Source of the DNA: Selaginella moellendorffii
Taxonomy: Eukaryota; Plantae; Lycopodiophyta
NCBI RefSeq assembly: GCF_000143415.4
Contig: NW_003314309.1
Coordinates: forward strand, 737,459 to 801,458
DNA length: 64,000 bases
Direction of reading: 5' to 3'
Shown here: positions 1 through 64,000 of the stretch, piece by piece
How positions within the stretch are numbered: position 1 is the first letter of the stretch
How the letters are laid out: each line of letters starts with the position of its first letter
Made by a program: the position numbers and the translations under genes
Notes under the pieces: model-generated
What the model was told of the DNA's origin: nothing
Database searches by the model: none
Seen by the model: the letters and a program-made list of their open reading frames with translations, nothing else

Positions 1-1403
1 TGAGTGCTATCAAAGACAAGCTCGACTTCCACTACATCCAGGGCGAGGTGGAGTTTTTCAAGAGCCGCGTAAAGAAATACAAGAGCACCGTGCTCAAGGT
101 AAACTTCATCCCCACTCCTCCGGGATTTCCAAACCCCGCGGGGATCGCCCTCCTCGACCAGAGATCCTTCCCAGTTCTCTTCGACAACTCCAAAGTCGAC
201 AAGCGCGACGTCTTCGTTGGCTCCTACAAGCCATCCGATGCCTTCACCGGCGGCGTTAGAACGCTGGCGTACCTCGACACCGAGGAGGAGAAGCACGCCC
301 GTCTCAAGGAATTCGTGTTCCAGATCCTCAAGAGCACCGGCCCGAGGTTCCTGTCCGAGTTTGAGGCCGAGATGGCCAGCGCTCTCGCCGGGGTGGAGGC
401 CGAGATGGAGTCCGGGACGAAGAACTCCATCGCCGTGAGCTCCAAGCTCCTGGATCTGGCGTTTAACTTCATGGTCAAGGCGGTCACCGGCGGCGCTGAC
501 CCATCCAGTCAATTCGGGTCATACGGCCCCCTGCTAATGCAGCTATGGATTGGCGTCCAATTCGCGCCAATCTCGCCACGCACGCAACTCCCCGCCGTGA
601 TCGAGGAGCTCCTCCTCCGCAGCTTTCCACTGCCGCCACTGATCGTCCGGTGGCCCTACGATCGCATCGCCGGATTCTTCCGCGACAACGCCACCGCGCT
701 GATCGACATGGGCGAGAAGCAATTCGGGCTGGATCGCGAGGAGGCGCTCCACAATCTCGTGTTCGTGGTGGGCGTGAATGGGTTCCTGGGCTTCTCGCGG
801 ATGCTCCCATCGCTGCTGTTCTACGTCGCGTCGCAGAGCGAGGCGTTCCAGCAGCGGCTGGGCGGGGAGATCCGCGGCGCGATGGGCGACGATGGTAGCG
901 CGCGCAAGTTCATGGCCGCGGTGGAGCGAATGCCGCTGCTCAAATCGACCGTGCTGGAGGTGATGAGGATCGCGCCGCCGGTGCTCTACCAGTACGGGCG
1001 CGCGCGGCGGGAATTCGTGGTGGAGTCCGGGGATGGGAGGGAGTTTCTCATCCGCAAGGGCGAGCTGCTGGGCGGATCGCAGGCGCTCGTGTGCCGGGAT
1101 CCCACAGTCTTCGATTCGCCGGACGAGTTTGTCCCGGATCGCTTCCTCGGGGCCCAAGGCCGCGAGCTGGAGCGCTGTGTGTTTTGGTCCAATGGCCGCA
1201 ACACGGACTCTACGAGCTCTGCCAACAAGCAGTGTGGAGGGAAGGATTTCGTGGAGACAATCGGGCGTTTGTTCGTCGCGCAGCTCTACTTGCGGTACGA
1301 AAGCATCAAGCTGGGCCCGGATTCCAAGCCCGAGTCGCCCGTGATCAAATCGCTGAGAAAGATCTCCGTGGCAACTAGAACTGGCAACAAAGTAAGTGCC
1401 TAG
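1..1403 (+). CDS. CYP74: CYP74-family cytochrome P450 (AOS/HPL/DES/EAS oxylipin enzyme); N-terminus lies before the window start
   Basis: Frame is open from base 3 (SAIKDKLDFHYIQGEVEFFKSRVKKYKSTV). CYP74 hallmarks: I-helix HNLVFVVGVNGFLG, ExxR (EVMR), PDRF, WSNG and heme motif NKQCGGKD. Intronless; stop at 1403. Confidence 0.95.
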   Translation, partial: SAIKDKLDFHYIQGEVEFFKSRVKKYKSTVLKVNFIPTPPGFPNPAGIALLDQRSFPVLFDNSKVDKRDVFVGSYKPSDAFTGGVRTLAYLDTEEEKHARLKEFVFQILKSTGPRFLSEFEAEMASALAGVEAEMESGTKNSIAVSSKLLDLAFNFMVKAVTGGADPSSQFGSYGPLLMQLWIGVQFAPISPRTQLPAVIEELLLRSFPLPPLIVRWPYDRIAGFFRDNATALIDMGEKQFGLDREEALHNLVFVVGVNGFLGFSRMLPSLLFYVASQSEAFQQRLGGEIRGAMGDDGSARKFMAAVERMPLLKSTVLEVMRIAPPVLYQYGRARREFVVESGDGREFLIRKGELLGGSQALVCRDPTVFDSPDEFVPDRFLGAQGRELERCVFWSNGRNTDSTSSANKQCGGKDFVETIGRLFVAQLYLRYESIKLGPDSKPESPVIKSLRKISVATRTGNKVSA

Positions 1404-1465
1404 CTCCAAGCTGGAGTGTATAAGCTCTTTGATTGATTGATAGCTCATAACTTACTCCTGGTTCT

Positions 1466-2909
1466 TCACTGTGGGATCTTTCGGAATTCCGCTAGCACGG
1501 GGTAGATGTTCTCGAAAGCTTCGTAGATCTCGTCTCTTACCTGTGGAGCTTTTTTCAGTATCAAAGCATGAGAGAGGGATCAAACCTTTGCTCCCGTGAG
1601 CACGATTTTGCCAGAGACGAAGATGAGCAAGACGATCTTAGGCTGCTTCATTCTGTAAATGAGTCCTGGGAAGATCTCCGGCTCGTACTGCGAAACGAAT
1701 GTCTTAACCAAGAGAAGAAGAAGAACAGGAGAAATGAGCATAGCTTAACTGTTGAGAAGTGGCCGTGGGAGAAGGCGAGGCCTTCGAGCCGGATTGGAAA
1801 TCGGACATCGCACGATCCCACGATGTTCTGAATCTTAAAGTCCTGTGCAGGAGAAAGGCTATGGAAGATACACATGATTTTGACAGGCTCTAGTACCTTG
1901 AATTGACTGGGAAAGCCAAGCTTTTGGATGATCCGAGCGTACTAGACACCATGCACACAAAACTTGCGTAAGTAGCTAGAAGTCATTGACTGCCTCTTTC
2001 AAGTAGTCTTTTTTCTCTTAGTTGGTTGAGAAACCTTTCTAGCCGCAAGCCTGCAATTTTGTTCGCTCTTGGCCCCAGTGCACACCTAAGTAGAGACCAA
2101 ACAAGAAAAAAAAAATAAAAAAAAATCTTACTGAATTAGCAGTTAGTCGTCGAGGTCACGGATAAAAATCTCACCATCTTTCCGGACGCAAAGATGAGAG
2201 CCGTGGTTTTGGGTTCTCTTATACGCATGATCACAGCAGCAAAACGCTGGATAAGAGAAGAGAGAGAGAGACAAGTCATAAAAACAAGAGAAAAAAAAGA
2301 ACACAAACAAACCTTGGGATTGTACTCGGCATTCCTTGCATGCAGCGCGATCGTCTTTAGCTCGAGCTTGCAATCCATGTTCACAGTCGCGACTATGTTC
2401 CTGGATGGCGGAATCAAAAAAGAAAATAGGATAAAATAAATCCACCAGGAAAGTCTAAAGTTCCATTTTTCCAACAAGAAGATATCACTCAACTGGAGCG
2501 TGGGAACGATCCCTGACGGATGCTTGCTCAAGTCAACAGCCACGCCGCCTTGGAATCCCAGTCGCGAGAAGCCCTCTTTGCTCGAAGGCGATGGATTGTT
2601 CTCCAGTTCTTGATGAATTTGCTGCTGCGGCTGGTGCTGATAAGCCACATTCTGGCGCTGCCACGCGAAGTACTGCTGCAGCTGACTGGAATCCAGATTC
2701 GCGATCGCTGGAGCCGCGGCATACTGACCCTGGAAGAAATTTTGCTGCGCGAAGAAATCTTGCTGAGCAGCAAGATCTTGCTGCTGCTGCTGGTATTGGA
2801 GGCGCCGATCGATCAAGGGCGGCGGCAGCGCCGGATCGCCGTGAAGAATGTGCTCCTCGGGGACGAAATCTTGGCTTTTCCCGGCGCCCGCCTCTTCACA
2901 TCCCTCCAT
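1466..2909 (-). CDS. TBP: TATA-box binding protein, multi-exon, with a long Gln-rich N-terminal extension
   Basis: Spliced exons give [70 protein letters not shown]...[96 protein letters not shown], with GT-AG introns. Confidence 0.95.
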
Positions 2910-3143
2910 TCCAAAACAATGGACCGCTCTTCGCGAGCCCTATTAATACGTATACGTTTGGCATGAAGGAGTGACACGTGGAAGATTCTCAAGCCAAGAG
3001 CTTTCCTTTTTTCTCCATTGACATTGATGAAAGAGCACAAAAAATCCCTCCTTGTTATCAAACTAATCTTTTGGCTCTATTGTTTTATACATTTACACGA
3101 GATGTTACTGCAAAAGGCCGCCCGAGAGGAAAGAGAAGAAGAG

Positions 3144-3148
<5 letters not shown>

Positions 3149-3180
<32 letters not shown>
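3149..3180. repeat. (AG)16 microsatellite
   Basis: Read directly; lies between the BiP stop and the TBP upstream region. Confidence 0.95.
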
Positions 3181-3186
<6 letters not shown>

Positions 3187-3210
3187 GAGAGAAAAAAAAA
3201 CTGGAAGAAC

Positions 3211-5634
<2,424 letters not shown>

Positions 5635-5979
5635 CGCGCTCTCTGTCGAAATGCTGCGAGACCTAAGCGCGCATGCCTTTTTAACTCCTCTGGTGCTAGC
5701 TGAAAGCTCTAGAAAGAACTAGGGCAGATGCAAGCAAGCGAATGGGAGCACGACACGTGGAAAACGCCCCAATGAGAATAAACCAGGTCATCCAGCCAAT
5801 CAGAAGGCGTGGCCACTCTACAATGAAGTGGCTCGGCCAATCAGAGCCCGGCATTTTGTTGGTTGTTTTATTGCCGCCGGATCGCGTGGGCGTGGACAAA
5901 TCGAGGCCGTTTGTTTTAAATGCCAGGTGAAAAGAAACTTAAAAGAGTGCCCTAGCTTGGACGCTGGACGGAGCTCGCC
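5635..5979. promoter_or_regulatory. Bidirectional BiP/GRP94 promoter with CCAAT boxes, an ERSE-like element and a G-box
   Basis: 345 bp between divergent ATGs. GACACGTGG at 5752-5760; CCAAT at 5769, 5796 and 5837 (the last two as identical GCCAATCAGA); CCAAT-N9-CCAGG at 5769-5787. Confidence 0.75.
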
Positions 5980-8900
5980 ATGGCGCGATCGGCAGCGGTG
6001 GTTGCCCTGTTCTTCCTGATCGCTCTCACGGCCTTCCCCGATCAAGGTAATCGATATTCACGGATCTCCGTGGGGGCATTGGATTGATCTAAGAATCGAG
6101 TGATTTTTGCTCTGCTTAGGCCCGATCAGGTCTAAGGTCCACGCAGAAGATACCGGAGTTACCGAAGAGAATGCCAGTCCTCCGAAAATCGAAGAACCGA
6201 TCGGTGGCGCGATTCCTGACGCCTTGTCTACTGATTCCCAGGTTGTCGAGAGGTAATGTACATCATTACTTTGCTGGAACTTTTTTGTTTCTCTTCTTTT
6301 TCCGGGGCAATTCTAAGTGTGTGGACATTTTCTACTCAGGGAGTCCGAGTCCGTGGGCCAAAAGACTTTGCGAGCCCATGCACAGAGATTTACGTTCCAG
6401 GCTGAAGTTTCGAGGTTGATGGACATTATTGTCAACTCTCTATATAGCAACAAGGATATCTTCCTTCGAGAGCTTATTTCGAACGCCTCTGACGTGAGTG
6501 AGATGGTTGATTTGGTGTTCGCCGTTTGAGCCCCTCTTCTTCTTGTTCTTTTTTCTCACAGGCATTGGACAAAATTCGGTTTCTGTCTCTTACCGACAAG
6601 TCTCAGCTCGGCGAAGGTGACGAGTCCAAACTGGAAATCAGGGTCGGTACTTCATCCATTTCAGTCGCTAATAGTCGTCCAAGTTCTTACATTCTATATA
6701 CCAGATTAAACTGGACAAAGAGAAGAAGCTTCTTTCTATTCGCGATCGTGGCATCGGGATGACTAAGGACGAGTTGATAAAGAACCTTGGAACAATCGCG
6801 AAGTCTGGAACCTCAGGTGCTTTCTTTGACTCCTTTGAATTTTGTTGAACAACTTTGATGTTTCTTTTGTAGCATTTTTCGAAAAGATGCAGTCAGGAGG
6901 TGACTTAAATTTGATTGGCCAGTTTGGAGTCGGTTTCTACTCGGTGTATTTGGTCGCGGATTACGTCGAGGTCATCAGTAAAAATAACGAAGACAAGCAG
7001 TATGGCTTTCAGCTTTTCTGTTTAACTAGGCTTTGGAAGCTGACATATATTTCTTAGGTACATTTGGGAATCTACAGCTGATGGAGCTTTTGCCGTTAGC
7101 GAGGATGAAGAAAATGAGCCGTTAGGACGCGGGACTGAAATTAAATTGCACCTGAAAGATGATGCTGCGGATTATTTGGAAGAGTCGAAACTGAAAGTAC
7201 GTTCCATTGTTTTGCCTTTTGATTTTGTGACCTAACTTTTTGTTTTTCTTTTGGCAACGCAGGAGCTAGTTCAAAAGTACTCAGAATTCATGAACTTTCC
7301 GATATACCTTTGGAATTCTACGGAAGTTGAGGTTGAAGTTCCTGTAGACGAAGAGACTGAAGAGACTGTTGAAGAGGAAGACGACAAACCAGAAGACAAA
7401 CCAGGTTTGCTTTCAAAGACAAGGAATGCTGTTTTAATTTTTGCTCTTTTAACTTGCAGAAGAAAGTGAAACAGAAGAGGAGACTGAAAGTAAGAGGTTT
7501 TCTTTCTATAAACTTTGGTTTACAGTATTTATCTTGTTTAGAGCCGAAAACGAAGAAAGTCAAAGAAATCAAGTGGGACTGGGAGCTACTAAATGACGTC
7601 AAAGCTATCTGGCTAAGGAGTCCAAAGGATGTTACCGAGGATGAGTACTCGAAGTTTTATCATTCGATCTCTAAGGTGAGCTGATGTGATTGGCAAATGT
7701 TGTCAATTTTACGTGCATTGTTCAGGATTATAACCCCGACAAGCCAATGTCCTGGAGTCATTTCTCTGCGGAAGGAGATGTCGAGTTCAAGGCTGTGTTG
7801 TTCATTCCTCCGAAGGCTCCGCATGATCTTTACGAGAATTACTACAACAGCAAAACATCATTGAAGCTCTACGTTCGGCGAGTGTTCGTATCCGACGAGT
7901 TCGACGAACTTTTGCCTAAGTACCTCAGCTTTTTGAAGGTTGGTCGTGTGCAGTATTCGCGTCAGTCTATTTAATGCTTGGGTTTTTCACAGGGCCTGGT
8001 CGATTCTGATACACTGCCAATTAACGTTTCTCGAGAAATGCTGCAGCAGCACGGCAGTTTGAGAACCATCAAGAAGAAACTTGTTCGCAAGGCGCTCGAT
8101 ATGATTCGTAGCATAGTTAACGCTGACCCGGACGAGGCCAATCCTGATGCCAAAGCGGAGGATGCCAAAGCTGAGAATGCTGAAGGTTGGTACATGTACA
8201 TATTGGTCGTTAACGTTAAGTTGTTTACCTTTCAGACGTAAAATCTGACGAGAAGAAGGAAGAAAAATCCGACGAGAAGAAGGAAGAAAACAAAGGAAAA
8301 TACGTCAAGTTCTGGAACGAGTTCGGCAAGTCGATTAAACTTGGCATCGTTGAAGACGCAACTAACAGAGTGCGTCTTGCGAAACTCCTGCGATTCTACA
8401 GGTAAGATAGTCAAGAAAATTGTAGCAGCTCTGATTGTTATTCTAAATTCTCACAGCTCTAATTCGGACGACAAGCTCTCCTCACTTGAACAGTATGTTA
8501 GCCGGATGAAGCCCGGGCAGAAGGACATCTATTTCATCACTGGCCAAGACCGTGAGCAACTCAAGAAGTCTCCGTTTCTGGAGAGGCTCCAGAAAGAAGG
8601 CTATGAGGTACTTTTTTCCTTTGGGATAATAATCCGAGGTGACTAATGCCTTGGTTCATGCGCAGGTTATTTTCTTCACGGACCCAGTCGATGAGTATTT
8701 GACTCAGTACCTGACCGAGTTCGATGACAAGAAGCTCGTCAACATCTCCAAGGAAGGATTGAAGCTTGGACAGAAGGACAAGGAGAAGGCCAAGGAATTG
8801 AAGCAGTCGTTCAAGCCTCTGCTGGCATGGTGGAAAGACGTTCTTAAGCCCGAGGGTGTGGACAGCGTGAAAATCAGTAACCGTCTTGCCGACACTCCCG

Positions 8901-9542
8901 CCGTGGTTGTGACATCCACTTATGGCTGGAGCGCCAACATGGAGAGGATAATGCGAGCGCAAACCTTGACCGACAACTCCAGACAGAACTACATGCGCGG
9001 AAAGAGAGTGCTGGAGATCAATCCCCGTCACCCCATCATCAAGGAGTTGCGTGGGAAAGTGGACGAACAGCCAGAGGTTCGTCTAGTTTGCATTACAAGA
9101 TCTAAGTTCTCATCTCATTGTTTTCTACAGGATGAGAGCACAAAGGCGACTGGAAAGCTCATCTACAAGACGGCTTTGATTGACAGTGGTTTCCTGGTTG
9201 ACGACTCGAAGGAGTTTGCGTCCCAGATCTACTCGATCATCAAGAGCAACCTCAACATCAGCCCCGACGCACAATTCGACGAGGAGATCGAGACGGTCAT
9301 CGAAGACAAGGTATGAAGCTTATGACAAGGCTAGGGATATGGATCTGTTTACTGTTTTTGTCTTCTCACAGGAGAGCGTCGAGGAGAACGAAGATGCTGA
9401 GCCAGGCTCCGAGGGTTCCGAGGGCTCCGAGCCAGATTCGCCCTTTGGCGAGGATGGATTGCCGAGAGGCCAGTCCATGGGGAGTACTCTTAGGTCCGAA
9501 AACTATGAGCCAGACGACGAAGACGAGAAGGATGAACTATGA
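5980..9542 (+). CDS. HSP90-7: ER HSP90 (GRP94/endoplasmin, SHEPHERD-like), multi-exon
   Basis: Signal peptide [16 protein letters not shown]. Motifs [52 protein letters not shown] and [10 protein letters not shown]-terminal KDEL, stop at 9542. Confidence 0.97.
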
Positions 9543-9671
9543 CGAGATAGCCTCTAGACATTTTGTACACTTGGCGCGCTCCCAAGAACCCTAATTTCTG
9601 TATGTTTGAAAAAACGAATATTTTGTGTTAACTAACCTGTGCTTAAAAGGTTTCAATCATAACCCAAGGCT

Positions 9672-12203
9672 ATGGATGGCCTGGAACAAGCGTTTGAATG
9701 GATCCAGGCCAAGGGCGCGCGGGCCACGCGCGCCGACTATGCCTCGCTGCTCAAGCGCTGTGGCGTCGCTAGGGTTCTAGATTTCGCCAGGCGCGCCTAC
9801 GAATCCATGGCGCGCAGCCGGCACCACGACGAGCTCTCCCTCCGCAATCTCTCCATCGAGATGTTTGGCAAGTGCGGGGACATCGAGGTGGCCAGGGAGA
9901 TTTTCCACGGCCTGTGGCGCCCAAATCTCTTCTCCTGGACGATGATCCTGGCGGCCTGCGCTCGCAATGGCCGGAATCTCGAGGCGCTGCTGCTCGTCCG
10001 CCGGATGATTGGCGAGGGAGCGCGACCGGATGTGGTGTGCTTCGTGACGATCCTGGATTTGTGCGCGGCCACGGCGGATTTGGAGCAAGGTAAGGTCGCT
10101 CACGCCTGGATTCTTGCCTGTGGTGTGGAGTCGTCTAGTAGGGTTCTTGGCAATGCGCTGATCAACATGTATGGTAAATGCAGGAATCTGGATCTCGCTA
10201 GAGCGCAGTTTGATCGGATGGAGCACCAAGATCACGGGAGAGATGTTGTGACTTGGAACTCGCTGCTTGCGGCATTTACCCACAATGGGTATTTGGAGGA
10301 GGCTGCTCGGTTGTTCCAAGAGATGGAAGTCGAAGGGATCAAGCCCAGCAGCGTGACTCTCACATGTGTTCTTGAGTCTTGTAGCGGCGATCGCCAAGGT
10401 AAGCTCTTTCACGATCGAGTTCTCGATCTCGGACTCCAAGGGGACGAGTTTCTCATGAATTCTCTCGTGAAGATGTATGCCAGGTGTGGGAGACTGGAAG
10501 AGAGCAGGCTGGTTTTCCGAGCGATCGATCAAAAGGATATCATTTCCTGGAACGTGATGATCTCGCTGGAAGCTCGGCTGGGAAGCAGCGAAGAGGCGGT
10601 TGAGCTGCTGCGAGAGATTGATCTGGAGGGATTTCCAGAGCCGGACGAGGTAACTTTTATCAGCGTTGTCGACGCTTGCTCTTGCCTGGGAGACTTAGAT
10701 CTGTGCTTCACCATCCAGGAGCTCGTTTCCAGCGCTGGCTTTGACGACGATCTCCTCCTTGGCAACGCTGTTGTCAACATGTTTGGGAAGTCCGGCTGCT
10801 TGGATGCTGCTCGAGCAACTTTTGATCGATTGCCAGTCAAGAATGTGGTCTCCTGGAACTGCTTGATCTCGGGTTACGCGCAGAACCTCCAGGGAAGAAG
10901 ATGTCTGGAGCTTTTCAGGCAGATGGATCAAGAGGGTGTCAAAGCCAACTCGGTCACCTTTGTCAGCCTTCTCGACGCGTGCTCTACAATCCCAGCTCTT
11001 GACTTTGGACGAGAACTCCATCTCCGGATCACTGCTGCCGGATTGGAACTACACACGGTGGTGGCGACTGCGCTGATCAACATGTATGGCAAGTGCCAGG
11101 AGCTCCAACTCGCACAAGAACTACTCGAGAGATACCAGTCGACGGGACTAGTGGCTTGCAACGTCATGATCTCGGCGTATGCCCAAGTTGGGCATAGCGA
11201 GAGAGCTATGGAGTTTCTCCAAGGAATGGATCTCGCAGGTGTCAAGGCCGACGTTGTGACTTACATTGGAGCGCTCGAGGCGTGCGCTTGCTCCAAGGAT
11301 TTTTCCAAAGGTCAGGCTGTCTACGATCGGGTTGTGAGCACCGGCTGGATCTCGCAGCTCGTCATTGCAAACTCGGTGATCAACATGCTGGGAAAGAGTG
11401 GACGGGTTTTGGAAGCCGCCATTGTCTTCGATCGGATGGAAAAGAGAGACAGCGTCACGTGGAACGCGATCGCTGCTGCATATGCCCAGAACGGGCATCC
11501 GCTGGAAGCGCTGGAATTGTTCTGGAGAATGCAGCAGCAGGGTGTTCGAGCACAGGAGGCGACGTTTGTGACGATCTTAGATGCTTGCGGCGATTCCAGC
11601 TCGTTGCTCGCCCATGGTCGATCGATCGCGAAGCTGAGTTCTTGGACGTCCGACGCGATCAAAGGGGCGCTGCTGGGAATGTACTCCAAGTGTGGCTGCG
11701 TGGACGACGCGCTGGCAGCGCTCCAGAGCTTGTCCTCGCGGGGGCTGCTGGCGTGGACGTCCATGCTGGCGGCCTACGCCCACGTCGGACGCGCCAGCGA
11801 GGCACTGCGCGTGCTCGGGCAAATGCAGCACGATGGGGTGGTGCCCGACGACGTGGCATTTTCTGCCGTGGTGTTTGCATGCAGCCACGCTGGACTCCTC
11901 CACGAGGCGCTCGTACGGCTGGCGTGGGTGTCCGGGGATTACGGTACGGCCATGGGCGCTGGGCTGTACGAATGCGTTGTGGATGTGCTTGCACGGATGG
12001 GCCGGCTCCAGGAGGCCGAGGAGCTCATGCACGCGATGCCGTACGAGCCCGATAGTTTGGCCTGGATGGCGCTTTTGGGCGCGTGTACAGTCCACGGTGA
12101 TCTGGAAAGGGGGGCTCGTACGGCGGGACACGAGGCATTGTTGGATTCGGGCAGTGGGCGATATGTCTTGCTATCCAATATGTACGCCTCATGGGAGGAT
12201 TGA
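9672..12203 (+). CDS. PLS-class pentatricopeptide repeat protein ending in an E domain, no DYW
   Basis: 843-aa intronless ORF with repeated NALINMYGKC / VVSWN motifs, ACSHAGL, WMALLGAC; ends YVLLSNMYASWED. Confidence 0.93.
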   Translation: MDGLEQAFEWIQAKGARATRADYASLLKRCGVARVLDFARRAYESMARSRHHDELSLRNLSIEMFGKCGDIEVAREIFHGLWRPNLFSWTMILAACARNGRNLEALLLVRRMIGEGARPDVVCFVTILDLCAATADLEQGKVAHAWILACGVESSSRVLGNALINMYGKCRNLDLARAQFDRMEHQDHGRDVVTWNSLLAAFTHNGYLEEAARLFQEMEVEGIKPSSVTLTCVLESCSGDRQGKLFHDRVLDLGLQGDEFLMNSLVKMYARCGRLEESRLVFRAIDQKDIISWNVMISLEARLGSSEEAVELLREIDLEGFPEPDEVTFISVVDACSCLGDLDLCFTIQELVSSAGFDDDLLLGNAVVNMFGKSGCLDAARATFDRLPVKNVVSWNCLISGYAQNLQGRRCLELFRQMDQEGVKANSVTFVSLLDACSTIPALDFGRELHLRITAAGLELHTVVATALINMYGKCQELQLAQELLERYQSTGLVACNVMISAYAQVGHSERAMEFLQGMDLAGVKADVVTYIGALEACACSKDFSKGQAVYDRVVSTGWISQLVIANSVINMLGKSGRVLEAAIVFDRMEKRDSVTWNAIAAAYAQNGHPLEALELFWRMQQQGVRAQEATFVTILDACGDSSSLLAHGRSIAKLSSWTSDAIKGALLGMYSKCGCVDDALAALQSLSSRGLLAWTSMLAAYAHVGRASEALRVLGQMQHDGVVPDDVAFSAVVFACSHAGLLHEALVRLAWVSGDYGTAMGAGLYECVVDVLARMGRLQEAEELMHAMPYEPDSLAWMALLGACTVHGDLERGARTAGHEALLDSGSGRYVLLSNMYASWED

Positions 12204-12564
12204 ACGGCCGGGATCTCCGGGAATGGACGGTGATCTCTGACGCTGTTGGAGTAGGAATATCTTGGGGAGATTTTTTCCGATGTGGATAAACTCTGTAGCA
12301 CAGCTGTGAACAATATTCGCGATAATTGTTTGCCCCTTGCTTACGTGTCGTAACCTTACATGCTGTCACGAGTTTGACCTTTTTAACCACGTGGTAAAAA
12401 AGTGTTGTGGCTTTGGTTTGGTGGCACTAGCTACTAGCGAGCAAGGCTAGCATGGGACGAGCAGCTAGGGTTCTTCGAGGAGGGAGTGCAATGCCGGGTT
12501 TGTCGATCGACGTAGCCAGCTGGGAGCTGTGATCGTGAGCGGCGCATTCGCCATTCGTCTTTCC

Positions 12565-13892
12565 ATGGGACTGGAGTTGTGGCGCCTTCGTCTATCGGTG
12601 GATTCGGCATCCAGATTGTGGCTGGCGCCACCGGGGAATCAAAATTTCGAGCTCAGGCACGGGGATTACGATCCTTGGAGGCGATGTCGAAGAAATTCCA
12701 GGCGATTTATTTGCTGCCGAGCGAGGAAGAGTCAATTCGAGGGTGGCAGCAAGGATTTGCGAGGCGGCGGCATCGAAATCCCGAGTTCTCTCCAGATTCT
12801 CAAGAGGAGAAACCGACAAAAGAGCCAGATACCTGGTCCCGGGGAGCTCGATGGCGGTAATCTGGTGTCGAGCTCGATCAAGAAGGCGTTTTCATCCATG
12901 GTCTTCATGCTCAAATCGATGCACCGGTTCACTCTGGAGATGCTGTGCTGCGATGAGAATTCCGTGCTCAACGAAGTGTGGAGCTTGGTCCAGCGAGAGA
13001 TGCACTCCTCGTTCCTGTGGCTGTTCCAGCAGGTATTTTCCTCCACACCAAAGCTCATGGTCTCGATCATGATCCTCCTCGCGAACTTCACAGTCTACTC
13101 CATGGACAGCTCCATCGCAATTCACTCACCAATTGTGCCAAGCACAGCGCTGGATCGCCCAGCTGCTCCAGCAGCAACAGTGATGTGGAGCTCTCCAGCT
13201 ACAGAAGTTCCGGGGTATCTAAACTTTTTTGACGAGGCTGCAATCGAGAGTAGCGGAGGATCAAAAGATGGCGGAGGAAAGCTTAGAACTCTTATAGCCG
13301 GGGGAACTGATGGGGGGGATGAGTTTCCTCTCTCCCGGCGGGGGAGAACCACGATGATGAGAGACGATCAACTGGCAGCACCAGGGAATCTTAGCAGGAA
13401 CCAGCAGCTAGCAGTGATGAAATTCCTCCAGCAAGTTCCAGTTCCAGCGAAAGTTACCAAGGAATCGCTGGTTGCTCCAGTGAGCGCAAAGCTGGAGCCC
13501 GACAACTACGAGTGCTTCGACCGGACGGACCTTCTCTACCAGCAGGCATTGGGCGAGGACCGAAAGAATCCACTGATTCTAGCCAACTACGCGCAGTTCT
13601 TGTACGTTGTTCGCCACGATCACGACAGGTACGTGGGAGTTCTTACTTCGATCGAGATGGTGAATGAAAGTTTTTGGATTGAATTGGCAGAGCTGAGACG
13701 CTGTTTCGATTGGCGATGGAGGCCGATCCCTCCGACGGTGAATCGCTCAGCCGATTCGCGAGCTTCTTGTGGCTCGCTCGAGGTGACAAGCAGGGCGCGG
13801 AGGATGCGTACAAAAATGCCATCGCGTCCGACCCCGCGAATCCATTCCACTTTGGAAGCTACGCACACTTCCTGTGGCACAGTGAGAGTTGA
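12565..13892 (+). CDS. Plant TPR-like superfamily protein (2 exons)
   Basis: Conserved plant block SSMVFMLK...EMHSSFLWLFQQVFSSTPKLMVSIMILLANFTVYS. C-terminal TPRs NPLILANYAQFL...RAETLFRLAMEADP...YAHFLW are joined across intron 13629-13690. Start ATG chosen by eye. Confidence 0.8.
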
Positions 13893-14314
13893 TGTGCCAT
13901 GATAATGTTGATATATATACACCGTTGATCTCGTGAAAGTGTTCTTGATCCGACGGCTAGGATAGAGCTGGGTGCTCATAAAGCTCGCAAGTCAAATCTT
14001 TGCCCCGGCGAGAAAATGAGGGTTTTTCGGCGCCGTGGGGAGAATCGCGCGGTGGAATTCGATGCCGCGATCAGGTACCTAGCAGATCGTTTCTCGCCTG
14101 CGCTGCGGCGAGGTCTCGTGGATCTGGCGATTGTTTAGGGCGGAATTTCGGTCCAGGAGCTGGATTCTGGTAGCTTCTGGTTCTAGAGTGGCAGGGAATG
14201 GATTTGGGAAGCTACATTGAGGTGGCTTTGGGATGGAAATTTTGCGGCGTAAGAGCTCCCGGCGGCTGGATTATTTCTCGCGTATGAACATGACAGAAGG
14301 TCGTGGCCGTCACA

Positions 14315-17300
14315 ATGGAGCTCACTCCACTAAAATTCTTGCTGCTGTTCTTGCTACTGGCTGTCGTGGGCTACGTTGTTTTCACGTAAGTCACAAGGAA
14401 GATTTCATTCTTATTATTCACTTTTCTCTGTTCAAATTTATCATCAGTTGCACAGCACGTCTTGTTGCATGGGTGGTGAGCAGAATGATCGGTGGCACTG
14501 TACGATTCCGCATTGCTGGAATAAATGGGATCAAAGAAATCTCCATCGATCTCCATAAGGTGATGTTTGCGACTTGTCCCGCGTAGATTGCTCTAAGCGA
14601 TGAACTTGCAGGGACCGGTGGCTTATCTCACTGTCAGCGAGCTCAAAGTTTCTGTGAAAAAGCCTCCGGGCACAACTGGCTGGAACATCCTATCTTGGAG
14701 CTCCAAACTCCAGTTGATCATTTCTGACGTTGAGGTGGTACTCAGAAAACACAAAAGTTCCAGACCGCGAGGAAAGAAAAGACACAGGCACAATTCTACT
14801 GGTCGCGGAATATGGATGGTGGTGACCAACGTTGCCAAGTACCTCAGCGTCTCAGTGAATGAGATAGCGGTCAAAACTGTGGAGGTGGTAGTAGAGTTTT
14901 TTCTTCTATCAAACTGGGTTTCGCTGTTTTGCAGACCGCGACGATAACGCTGGATGTTAAAGAGCTGGAAGTGGATACTTTCCGGGACGATGCTGCTGTT
15001 TTTTCTCTCGGAGTGAAATTTTATCTTGCACCAATCGTTTTATATCTCGGTGAAGATAAGCGATTGACAGATGCTCCTGGGATTTTTCGACCACTGAGAA
15101 AGATTGAAGCCAACGGAGACTTTTATTTCTCGCTGGAGCATCTCTCGGTGTCAGGAATTATAGATCACGACAGGTAATCTTGATAATTGAGTTTGTAAAA
15201 TCTAAAAAAGAGTAGCGTTGCATCGATGACAGAGAAGCAGGGATGGTGATCAAACAGTTGGAGGCAGGATGCGGTGAGGCTATACTTAACGTAAGTGCCG
15301 AGTCGATGCCTCGAGGCCCTCTGGAAACTGTGTCGGATACAGATCCTCAGGAGATTCCTCATATAGAAAATCACGAGTCTCGAGAAATACACCCCGAGTA
15401 CGAAGCAAGAATTTTGGCAAGAAAGATCCCGGAGGCGGTGAGCTCATTCATACCCTTCTGTGTTCCATACTAACGTTGACGCTTATCCTAGATCAACTTC
15501 AGTTTGCCCAAGTTCACTATCGAAGCGAAAACTTCCTCCGGATTAGCTTCATTTAAGAACGAGATTAAGGGTATTTTTCTGCATGGAAGCAGATCCAGCC
15601 CACTCGATAACGTGGGCGTTATTTCGTTGCTTGACATTGAAGTAGACTTGGGCGAGATTCATGTAAGCAGTTCATTTGATGGTTTATTGTACTTCATATC
15701 TCGTCTTACACAGGTTTTTCAAGATGAAGAAAGTTCCGTGCTCGATATCATGAAGGTCTCTGTCAATGTTTCTGTGGAATTCCCTACGCAGGTAACAAGT
15801 TGATTGTTATCTTACTTTCGACCTTCCTTGAGTTCTACTTTTCCAGTTGGTTCGGCCATTGCGAGTGGAAGTAGATGTGAAGCTGGGAGGGACGCAGGTC
15901 AACTTACATATGAGCAGATACGACGAGTTTATGCAGCTTAAGTCGTTTCGTCCTGTAAAGAAGAAGAGAAGGAGCTCCTCGACTGCGCCGACTCGGAAAA
16001 TGAGCATATCATGGAGCTGTAGCATTTCAGCTCCTGAGATGGCGATTTTCTTTTATAGCCTCGAGCGATGGGCCTTTATGCACGTAAGTACGTTTGCTTT
16101 CAAAGATGGAATTGCAACTGCTTAACTTTCTGTAACAGGTTTTTTCTCAAACTTCTCATCTGTACATCAACATCATACCAAGTCACGGTGTTGTTGTTCA
16201 CGCTGAGCTGGGCGAGCTTTACCTCAACAGGATTGAAAAAGGGATGAGAGTTCCGACGGAGTTTCTGGTTGGTGTCGAAGGCGGTTCTGGCTGCGTTCTG
16301 CATTTATCCCGCATAGCCGTTGACAGTGGTGTAGAAGGAGCAGGGGAAACTCCGGCAGTGACGGTTGAAGCAGGTGCGACCGAGGTGTATATTGGTATGC
16401 TCAACATCAAAGCTGCTTTATTCGCTCTCGCTTCGATTAAATCTTGCCTTAAGGACAGGAGGACTGGAATTACCAAAGAAAAGGAACGTCATAAACGGGG
16501 TACTACAATTAAACTCCAGCTTGAGCAGCTAGTTTTTCATCTTGAAGAGCAGATGCACGTTGAGGACTCGACTGTTTCTGATCCGAAGAAAGTCAACTTT
16601 GGTAGCCAGGGGGGGATAGTGATCATCACAAAGCAGGAGGATAATCTGCGGACTGCCCGGGTCAAGCCCGTAGCCTTCAATCAAACAAGTTCGTCGGGAG
16701 TGAAGCAGAAGCTGACCGTCACCTTCTCTCTCATCGTCGTTTCTCTCGATCGCGAGAAGAAAACTACACTTCTGGAGCTTGAAAGTGGTCGAATGCTTTA
16801 CGAGGAAGTAGGCGCAGATGAGAAAAACGTCGCCGAAAAGACGCTGCTGGCAATGCACGCTGTCAAGCTTATTCACAGGCCTGCGAAGCTAGCGAACGAC
16901 GTCGTCATGCACTTCCTTCTGAGTGCACGGAATGTTTCACTCCACTGGGATCCAGACGTGCACTTGTTTTTCTACCAGCTGAGCCTCGGGGTGAAAGAGT
17001 TATTGCGCAATCGTGGCGCTGCCAAGAATCCCAAGAAGGCTGCTACTTCGAAGTCTAAAGCTTATTATGCCGTCGACATCGAAGACATGAACATCAATGC
17101 TGAACTGGCTGATGGAGTTGAAGGTTCGGTTCATATACAATCTCTTTTCTCTGAGGATGCGGTTGTGGGGATGCTCTTTGAGACCGTGGAAGTAGCTTTC
17201 AACAAAGCTGCTGTAGCCAGGATTGATCGACTCCAGGTTTCGCGAGTACCATCACTACTTCAAGAGCAGGATATGTCGAGGGGAAGACAGCTTTGGGATA

Positions 17301-20300
17301 TCGTTATACACGGGGCTGGCGTACTTATTATTATGCCATACAGGTTACCTCTTCGTGCTATCGACGACGCTGTTGAGGAGACTTGGAGAGGCTTGAAACT
17401 TGCAATGGTTGCAAAGAGAAACTCGATGCGTCGGACGAGTATGCCAGAATTTTCGAAACCAAAGGACAGGCCTTCGTTCCAACTGCATTCTATGAAGCTT
17501 CACGTCCGCGGTATAAAAGCAGAGATAGAAGAAGAACCTCTCCAAGGTTGGTTAGACGAGCATCATCTTCTTCTTCAACAGCAGTGCCGTGTACTTCTCG
17601 TTCGGGAAAAGCTTCTGGAAGAGTCGTATGCAAAAGTACAACTTACGAAGCAGGAAAAGCGGAAAATGTGGGAGCAGCTGCAGGAACAATCGTTTCAGGA
17701 ATATAGGCGGGCTTGTTCCAAGCTCATTCCTAGTCGAGGGTCAGGGGCTTGTGGCACAGGATTTCAAGCGAAGTTCAGAACAAGTGTCAGGAGAGCTTCC
17801 TTGATGTCTATTTCGGCAGAAACTCTGGAGTTCACGCTGACGAGAATCAAAGGAGGCAGATCTGGAATGATTGAAGCGATACGGAGACTTGACTGCGTGC
17901 AGCCGGACGTGCAAGTTCCATTTTCAAGACTCTATGGCGGGCACGTTATATTCGGAATGACATCACTTGCGATCTGTCTTCGAGATTATACGCCTATGCT
18001 TTCGGCATCTTCTGGAAGGTGCGAAGGGATCGCCATCTTTGCTCAGCAGGTACCAGACTGTAGTTTAGTTGTGATGTTTTCCAACCTTCTCTTCCTTGCA
18101 GGCAACATGTTTCCAGAAGCAGATGGTGCAACACCTATATGTCGGCCGATGGAGAGCTGTCGAGATGCTGCGTTCCATGAGTGGCACGACGCCATCGTAT
18201 AAGTTCTACAGCGAGCTGCCTATTGAGCTTACTACCGCGAAAGTGTGTTACGGTGTCGGTTTTGAACCTGCCTTCGCCGACGTGAGCTATGCCTTCACTG
18301 TTGCTCTACGGAGGTACAACCTCAGCGTGAGAGAGGAACTGGTACACAGACCCCCGCTCGTCAAAAAGGAGAAAAACTTGCCTTGGTGGGACGACATGAG
18401 ATATTACGTCCATGGGTTCAACAGCATCACCGTTTCCAATTTCGAGTGGAATTTTTTAGCGACAACGGATCCTTACGAGACTCAGAACCGGATGCATATG
18501 ATCTCGAGTACGATGGTTATCAGCCAGGCTGAAGGATCGCTTTCATTCCAGGGGGACAACTTTGATATGTACATATCCAGCTGGGAGGCACTGGAGAAAC
18601 AGCACCAGTTCATCCACGCTCCGGTCTTTCAACTCGTCATTACTATGGACTGGACTTGTGCGTCGGGTGCTCCTTTATTTCATTATCTTCATGCGTTTCC
18701 CATCGAGCAGCGTTCGCGAGAACTAGTTTATGATCCGTTCCGCTCACTCTCCTTGTCGCTGATATGGAGTTTCTCTCTTCAAGCTTATGCTCCAAAAGGA
18801 GAGAGTGGGATTAGCATGAGGAGAAACAGGACAGGCCAGAAGTTTTCTTCGCCTTCACAGCTACCAGGTTCTTGTCGAGTCGACGTTCCTTATATGAACC
18901 TCAGCGCACAGGATCTTATGTGGGTGTTCAAGTGGTGGAATCTTTACTACTCACCTCCACATAAGCTGCGCTCATTCTCGAGGTGGCCAAGGTTTGGGGT
19001 GGAAAGGCTACCGCGTTCAGGCAACTTGTCGCTCGATAAAGTTCTGACCGAGTTCATACTTAGAGTGGATTCGACTCCAGCTTTTATTCGTCACACGTCT
19101 GTAACAGACGATGATCCAGCCGAGGGGCTTACGTTCAGCATGCAGAAGCTACGTTACGAACTTTGCTACAGTCGGGGGCTTCAGAGGTATACCTTTGAAA
19201 CCAAGCGTGATATCCTCGATCTAGTCTACCAGGGATTGGACGTCCATTTGCTGAAGACGAAGCTCAAGGCCCTTTCCGACTCTGAGAATGGTATTCACAG
19301 CAGTGCTCACTCTGATAAGCTGAAGGAAGATGGTTTTCTTCTTTCTACGGATTGCTTTACATTAAGGAGGCAGTCTCCGAAAGCGGACACCGCGCGGCTT
19401 TCTCCTTGGAGAGAAAACGTTCAAGTTCGTGGGTCTGGTCACTACAGGCTTTCCGATAGTGAAAATGATCCTCCCGATGCAACGTCCTCAGATCCAAGTG
19501 ACGACGATGGCCTCAATGCAGTGCTGGCGGATAACTGTCTCAGAGTTTCTTTGTACAGCCTCAAGCTGTTTTGGACCGTGTGCAATCGGGATGCTGTATG
19601 GGCTTGGGTAGGAGATATCTCCAAAGCTTTTGAAGCACCGAAGCCGTCACCGTCCAGGCAATATGCTCAACGCAAGCTGGTGGAGGAGAAGCAAAAGGCT
19701 ACTGTTCTTGCTGAGCAGGGTGCAAAAGCTATAAGCTCTGCCCCATCTCAAGGTACGATGCTCCTAGAGAAAGCATGAAAATCAACTTTTGTTTTTCAGA
19801 GATGCTACGTTCAAGGCTAAAGGAAAATGTTGAGGAAGAAGAAACGCTGCAGTTTATGGTCAACGTCATTCAGCCTCAGTTTAATCTTCACTCAGAAGAC
19901 GCACATGTGAGTTTCATTCTTATAGATGGATCAGAAATTTATCTTTGCTTTTACTGTGCTTGCAGGGTCGGTTTCTTCTTGCAGCCGCAAGTGGTCGAGT
20001 ATTAGCACGCTCTTTTCATTCAACATTCTACGTAGGTCTTGAGGAGCTCCTTCAGCAGGCTCTTGGAGCTGCTTCATTTTCAACTCTTGGAAGCATTCCT
20101 GAACTGTCTTGGAAACGTCGGGAGCTGTCAGTACTGCTAGAACATGTGCAGGCTCATGTCGCACCAACGGATGTCGACCCTGGTGCAGGCATTCAATGGT
20201 TACCGCGAATTCCCAGAGGAGCAGTAAAGGTCAAGCGGACAGGTGCTTTACTTGAGCGCGTTTTTCTTCCGTGCTCTATGTATTTTCAATACATTCGCCA

Positions 20301-22861
20301 CAAAGGAGGATCGACGGATTGCAAAGTATGTTCTCTTGATATAATCGTTGTCAAACTTCTGACGTTTGCTTCAGGCAAAGGCTCTAAAGGACCTTTCTTT
20401 CAATTCTCCCAACATTACAGCTACGATGACCTCTCGTCAGTTCCATATCATGGTGGATGTTTTAAGCAGCCTTCTCTTTGCGACGCTTCCAAAGTGGGTA
20501 CTGGAATCAGCAAAAGCTTGATGCCTTACATGTTTTATTCAGGCCGCGTAAACGTGAAGAGGAAGAGGACGTGGTAGAAGAGGCAGACGAAGTAGTACCG
20601 GAAGGAGTAGAGGAAGTAGAGCTCGCTAGAATCAAACTCGAACAAGCAGACAGAGACGTGAAGCTCATATCGGATGATTTAAAAATCATTAGGCTGCGAT
20701 GGCGCACTGCAGCAGACGGAGGAGCAAGTCCGGACCAACTTTCGTTAAAAGAATCTCCAGAGAACTCGTTGAACAGAGCCTTGACTACGTCCGGCCTTGT
20801 AAGTGCTTTCATTTCTCCTCTCGTACTAAGAAATTTTACTAGGTACGGAAGCTGGAGTCTGAATTAGTTTTTAAAAAGAAGGAAAGGAAAGTAGCTTACA
20901 CTTCAGTAAGATCTGCAATGCACAGGGCAGCGCAACAGGAGAGGGAAAAGAACAAAATCCCCTCTGCTGCAATGCGAATATCTTGGGCTATTGACAAGGT
21001 TGTTTGGAGCATGTTATCCGATGGTGATACGTTTGCTGAAGCCGAGATAAGCAGCATGGTCAGTATTTTATGTCGAGCTATTTTTTCTATCATAATGTCC
21101 TTTTCTTTCTTCTTTTTTCATTCACAGATATTGAATGTTGACAGAGATTTCAACAACGTCGGTGTTGCACGTTTCACTACCAAGTCGTTTGTTGTCAAGA
21201 ATTGTGTCCGTCTTGCGAAATCAAATGTGCTGTCCGCGTGGAATCCACCAGCTGAATGGGGAAGGTAATACCGAGTTTTTTTTTTTTTTTAAGTTTGAAA
21301 ACTTTTCTCAGGAATGTTATGCTTCGCGTAGACGCCAAACAAGGACCTCCAAGAGAGGGACTTTCACTACTCGAAATGTTTCAGGTCCTTACGAGCGTAT
21401 TTATTTCTAACTTTGAGCTGTCTTTTATAACAGGTGGAAATCTACCCGCTTAGGATCCATCTGACTGAAGTAATGTATACGATGATGTGGGAGTACTTCT
21501 TCCCTGGTGACGAACAAGATCCGCAAAAGCGACAGGTACGTGACATATTTCAGCCAAGACTTCCTTCATGTATTAGTATTCAGGAGGTATGGAACTCCGG
21601 AACAAAGCGCAGCAAGAAAGGAGTTGCTGTCTTTGAGTCTACGAAGGAACCGTCCGTATCAAAAACCAGTGCTCCTGGAACTCCTCCTACGGTTCACGGT
21701 GGTCAAGCACCACAACGATCGACTGCTCAGGCAAGAAGACTAAGTTCAGCGAATGGCCTCCATTCACAATGCTCTTTCTGCTCACCTCTCAATCAGTCAA
21801 AGAATTTATTGGAACACCAACGCTCGGCGTCACTTGACAAGTTCTGGGGTGAGAAGGATACGGAGGGGTTTACAAGCGAGCTTGTCCTTTTCTCGAACTC
21901 AAACGCAGCTGCCTCGGATGACGCTCTAGCGGCAACCAGTGCCGTTGTCGAGGTTGATATAACCAAGTCCAAGGACGCACGTAAAGCTCGAACTGGCAAA
22001 GCCCCTCAAGAAGACAAAAAGGAGGCCAAGAGTCGAAAGATTTTCCTGGAGATACATAACATCAAAATCAGCCAGGTAATAATGTGGGCGCGCAGTGAAA
22101 CTGATCGCTTAACTGGGTGACTTTGCAGGTGGAGCTCCTCGTCACATACGAGGGATCGAAGATCTCCGTCAGTGAGCTGAGGCTACTGATGGACACGTTC
22201 ACGAGGACCGAATTCACTGGCTCTTGGCGTCGGCTGTTTTCTAGCGTGAAGAAACATATCATCTGGGGTGTCTTGAAGTCTGTCACCGGAATGCAGGTAA
22301 TTCAGTGAACGTCTTTGTTGAGGTTTCTCACTTGATTGATCCAGGGAAAGAAATTCAAGGATAAGATGCAAGCCCAAGCCCGCGAGCCGTTCCAAGACAG
22401 CGATTCAAACTCGAGTGACAGCGGCATCACGTCAAAGATCAGCACCAAGGAACGCTTTCCCATTCCCATTCCCCATTTTTCAAGCGCAGGGGAGGGGTTC
22501 GTGTCTTCCATACGAGGACTATTCAACTCCCAGAGGAAGAACATGGTGCGCAAGATACGAGGAGAGGAGAATCAACACGAGTGGAGCGACGGCGAGTTGG
22601 CCTCTCGAGCAACACACAAGGGGAAAACGAAGCTCCTGCGCAGGCACTCGAAGAAGCGCGCTAGCATATCCAAAGGTAAAGTCATTCACCATTTTGCAAG
22701 AGCAAACTCGGCAGCTTTTTTGTTGGTGGTGTTTGCCAGGTTCTATAATTCTGGGAGAAAGGTACTGCCCGTCTCCTCGAGCATCGTCGTCACCGTATCA
22801 CAGCGATGGCGAGGCCTCCAGCGGTGGTTCCTCCACGTACGAGGATTTTGATACGTCTTAG
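14315..22861 (+). CDS. SAB: SABRE/KIP (BLTP2/Hobbit/Fmp27) bridge-like lipid transfer protein, many exons
   Basis: N-terminal TM helix MELTPLKFLLLFLL...LVAWVVSRMIG. Motifs DPKKVNFGSQGG, EEEPLQGWLDEH, LPWWDDMRYYVHG, QFMVNVIQPQFNLHSE, EIYPLRIHLTE and VKKHIIWGVLKSVTGMQGKKFKDK. Ends YEDFDTS*. Confidence 0.93.
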
Positions 22862-22913
22862 CGGCCTTCAAAACTGTAAACATACTCGTAAATACATTGG
22901 AAATAATTAATCC

Positions 22914-23023
22914 AGGGATAGGGTTTATGATTAGGGGTTAGGGTTAGGGTTTAGGGTTGGAGAAAACCCTAAACCCTAGCATAAACATCGTAGGGTTTAA
23001 GGCTAAGCCCTAAACCCTAAACC
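22914..23023. repeat. Interstitial telomere-like repeats (TTAGGG/TTTAGGG) in both orientations
   Basis: TTAGGGGTTAGGGTTAGGGTTTAGGGTT followed by AACCCTAAACCCTA and CCCTAAACCCTAAACC. Confidence 0.85.
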
Positions 23024-23145
23024 GGTTGGCTTCTTAGTACAAAAACTCAATTTAGAAAAGTTGATAAGGCTACAAAACCAGGAAAATAGGACTTGGTTCG
23101 CGAATGTGGTTTGCGTTTTTCTTTGTGATTCTTGTTTCCTCATCT

Positions 23146-24125
<980 letters not shown>

Positions 24126-24707
24126 TGCTCCTCGCTCGCTCGCTCCTGCCCTAGCCGCTGGAAAGACAAAGCGCCCTAAATTGGACGGCTAAAACAGCAA
24201 ACTAATCTCAGCCGTCGGATGGACAACGTAAGATTTTAGGGCATTGTGAAGAGCAAAGAAAATGTGCAGTGATGCAGAGGAGCGAAATGGCTTGACGTAT
24301 TAGCGATGGAGTGGGCTTCCTAGAACCTTCTTTTGTATTGCTCCACATTGTGACTATGCTTCAACTTCGATGGTTTTAGTGGTGTTTTACTTTTTATAGA
24401 ATAGTTGATTCATTATCGAACCTTTCAAAATAAAGGTTGATAAATTTTCATATGAAATGTACAATTCATATATTATTATTTTATTAAATTGTTGGTCACA
24501 ACATTAAGTCTACTATACACATTACAACTAATCTATTATACTTATTCTTAAATATAAATTTTTTATATAAAACATATCTCATTTTCTATGATCTTTTTCT
24601 AATATTCTAGGATATTCTTTAATCTATTTTTCCGTGTTTAAATTTCTAGTTAAAAAAATCAGCAATTGCACTAATAATAATGGCTTAACAAGGCTTTATG
24701 AGATAAT

Positions 24708-24917
24708 AAACTCATTTTATCTTACGATGGCTATGCTATCTCATGGCTTACGATGGCTATTAACAATGGCTTAAGTATTTTATAATAAACTCATTTATCT
24801 TCCAAGCTTTGAACTCATTTATTATTACGATGGCTATGTTATCTCATGGTCTACGATGGCTATTAACAATGGCTTAAGTATTTTATAATAAACTCATTTA
24901 TCTTCCAAGCTTTGAAC
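24708..24917. repeat. Tandem duplication with ~103 bp period inside an AT-rich island (~24.3-26.5 kb)
   Basis: TTACGATGGCTATG...CTTCCAAGCTTTGAAC starts at 24722 and again at 24825. Confidence 0.85.
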
Positions 24918-26519
24918 ACAATTTCTTTTTATCATTTCCTCATTTTTGCTTTGATAACTACTAAAAATTCCTCTTCTAATGCTTTTTTATCCACTTTTTC
25001 TTTTTCAACAATATTGCTTTCTCAGTTTTTCTTGCTTTTTCCTCTTTGCTTTGACACTTCAAGTTTTTTCTTCTTTAAAAAAGGGGGTAGATAGGACAAA
25101 TAGGAGTCTAACTTTGAGGATGAATAGATACTATAATGGAGAAGTTTGAACTATATAAGTTATGGAGTGAGGATGAATATAATAAGTATGAATGAAACAT
25201 TTAACCCCAATTGTAGTACATATGATCATGAAATGAAATTTGGATATACTATCACCATGGGTACTTAAAACTTTGAGAAATAAATGAGGATAAAATAACT
25301 ACTAGGAGCTTTCTCATGAAACAATTACCCTTTTTCCAATTGGCTTAAAAGGAGAGAAATAGAGTATATTACACTAATGTAATGAAGTTGAATAAATGTA
25401 ATAATGAAATAAAGTTGAATATCAATAGCAAAGTGAAGATGAATGCAATAAATATGAACAAAGTTAGTGTTTTAAAACTTTATCTCCTTTACAAAGGGGT
25501 TAAAGACAATATAAAGGATGACCACAATAATATACATAATGCTAAATGAGGATGAAGGTTGTGAGTTTGAGTTAATATAAGTTTTAAAGGCTGATTAAAA
25601 AGAAGATGTAGATGTAGGTTTTATGAGTCCATGTTAATGGTGGTCATATATATGTATTATCTTGACTAAGTAATAGATTAATTATAATATTATAACATAT
25701 AAACCATCTATTTAGGATTAAATCTAGTCCATCTATTTTTGTATATAAGCAACAATCTAAACCCTAAATAATATACATAATCGTATATGCCTAGCACTTA
25801 TAGTAATTTTATAAACCATAAGGTTTAAAATATAAATCACCTTATAGTATTAACTAAATTAAAAAATTTAAAACTCTTTATAAATTAGAAAACAAAATTA
25901 AAATACATGCTAGCACTTTAAATATATATATTATTTTATATTTTAAATATAAGTATAGTACTTATAAAGTAATTTCTTTAAATTAAAAATTATAAAAGTA
26001 GTTGTTAATATATATAAATAATGGACAAGAAAAAATGTGTTAAATATAGTCAACTTTTATAGGGCTCTAGAAACTAATCTAGTTCAACCGTTAATTAATC
26101 CTCTTTAAATATTAGGTACCAAATCTGTTTTCTGAAAAAAAACTAATAGTAAAATAATTAGATAATTATTATGTTGAAGTATGTTCTACAACAATAGGCA
26201 TTTATTATAAATTAATTTTTTTGTAAGTTATTTATATTTTCTCTTTATGTTGTTAATATCACTTTTAGTTTGGATATTTATAAATTAAAATTTTAAAATA
26301 ACCATAATTTTGCATATAAATAAATTTGCGATATAATCTAAATTATTTATAAAATAATTAATACTTTTATTACTCTACATCAAAATATATTTTAAATGGT
26401 TATAAAAAATAAAATGTTTTATATTAAATTAATTTAATACTACTTTAAAAATCATATAATATTTTCTGTTAATTTTAATACTGGAACTAATTTCTACATT
26501 ATTCAATATGTTTTTTTAT

Positions 26520-26520
<1 letters not shown>

Positions 26521-26554
<34 letters not shown>
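26521..26554. repeat. (AG)17 microsatellite
   Basis: Read directly; marks the right edge of the AT-rich island. Confidence 0.95.
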
Positions 26555-26556
<2 letters not shown>

Positions 26557-26907
26557 TCTGCACACAGCAATATCTTATATATGAGTCGTAGCATCCTTGG
26601 AAACTGAAATAGTGTCATTCTCAAGAGGGAAACAAAATAAATTAATACTACACCTAGACAAAGTTCGCAGGAACAACAATCTATCCCAATCCATAATTAC
26701 ATGGATGTTCCAAGCATGGATGCTTAATCTTGCTCTTGCCAATGGGAGAGTAGTTTCGTCCTAGCTGCTGGTATTACGAACAACGTGAAATCCTCTGACA
26801 TAGTGACATAATGAATGAATGAATGGATCTGGGCAATTCTCTGCATATTGGTGAATCACAAAAACAAGCTTTCGTCTTGGTTCTTCGTCATCTTCAAGCA
26901 AGTTAAT

Positions 26908-29277
26908 TCACCAGCAATCAGAGCACGAACAAGCTCCACCATTGAAGTGATGGAATCGGTAGCAATCCCTCACCACAATTTCTCTCTTGGTGTTCTTGGA
27001 CGTGAGCTTCATCACGACATGGCAATCCTCGCAGATCCGCAAGTTCTTGATGATGGTGATCTTGCTCCCCTCCTTCGTCCCGATCAATCCAAACCCCAGC
27101 GCCAATTTTTCACTGTGATGCCACAGCAAATTCTCCCGGTGCTCGTCCTCCACATCGTGGAGCACCGATCCCACATCCGGGACATAATCCTCCTCGCTCT
27201 TGAGAACCACTCTCAGCTCATCCAGCCGCTCGTAGATCTCCCCAGTTCGAGGATGCGATCGATCCTTGACAGCAAACTCGTGAACCCTGTTCTTCACCTC
27301 AATCCAGCTCCGCCCCGGCTCCTTCCTCGCCCCATTCTCGCTCATTCTCCTCCGTATCTCCTCCGCCTCGTCCCATCGCCCCGCCGCAGAGTAAACATTC
27401 GAGAGCACCGTGTAGCTCGCGCCATGGCTAGGGTCGATTGCTACGATCGCCTCCGCTGCTCGCATTGCCCGATCCTGGTCCTTGTGGATCCGGCATGCGC
27501 CCAGCAGCGCCATCCACGCCGCCGCGTCGGCAGCGATCGCCATCGACCGCAAGAAACCCTCGGCCTCCTCCAGCCATCCCGCGCGCCCTAGGAGATCCAC
27601 GACCGCGCCATAGTGCTCCACGCTGGGAATCAAGCCATAGTCGCGGGAGATTGCGTAGAATATTCGCGCGCCGTCCTCCACCTGGCGCGCGTGACTGGAC
27701 GCTGACAGGGCGGCCGTGAAGCTGATTGGGTCTGGAGATATTCCCGCCAGCTGCATTTCATACAGTAGCCGTACCGCCATGTTAGCATAGCCGTGCTGCG
27801 CGTACCCCGCCATAATGGCATTCCACGTGCTGACGTTGCCCTGCGGCGCCGCGTCAAAGATTCCCCGCGCGGCGTCCAGGTCACCGCACTTCGCATACAT
27901 GTTCACCAGCGCATTCCGGACGAGAATGTCGTGGGGGTCGCAATCGCCTGGACATTCCGCCATCCAGCGGTGGAGATCGCGCCCCGCGCTCGCCGCCGCC
28001 CCGCTAGTGGCGCAGGCGCCAAGAACAGCGACTAGAGTGAATTTGCTGGGGCGGATTCCGAGCTGGAGCATCTGGCGGAAGTGGAGGAGCGAGCCATCGG
28101 CGCGGCCGAATTGGGCGTGCGCGGCGATGATCGCGTTGAGCGTAATCACGCCCGGGTGCTGGATCGCGGCGAAGACCTCGGCTGCGCGATCCAGGCGGCC
28201 GCAGCGCCGGTACATGCTCACAAGCGCGGTGGCGACGATGAGATCCGAATCGTAGCCGTGGGCGCGCACGTCCCTGTGGATGGATTCGCCACGCTCGAGA
28301 TCGTCCGGGCAATCGCACGCCTCGAGCACATTGACGAAGGTCACGCCGTCTGGCCGTATGGTCATTCTTCCATATAGATCAAGAGCCCCGGAAGAATGCC
28401 CGTTTTGGGCAAATGCTGAGATCATGGTGTTCCACGAGCACACGTCTCGCCGATCCATTTTTTCGAAGATATCATTAGCGCGAGTGATATTCCCGCCACG
28501 GCCAAAGAGGTTGATGATAGAATTTGCTACGGTGGTCACGGATATCAGTCCCGAATCGATCGAACACGAATGGATCAAGTTGCCGCAGGTGGTGATCTTG
28601 GCAGCTATTCCAGCGACGGCGCTGGCGATGCAGATGATCGTCACCGCGTTTGGAGCAATGCCCTGGAGCAGCATCTCGCGAAAGACGCGAAGCGATTGCT
28701 CCTTCTCGTCGCCACGGGAGTAGACAGTGATGAGCGCGTTCCACGACACGACCCCGCGCTCCTGGATCCGATCGAATGCGTCTTTGGCGCGATCCAATCG
28801 CCCACAGCGGCCATACATTCCGATGAGCGCAGTGCCCACCACGAAGCTCCGATCGAATCCACTCTTCTCGGCGAATTCCTGGACGATCTCGCCCTCCTGG
28901 ATCGTTCGCGGCGCCTTGATCAAGCTGAGAAACACCACCGCATCCGGCAGGCTCCCATCCTGGAGCATTCGCTGGAAAAAAAGCAGCGATCGAGGGAAAT
29001 CCCCGGCCTGGGCGTTTGCGCGGATCACCGCATTCCAGGACAGGGCATTGCGCCGGGGCATTCGATCGAGCAGGAGCTCCGCGTCGCGCGAGCTCTCGAG
29101 CCGGGCATACATGTGGAGGAGGTGATTGGAGAGGAAGAGGTGATCGCCATAGCCACTCTCAATCACCCGGCGGTGGATCTTCCTTCCCTGCTCCAGCGAC
29201 GTGGATTCGTCTACCAGTCGCGCGAGATCCCTCCAGGAATCCACCGGCGCGGCCGGGGGAAGAACACTCAAGATCAT
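26908..29277 (-). CDS. PLS-E-DYW PPR protein (organellar C-to-U editing factor), C-terminus DCW
   Basis: 789-aa intronless ORF with PG box PGRSWIE, deaminase motifs HSEKLA and CEDCH, and the end RFHHFNGGACSCSDCW. Confidence 0.95.
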   Translation of the reverse strand: MILSVLPPAAPVDSWRDLARLVDESTSLEQGRKIHRRVIESGYGDHLFLSNHLLHMYARLESSRDAELLLDRMPRRNALSWNAVIRANAQAGDFPRSLLFFQRMLQDGSLPDAVVFLSLIKAPRTIQEGEIVQEFAEKSGFDRSFVVGTALIGMYGRCGRLDRAKDAFDRIQERGVVSWNALITVYSRGDEKEQSLRVFREMLLQGIAPNAVTIICIASAVAGIAAKITTCGNLIHSCSIDSGLISVTTVANSIINLFGRGGNITRANDIFEKMDRRDVCSWNTMISAFAQNGHSSGALDLYGRMTIRPDGVTFVNVLEACDCPDDLERGESIHRDVRAHGYDSDLIVATALVSMYRRCGRLDRAAEVFAAIQHPGVITLNAIIAAHAQFGRADGSLLHFRQMLQLGIRPSKFTLVAVLGACATSGAAASAGRDLHRWMAECPGDCDPHDILVRNALVNMYAKCGDLDAARGIFDAAPQGNVSTWNAIMAGYAQHGYANMAVRLLYEMQLAGISPDPISFTAALSASSHARQVEDGARIFYAISRDYGLIPSVEHYGAVVDLLGRAGWLEEAEGFLRSMAIAADAAAWMALLGACRIHKDQDRAMRAAEAIVAIDPSHGASYTVLSNVYSAAGRWDEAEEIRRRMSENGARKEPGRSWIEVKNRVHEFAVKDRSHPRTGEIYERLDELRVVLKSEEDYVPDVGSVLHDVEDEHRENLLWHHSEKLALGFGLIGTKEGSKITIIKNLRICEDCHVVMKLTSKNTKREIVVRDCYRFHHFNGGACSCSDCW

Positions 29278-29332
29278 AGCGCGCGAGAAAAGAGAAAGGT
29301 CAAATAGAGCGAATATTCATTAGACGACTGGG

Positions 29333-29885
29333 TCAAAGGGGCCTTTGAATCTCGTAGCCACGCTTCGAGAGTTCTTGGAGAACGCTCGCCAAGGTGTTTG
29401 GATTCGAGAAAACCTCCTTGACAAGACAATTCTCGATGGCTTCCAGTTCTTCTCTATCTTGATCCGCCACCTTTTGCTTCTTTGGCGGTGGAAGTCGGTG
29501 ATACCCTTCGAGTATGTCGACCACATTCAGCAGTGAAGGATCGTGCTCCTTATCCACCTCTTTTATCGGAATTGGATTATCATCCTCCTTGTCAACCTTT
29601 GGTATCTCGTGCTTATCCGGAGTTAGATCATCCTTTTTGTCAACTTTTGGTAACGGAGTTACGTGATCTTTTCCATCGAGTTTCTTCCTCTTGAGGCTTG
29701 GAATCGCGTTGTAAAGCACTGGAAAGGAGCGAAAAAACACTTAAAAGGAGCCAAATTCCACCCAGAAAACCTGCTTACGTCTAAACGGATTAAACGATGG
29801 CTTCCTCTCATTCTCCGCCTTGGCCGTCTACACGAAAAACAACTTGAGAACGAGGCAACGAAAAGAAAGCATAGAACGTTACCAT
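29333..29885 (-). CDS. Orphan 145-aa charged protein with NLS-like motifs (coding exons 29885-29883, 29827-29779, 29718-29333)
   Basis: Two canonical GT-AG introns join ATG, TAKAENERKPSFNPFR and LLYNAIPSLKRKKL... in frame. Internal repeats PKVDKKDD / PKVDKEDD / KEVDKEHD; PPPKKQKV. Confidence 0.6.
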
Positions 29886-29999
29886 CGCCAACCTACAGAA
29901 GAACACAAAACCACAGAACTACAAAACCTAAGCCCCCATATATAGTCTAAAACTTGATTTCATCTTATTAAAAGGAAGAGAGTTTTTAGAACCACGGAG

Positions 30000-32493
30000 T
30001 TAGAGAGTGATCACCCAGCTGGGCGCATCACTTCGGCACCCAGCCAGCGTCCTGTACGCATACAACTTCTCAACCGGCTCGCTGCAATCCATGACAAGCT
30101 CCCCGCCACCTTTCTCGCCACCTTCGCCACCTTCAGCGTCACCTTGCTCGCGGATCACCTCGACGTTGAGCCTGGGCATCGCCCCCGCCAGCCAGCCGCA
30201 GCCGGCGAGGCTCACCCTGCAAGCCGACATCCACAAGAACCTCATGGACTCGTACTGGTGAAGCCCGGCTAGCAGCGCCGAGTCTCCGAACGGGCTGTCG
30301 CGGATCTCCAGCTTCCGGAGCCTCGGGCAGCCGCTGAGTACGTGCTGCATGGCCGCGTCCGACTCCCCGGCGAAGGCCACCGAGAGCGTCTCCAGCTTCT
30401 TGGCGTAGTGGCCGATGTACTCGAAAGCCCTGTCCGAGAGCCAGCCCGAGACGGCGAGGCGCGACAAGTTCTTGCAGTTCTTGACGATGGCGCCGAAGCC
30501 TTCGTCCATGGTCTCGCCGGTGATGTAGTCGCGCTGCCGGGGGGTGATGATGCACAGGCGGAAGCGAGTGAGCATCGGGCAATTGGTGGCGACGGTCTCG
30601 ATGGCCTGGTTCGTGCACTGCTTGCAGAAGTAGAGCACGGAGGAGAGGTTTGGACAGCCCTGCGAGACGGCCACCAGACCGGCCTCGGTCACCGAGCCCT
30701 GGCCACCGTGATCGGTCGGGAAGACGCGGAGTTCCACCAGGTTCTTGCAGGTCTCGCCCACGGTTTGCAAGCCCCGGTCCTCGACGGAATCCAGAACCTG
30801 TCACACAAAAGTCTAGTTATGAGTTTTCGGAATGGGATGATAGGAAGCTTGGAAACTTTGTAAAAAATGAATTGTGACAAAGTTCCTGGTAAGAAGAGTC
30901 AAGGATAGGTGATACTGGTGGTAAGAAGCTTGCAAACTTTGTCAAGGATGAAGCATGGAAACTTAGTGGTAAGAAGATTAGAAGCTTTGTCAAAGAGGGA
31001 AGCTTGAAAACTTGTAATACCGTGCAAACTTTGTCAAGAATGAAGCGTGGAAACTTAGTGTGGTAAGAAGATTGGAAACTTTGTCAAGGAGAGGAGCTTG
31101 AGAATGGCATTGGCAACTTTGTCTTGGCGAGCAGCTTGGTAGAAGGAAGCTCGGAAGCTCCTGGAGGGAGGGTGTGTTTCAGGCTTGGAAGAGAGAAGCT
31201 TACCCAGAGAGTCTCGAGCTTGGGACAGCGCTGGATGAGCTTGGCAAACTCGGTGGCCCGGATGGTGGCGTAGCTCAAGTTGAGCGACAGGAGGTTCTGC
31301 GCCAGGGGATAGATCAGCGGGATGAAGATCGGCTCCACCATCCAGAAGCCCGAGAGGTGGCGGAGATCCTTGCAGTTTGAGAGCGCGGTGCGGAGCTCCA
31401 CGTACTGCGACCAGTTTTGCATCTGCGAGTAAGTCCCGGTGCCGAGATCGGTGAGCTGCGGGGCCTTGACGAGGAGGCGCAGGAGCTGCTCCAGAGTGAC
31501 GCCTTTGTTGAGGTTGAGCTTCTTGAGGGAGCGGCAGCGCGAGACGAGCTTCTCCAGGCACTCAAAGTTGACATCGCTCTCCAGGCACGAGAAGTTTAGA
31601 GTGACGAGCGTGTTGCAGCTCTCCGGGAAATAGCTTAGCCACTCTCCACCGCGGTCGTCTACCAGGCACTCCTGGAGGTCTAGCTCTTGCAAGTACCTGC
31701 GAGTATGACGAGCATAGCGGTCAGCAACCACCACCAAAGCTAGCTGGCCGCTCAATCCTACGAAGTTCGAGAGCTCTACAGCTGAAAACTCGCTCGCTAG
31801 CCGTGCTAGAGACGTGCACGACTGTCAAACAATGATCTCTTGAGAGACTTCTCAAAAAGAAAGAAGAAATGACTGTAAACTGATGATCTCTCGAAAAAGT
31901 TCTCACAAAGAAAGAATGAAACGAAGAGCTAGAGAGAGAAGAAGCTTGAGTTACCTGCAGTGGCTGGTGATGGCTGCAATGCCCTCGGTGCTAAAACCAT
32001 CGCAGTTGACGAGGTTGAGAGCTCGAAAGTTTGGCAGCAACTGCGAGATCATGAAGAGGCTCTCGTCCGACACGGTCATGCGCTTGAGCCTGAGCGCTTC
32101 CAGCCACGGGTAGCTCTCCACGATGACGGGCATCCAGGGGTGGAAGAAGGCCCCCCAGTTTGGAGGAACCAAGCTAAAGTCGGCGAAGCGAGGCTTCCCC
32201 TTGAGAGTCATCGACTTGAGCCGTGGAAACCTCCGGGTGAGAATGTCTGGAGAAACCGCGTAGCAATTCCCGATGAACACTGCTTCTCGGTTCCACCCCT
32301 CGGCCTTGTACCACGCCTTGCAAACCACGGACACGGCGTTTCGATCCTTGTGTCCCGTGACGAACTTTAAGACGTTTTCCAAGACTTCGTCTGGGAAAGT
32401 TGTAAGCCTCCCTTCTTCCTCGTCCTCCTCTTTCTCTTGTTCGAGCTCCATGAAACTATCCTTGTGCAACACTACCTCGTCTTCCCTGATCAT
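30000..32493 (-). CDS. TIR1: TIR1/AFB auxin receptor F-box LRR protein (exons 32493-31955, 31696-31204, 30797-30000)
   Basis: FPDEVLENV F-box, VFIGNCYAVSP, KGKPRFADF, LRLKRM, RFRLC, SVAFAG and KLEIRDSPFGD; conserved 3-exon layout. Confidence 0.96.
30820..31200. repeat. Degenerate minisatellite filling TIR1 intron 2
   Basis: Recurrent TGGTAAGAAG, AAACTTTGTCAAG and GAAGCTTGGAAA units. Confidence 0.75.
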
Positions 32494-33926
32494 CTCCTTC
32501 TCCCCTCTCGATCGACGCAAACTTAGTAGCGACTACCACTTGTGTGAATATAACTCCAATTCTTCTTCGAGCACCTACACAGCAAAGACAGTTGCTGGTG
32601 TCAGTTCCTTTCCCCTCCCCACGGACGAAGGATGATTCCTCTCACAACTTTGCAGGCAAAAGAGAGCGAGCGTTTTTAAGTCCCTCCGGAATGAACAAGC
32701 ACAAAAGAAGGAGAAAAAAAGGAAGAACAAAATAAAACAACTTTAAAGAAGAATTCCAAGTCGCACACACACTTCATTCCACAGTGAGTGAGAGTACCTC
32801 TTCCGGAAGAAATAAGTGAGAGAGGGAGAAGGAAAAAAAGGGATGCATGGCCAAGAGGTTGGAGTGAACAAGACAATGCCACGACTCTCCCGTGAAGGGC
32901 CACCGAGGAACAATCAAGAGGGAGGAGACGTGGATAAGAAACTACGAGCAGCTATGGAGGAGCAACAGGGCAGTACAAGTCTAGAAATCCAAAGCAGAAA
33001 AAGCAAGCACGCACCAGCCAGCCAGCCAGCAAAGAAAAACGCAAAGAACAAGAGCACCAAAACAAGCAGCGAGCGTGCACTAGTACCACAGCGATGGTGT
33101 CTTTAGGCAAAGGGAAATCAAAGGTAAAATAAATAGCAAGGCTGAGGATGACAGACCAGCAAAAAGAACTCGCGGGAAAGACGAGAGAAAACGAGAAATC
33201 GGGCGATGAGATCAATCAGAGAGCCGTGCTGACCGCTTGGTGAAAATTGAAACCACTCTCAGAATTCAAGGGTGGTAGTAAAGAAAAACAATTAAAAAAG
33301 AAAAAAGAAGAAGAAGACTACGAGGAAAAAACACCAAAAGCAAAAGCTGTAAAAATCAAGAGACGATTCTTTCGGCTCTCACTCGCTCAAGCTTTGCGTT
33401 GGATTTCCACGCACAGAGACAAGCAATCAAAGCGGTGGAGACAATAGACTTTTCCCTCGCTCATTGTCAGCCCTGTTGATACTGATGTGACCAAATATCT
33501 CTCACGTCTTCTAGCCCCCACTCTTTGAGCAAGCACGCAAAAAAAGAAGGAAAAAAAGAGAAGAAAAAGAGAAACGCCATGTTCTTCAGTCGCAACTCTC
33601 AAAACCCAAGAAAAACAAAACCAAAACCAAACCCATCCGATACCAGGGAGGAGAAGTCTTACCTCTTCAAGGACGGACAAATGCCACGGCTGGGCATTTT
33701 GCTGTTGGGCAGCCAGTACAGAGTGAAAAAGCTTCGTGTCACTGGAATGGGGGTCCAGCATCGCGCTTGTTCCTTCGCTTTGTAGCCTCTTTTACCACCA
33801 CCATGGCCTTCAATCCCGGGAACCCAACACGGATAAGATGAATCGGCCGCGAACCCACATCTCAGATTTGCGAGGAGGCAGCCTGTGCTTTCGATTCTTC
33901 CCTTGACACAGACTAGGGGAGAGGAG

Positions 33927-33928
<2 letters not shown>

Positions 33929-33967
<39 letters not shown>

Positions 33968-34074
33968 CAAAGGGGAAAAGGAAGATAAAATGCTGCCCCC
34001 CAGAAATGTGTAAACTAAAGGCCCAGGAAAGGAAACATTGTATAAAATTTATATATGTGAGATACTTTGGCTGG

Positions 34075-34105
<31 letters not shown>
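33929..34105. repeat. (GA)17 and (GCTT)7 microsatellites near the presumed TIR1 transcription start
   Basis: (GA)n at 33929-33962; (GCTT)n at 34075-34105. Confidence 0.9.
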
Positions 34106-37043
34106 CCTTTGTCTTGCTGGTTGTTTGCTTGGCTTGCTCTCCTATGGTCTCAAAGACATTGGGCTACTAAAACTAATCATTCATGTCAGCTCCTACTAGA
34201 GAGAAAAGGAGGAGGAACACAAATATTTTGTGGAGATGGCCCATGAGATTTTGGAGATGTACAGCTGCCTACTTGTTGGTTTGGTGCTGGCTCTTCTGTT
34301 CCCAGTTGAAACAACCAGACCGGGTTAGTGGAGAGAGAGCATAAACAAAACAAGCTTTTGGTTTTAACTTGCTCTCATGTTGGCTTTGTCCTAAGTGGGC
34401 TGCTTTGCTTATATCTGTAACAAAGAATGTGTAAGTGAGTAGTAGTGATTACAGGAGGAAGGTGTGGAATCAAAACAGATTGAGAAGGGCTTTTGTCAGA
34501 GGAATCCCAGGAGAAGACTGGTTCTTCCCCCTAATAAATAATGTTAGAGAGAGAGAGGATAGAGGTCATCTTTCGAGATAGAGAGAGAAAAAAAGAGGAA
34601 TAGAGAAATGATGCCTTGCCAGATCCATCCAGTGCCTGCCCTGCCCCGTTTGGGGGCTATAACATGGAGTTTTTGATCATTTTCCAGGCCCAAACAAACA
34701 AAGCTCTGCTCACCAGCCAGGGAATGCAGAGACCCAACTCTTTTGTGTGTGAGAGAGACTCTGTGCATGAGAGGGAGAGTTTGTGTGTAAACACCAAGGG
34801 GGACTGATTGCTTCCCCAAAGCTTCCAGTTTCAAAGTGTTTGTTAAGATTTTGGTGGGAATATCTTTCTCCTCTCTTTTGCTTGTTTCTAGGAGGAGAGG
34901 AGAGCTCAGAAGAGGTTGCTTCAGAATCTTTGACCAGCTAGGAAGAATAAATTTCTGCACCCAGAGGCCATAAACTGATGACTCTCCTCTCCCAATGTCA
35001 TTTGCACTCCAAGGCCAGCCAAGAGGGATGAAAGAACAAGGATGAAGGAGGGAAAGATCTCAGCTCTTTGTGTCTGTCAGTACCTCCTACCTAGGTACAG
35101 CCAAAGGGCAAGATTGCAATTGCCAAATGCCAGCCCACAAGAGAGATGAGGTGATGCATATATTTCTCAAGAAATAAATTTGGTTTTTTTTTCTTTATGA
35201 GTGAATAGGGGCCACTTTTCTGGAGCCGGCCTGCCTCTGCTGCACTTCTGCCCTGCCTTTTCTCTGCTGCACACAAGTCCCAGGAAGAGGCATTTGTGGT
35301 GCTGGTTATTTGTTAGGTGGTGTCTTGGCTTGGACCATGATTTCAGTTATTCTATCAACTAATTTTGTTTAGTGTCAAATTGGCTAACATTTTCCTCTTC
35401 CACTTTACAGACAGGAGATTGCACAAATGATGAAACTAATTTTTACGAATCATTCTGTGGATCATGGGCAGACAAGGATACTTTTGTATTGTTTGCTGGT
35501 TTGCAGTTTTCTGTTCTGGATTTCACGGATAAACAAGAAATCTAGCAAAGTAAGCACATGAATATTGGCAGATACTTGAAGCTATGGACTTTCATAAAAG
35601 AAAAATATAAAATATAAATGTGTTGAAGTGGACAGTATATGTTTTGATTCTATAAAATTTATAAACCAAAGTGTATGGTCTAGTGGTTTATATCTCTTTC
35701 AGATATTATTGTAATTTACACTATAGTTTTTGTAGGCTCTAGGTTGTTAAATTTATCAATGATTATTTTATTAGATAATGATGCAACTTTTTTATTGGAG
35801 CTTTTCAAAAAGTATACACAGAAAGAAAGTCTTGGAGCTCAAATATTCTTTGACTTTTAGTTTAAGAATTACAAATAGAAAATAGAGGATGAGGGCTTGG
35901 GGACAATCGGTGTAGAGTGATGCAATTGTACAGACTAGCTAGCTCACAACGCAAGAAGATTATTTTCGTAGCCACTTTTGATACGCATTCTACCAGGTCA
36001 AACAGGCCAACCTTATCTACTTCGTGTTCCCGAGTTTTTCCGTTTTCTTTTATCTCCTTGAAGTGCTCACTAAAAAGATGGCTATAGGTGATGCTTCCTT
36101 GCTCCTTTGTTTGTTTGCTAGTTTGTTTCTATGGTACCTCTTAAAGCTAAAGGTCGGTGGTCTCATTTTTTATGCTCGTTGTGGGCCAGTGTGCCTCTGT
36201 TGCATATGTTATATATATGTTGTAGAGTGGATGTGATGTTATTGTGTTGTGGTATGTGCGTTTACACTCTTAAAAATGTAGTATTCCTATGGTGGAAAGA
36301 TCTTGTACCTCATTGTAACTTTCTTCTCTCCTTCTTTCTAGATGGTGTCTCTCCACCTTCTGGGCAAGAGATGTCATTGTCGTGTGAAATTGTTGGGAAC
36401 TTAAGGATTGAAATCCAAGGCCTCAAGCATTGAAGAAAAAGAAGGGGAGAAGCGTATAAAGGAGTAACACTCTCTTATACTTGCATGCGCAGTATGATTC
36501 TTTGTCTCGCTCTTTCCGAGCAGTCCTATGTAATGCAGGCATGTCAAGCTTGTACACAAGCGCTCTAGGAGATGCAACAAGATCGTTTTCTTTGATATTC
36601 ACGTCTTATTTCTTTCTCTTTCCTTACCTTTTTTCTTTTTTGTCATGGAGAAGCCAAAGAGCTCTCTTTGTTGGTTGGCTTGTTTGATTGAGAACTTTCA
36701 AGGCAGCGAAAGTCTTCACATGTTAAGATCCATTGAAGGAGTCCAGATGAGTTTGAAAGTTGGACGTTGAAGCCTCAGAAGCACATGGTTTTCTCCCTCT
36801 CTAGTGGAAAAATCTCTGCAGTGAGTTTGGTGGTAAATCCATCCAAAAGTCCGTGGATAAGGCTGATTGCCAAACACCAGTTGGAGTATTTCTTTTCAGT
36901 TCATCCAGATAATCTCATTTCATAGTTCATTCCAGACAATCTCAACATGAGGATTAAATTGGTGGTCAGGAGTTTTATTGTGAAACCCAAAATAAACAAA
37001 CCAAACCTTGCAACGCAACCTTATTCTAATGAACTAAATCACT

Positions 37044-38162
37044 TTAGGTGCATTTGTAGGCTTCAATAACAACTTGCAGGTCATTGGAAGAGGTGAGACT
37101 CAAGCTTATATTCGCAAATCCCTCTGAAGCTAGCAGTTCGTTCCATTCGTTTTCACTCCTCTCTTTTCCTCCAATTGCAGCTAGCATGAGAACGTCCATG
37201 TCAACTGGCCTTTTCTCGGCTGGGTCTAACACCTCCTCCACAACAACAAGCTTCCCATTTTCCGGAAGTGCCTTGTAGCAGTTTTGAAGAATTCGCTTGC
37301 AGTTTTTGTCGTTCCAGTTGTGAAGAACAGCCTACAGATTAGACACAATCTAATTAGCTAAATTACAAATGCTTTAAGATTACAGTACCTTCATGAAAAT
37401 AGCATCTCCAGAAGGAACACCTTTGAACATATCACCACCAACATGCTCAATTCCTGCATTCGGAAAACACGAGTTGCAAGAACCACGATAGGAGTCATTT
37501 TCGTTACCTGGATATTGTGGAGCAGCCGCAACAACATCAGGAAGATCGAAGTTAATTCCCTTGAGATGTGGATAGTCTTGGACAATCTTGTGAACACAAG
37601 CGCCATGCCCGCCACCAACATCAACGATCACACCTTTGATACCCTCAAACGCTTTGCGAGCCTCCTTAATCGCAGCTCCCATGAAACGCTCAGACGTCTC
37701 CGAGATTGCCGCTCTAAACATCTTGCTGAAGCCCAAATTATGGCTTGCATACTGGTACAAGCTCTTGCCTTCATTTGCCACCTCAAACGCACTCTCATGG
37801 GATCCTCCAAGGGCGAGCTTGTGGATCTCCGAGTAGGAAGCCACCATTGGCTGAGACGTCTGGAGCATCACCATTGCGTGGATGTTCTTGGAGGAGACAA
37901 GGGTGGACGAGAGATTGTTGTGGCTGAAGAAACCGCTGGGATCCTCGCAAAAGATCTTGTTCCTCACTAGAGATTGTAGGATCCTCCGCACAACGTCCGG
38001 GTTGGGGTCACTGGGATTGATCTTTGCGGCGATTTGATTGTAGTGGAGCGGGGATTCACGACCCAGAATGTCTGGAATGCCCAAGCAGATGACCGCTTTG
38101 AGGAGAAATGGCGTGGTGATGGCGTTTGAGATGGAAGCCATTTCCAGATCATAGTCTTGCAT
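37044..38162 (-). CDS. Plant class II SAM-dependent O-methyltransferase (COMT-like), 3 exons
   Basis: Dimerisation domain LKAVICLGIPDIL; motifs VDVGGGHG, FDLPDVV, GGDMF, LHNWND and GGKERSENEW. TATA-like TATATATA ~50 bp upstream of ATG 38162. Confidence 0.93.
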
Positions 38163-38386
38163 GCTTGAAAATCTTGTGATATAGGAAGTGCTGGAACCAA
38201 ATGCATGATATATATATGCTCCATGAATGTCCTTCGCCACAGCGTCAGCATTGTTGAAATCTTTAACGAAGTTTCCACAAGTTTTTGACTTGGCATTGTA
38301 AAAGTTTGGTAGATTTAAAACGTAGGCACTGACTTCCTTTCCAAAGTATTGAATGGTATCATCGAGGAAAAAAAGCTCTCGGCTTC

Positions 38387-40426
38387 GTGATGCAAAAATT
38401 CCAGAAATCGTCTTGTCACAGTAGAGATACTTGCGCTGCAATCGCTCACGAGAATCACTGGGGCAAAAACTCCGCCAAAATTTCCAATGCGGAGCTAAAG
38501 CTGAAGCAGCTTGTGGCAAAAACTCTTGGCTCCCATCCCGTCACCCGAGTCTCGTACGGAAGCCTTCTCCAGGCGTGCGGCGAGGCAAAGATCCTGGCGT
38601 ACGGAAGGGTCGTCCACGAGCACATGTCCGCCGCCAACATGGACACGGGCAGCATATTCCTGGGGAATCATCTCGTGCAAATGTACGGGAGGTGCGGCAG
38701 CGTGGACGAGGCCGCCGCAGCATTCGAGCGAATGGGCAGGAGGAACGTTGTCTCGTGGAGTTTCGTCATCGCGGCATTTACCCAGAACGGGCATCACGGC
38801 CGAGCAATGCGATTCTTCCAAAGGATGCTCCAGGATGGATTCGAAGTGGACAGGATTCTGATTGTCACGGCTCTTGGGTCGTGCATGGATCTGAAAACCG
38901 GGAGAGAGATTCACGAGCTCGCCCTCGAGTGTGGATATGGAAACGAGACGGTCGTGTGTACGGCGCTGCTGGGCATGTACAGCCGGTGCGAGAGCCTGGG
39001 CGATGTCGAGACAGTGTTTCTTGGGCTCCAAGAGAAGGATGTTGTGTCCTGGAACGCGATGATCACGGCCTTTGTAGAACTCGGCAAGAAACAATCTGGA
39101 GTGAGCATAAAGGTGGTTTGGATGTTTCGAAGAATGCTGCTGGAAGGGATGAAGCCGAGCCGGGTGACATTCATATCCACTCTTGGAGCCGTGGAGAGCA
39201 AGGAAGAATGTGTGTGGCTTCATGAAATTATCCGACAGAGCGGGCAAGAGCACGACGAGTTTGTGGCAAACTCTCTCGTTACTGCGTATGGCAAGAAGAA
39301 CAGCATTGTAAATGCTCGACAAGCGTTTGATGCTGCTTCAGATGCCTGTGTTGGAACATGGAATGCTATGATCGCGGCATATGCCCATTGTGGGCATTTT
39401 GAAAAAGCTTTAGAGACCTTTATGTCTATGCTGGAAAGTACCATTAAGCCAGATCAGATCAGTTTTGTGAACGTCCTGGAGGCGATCACTGGGCCAGAAC
39501 TTTTAAGAGATGGCGAGTTTATACACAAGAGTGTTGTAGAAAACGGGTTTGAGAACGATGGGATAATTGGCAGTGCTTTGCTTGGCATGTACTCGAGGTG
39601 TGAGAACTTAGAGAAAGCCGAGGAGGTTTTTGCCCAGATTGGACGGCCTTATCACAGTGTCATCGCATGGAACTCCATGCTTGCAACTTACACAGCGTTT
39701 GGGCGATGCAAAGAAGCCATCAAACTTTTCATGGACATGCAGCAAGACGGAAGCAAAGCTAGCGAGGCAACATTTGCAACGCTTCTCGCTGCCTGCGCGG
39801 GCGCATCCACTCTAGCTCAAGGCAAAATGGTGGTTTCGTGGATCAACGAATGGCTTATGAGCCACACAATCAGTGCCTGTAGCTATCTCGTAATCCAGAA
39901 TGCGACGATCAACATGTATGCAAAGTGTGGGAGCCTCGACCTCGCGCTCCAAACCTTCAATTCGATGCATCAGAGAGATGTGACATCGTGGAACTCCGTT
40001 TTGGGAACGCTTGCACGGCATGGCATAGGCAAGGAAGCAGTCATCTTTCTCAAGAGGATGCACTTGGAAGGTGTGAGACCGGATGATATCACGTACACTC
40101 TCGTTCTCACTGCTTGCAGCCACCATGGGCTCTTCAAAGATGGCCGAAAGTGTTACGAGTTTATGACCAAAGTTCATGGCTTGGAACCCACGCTTGTGCA
40201 CTATGGGTGCATGGTTGATCTTCTGGGACGCGGAGGCTGGCTGGACGAAGCCGAGGATCTGATAAGAGAAATGCCAATGCCGGCGGATTCAACAGTGTGG
40301 ATGGCGTTGCTTGGGGCATCAAGAATGCATGGCGATCTTGCCCGCGCAAAGCTGGCAATGAAGCATGTCTGTGAGCTTGAGCCTGATAATCCATCACCTT
40401 ACCTTCTCATGTCAAATATCTCTTAG
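38387..40426 (+). CDS. PLS-class PPR protein ending in an E domain, no DYW
   Basis: 679-aa intronless ORF; LVQMYGRCGS, VVSWN, ACSHHGL, HYGCMVDLLGR, WMALLGA; ends YLLMSNIS. Confidence 0.93.
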   Translation: MMQKFQKSSCHSRDTCAAIAHENHWGKNSAKISNAELKLKQLVAKTLGSHPVTRVSYGSLLQACGEAKILAYGRVVHEHMSAANMDTGSIFLGNHLVQMYGRCGSVDEAAAAFERMGRRNVVSWSFVIAAFTQNGHHGRAMRFFQRMLQDGFEVDRILIVTALGSCMDLKTGREIHELALECGYGNETVVCTALLGMYSRCESLGDVETVFLGLQEKDVVSWNAMITAFVELGKKQSGVSIKVVWMFRRMLLEGMKPSRVTFISTLGAVESKEECVWLHEIIRQSGQEHDEFVANSLVTAYGKKNSIVNARQAFDAASDACVGTWNAMIAAYAHCGHFEKALETFMSMLESTIKPDQISFVNVLEAITGPELLRDGEFIHKSVVENGFENDGIIGSALLGMYSRCENLEKAEEVFAQIGRPYHSVIAWNSMLATYTAFGRCKEAIKLFMDMQQDGSKASEATFATLLAACAGASTLAQGKMVVSWINEWLMSHTISACSYLVIQNATINMYAKCGSLDLALQTFNSMHQRDVTSWNSVLGTLARHGIGKEAVIFLKRMHLEGVRPDDITYTLVLTACSHHGLFKDGRKCYEFMTKVHGLEPTLVHYGCMVDLLGRGGWLDEAEDLIREMPMPADSTVWMALLGASRMHGDLARAKLAMKHVCELEPDNPSPYLLMSNIS

Positions 40427-40612
40427 TTCTTGCGAGACCTGTATCCATACCTCATTTGTTTGAGCGCAACAATACGTCCAGTCTAATCTACAGTAACACC
40501 TCCTCTAAAATTTGGAGGATTGTGGATTAGCATCTTTGAAACCCATAGCCGGAAGTTGTCGTCACCCGGGAATCAACATATCGATGTCCTGTTCAAGATA
40601 GATCTTCTTCAT

Positions 40613-41773
40613 ATGGCAGAAGAAGAAGATGACTTGATCTCAGGTCTCCCAGGTGAGCTAGTTCTTGTTCACGTTTTTTCTAGGCTGCCTTGGTACACTC
40701 GTCCAGTCTGCAGATCTGTTTCCAAACGATGGAAACAGATGATGGATACCAGGAATCATCTTGTCGATATTGCAACTCGCAGGTTTCAGCTTCCACTGCT
40801 CCAAGGTGTCGCTTTGGTGTGTTCTTCAGCTCCATATAAGCCTCCAAGATCACACTCGTCTCACCATGAAAAGTACCCTGAAAAGATCTTCCTCATTCAG
40901 GACAAGGAAACCTTGCAGTGGCGAAGGCTTCCACCCGTATCTGGCTTTCAAAGCTATCAAGTTGGACAAGTCCGTGTGTACAAAGCAAGGCTTGTTGCAG
41001 GATGTGGAGCGGTCTATGCTTGGACAGTTGCCCCCACTCAAAGCTTTGGGGCTCCAGAAGGTAGCTTCATATTCAAACTGGACATTGGTCGGGGAGATTG
41101 GATCTGGAAGAGAGTCCCAGCTTCTCAAGTTAGTCGCTGGTCCGAGCCAGTGTTTTTCAATGGTAAGATCTACTCGCTACTACCAGGCTGCCAACCACGG
41201 CGGAGGATATGTTCTTGTTTCGAAGTCATGGAGTATGATCCCGAAACAGGCTCCTGCCATATGTCCAACAAATGGCCCTCCAAGAACGTTGGTGTGATCC
41301 TGAGCTCTTCTTCGCCACAGCAACAGCTCTATGGCGTAGTCCGCACGTTGACCAACGGTCAACAGCTAATGGTCAACGAGGGCGGGTCGTGGCAGCTACA
41401 TCGGGAGTTGCCTGCCCTGCCGGACGACCGGGTGTTCAAATTTAAGCTGGTCAATGGCGATTGCTTCGAGCCTGCCGTGGAGGGCGGGGTCAACGTACTT
41501 GCCATCTTGCTCAGCCACCGGGATGCAGTGGTCTATTGGTTCAACACAGAAGTCAACGGGGCAAACTGGGTAGCAATCGAGCATCAGAGCCAACCTGGAA
41601 ATGTGACACAATGTGTGGCTGTTCAAGGATCTTTATATGCAATTTCAAGGAATTTTCCAAGGCTTCATTATAAATTGTGGAAGGGGACCATCAATGTGGC
41701 AGAGAGGCTTCTTATTTGGGAGCAAAGGCAAAGGCTCCAAGTTTCATTGTCTTGCTTCACCTTGATGGCATGA
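40613..41773 (+). CDS. F-box protein with a divergent kelch-like C-terminal region
   Basis: MAEEEDDLISGLPGELVLVHVFSRLPW...CRSVSKRW F-box; WRRLPP and EYDPETG kelch-like bits; intronless. Confidence 0.85.
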   Translation: MAEEEDDLISGLPGELVLVHVFSRLPWYTRPVCRSVSKRWKQMMDTRNHLVDIATRRFQLPLLQGVALVCSSAPYKPPRSHSSHHEKYPEKIFLIQDKETLQWRRLPPVSGFQSYQVGQVRVYKARLVAGCGAVYAWTVAPTQSFGAPEGSFIFKLDIGRGDWIWKRVPASQVSRWSEPVFFNGKIYSLLPGCQPRRRICSCFEVMEYDPETGSCHMSNKWPSKNVGVILSSSSPQQQLYGVVRTLTNGQQLMVNEGGSWQLHRELPALPDDRVFKFKLVNGDCFEPAVEGGVNVLAILLSHRDAVVYWFNTEVNGANWVAIEHQSQPGNVTQCVAVQGSLYAISRNFPRLHYKLWKGTINVAERLLIWEQRQRLQVSLSCFTLMA

Positions 41774-41834
41774 AATAGCTTCCAGTATATCCATCTTTTA
41801 GAAGATTTTAGAATCAAATAATATAATAATTTGT

Positions 41835-42512
41835 TGTAGTAATGCTTAGTTTGGATAATTATTCCTACTTATCAATCCAATTGATCAAATAAAGTTTATA
41901 ATTATAAGCATGTTTGTAATTTATAGATGCAAGATTAATCTTATTGCATATCAACCCTTAGATGGTAGAATAAAATAGAATATATTAAAAAGTGTTTAAT
42001 TTTTTGGTTTGCTTAAGCAAACCTATAGGGGGACTGGGATGGTATTGAATATACCTAGAATATATTTGGATATTCTAGGATATTCTACCATCTAACGGTT
42101 GTTATTCATTTAGATTAATTTTGTATTTATAATTTATAAACATGTTTATAATTTATAAACTTTCTTAAACCTTTTCTAGTATATTCTTTTTAATTCTACC
42201 ATCTAATGGTTGATATGCAATAAAATTAATCTTGTATATATGAATTACAAACATGCTTATAATTATAAACTTTATTTGATCAATTGGATTAATAAGTAAT
42301 AATAACACTAGTATTAAGCAAACCAAGCGTTGCTACATGCAACGCGTAGCAATTTATTGTTTATTTTATAAATTATAAACATGTTTATAAATTATAAATA
42401 TAAAATTAATTTAAATGAATAAAAACCATTAAATGGTAAAATATCCTAAAATATTCAAGTATATTTTAGATATATTCATTCATCTCAGTCCCCCCTTAAG
42501 CAAACCAAAAAT
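41835..42512. mobile_element. AT-rich foldback/MITE-like element with two interleaved inverted-repeat pairs
   Basis: 41866-41971 is nearly the reverse complement of 42193-42298; 42000-42159 is nearly the reverse complement of 42364-42512. No coding capacity. Confidence 0.7.
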
Positions 42513-42610
42513 ATTGTGTTTGTTAGAATGTTCATTTATCTTTAGAGAATATTCTATTAGTTTCGATCATTTAAACCCTTACGCGTTTAAACCCTTTAGG
42601 GCTTTTTGGG

Positions 42611-43658
42611 ATGGGCATTCACAAGCTCTATGGCGTCAAGATCGCGACGGCCTACTCCTGCCCTGCTCGGCCGACACCTCGATCGGATCACGGCAGCGGC
42701 GGCGGCAGCTCGTATGTGTTCTTAATCTCTTCCCGATTGCGATCTCCTCGAAATCTGGCGCTTCCCGTCTTGCATTTTCACGGTTTGTCGTGATTCGCTA
42801 GCAGACTGCTGGGATCCGGTGATTTGGAGGCGACGCAGCAGCAGGAGGAGTGGTGCTTGAGGTCTCTATGGGAGCGCCGGCCAAATTTCTTGCGAGCGTT
42901 CCATTCTTCACACAGAGGTATTATAAACTAAGTTTTGGATCATAGCTTGAGAGAAAAACTCCCAGCAGGTGATAGAAACCTCGTGGAAACTGTTATAAAC
43001 GTTGCTACTTCGTTGCCGTTTGTTTTGATTGGGATCCAAATGCCAAGGTATGAGCAGCATTGTAATTCTTCCTTCCAGATTGTTCTTTTCTTCTTCCCCT
43101 TTACAGGCAAAAGCCGCTCACTAGACTATATGCTGATTCTTTGATCGGTGTCGGCCTCGCGTCAACTTTGTTTCACGCATCGCGTGGAGAGGCTCGAAAG
43201 TATTTTCGATGGGGAGACTATACCATGATCGCTACTTCAACTCTGGTACCAACAATCTTACAATGTTTTCGATCTCTTTAAAACGTTTTCCTATAGTGCC
43301 TGTCAAGAGCTCTACAAACGGACAGCTCCAAAGCTTTGTACTGCGCTTCAGCGATGCTACTTCCCTTTCAGCCGTTCGTCGTCGCGGCCTGTCACACCGG
43401 ACTTATGGAGGTGTGTGGACGGACTTAGTTTTCCCTCATGGTTTTGTTTTGCTTTGTTTCCAGGCTGCTTTTGTTCGCCGAGCTCTCAAACAGCCTAGCC
43501 TACAGAAAGCTTACACCTTACACACCATTTCCACGGTTGTGGGAGGAACGTTATTTATTGCCGACGATATGTATCCAGACACGCCCTTTTTGCATGCTGC
43601 TTGGCACATTGCCGCGGCAGTGGGCGTGACAACATGCAACAAGCTCCTGAATTCTTAA
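42611..43658 (+). CDS. Multi-exon integral membrane protein, CREST (alkaline ceramidase/PAQR/Per1) superfamily-like
   Basis: Spliced product contains ETVINVATSLPF, ASTLFHAS (SxxxH), WGDYTMI (D) and HAAWH (HxxxH) in hydrophobic helices. Confidence 0.7.
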
Positions 43659-43774
43659 GTATTTTATTGGTAAGCTTGCTGGTCTTATTTGAGATAGAGT
43701 ATACGAAGAGTAATCGCATCGCGAAGCAAGGACTCTACACAGTTGTGAAGGCAGCATCAATATCTCCTGGAACT

Positions 43775-46725
43775 TCAAATGGAGGTACTGTTTGGTATCC
43801 CTCTACCTGTTAATCCCGGGCCGGAGCTTGGAAACAGGAGGGTGTATGGAATTTGCACTGGTCCTGTCCGGTTCTTGAGTTTCGTGTCCTTGTTCCTTGT
43901 CTGGATGAGTTCTTCTACTGCCTTGAGTTTCTCAGAAAACTTGGTGAATGCACTCTGAGCTGCTTGGTTGTTGGTCCAGTTCTGGATTATTCTTTGTCCC
44001 AGGTACTCCTCGTCTGCTGAATGAGTTGCCAGAATTTCTATCGTTGTCATAACTGACGTTGCTTCTGCCTTTGTGGACACTGCAGATAAGAAGAAGTTTT
44101 CCGGATCCTTAAGAAGCTGCTTGTGTTCCTCAGAGCCTTCTCGTGGGATTTCCCTGTGCGTGGCTGTTGGGTGATTGGGCATGTAACCAGCGTAGGCGTA
44201 CTGTCCAAAGTTTACGGCAGCATGGTGTGCAGATGCCAACCAGATCACAGTTGTGAGCACGCTTACCAGGTTCGGCTTGCTATTCATTTCCACCCACCAT
44301 GTCTCGTCTTTCTTGTCACCGTGACCAACGTTAACAATTTCCGTCCACCATGCCTGTAGTTCCTTGTCACTCTCTATGTCTGCGTCATCTTCGTAGCAGC
44401 TATCTACATATTCCTGTGTCCACCTCTCAATTGCATCCCAAATCTCCAAACCGTCTGCTGCATATGGATAGTCGTTGATAGCCAGTTTGAGGCCATGCTT
44501 TGAGTTTGCATCTGGAGTTGCCATTCCCCTGGAAAATGTTCGAACTTTTAGATTGTTTTACATCCCTTGCGATGCCTACCTTTTCAGTAAATCTGCAGGA
44601 AGTCCTTGGTCGTCGAACCTCCATGTCCTATAGACAACGGAGCTCAACTCCATTGAGTACCTCCTTGTTGAGAAGCATTTCTCTATTATACCATCAGCAT
44701 TTATCAGTGACTGCCTGGCTCGAGCGTTGATTGACATTGTGTTCTTGAAGTGTGGAACCAGGAACGGATTCAAGGGATGAAGCGCACTCAGGTTTCGATG
44801 TGTCGCAATGATAAAAGGTTCCAGGCAGGCATGAGTTCTTAAACTGCAGAGGAAAAACATGTCAGGTATGAGAGACGGCATTGTTGACAGCTTACAAGTG
44901 ACTTATGAGCTGGTGATATCCTGAATCATTTGTAGTTACGTGTGCTTTTGCGAGATGCCATAACCAATCCTCTGTTCCTGGTGCAGGTGGAAGAAACACC
45001 CTTTTGTTTTCTGACTTGGAGGAAGAATCCGGTGGCAAGCTCAACTCGATGGCAATAGGCTTTAGAGTTCCATCCGCTTTGAGGTACAGTAGAGTTCTGG
45101 ATGCGTAAGCGTGGATTTCCTTGATGCTGTTGATTTTGGTCAAGTAAGGCAAGTATGCATCATGGTAGTCTAAGATGAATAGCTTCTTGTTCTCAAGTGC
45201 CTGCTCATATGAGTCAGTAAAAATCGTCACCAAGTTCCATTTTTCTTACTTGCTGGACTGTGTTTCCTTCAAGCTGAGAGACAATATGTTCTTCTGTAAT
45301 GGCTGACTTTTGTGTTCCGTATACTGCTGGGTCCAGCGTGCTTTCTGGTGGAAAAACCTGCATACAGCGGGTCATTTTTCTTACCAGCATTTTGAAACTA
45401 GATTACCTCTAGTAGCTGAATCGCCATGGGGTTTAGTCCGCTGATCATCTGCCTTGCGAATTCGGCGTCGGACATCCATCCTTTCTCGTTGGCTGTAGAA
45501 ATCAGTTTTCGCATCAGAAAAATCGCAGAGGTGAACTTACTAATTACCTTTGATAACCGTAGGTATTGGATACATCAGCAAGCTTCCACTGTCTCCAGTC
45601 GACAGGCTTTGGACAACCTCAGCTGGATCAAGAATGTCGTCGTCTCGTTTGCACTTGCTCATATCAACTCCTTCCACGTACAGATTTTGCACTTCACCAA
45701 AGCTATCAAACGTTTCATCTGCTGTGAATGTGCTTTCCAGGTTTGGGATCAGGCTCTGTGCCGCGGCTTTTATGGCGGCCGTTAGGAAGTTGGACTCCTT
45801 AGTTGTGCCAAATCGTTCATCACTCGGTATGTAGTAATTCCCTGCTGCCTGGCTCTCGGTAGCTTTATCTGGAAAGCAGTGCTTAGCACAGCTATTAATA
45901 TTACTAGTGTAAAGCACTCACCTGTTTCCTCTGGATCTCGTCCAGTTCGACACCGTCGTGGATACGGAAATTCTGCAGAACCCCCGAGTGTAGGCCGCTG
46001 GAGGGACTTGTCAGTATCCGGTTTCCCAAGATCATTGTAAGTGGCGTAGTCATATATTCGTTCCCAGACTTTTCTTTCACCTGTTCCATTGCCTCTCAGG
46101 TTCAAAAGCTCCTGATTCCGAGCGTCAACAAGGCCGGCCGGTGTGTCCTTGGGAAGAGTCAGCTACGCGCACAAATGAAGATGGAACATTAGTACCCTGT
46201 GACGGCGGACGAAAGAATGAAACTTACGTGGTTACTGAAGAAGATGCGGTCGTTTGGATACCGGGACACATTGTACACCCAGGAATTGCAGGGGAATTCT
46301 ATAACTTGTTGCTGAGGCAGCTCGAGTGTTAGAGATTTGAGGTAGAACTCGTTCGGGTGCTTGTTTCTGATGGTGAAGGCACCGGGAACTCCAAAGTCGT
46401 CGCCGATCTCGAACTTAACATTCAACTCGACATCTTCAGTTGCCCGCAATCCTCCAGACACCAGCCAGCCGCCAGCAGCAGCTCGTTTGGACAGTGTTAA
46501 TTTCTTGGTTCCTGAATGAAGGCACGCTTGAATTGTGCTTGCTGAGCAGATGAGACACTACAGACCTGGATTGATCTCGGTGCTGATGAGCTGCAGCGAG
46601 ATGTTCTGGCCGAACAAGTCTGAAGCGACATCCACCAGGTGAGCTCCTATGTCCGTTAAGCTGAGGAAGTTCTTCCTGTGTACAACGAGCGTGCCATCGA
46701 AACTTACTGTTTTTACCGTCGCCAT
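43775..46725 (-). CDS. LOX: Lipoxygenase, multi-exon, no evident transit peptide
   Basis: PLAT domain FGVPGAF and FPCNSWVY; [51 protein letters not shown]; C-terminal GIPNSTSI. An in-frame stop lies upstream of ATG 46725. Confidence 0.97.
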
Positions 46726-47132
46726 TGCAGATGATCCCTCGAGAGCTTGCACGAGGTCGCTTTTAAAGTTCTTACGGAGGCGGCAGAGAAGTCTCAATGA
46801 AAGTCTCAACACGGTAAAGCAATAGGACTCTTTCTGCGGTCCTTTAACTCAGTTTAGCGCTATGGACCACAAGAAATCACTCGTTTTGCCATGGTTGTTA
46901 CATGTTTGTTGTATCTTCCGTAAGGACTTTCATCACTGGCGACTAGCAGAGAGCGGCACGTCGGTTCCACCTCCCAATCCGAGAGGTAAGTCTATATACG
47001 CACTCTGAAAAACGCTGATTTTCTATTTTCTTGAGCAGCACACGAAGCACAATCCCTCGCCGGGTTTCAAAGTTGGTGTTTCGTGGAAATTCAGCCAGAG
47101 ATATCCTTCAAATCTTCAATGCTAGGAGGAAA

Positions 47133-48770
47133 ATGGAGAAAGTGGACCTGACTCTCGGAGAGGGACGGACGATCAGGAAGTGTTTGTGGCTCTCATACAA
47201 GATGAGAAAGCGCGGAGGGGGAGTTAAATTCCTTGGTCAGCAAATGCCAGTCTTGGACGCGGAAATGCCGTTCAATCCATTCGTCAACCGGCACGTCTCC
47301 ATCAGTAGCAACTACGAGCTCACAAAGACGCTACTTTTGCTGCCACTCTTCGTCTTCCGGGTCTCCGTCTTTATCCTGCTGCTCGTCGTCGGCCTTGCCC
47401 TCACCAAGCTAGCTCTCCTCGGTGCTCGGGAAGTTCTCAATGCTCCACTGCCATTTTGGAGGCGCAAGCTTCTGTGGCCAGTCCGGTACCTTGCAAGATG
47501 CCTCCTCTTCTTCTGCGGTTACCACTGGATCGGCGTCAAAGGCAAGCCGGGCAGGAAAAGAGACGCTCCAGTTCTCGTCTGCAACCACGTAACTTTCGTG
47601 GATCCAGTCTACATCTTCTACAAGCACTTGCCGGTGATCGTCACGGCGGAGGAGAACCTCAACTATCCTTTCATGGGGACGATCATCAGTGCCATGCAGC
47701 CGATCACCATCCGGAGAGAGTCCCAGGAATCCAGAAACAAGGCCGGGGTTGAGATACGCAAGCGGGCAAAGTCTCCGGAGTGGAAGAACTCGCTTATGAT
47801 CTTTCCGGAAGGGACGACCACCAACGGGAAAGCTATGGTGTCCTTCAAGAGTGGAGCGTTCTCTTCGAGCTCGCCCGTCCAGCCGATGGTGGTGAGATAT
47901 CCCCACGTCCACTTGGACCCGTCCTGGGTGGCGGACGGGCCCTCGGCCTACGCGCTGCTCTTCCGGCTCATGACGCAGTTCCACAACTACATGGAGATCG
48001 AGTACCTCCCGGTGATGCGTCCCAGCAAGCAGGAGAACCCACGCAGCTTTGCCGAGCGCGTCCGGGCGGAGATGGCGCGAGCTCTCAACGTGGTGGTGAC
48101 GGAGCACACCTTCGACGACGTGAGCATGGTGGACGCAGCTCGGGGTGCCTCCTCCAAGCTCGATCTTCTCGAGTTTGGGAGGTTCGAGAGGCTCTACAGG
48201 GTCACGCCCAAGGAGGCCAAGCGTTTCTTCCGGAAGTTCCGGGCCCTGGACGTCCAGAGGAACGGTGTGGCGAGCGAGGAAGATCTGGCGGACTATCTGG
48301 ATCTCCCGAGCTGCGAGGCAGTGAGCAAAGTCTACGAGCTCTTCGACTCCAAAGGCTGTGGCTACTTCAGCTTTCGCCAGTACGCGGCGGGGCTGCTGTT
48401 CATCTCGAGGCACGAGAGGTTCAGGGAGGCAGCCGAGGCGGTGTTTGAGAGGCTGGACAGGGACGGAGATGGTTTGCTGAGCTCGAGCGATTTCTCTGCC
48501 GGACTGAGCGAACTGGTCCCGGGAACCAGCCGGGAACACGCGAAGGCGCTGTGGGATAGAATCAACGCCAAGCAAGGGAGATTCGTCCACCGGATCGAGT
48601 TGCTTACGTTTCTGGACAGGAATCCAGAGTACGTAGCAGTGTTTTTGTTTGGAGCTCCGAGGTTGCTGTCGAATGTGAAGGCCGAGACAACCATCCTGGA
48701 ACCGAGCTCGACTGACCAAAAGAACTTTACTGGATTTACTACGGATGCTTCTCCAGGGCCATCAGTTTGA
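47133..48770 (+). CDS. LPEAT2: Lysophospholipid acyltransferase with C-terminal EF-hands (LPEAT2/LPCAT2-like), intronless CDS
   Basis: NHVTFVD (NHxxxxD) and FPEGTTTNG acyltransferase motifs; EF-hand DRDGDGLLSSSDF. Confidence 0.88.
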   Translation: MEKVDLTLGEGRTIRKCLWLSYKMRKRGGGVKFLGQQMPVLDAEMPFNPFVNRHVSISSNYELTKTLLLLPLFVFRVSVFILLLVVGLALTKLALLGAREVLNAPLPFWRRKLLWPVRYLARCLLFFCGYHWIGVKGKPGRKRDAPVLVCNHVTFVDPVYIFYKHLPVIVTAEENLNYPFMGTIISAMQPITIRRESQESRNKAGVEIRKRAKSPEWKNSLMIFPEGTTTNGKAMVSFKSGAFSSSSPVQPMVVRYPHVHLDPSWVADGPSAYALLFRLMTQFHNYMEIEYLPVMRPSKQENPRSFAERVRAEMARALNVVVTEHTFDDVSMVDAARGASSKLDLLEFGRFERLYRVTPKEAKRFFRKFRALDVQRNGVASEEDLADYLDLPSCEAVSKVYELFDSKGCGYFSFRQYAAGLLFISRHERFREAAEAVFERLDRDGDGLLSSSDFSAGLSELVPGTSREHAKALWDRINAKQGRFVHRIELLTFLDRNPEYVAVFLFGAPRLLSNVKAETTILEPSSTDQKNFTGFTTDASPGPSV

Positions 48771-48997
48771 AGAACTTGGTTATCAGAGAAGAAACTCTGA
48801 GAGCTGGGATTAGAAAATCGTGTCATCACTGGCCCCAAAGATCTATGCTCTATCCAAAGGATGAAAGAAGAAACCATCAGTGCTTTGCCTCTATCAAAGA
48901 ATGATCTCTGACCGCTGAGTTTGTAAGAAGCAAAATCCATCACTATGCCCGAGACCCTAGCCGCCACAGTAAATATCCTAGACCTAAACGAATATCC

Positions 48998-49198
48998 TTA
49001 TTATAAGAGAATATCCTTTCCTTTATCCCACTAACACGCATTGAGATAAAGGGCAGGATATTCTCTTAGAATAACGATAAACGAATATTCAAGTACATTT
49101 ATTTCTATTCATGAAAAAGTTACAAGCCAAGAGAATATCCTTTTCTTTATCCCACTAACACGCATTTTGCTAGCAACTTACATTTATTTCTATTCATT
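48998..49198. repeat. 33-bp-arm hairpin plus a 38-bp direct repeat between convergent genes
   Basis: Arms 48998-49030 and 49042-49074 (29/33 complementary); 49005-49042 is repeated at 49129-49166. Confidence 0.85.
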
Positions 49199-49246
49199 CG
49201 AAAAACTATTATCATTGATAAAAAAGTTTAGAACAAACCCACATTT

Positions 49247-50509
49247 CTATGGATACACATAATAGGAGCTGTAAGAATTCGAGGGGGTGTAAGGGGTGTA
49301 ATAGGGGTACCACGGATCGAAAATCTCGGCATAGTAATTGAGGCTGGGATCGTAGTAATCGGCAGGCATCGAAAGCATGGGATCGTCACCCACCTCTGGC
49401 AGTATAGCAAAGCAACGTAAGAGGAGTGAGATTCGGAGAAGAATGGAAAGCGATGGAAACATACCCGAGTAATCTCTAGGCCAAGATGGCAAACGATAGT
49501 GCTTGAGGTGTTCTCGCGGCCGCCACTTTGCATCCAGGCACTTGCATTTGAATCCCTCGTAGTAGGCGACGTAGTTGTGGACTAGACACCGGCATCGCCA
49601 CGAGAATGGCAGCGGCCTCAGGCCCTTGAGCAGCGAAATCTCGGAATGGAAGATGATCTCGGCTACCATCTGCCAAGTGAACAAGAGAAGGGCTTAGAAA
49701 ACGCGAGGGAGAAAAGCCCAGCAGGACGAAACCTGGGTGGCGGTTTCGTTGCGCTGCTCTTGAGCGATGAGATCCTGCTTGAGCCTGTATCCAAGGGTGA
49801 GAGGAACCGGCAAGGCGATCGCAAACGCACGGAAGAGAGGCCGGATGACACTGTCTCGCGGATGGCTGATGTTGTCAATGCGATCGACGGCGAGAGCCAA
49901 GCCGTGGTAGAAGGTGGTGAGCTCGATGGAGCTATGGTGGATGTCGAGGTGCTGGTTTGGATTGGTGACGATCATCTGGACCTCACAGATGTAGTTTAGC
50001 TTGAAAGCGTAGTAGTTCCCTTTACCTTCCTCTTGCTGGCGCCGGATCACCTCGGGCTTCACCTCGGAGAGCCGCGAGATTCCCATGGAGACGGACTTGA
50101 CATGGACGATCGGGAGCACTGGGCGCTCATGGAGATGGACTCCCAGGAGGACGAGGCAGAGAACAAGGCTAGCTGCGAGAAGGCTCCCTCCAACGATGGC
50201 TACCGCGTAGAACAATCTGGTGCGCGTGGTTGATGAGAATTTCTTGAATCTGCGAAACTCCATGAGGTTGAAGACGAGGAGGACCGGAAGATCGGGGCGG
50301 TCGCTGAGGCCCAGCCCATGGTAAGGATCATAGTAGTCGTCTTCGTCCCACAGATCTTGATCCGGGACGCCAGCATCGGCGCCGGCACTGCTGCTCGGTC
50401 CTAGATCTTGCCCCCGACTGGCGGCATCGGATCCGCCTACCTGTAAATTCTGCTCGATGTCGAACGCTACTGCTCTCTTGGCGCCGATCGTCGGCGCTTG
50501 ATCGTCCAT
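49247..50509 (-). CDS. LEA_2 / NDR1-HIN1-like single-pass membrane protein (2 exons, intron 49732-49670)
   Basis: TM helix LFYAVAIVGGSLLAASLVLCLVLLGV, then P.L..VHV.SV and TNPNQHLDIHH..IELTTFYHG (NPN motif); Tyr/Pro-rich tail. Confidence 0.7.
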
Positions 50510-50661
50510 CACTCCATCTCCCACTCGGCGCTTCCATGATCGAGCTCCCGAGAGACCTAACCCTTCGACCAAGAACCCTAAATCCCCAATCTAACGGCAT
50601 GAATTCAAAGAGCTCCCGCCAATTCCGACGGCCTAGATAAGTTTCCATTCTCTAAAGCTAC

Positions 50662-51927
50662 TTAGACAAGGATGTCGAGCCTGGGCTCAAAGGATATCCC
50701 ATCGATGAGCCCATCGATGAGCCGCTCGTCCGGTAACGTACAGTCCGGAACCCTACTCCACTGCCGCTCGGCTAGGTCGTACAGGAGCATCGGCATATCC
50801 CTCAGCCCGCCACCAATGTAGAGCAGCACCACATCGTTGGTCCCTACGCACATAAAATACGTACGATCTCCCAAAAACTCCTGGCACAAAGATTCCGGCA
50901 TCTTGTCCACCTCCACCCACTCCATCCTCTCCACGTTGAGCAGCCACACGCATATCGCGCTGGTAATATTCCCCTCCTGGAGCCCGCCCACCATCATGAT
51001 CCTGCCCCGGGATTCCAGGATCGTGTTGCTCACCAGGGAATCCGGCGTGGGCGTCTGGATGAGGCTCCACGTGTCCTTGTACGTGTCGTAGGCGACAAGC
51101 CCGTCGGGGTCGCAGCACCACGAGTAGAGAACGCCGTTGCAAGTGATGGTACCGAGCAGCGGGTCCGCACCGCGCGGCATGCTGCTCGTCATCCGCCACG
51201 TGTCGAGCCCGGACTCGTAGACCTCGGTGGTGATGTCGTCCACTGAGATCTCGTGGTTCCCCGCCACCACGACTTTGTAGAGGCCGGTCCCCTTGTCCAC
51301 CACCATGCCGACCGTCTCTAGATAGGTCGGGTTGTTGTTCATTGGCGGGAGCTTGCGCCAGGTGGCGGTGATGAGGTTGCACACCGCGAAGTTTTTCTGG
51401 CCGTCGGTGGAGGCGCAGAAGCAAATGAGGCCGCCGGCGGCGGCCACCGGGATGTAGCGCTCGTTCACCGGAAAACTGGGCAGTGGGATGTGGTGCCACG
51501 TGTTGGATATCGGGTTGAATGTGGAGCCGTCCTTGTAGTCATGGTTTGTGAACATGAAGAACCAGGGGCCCTGCGGCGAGATGGAGCTGTAAGATTCCAG
51601 GAATCCGTCGGAGCAAAGAAGGGATCTCCAGGCCCGGCATACGGTCCGGAATTTGAGGAGGCTCGGCAGGGGTAGCCGAAGCAAGACCCTCTCCAGGAGA
51701 TGCTCTGGGAGTGTGCTCCACAGCAGGGAATCCATGGGTGTTTGATCCATTTGGTGGCGCCGCTGGTGCTGGGCGGTGCAGTAGGATCGCCGCCGCTGCC
51801 GGGTGCCATAGCTTCCCTGCCCAGGGTCTTCTTCTTCTTGATCCTCCTCCTCTTCCTCCTCTTCTTCCCCCTCGTCCTCCTCCTTTCCAGTGGCCATGGG
51901 TTTTTTCAGAGAGGCGCTTGCGCCCAT
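50662..51927 (-). CDS. F-box/kelch-type protein of the LCR/HWS/UFO-like group
   Basis: LPEHLLERVLLRLPLPSLLKFRTVCRAW, AAAGGLICF, WRKLPPM, WVEVDKMP and C-terminal FEPRLD; acidic N-terminus; intronless. Confidence 0.9.
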   Translation of the reverse strand: MGASASLKKPMATGKEEDEGEEEEEEEEDQEEEDPGQGSYGTRQRRRSYCTAQHQRRHQMDQTPMDSLLWSTLPEHLLERVLLRLPLPSLLKFRTVCRAWRSLLCSDGFLESYSSISPQGPWFFMFTNHDYKDGSTFNPISNTWHHIPLPSFPVNERYIPVAAAGGLICFCASTDGQKNFAVCNLITATWRKLPPMNNNPTYLETVGMVVDKGTGLYKVVVAGNHEISVDDITTEVYESGLDTWRMTSSMPRGADPLLGTITCNGVLYSWCCDPDGLVAYDTYKDTWSLIQTPTPDSLVSNTILESRGRIMMVGGLQEGNITSAICVWLLNVERMEWVEVDKMPESLCQEFLGDRTYFMCVGTNDVVLLYIGGGLRDMPMLLYDLAERQWSRVPDCTLPDERLIDGLIDGISFEPRLDILV

Positions 51928-52387
51928 TCATCCCTTCATCAAAAGCGCGTCGATCGCCGTCACTTCCATCTCCATCTCTCCACTTTTTGATCCATCCGAT
52001 CCAGTCGATCGCTCAATCGCGGCTGGGCTTCCAAATCCCCAAATTGCTCGATCGAGAGAGGAACGACCAGCTATGGCGGAATGAAGGGGTTTCTCTGTCC
52101 GTGGACTAGGGCTTTTTAACGAACTGACACGTGTCCGAGTGAAACCAACGATATGCCACGTTAGCGTCGATATCTTTTATTTGCTGCTTTTCTATTTGTA
52201 CAATATTCTTTTCCTATTTCATGCTCTACACGCCTTCGAAAATTTAGGGTTTATGGGTCGGGTGGGATCCTCGGCGCTGTCGCTGTCGTGTTCTTGGCAA
52301 AGATTTTAGGTCGAGGAGAGCGGATGTCCCGGTGGATCTAGGTCTGGATGATCCGCGGCTGAGGAGGCGCGGGGCGAGAAGCAAGGT

Positions 52388-53938
52388 ATGGCGGGATCCA
52401 GGCTCCAGGGATCACAAGTCTCCTCCAGCTCCTCCGCATTCTCGACGCCGCGGATTCTCATCCTCCTCACGCTGATGCCCCTGGGATTGGCTGCCTTCGC
52501 GTTCGTACTGCAATGGCGGGGCGAGGTCACGGATCCGATGCGCCTGGGCGTCGATCGCTCCAGATTTCCAGGGTTTCCAGGGAGCTCCCCGATTGGGAGC
52601 ACTAGTGGCGTCGACTGTGGTGGGCAGCAGCGAGGGCTCAGCGCTTTCATCCATCATCCGGGGTGGAAGTACGCGATCCCAGAGAATGGAAAGCCAAAGA
52701 TTTGCGTGACAACCAGCACGGCCGGGGGTTTAGAACAGATCCTTCCATGGCTCTACTATCACAGGGTGATCGGTGTCACGAATTTTCTCCTCTTCGTGGA
52801 GGGGAAGGCTGCGACTCAAAACGTTACCGCGGTCCTGGAGAGCATCCCTGGCGTGAGGGTGGTGTATAGAACCAAGGAGCTGGAAGAACAGCAGGCCAGG
52901 AGTAGGATCTGGAACGAGACTTGGCTCTCGAGCTTTTTCTTCCGACCTTGCAACTACGAGCTCTTCGTCCGGCAGTCTCTCAACATGGAGATGGCGATCG
53001 TCATGGCCCGCGAGGCCGAGATGGACTGGATCATCCATCTCGACACGGACGAGCTCCTCTACCCGGCAGGATCGCCCGAGTACTCCCTCCGGAAGCTCCT
53101 GGGCGACGTTGCTCCGGAGGTGGACATGGTGATCTTCCCGAACTACGAGAGCGCCATCGAGCGAGACGACGTGGTGGATCCTTTCAGCGAGGTGACCATG
53201 TTCAAGAAGAACTACGATCACGTCACCAAGGAGACGTACTTCGGGCTCTACCGAGAAGCGACGCGGGGGAATCCAAACTACTTCCTCACGTATGGAAACG
53301 GCAAGGCCGCGGCCAGGATCCAAGACCATCTTCGTCCAAACGGAGCTCACCGGTGGCACAACTATCTCAAGGCGCCGAAGGAGCTCAAGTTCGAGGAGGC
53401 GGCTGTTCTTCACTACACGTACTCCAAGTTCTCGGACCTCACCTCCCGGCGCGATCGATGCGGGTGCAAGCCCACCAAGGACGACGTGAAGCGCTGCTTC
53501 ATGCTCGAGTTCGATCGAGCAGCGTTCATCATCGCGTCCACGGCGACGCGGGAGGAGATGCTGCGGTGGTACCGCGAGCACGTCGTGTGGACGGACCGGG
53601 AGCTCAATCTCAAGCTCCTCCGGAAGGGACTGCTCACTCGGATCTACGCTCCGCAGCTCATCGTCCAGGGGCTGCGGCAGTCGGGGGTGCTCAACAACGC
53701 TCTAGCGGCGGGACAAGAACAGCTCGAGAGATTGAAGACGAGGGATAAGTTCCTCTCGGCGGTTTCCACCAGGAACTCTTCCTCCTCGGAGCTGGGATCA
53801 AAAGACAGCAAAGATGATCATCGCTTGGCCTCCTCGTCGAGGAGGCTCATGGATTTATCGAGCTTGAGTTCTTCGGCGATGGTGGTGGAGGATGATCCAT
53901 TCGCAGCAGTGCCACCATTGCCACCTCCGGTACTTTAA
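52388..53938 (+). CDS. KOB1: KOBITO1/ELD1/ABI8 glycosyltransferase-like type II membrane protein, intronless
   Basis: [39 protein letters not shown] (DxD), [12 protein letters not shown] and [11 protein letters not shown]. Confidence 0.92.
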
Positions 53939-54213
53939 GTTCGATCGATCGATAAGTTTACTCACACTCGCAAACACTTACTTGTGCTTGTGAATTTTAC
54001 TAGAGATGAACAAAGAAGAACACGCTGCTACTTTTTTTTCCAGATCTCTCGATTCTTACAAGTGATCGTCGATCAATGAAGTTTGTACTTTGATTGTTTT
54101 TTTTTTTGCTTTACAACCATAGCTCGAGATGGGCTGCTCGAAAGAATTGAAGGAATGAAAGAACGATGGAATGGGTTTCTTTCTTGCAAGAAACCTGGAG
54201 TGTTACTATGGAT

Positions 54214-54618
54214 CTATCGAAACCCCCGGAGCAAGAGAGCGGCCTTTCGATCGTCTGTGGATCTGAGCTCGAAGCTGCTGCTCCTGGAGATGGGCGGAGG
54301 GTGGGAAGAGCAAGAAGAGAGCGGCGACGCTGGCGGCGAGAGTGGGAGCGAGAGGCTCCTGGAGAGAATCCCTGGCGGCGGCTGGAAGAAAGAAGTGATG
54401 TCTTGGAGAGGGAATCGAGGGATCGGATCTGCCGATTCTTGCCACCAATGCGCCATCGCCGCGCCCGCGGTTCTTACGCCGGCATTGGAGGACGCCGCTG
54501 CCTCCGCCGCGTTCTCACCCTGGCCGCCATCGTCCGTGTGGAAGACCTCGCCCTCGCCGAGCTCACCATCGCCGCCAGGGATCGATCCGGAAGAGGAGGG
54601 CAGCATTGCCATGGCCAT
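54214..54618 (-). CDS. Small disordered protein resembling OSD1/GIG1/UVI4 APC/C inhibitors
   Basis: 134 aa from ATG 54618; GEN, W..RFPLQDIT (D-box RxxL) and C-terminal LLRGFR tail. Confidence 0.5.
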   Translation of the reverse strand: MAMAMLPSSSGSIPGGDGELGEGEVFHTDDGGQGENAAEAAASSNAGVRTAGAAMAHWWQESADPIPRFPLQDITSFFQPPPGILSRSLSLPLSPPASPLSSCSSHPPPISRSSSFELRSTDDRKAALLLRGFR

Positions 54619-55044
54619 TGCGGATTCCTCGAGCGATCGAGCCTGAAAATCCCTAAACCAAGATCTGGCGCGCGCGCGCGATCGATCCACAAACGCGGGC
54701 CTTCGAAATGTGCCCCCCTCGCGAAATAAATCTGGCAAAACATAGCGCCAAGAGTTCAAAATTTTCGCGATCGATGGCGGCGATGGACGGCCAAGATTGG
54801 CGGGATTTTGAATTTGGAATCCCACTCATTATGCGATTAGGGCTGACCAGGCCTGGTTTAAAAGCCAATTTTTTCCCTCCCATTTTTTGGGGGGCTAGGG
54901 TTTTCCAGGGATTTTGGAGCGCGGAGAGCACTTGCGCGCCAAGAGATCCAAGTCGCCATCAAGAAAAGGTGTGTGTGGCTCCTCTCGCGGCCTCTCAATC
55001 GCCGCGTAGATCTGCTAGGCTTCATCGGGATCTAGATCTCTGCG

Positions 55045-56182
55045 ATGGCGCGGCTTCGCAAGGCGACCGATTCCTGGTGTGAGCCCTTGCTAGAGGCCGA
55101 CCAGTGCCCCTGCGAGCGCCTGCCAGATGTGGTCCTCTGCCGCATTTTCATGCTCTTGCCGCCTCGATTGGTCGCCAGGGTGTGCTCCTTCGTCTGCCGC
55201 TCCTGGCGAGATGTGTCACTGGATCCCTCTCTCTGGTCTTACTACTGCCAGAACACCGGGCTTCGCTCAGCTGACGAGATCAAGCTGAGTGGCGGCTGGA
55301 GAGCACTTTTCATCGCGGTCTTTGGTCCCAATCTCGTTGGAAGCCCCTGTTTCAGACCCATCGAGCAGCTAGAGGTGGATCAAGCCAAGAGCAAAGCTCC
55401 CGGGCCTTGGGAGCCTAAGCACAGGGTCATACTGGATAGGATCGCGGTTCTCGACGACGTAGAAGAGAACTACCATAGCTACTCTCACTGGGGGGTGGAG
55501 GCTGGGTCGCAGTTCCATCGAGGTGGTGGCGATGGCGTGGTACGAGAGAATCCTCCAGTGGACTGCTCTCCTTGCCCGTCGGTTCCACTCGAGAGTGTGA
55601 TCGCTACTTCGCATGATTGGGGACGACTCCAGCACTACATTGGCTTCCAGACTTTTTCCAACAAGTTCCTCGATCAGAGCCCGCCGTTTGTTCTCACTGC
55701 CTGGTTTGCGGCGCGGAGAGGATCGCCGGGGCTTTTCAGGATCAACTTGCTGCTCAGGGATGATCTCAAGAACTGCAAGAGTGTCTGGTATGTAGATGTT
55801 TTGTTTGCGAGTTTTATCTGACTTTTTCCTTGCTGGTTTCAGGGACTCTGGGATTTTAAATGCGAAGGATGAGTGGCAACAAGCCAAGTTCATTATCAAG
55901 GACTACAACAAGGTTAGAACTTTAGCATTTGGTTCTCCCAAATTCATTTTTACTTGGGAGCAGGGAGTGAGGTCCGTTATGGTGAAGCTTGCTGGGAAGT
56001 GCACGACCGGGGAACGGGGTTTCTACGGCACAAAATTTACGGACGTGAGGCTGCATTTTATCCCGGTTTGTGAGGTGCGTAGTGGCTTTCCTTATCGTCT
56101 TCTCAAACGTTTTCTTTTGCTTTTCTAGATTAAAAACTATGCGGACTTTGACGAGGGTGTATTCTTAGATACTGTTGCATAA
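55045..56182 (+). CDS. F-box protein with an FBA (FBXO2/6/44-type sugar-binding fold) domain, 4 exons
   Basis: F-box LPDVVLCRIFMLLP...VCRSWR, then PNLV, ATSHDW, WFAARRG, WQQ, DYNKGVRSV and GFYGTKFT. Introns 55788-55842, 55913-55963 and 56075-56128 keep frame. Confidence 0.8.
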
Positions 56183-56701
56183 ATTTGCAACTTGCTACGG
56201 TCTGTTCGGCCAGGTTTCTTATTCATCCCCTTTCTTCTGTTTGTAATTGAAAAGGACACTGCAGATTATTTCTTGACGTTGCTTCTTAGCTCAGGTTCCT
56301 GCACTCGTATCAGGCCTGCTGCCAAAATTCTATGGCAGTACTGCTTTTCGCGGAGTGCCAGAGCATGCTTTTGCTTTTTTGTGTACCGTTTCGGTGCTTG
56401 ATGCTCTTTCTCGCCAGCACTGACTGTTACAAAAGCTACAGTGGATTTCTATTCGGTACATTATCAAGTAGAGGGGTTCTTACATTGAAAAGTTTTGCTT
56501 CAGCATACGGTATTTACAGATTTCTTCGTGGTTTAAGCCTTTCCACAGCACAGAAAACTTGGACATCGAAGAAACTAAGCAAAGACAGCGAATTTTACCA
56601 GTAAGCATCTAAGCTTGTCCTCACGTCTAACTTGTTGTGAAGCAGGACTTTCTCTCCATCTCCTCAGAAGCCTCATCGCCTTCTAAACGGCAAAGCTTTC
56701 T

Positions 56702-57490
56702 TCATCGTCTTCTAAACGGCCAAGGAAAAACTCTGGAAGAACCTCTTGAAGACGACGACGATGGCGATGGCGCTGCCGAGGGGACCGGATTCCTCCCAAC
56801 GTCATACCGGCAAACCGGGCACGTCCCATGGAGAGCCAGCCAGGGAAGTATACAGTCCTGGTGATAGACGTGCTTGCAAGGCATCTGTCTAACTTTGTTT
56901 CCCACAGCGTAGTCATCCTTGCAAACCGCGCAGCTCGAGAACTCGTCGTTGCGAAGATGATCTTTGGAGATCGTGATGGTCGGCATCGAGTCGATCTGCT
57001 GCCTGCTTGCCGGAGGAGCTCCGCCGCCGCCAGCGTCGAGCTCCATGAGCTGCTGTATCAGCCGCTCGAGTCCCATGCCGTCGGGTCCAAACCCAGGGGA
57101 AGGATCGCCGCCGTGGAAGTACCACCGTGGTGGCATATCCCCCCCGCGGAAGACCACCATGCCGCCACCACCGCCACCGCCGCCACCGCCGCCGCCGCCG
57201 CCCCCGCGAGATGGGAAGAATGGCGAGTCGTCTATCTCGAGATCTTCCACCATGAAGTGCTGGAAGGGATGGAAGGGGCGCGGCCGCGGCGAGTTCCTCC
57301 TCATGGCCGATGCTACTGCGTCAAAGATATCGAGGAGGTGTGGAGGATTTGCCTCTGGAGACCATCTTGGAGCTGGAGCTTGCTCGAGGAAGCCATCGCC
57401 GCAGCAGGGGCAAGCTAGAGCAGTGCTTGGGGACTGGACGAAGACGATGTGCTCGCATTTGTGACACCAGAAGGAGCGAGATTCGTCCAT
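56702..57490 (-). CDS. RING-H2 E3 ubiquitin ligase with N-terminal zinc ribbon (RNF126/BTL-type)
   Basis: FWCHKC...CPCCGDGFLE, GAPPAS and CAVCKDD...MPCKHVYHQDCILPWLALHGTCPVCR; poly-Gly tract. Confidence 0.93.
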   Translation of the reverse strand: MDESRSFWCHKCEHIVFVQSPSTALACPCCGDGFLEQAPAPRWSPEANPPHLLDIFDAVASAMRRNSPRPRPFHPFQHFMVEDLEIDDSPFFPSRGGGGGGGGGGGGGGGMVVFRGGDMPPRWYFHGGDPSPGFGPDGMGLERLIQQLMELDAGGGGAPPASRQQIDSMPTITISKDHLRNDEFSSCAVCKDDYAVGNKVRQMPCKHVYHQDCILPWLALHGTCPVCRYDVGRNPVPSAAPSPSSSSSRGSSRVFPWPFRRR

Positions 57491-58133
57491 GGAAGCTTGC
57501 TTTCTAGCACTGCTCTTGTGAGAATTCTTCTAGAGCTTGGAGTACCTGAATGTAAGAGAGAATTTGGAGCAGCAACTTGGAGTAAATAATCCAGCACTGG
57601 ATCGAAACGTTGTTACCTGAGAAATAGGAGATACCCTGGGCGTGTCGGTTTGAGCATAGCTCTAGCCGTGGGGGACGCGTATGGCGTGTCTGCCTAGAAG
57701 GCACTCGTCAAACAAAGAAAAAGTTATAATAAGAACAACCCACCAAAAGGAAGGAGAAAATTATCAAGCACGAGAGAGGACGAATGCGCACCTCGAAGTT
57801 CCTGTAGCGAGGGAGACGAAAGAAGAAAAAGATAAAAGCTCGCCTGGCATCGCCATTGTCGGTCCCATTGATGAGTCAGAGCTAGCGTAATCGGATTAGC
57901 AAAATCAATCCTAGCTACAAGAGAGGAGAAAAATCAAGGAAAAATCAAGAACTTATCTATACGTACAATGTTGTACACGAAAACACTGACCAAAACAGTG
58001 ATCAATCTCTGCAACTTGTAAGTGCCCGTGAGCTCCAGAAGGAAAAAAAAAAAAAAAAAGTCTCCTCTGAAAACTCGCGAGAGCTTACTTCTGGGAAGAG
58101 ACGCCGGTGTTTTTGAGAAGCTCCCATCCAGCG

Positions 58134-59369
58134 TCAGGGAAGATCTTCCGGCAGTGGCACCATCTGGGCTCCGTATACCTCCATGGTCGATGGATTCTGG
58201 AGGAAAACCACTGCTCCACACTTGGTCCGGTTGAAAGTGTCCCAGAGCGGAAGCTTGAAGTGTTCCCGGACAGTCTTCCGGGCGGGCCAGTCGTGTAGAG
58301 TCGCTGCTTTGGCAATGCTTCTCACCACGAAGTCGTTTGTGAGGATCCGGCCCTTGTTCTCGCCCTTTTGGCAGTTGGTCACCAGGCCATTCTCGTAGAG
58401 CGCCACCATTATGTCTAGCGTGAACTTGTCAACCTTGAACTTGATGATGGCTTCCATTGTCGTGTCTAAGACGCGCTCTGGCTCGGTTTCGAGCTTGAAG
58501 GAGATCTGCAAGAGGAAGTTCTTGAAACTATAAGCGAGAAAAAACTAAAACTTGCTGGAAGTTTGAATCATGCGGGAGAAATTCTCGGATCTAGACGACA
58601 AGAATCTGTTTGGTTCAACCAAAGACAGGACCAGCGGGAGAAATTCCTGGCAATGAAAGTCACATCCTCACAGACCTTCACAGAACACGACGAAGTCACA
58701 AGAAAACACGCAATGAAACCAGGAGAGAAAGCAGCAAATTCTCGTGGATCGAGCAAGATCACATGGACGACAAACACGAAAAGCACGAAAAGGACCAAAA
58801 AAAAAAAGACGAGGAAGAGAGAAACTTACAGTGATGTCTGGCGCAGCAAATCTGGGAGCTTGATGGATGAGCGCTAGAATGGGCTCCAAGCTGGAAGCAA
58901 TGCAGTGGGATCGCCCTTGGACAACCACCTCTGGAGTGTAAATGCTGTCCTGCTGGAGAGCCTGCCCATAATTCCTCTGCCGTAGCGTCCAAGTGCTGTT
59001 AGCGAATGGATCCTTCCATCCCATAAAGTCCCAGTACTCGACGTGAAAGCCAAGGACAACGATGGGCACCTCCAGCGCCACATCCGAGGATTTGGCTTGC
59101 CCAAGCTGCGAGATCAAGAGATCTGCCGGAGGACACGAACTACAGCCCTGGGATGTGAAGAGTTCCACCAGCACGGCGCTCTGGGAGGATCCTCCCCCTA
59201 CCTTGGGGCCACGCGGCGCAGAGGATTTCTTGCTCTCCGGATCCAGCTGCTGCGGCTCCTCCTCATCTAGCTCCTCGATTTCCTTGGCGTCGGGATTGCT
59301 GTCTACCTTTGGGGATCTGTCGCAGGAAGCTCCGGCCCTAGAGAAGCACGCGATGCAGCGGCGAAGCAT
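58134..59369 (-). CDS. DUF1223 thioredoxin-fold protein (at least 2 exons)
   Basis: VELFTSQGCSSCPPAD, FHVEYWDFMGWKDPF, YTPEVVVQG and GENKGRILTNDFVVR. A possible small internal exon at 58560-58640 is unresolved. Confidence 0.88.
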
Positions 59370-59949
59370 GATCTAGATCTTGCGCTCCACGGCGGCGGAG
59401 CTGAGCACGGGGGAATTCCACAAAGATCGATTGGAGACTGCCGCATTCCAGTGGTGGAGAATCCCTCGCTGCCCCCCCGAATATATTTTAGGGTTCTTGG
59501 CGCGCGAGGATTTTGGTGTCGAGAGGGGAGAAATGGAAGGAACCGCACGGAGCACGTCATGACGTGTGTCCTGAACGTCACACCCGTCAAATTTTAAGAG
59601 CATATTTTAGAATATTTTTTAATTAAAGCAACGAAAACAGCTTAAAGTCCATGACCTCGTCACACGAATCCCCTCCTCTGTTCTGGGAAAGGAACTCCCA
59701 ATAAAATTCGCGAGCAAGTCCATGGATTAGATTTGTCTATTTCATTCATTCAATCTGTTCCCACTAAGGAGTTCTTGATGGATTGAGCCCCAATCTCGTG
59801 GTCTGATCAAAGCTTTTTGCCAGCAGGTAGATTACTTGAACGAACAGCTCTAGATTACAACTTGAGGAGCAAACTAGTCGAAAAATGTCAACAATTTCAA
59901 ACCAAAAGTATATAACACATTGTTCCAGTAGAGAGTTGTGCCAACCATT

Positions 59950-62900
59950 TATATGCATTCCCCCTCTTTTTTGAATGAAATATCACCTTTATACTAAAGT
60001 TACTATTTTGTAAATCCCATGTTACCACTTTGATTTTTAGGTTATTCCATTGTGGCTTTCTTTTTGCAACTTTTGTCTAAATCTCTGTCGAGCTTTGTGA
60101 ACTCTTCTAAGATGAGTAGTGCCATATCCCCATTGCAGATGAGAGTGTTTAGTGAATTGATTTTGTCAACAAATTAGCAATAGCCCAACTAACTTTCCAG
60201 CCTCTGAATGAAGTAAGTATTATTGATAAAATTTTGTCATAATCTTCTCAATCAAACACAAAAGACTTATTTATTTCAATAATCCTATTATAACTCCTTT
60301 GGTATTACAAATCCAATTCTCCCATAGTGTTTGAATGTAAATTGTTGGTAGAATATAAGCTTTTATTTAATATATTTTTGTGCAAACTAATAAAGGAGGA
60401 GGAAAGAAAAATTAACTTAAAATATTTTAATTAGTTTACCATAAAATATAAGTGCTATCTACAAGTATAAAATAAAATTTAAATCAATCACTTATGCTTT
60501 TTAATTTAAAAAAAGCTAATAAACATACTATATTTCTCATACTTAAAGTTTTTATTTCAGATGAAATAATTATTTTTAATTTTTTAATTATAGTAAGAGT
60601 TATTCAGTTTGTCTTCTATATACTAAATAGAACACTAGATTTTTAGAGATGACTATTATTTGTGAAGAGTAGAATATCATCTCTAAGTTTTTATACTAGC
60701 ATAAATTTTCACCAAACTATCTTTTACTCTACTTTATATATGCAAGCCTTTTGTTGTCAGTTATATATTTTTTTTTCTGTGAATATTATCAAACTAGAAA
60801 ATGGGCAATTGCTTGATGAGAAAGCCCTAACCACAAATCATAGTTAAAATGAAATACAAGACAAATGGGAGTTACAATAATAAAATTCATTTCCACTCTA
60901 AATTCACTCCATTAATTCACAACATAAACATTTTATAGCCACTCTATTAATCCACTTGATATCACTTCACTTTAACATCCACTTTAGCAACCACTATATA
61001 CATTACTCCACTTCTTGTACTTTAGTTTGATGACCATAGGATAGGCATCAATTATTAAAACTACAAAACACTAACCATATCTGCCACATCACTATTGCCA
61101 TTTAACATGTCAAGCTTTTAGTATTTAGTTAGGGTTTACAATTGGTGAGACTCCAGAAAAAAGACTATTACAAGATAAGAGTGTACATAGCCACACATGA
61201 GAATGAAAATGTGCTAAGAGATAAAAGATAGGCAATTTCACCATTAAAATTGGTGTGGATTGAAGTAAATTTTATTGCAACATAAGAACATCATAATACA
61301 AAGTCTTAGCTATAGAAGAATAATTGTTATGTTAACTTATATCTAACTAAGAGAGTTATCCCAAGGTGTCTCAAATTGATAATATAAAAAACCCATTGCA
61401 TTATGGTGCATTGATACTAATAGTAATTGATGTGGATTGAAGAAGATGGAAATAATTTCCAGAAAATTTTATTATAATGTGAGAATATTATAATGTAGAG
61501 TCCTATATATACTTTTAGGGAGTTGTAGAAAGTAGGATTTTGGGTTGGCTATAGAAAAATAACTGTTAAATTAACTCATATTTACCTAAGAGATTGATTC
61601 CATGGTGTCTCAAATTGATAATATCGAAAACCCCATGGCATTATGGTGTATTAATACTAATAGTAAGTGTTTATGTCTTTCTAATTATTGTTTAACAACT
61701 TAGTTTTGTGTAAGATTTTGCATTTGAATTTCTTGAGAGGTCATCTAACCTAGTATTACTTAAACCCAAGGATGTTTAACCTCAATTATCCTAAAACCCT
61801 TAATCAATTGCACTTTTGCTCATAGACCATTTCCTTCTATATTAAAACCTTTACAAATCCTTTCTCGAATCATTTCTTTTGGTTGCTTACATTTTGATTT
61901 TGGATGGCTTAATAGCCTTGGGGTCTATATTTACATGAAATTATTAACAAAAGTATATATATAAACTTACTCTTTTTATGTATATGATATTACAAGCCCT
62001 TTTAGGAACCCATTATATAATAAGTATGCTTGTGTTAATAAACGAAAAAAGGCTAATAATATATAAGTAATGCTGCTTAATAGTTTTAAAATACAACTAA
62101 ACCAAGCAAATGCATGGCAATTGGGTGGGAAAGTTCAGCAAAATCAAGACTTGATATAATCAATGTATAAAAGGGAAAAAAAAAGTTATATATGGGTCAT
62201 CCATCCATAACTAAGTGTTTTTTGTAATACATTGTAGTATAATTCTCTTTTACTAAAGAATTAAGCACTTTTAGAGGATATGGTACAAAGTCATATGGTA
62301 TTTCAATACCATATTAACTCATCAATATATGCAATGAGTGGCAAGTGTATAGATTGAACAAGGTTATTTTTATAAGCTTTTTGCAATGACTTGGAAGAGC
62401 ATATAAAGGCCTGAAATATATATATTGTGCAGATCATCACTAAAAAATATATATGTTTTAGTATAAATGTTCTAGCATGAATATTTTAACTGAAGGAATG
62501 CAAGAAGAGGTATATAAACATATATTCAATAGTTTTTAAAATTGAGTTTATGTTGCAGTGCAACGGCACTACTCACCAACAAAGACATTGTAGAAATAAT
62601 ACACAAACTTTATCACAACCCCACTCCACATAACTTTTCAAGGTTTTCATCTTGCATAGAGTGCAATAAGTGTGATTGCCAACTAGTGTTTGTTTCCAGC
62701 CATTGTTGAAACTACAAGATACAACCTACAGAACATATATGCTATTAGAATTTTATACCTTACACCTTATGCCAATTGGCTAAAGAGGTGATCACTTGCT
62801 CTTTTTTATCTTATTATCTTTAGTGCTTAACATATATCACATTTAGAATTTGATAAAAAAAAACTGATGTATCATGCAATCATGACAGAGTTGTCTTAAA

Positions 62901-64000
62901 TATATTGTGTTACTATTCTACTTAAAGAGTACTCAAGAGGCAATTAGTCCATTTACCAAAGCCTTGACAAAGCATAGACAAACTTGTTTGTTCTTGCTTG
63001 AAGCTATATAATAATCCAAAAGTTATTGTATTCATAAAAAGCTTGTATATAAATTCATATTTACCACTGAAATCCATTCAAAACTATTTAGAATTATTTT
63101 CATGACCTACCATTCTTTGCCACCTAAGTCCATTGAAAATTATATGTAAAATCACAACCTTATTTACCACTCAATGATTATCATTGTGTTTCATTATGTA
63201 CTAAAGCTTGTAGTCCAACTAGCTTTATACCTCTTGTCAAATTTAATCACCATATTATATGTAGACACCTTGGGCAACTATAGCTCCATGCACACCATAA
63301 AAGAAAATTGGAAGTGCTCTAAAGTGACTTAGTGCTAAGAAGCAAGAGCTTGTGGTGAAATGGTGGAGCTTCTAGAGCTCCTTGGTTATTATTGTGTTAA
63401 TTGAAAAAACTATCCATTTGTACACAAAAATGAAGATTATTGCCATTGCAAGTCATAAGCTATAAGCCAATATGTGATTGTGAATTTGCCCAAAATCCTA
63501 CTGTAGAAAATTATTTAAAATTTTATCAAGAACTACAAGCTACTACATACTCTCCATCTATTCTGTAATATTGGACACATAACATGCTAAAGCCTTTACA
63601 TAAAGTTGTGGCAATGGACTGCAATTCCATGAATAACACCTCATAAACATTACTTTGAATAGTTTGCTCTAGAGTGTCTTGGTAGTATGTGACCAGTTCA
63701 ATCATCTCAAGAATATCCTTGTATGTGCATAAAGTGTCACTTTCCTTTGGATACTTCAGGTTGTCCTACTGATGCTCAACATCACTCCTATTATGCAAGA
63801 AGTCCAACTATGTGGCACATAGAGCTACAGGTCCCTCTCAAAAATCATCCATTAGGCCTCAAGGATATCTTTCTTTGTGAGGCACTCATTGCAAATGAAA
63901 TGTAGTATTATAACTGTATAAGGGCAATTAACGTGGATGCTCGATGCAAATATATAAAACATGAGAATGCCAAGAAAGACTTATGATATAGTTTGATCAA
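59950..64000. other. AT-rich, CpG-poor gene-free region, probably decayed transposon or pseudogene DNA
   Basis: No long ORFs, very few CG dinucleotides, internal direct repeats; sharp compositional switch from the gene-dense region. Confidence 0.55.
61309..61666. repeat. Diverged ~118-bp direct repeat pair (offset ~239 bp) in an AT-rich degenerate region
   Basis: GCTATAGAAGAATAATTG...GGTGTCTCAAATTGATAATAT...CATTATGGTG...TACTAATAGTAA at ~61309-61426 and ~61548-61666. Confidence 0.75.

Follow-up and report, generated by a model that had tools for sequence, protein, structure and literature searches.

In Arabidopsis, the promoters of BiP1/2/3, which encode the ER-lumenal HSP70, and of SHEPHERD, which encodes the ER HSP90 known as GRP94 or endoplasmin, carry ERSE-I elements used by NF-Y and bZIP28 together with P-UPRE elements used by bZIP60. 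The genes are unlinked there, and their elements take the canonical CCAAT-N9-CCACG and TGACGTGG forms. A different architecture is familiar from animal bidirectional promoters, where the genes lie <1 kb apart, CCAAT boxes are over-represented, and at least one side is without a clear TATA box. The mammalian HSPD1/HSPE1 genes, cooperating chaperones arranged head-to-head, share a short spacer that is stress-responsive and has been dissected experimentally. In Chlamydomonas, Cre02.g080600 encodes BiP2 (PMC3862487), while Cre02.g080650 and Cre02.g080700 encode the ER HSP90B and an ER Hsp70 (PMC6313938). The locus numbers of BIP2, HSP90B, and BIP1 are consecutive, placing members of the same two families as immediate neighbors, an adjacency taken from the numbering alone. 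Our literature search found no earlier description of BiP–GRP94 linkage.

The locus described here lies in a 64-kb stretch of Selaginella moellendorffii DNA, analyzed as a whole and hereafter called the window. As in the Arabidopsis promoters, CCAAT boxes and CCACG/ACGT cores cluster just upstream of BiP and GRP94, but in Selaginella the two kinds of motif sit on opposite strands, 7–8 bases apart. Facing genes, an excess of CCAAT, and a TATA box missing on one side are shared with the NF-Y-rich bidirectional promoters of animals; those pairs, however, are mostly functionally unrelated housekeeping genes, whereas BiP and GRP94 both act in one folding pathway. The likeness to the HSP60/HSP10 pair drawn in a preliminary description of this DNA is apt as an analogy, although HSPD1/HSPE1 is mitochondrial and belongs to another stress pathway, and the BiP–GRP94 spacer is known from sequence. 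We give a probability of roughly 0.6 to the reading that a single compact bidirectional promoter serves BiP and GRP94 of S. moellendorffii, which are a true divergent pair, and that their linkage is old. The pair has probably been under selection, with a shared promoter of NF-Y/bZIP type.

Layout of the BiP–GRP94 locus

Open reading frame translations place BiP on the reverse strand and GRP94 on the forward strand, with start codons facing each other in a divergent arrangement (Table 1). The preliminary description had the genes of the two main ER chaperones diverging from one shared interval, and translations, Pfam matches, and spliced RNA contigs agree in bearing this out; its length of 345 bp needed correction to 346 bp. 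GRP94, from its forward ATG onward, encodes a signal peptide and a GRP94-type N-domain motif and ends in DEKDEL, and its exon pieces match the Pfam families HSP90 and HATPase. It is 60–64% identical to angiosperm endoplasmins, plant endoplasmins being its best full-length matches. A word search with the Ensete endoplasmin returned matches that were overwhelmingly angiosperm, and the 18 matches to GRP94 exon 7 in a word search included no Selaginella relative.

BiP, whose reverse-strand ATG occupies 5634–5632, likewise begins with a signal peptide, and three of its exon pieces match Pfam HSP70. Its exon 2 is 92–96% identical to plant luminal-binding proteins, a conservation too high for the word search with this exon to rank matches by lineage. 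RNA contigs are joined across 3716–3763, 3845–3903, 4060–4118, 4598–4661, 4907–4969, 5183–5251, and 5512–5591. The C-terminus reads DDDHSEL, with HSEL where HDEL is the plant form, and the RNA contigs concur; variant C-terminal ends of BiP have been reported in moss too (PMC5028893).

Both genes are spliced and expressed, as seen in assembled RNA contigs from three studies. In three runs the BiP contigs extend to 5671, 5707, and 5729, values computed from the lengths of the records, the bin depths, and a loose end at 5729, and they set a minimum for how far the BiP 5′ end reaches; the GRP94 contigs start, by computation, at about 5943–5953. With BiP mRNA reaching 5729, the gap between the transcripts is at most ~213 bp, these transcript ends being bounds from assembled contigs and not mapped 5′ ends. 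By the same bounds, the two transcript starts lie <1 kb apart, within the distance that defines a divergent promoter. The remaining core holds all three CCAAT boxes, all four CCACG half-sites, and the G-box. A DNA contig from a separate run covers 3754–6260 and bridges both gene starts, so the assembly at BiP–GRP94 is independently confirmed.

Closeness by itself proves nothing here, since short spacers are common in S. moellendorffii: the distance to the ATG of the next gene is ~300 bp from the BiP stop codon and 130 bp from that of GRP94, and among spacers of 130–350 bp one of 346 bp is ordinary. A PPR protein is encoded in the neighborhood of the pair.

Table 1. Features of the BiP–GRP94 locus, in window positions
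Feature	Position	Strand	Remarks
BiP (ER-lumenal HSP70) coding region	3211–5634	−	ATG 5634, stop 3213–3211; 7 short introns; from translations, Pfam, RNA joints
BiP exon 1	5592–5729	−	43 coding bases (5634–5592) and at least 95 bases of 5′ UTR (5635–5729); splice donor read in sequence
Spacer between BiP and GRP94 start codons	5635–5980		346 bp
Untranscribed core, largest possible	5730–5942		~213 bp; from RNA contig extents and motif map
G-box-type bZIP site (candidate), CACGTGG	5754–5760		CCACGTG on BiP strand
CCAAT box 1 with CCAGG 9 bases on (one-mismatch ERSE-I)	5769–5787	+	Motif map
CCAAT box 2 (GCCAATCAGA), then CGTGG after 7 bases	5795–5812	+	Minus strand reads CCACG-N7-ATTGG
CCAAT box 3, exact copy of GCCAATCAGA	5836–5845	+	Motif map
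Tandem GCGTGG GCGTGG	5884–5895		Two CCACG half-sites on BiP strand
TATA-like TTTTAAAT	5914–5921	+	~25–30 bases upstream of first bases of GRP94 RNA contigs
GRP94 exon 1	5943–6047	+	5′ UTR of at least 38 bases, followed by ATG 5981 and signal peptide; from RNA contigs
GRP94 (ER HSP90, endoplasmin) coding region	5981–9542	+	~16 short introns; ends KDEL; from translations, Pfam, RNA joints
CCAAT-N4-CCACG composite	6069–6082	−	BiP strand, within GRP94 intron 1

The pair in other green lineages

Synteny in algae had been put forward as a check on the pairing, and the pair is present there: in Volvox, in a second alga, and, by locus numbering, in Chlamydomonas. On the Volvox reticuliferus contig BNCQ01000046.1, an HSP70 gene on the minus strand, its product ending in HDEL, and a GRP94 gene on the plus strand, its product ending in KDEL, stand head-to-head with 340 bp between their start codons, nearly the 346 bp of Selaginella, while the neighboring gaps measure 1.4–2.1 kb. 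This Volvox protein (P0029) surfaced in a representative search with GRP94 exon 15, the other matches being mostly fragments. The second alga, a distant green alga (contigs L098–L100, 71% GC) whose GRP94 is only 63% identical to that of Volvox, has BiP on the minus and GRP94 on the plus strand with at most 330 bp between first coding exons, and its contigs also carry a AGCCAATCAG box. Across Selaginella, Volvox, and this alga, the start codons are 233–346 bp apart. The same orientation recurs on L009, a contig that similarity and a single-exon tree place outside the angiosperms; run numbers close to its own belong to a Zimbabwean gut-metagenome project, but its sequence is plant-like and nonhuman. 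There, 5.5 kb separates BiP from GRP94, BiP has three CCAAT boxes on one strand upstream of it, and the spacer includes a perfect CCAAT-N9-CCACGTCA. The arrangement is therefore no peculiarity of Selaginella, and its occurrence elsewhere makes a functional coupling likelier than the motifs alone would.

What the lineages share is the arrangement, and not the sequence between the genes. No motif common to the Selaginella, Volvox, and L098 spacers emerged from their comparison, the algal spacers being without a recognizable Selaginella motif, and in an alignment of the Selaginella and L009 spacers the match is confined to the CCAAT box region (E = 0.39). The open reading frames of the L009 spacer belong to no Pfam family; against Rfam, this spacer yielded only sub-threshold matches to generic hairpins, and positions 1–13000 of the window yielded none.

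Pairing is absent at the three GRP94 loci L001, L005, and L013, at one Sphagnum BiP locus, and at one further BiP locus; the contigs L011, L093, L094, and L096 are uninformative, their upstream sequence being too short. By similarity and the single-exon tree, L001 groups with grasses, and L005, L013, and L014 fall inside the angiosperms. A scan of metagenome HSP90 loci with GRP94 exon 3, from which L077 (assembly labeled human gut metagenome) was excluded, found a divergent HSP70 in 0/79, and in one of the 79 an HSP70 lay downstream on the same strand.

With the genes split at other GRP94 loci, at least two of them angiosperm, the pair looks like an old arrangement lost by flowering plants. 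We tentatively go further, though at somewhat less than even odds: the head-to-head pair may be an ancestral green-plant unit whose spacer of a few hundred bases was kept since before the chlorophyte/land-plant split by selection for proportionate co-expression, and which was broken up toward the flowering plants, whose BiP and GRP94 are each equipped with canonical ERSE/UPRE elements. Were this so, the benefit of pairing would be a proportionate supply of two chaperones between which clients are passed. The spacers have no sequence in common, many sampled lineages are without the pair, and it is known so far from four or five lineages only, all of which would fit a pairing with separate origins in chlorophytes, Selaginella, and the plant behind L009, brought about by convergence under selection for co-expression and not by inheritance. 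Such repeated origin seems doubtful to us when the orientation is identical in each case, 5′ ends facing, when the cases fall on either side of the chlorophyte–streptophyte split, and when it is very improbable that chance brought BiP and GRP94 together repeatedly; by our own estimate, chance adjacency of BiP and GRP94 is of the order of 1 in several thousand per genome. Gene order is seldom conserved between green algae and a vascular plant. Two cooperating chaperone genes that keep one orientation and a spacer of 230–350 bp in Volvox, a second alga, and a spikemoss would therefore give a clean example, provided by nature, of selection acting on eukaryote gene order.

Motifs and proposed regulation of the spacer

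CCAAT boxes begin at 5769, 5796, and 5837, all on the forward strand, and the latter two are identical copies of GCCAATCAGA, which we take to be a strong NF-Y consensus; this 10-mer occurs only twice in the window, both times in the spacer. The preliminary description had listed these three boxes, two of them identical, along with a CCAAT-N9-CCAGG one mismatch from ERSE, a bZIP core, and further CGTGG half-sites, and each of these could be located, the bZIP core as CACGTGG and the half-sites at 5808, 5885, and 5891. The one-mismatch ERSE-I is weak on its own, because 6 such sites are observed in the window against 2.7 expected. Another one-mismatch ERSE, near 36852, adjoins unrelated genes. 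The G-box and the inverted CCAAT at 5769 together read ATTGG-N8-CCACG on the minus strand. Three of the 6 composites of a CCAAT box and CCACG within 12 nt in the window are found at 5756, 5796, and 6069. Two variants in another DNA run, at 5879 and 5897, flank the tandem GCGTGG and leave both copies intact.

The density of these sites is well beyond chance. In 5000 dinucleotide shuffles of the spacer, CCAAT occurred 0.66 times on average and at least three times in 3.1% (observed 3), CCACG occurred 0.49 times on average and at least four times in 0.08% (observed 4), and both thresholds were reached jointly in 0/5000; CACGTG is expected 0.04 times per spacer. The spacer is also the sole place in the window with at least three CCAAT and at least four CCACG per 346 bp. 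The claim that NF-Y-type and bZIP-type sites gather in the spacer thus holds, and the cluster is non-random.

All four CCACG half-sites of the spacer lie on the BiP strand, opposite to all CCAAT boxes, and the TATA-like box would serve GRP94 alone, a division that might reflect two independent, abutting promoters, one for BiP built from the G-box and CCAAT, the other for GRP94 from the TATA-like sequence and the tandem GCGTGG, their genes being neighbors by inheritance and compaction with no functional sharing. Two full promoters would have just ~213 bp available to them. Although the L009 genes, so widely spaced and with the CCAAT triplet near BiP, indicate that the pair can exist without close sharing, and the genes of the window generally have short spacers between them, three distant lineages hold the genes within 233–346 bp, in Volvox across a gap far below its neighbors. 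Boxes of the CCAAT/NF-Y kind are, moreover, typical of bidirectional promoters in mammalian studies. We regard full independence as unlikely and favor a single shared promoter.

Such a shared promoter may work as follows. Its core of at most ~213 bp would present three NF-Y-type CCAAT boxes one way and the G-box with three more CCACG half-sites the other way. Transcription of GRP94 would start ~25–30 bases past the TATA-like TTTTAAAT, while the BiP side, which has no clear TATA box, would start without one. NF-Y would hold the block open and active toward both genes; upon ER stress, Selaginella factors of bZIP60/bZIP28 type would bind the CCACG(T) sites next to NF-Y, and their combined binding would raise BiP and GRP94 jointly and in proportion. 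Should transcription respond to stress in both directions, this core of 213 bp would make a very compact inducible part for driving two genes at once.

The term ER-stress promoter, as used for this spacer in the preliminary description, has the clustered NF-Y- and bZIP-type sites in its favor, but the canonical elements are absent. There is no exact ERSE-I (CCAAT-N9-CCACG) in the whole window, and none in the spacer because its CCAAT boxes and CCACG sites are on opposite strands. Within 3000–9700, we found no ERSE-II (ATTGG-N-CCACG), the nearest being the ATTGG-N8-CCACG and CCACG-N7-ATTGG of the minus strand, and no UPRE/XBP1-type TGACGTG[GT], TGACGTGG, or CCACGTCA. Canonical UPR elements are present upstream of GRP94 in L001, L005, and L013, at least two of which are clearly angiosperm, and in the spacer of L009; a UPRE-type site was found in these four and in L007. 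We know of no study showing function for CCAAT and CCACG on opposite strands at a spacing of 7–8 bases. Judged by its motif content, the spacer is plausible as an ER-stress promoter, and one without textbook elements would let plant ER-stress research test what arrangement of CCAAT and CCACG is really required by NF-Y and bZIP factors.

To our knowledge, BiP and GRP94 are UPR-induced in every tested eukaryote possessing them. Against this established induction, the chance improbability of four CCACG half-sites and a G-box in 140 bp, and the retained bZIP60 pathway of Selaginella, a constitutive, NF-Y-driven housekeeping bidirectional promoter, with ER-stress induction in Selaginella weak, encoded elsewhere, or post-transcriptional, is improbable, even though every canonical UPR element is missing from 3000–9700 and both mRNAs were assembled, at appreciable word depth, from the RNA of three unrelated data sets that are not known to come from stressed material. 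In transfection experiments, the mRNA of the S. moellendorffii bZIP60 orthologue was spliced in the cytoplasm in the manner characteristic of this pathway (PMC11077094).

Gene identities, arrangement and transcripts

BiP and GRP94 had been described as diverging head-to-head from a short spacer, and this arrangement holds: the genes lie on opposite strands with start codons 346 bp apart (5635–5980), and one DNA contig from a different S. moellendorffii sequencing run (3754–6260) bridges both gene starts. We identify the HSP70 gene as BiP and the HSP90 gene as GRP94 on the basis of Pfam matches of their exon pieces, the 92–96% identity of BiP exon 2 to plant luminal-binding proteins, the 60–64% identity of GRP94 exons to angiosperm endoplasmins (searches run one exon at a time), and a signal peptide and ER-type C-terminus in both translations. 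Introns of 50–90 bases and the presence of PPR genes are consistent with nuclear Selaginella DNA. In RNA-type contigs from three separate studies both genes are present spliced, every intron being removed at GT..AG. Judged by record lengths, bin depths and one loose end, BiP contigs extend to 5671, 5707 and 5729, and GRP94 contigs start at ~5943–5953; as contig ends bound transcripts rather than mark their true starts, the untranscribed part is at most ~213 bases (5730–5942).

Genes and motifs at the BiP–GRP94 spacer
Feature	Position	Strand	Remark
BiP (HSP70)	ATG 5634, stop 3213–3211	minus	seven short introns; C-terminus DDDHSEL
GRP94 (HSP90)	ATG 5981, DEKDEL end at 9539	plus	~16 short introns
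CCAAT boxes	5769, 5796, 5837	one strand	5796 and 5837 are identical GCCAATCAGA
CCAAT-N9-CCAGG	5769–5787
CACGTGG	5754–5760
CGTGG	5808, 5885, 5891
TATA-like TTTTAAAT	5914–5921		~25–30 bases ahead of GRP94 contig starts
CCAAT/CCACG composite	6069		inside GRP94 intron 1

The usual plant BiP C-terminus is HDEL. Here it is HSEL (3211–3225, minus strand), with RNA contigs concordant, and moss BiPs are likewise reported to have variant C-termini (PMC5028893). A (CT)n microsatellite occupies the BiP 3′ UTR (3150–3201). In another S. moellendorffii DNA run, 24 bases are absent at 8247 with the frame kept; they belong to the GRP94 acidic linker with its SDEKKEE(K/N) repeats, a length polymorphism of this charged linker. 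That run also lacks 12 bases at 7236, within an intron.

Pairing across green lineages

The synteny check called for by the preliminary description found the pair elsewhere. In Volvox reticuliferus (BNCQ01000046.1), an HSP70 gene (HDEL end, minus) and GRP94 (P0029, KDEL end, plus) have start codons 340 bp apart, at a locus where gaps between neighboring genes are 1.4–2.1 kb. Contigs from three metagenome samples (L098–L100) again carry BiP on the minus and GRP94 on the plus strand. Their source is an alga of 71% GC, and a nuclear PsbX gene lies close by; the spacing is 233–330 bp (GRP94 start at 8256, first BiP coding exon at 7925 at least, or 8022 by an exon-1 model), and the spacer contains a AGCCAATCAG box. 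At just 63% identity to Volvox GRP94, this protein represents a separate lineage. In a further contig, L009, placed outside angiosperms by a single-exon tree and sharing a 12-residue protein stretch with Selaginella, BiP (ATG 1455, minus) and GRP94 (ATG 6966, plus) diverge across 5.5 kb. In Chlamydomonas reinhardtii, Cre02.g080600 is BiP2 (PMC3862487), Cre02.g080650 is ER HSP90B and Cre02.g080700 is an ER Hsp70 (PMC6313938). These consecutive locus numbers on chromosome 2 already make the adjacency, not the orientation, publicly visible.

Pairing was absent from the GRP94 loci L001 (grouping with grasses; within 5 kb upstream), L005 (ACBP gene upstream) and L013, from L095 (formin gene upstream), from one Sphagnum troendelagicum BiP locus (within 10 kb upstream), and from all 79 metagenome HSP90 loci analyzed, a set excluding L077 (labelled human gut metagenome). 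In Arabidopsis and human, BiP and GRP94 lie on different chromosomes. Among green plants the pairing is probably ancient. We estimate chance adjacency of the two genes at the order of one in thousands per genome, and regard a convergent origin, with the pair assembled separately in these lineages, as less likely. Head-to-head pairs with a shared promoter are well known, HSP60/HSP10 being the chaperone case; BiP–GRP94 is of the same kind and new among them. We found no comment on its linkage in the literature searched for any organism, although many subscription papers, older Chlamydomonas chaperone reviews among them, lay outside the search and may hold an earlier remark.

Two loci showed irregularities. 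Metagenome contig L101 (1–9000) has GRP94 exons as in L098, but an Argonaute (PAZ/Piwi) gene upstream in place of BiP; its first GRP94 exons are missing, and the contig represents a rearranged copy or else an assembly chimera. The S. troendelagicum BiP gene (L007, 12012–17511) is split into pieces in public annotation; ~5.5 kb separates its exon 4 from exon 5, either as an insertion or as an exceptionally long intron.

Spacer motifs and the promoter they may form

All motifs first listed for the spacer are present; its BiP side has no clear TATA box. Dinucleotide shuffles averaged 0.66 CCAAT and 0.49 CCACG per spacer; at least three CCAAT turned up in 3.1%, at least four CCACG in 0.08%, and the two jointly in 0 of 5000. 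The window has no second 346-bp stretch with three CCAAT and four CCACG, GCCAATCAGA recurs nowhere else in it, and three of the six places in 64 kb where CCAAT falls within 12 bases of CCACG are here (5756, 5796, 6069). The site cluster is real and non-random.

The canonical elements are a different matter. All CCAAT boxes lie on one strand and all CCACG on the opposite one, making ERSE-I (CCAAT-N9-CCACG) impossible in the spacer. The whole window contains no exact ERSE-I and six one-mismatch copies versus 2.7 expected; ERSE-II and TGACGTG[GT]/CCACGTCA are absent within 3000–9700. This is not due to rarity in orthologues: the L001, L005 and L013 GRP94 promoters each carry an exact sense-orientation ERSE-I plus CCACGTCA, a Sphagnum BiP has TGACGTGG close to the gene start, and the L009 spacer has a perfect CCAAT-N9-CCACGTCA on the reverse strand (3966–3987), mid-spacer, 2.5 kb from BiP. 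L009 has another TGACGTGG that runs directly into a 36-nt inverted repeat with arms 92% complementary (4199–4275); neither a gene nor a known RNA turned up there.

The Selaginella promoter thus combines the same ingredients in a non-textbook layout, its BiP strand carrying ATTGG-N8-CCACGTG and CCACG-N7-ATTGG as candidate NF-Y/bZIP sites. The bZIP60 orthologue that the species retains undergoes the unconventional splicing of the pathway (PMC11077094). The preliminary interpretation is supported in part: the pair, its expression and the non-random cluster are established, the labels "ER-stress promoter" and "co-regulated module" are inferred, and the canonical elements are missing.

The spacer is best read as one bidirectional promoter for BiP and GRP94. 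The NF-Y array would hold a short nucleosome-free block active both ways, adjacent bZIP sites would contribute stress induction, and both proteins would rise together at a fixed ratio, a proportion suited to proteins acting sequentially on the same clients. Functional coupling is argued for most strongly not by the motifs but by the conserved orientation and 233–346 bp start-codon gap in three distant green lineages. Against one promoter, no motif is common to the Selaginella, Volvox and L098 spacers, the L009 pair exists across 5.5 kb, and intergenic spacers of 130–350 bp are normal in this window. Two independent promoters that simply abut are, set against the conserved spacing, a less likely alternative. 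A constitutive NF-Y promoter, for which the missing canonical elements might speak, is more doubtful still given the bZIP-type sites beside the CCAAT boxes.

With the GRP94 stop codon only 130 bp before its start, an intronless PPR gene (843 aa; 9672–12203, plus strand) must have a promoter that overlaps the 3′ end of GRP94. Plant TATA-binding proteins normally have no long glutamine-rich N-terminal extension; the TATA-binding-protein gene ~300 bp downstream of BiP (about 1500–2909, minus strand) encodes one.
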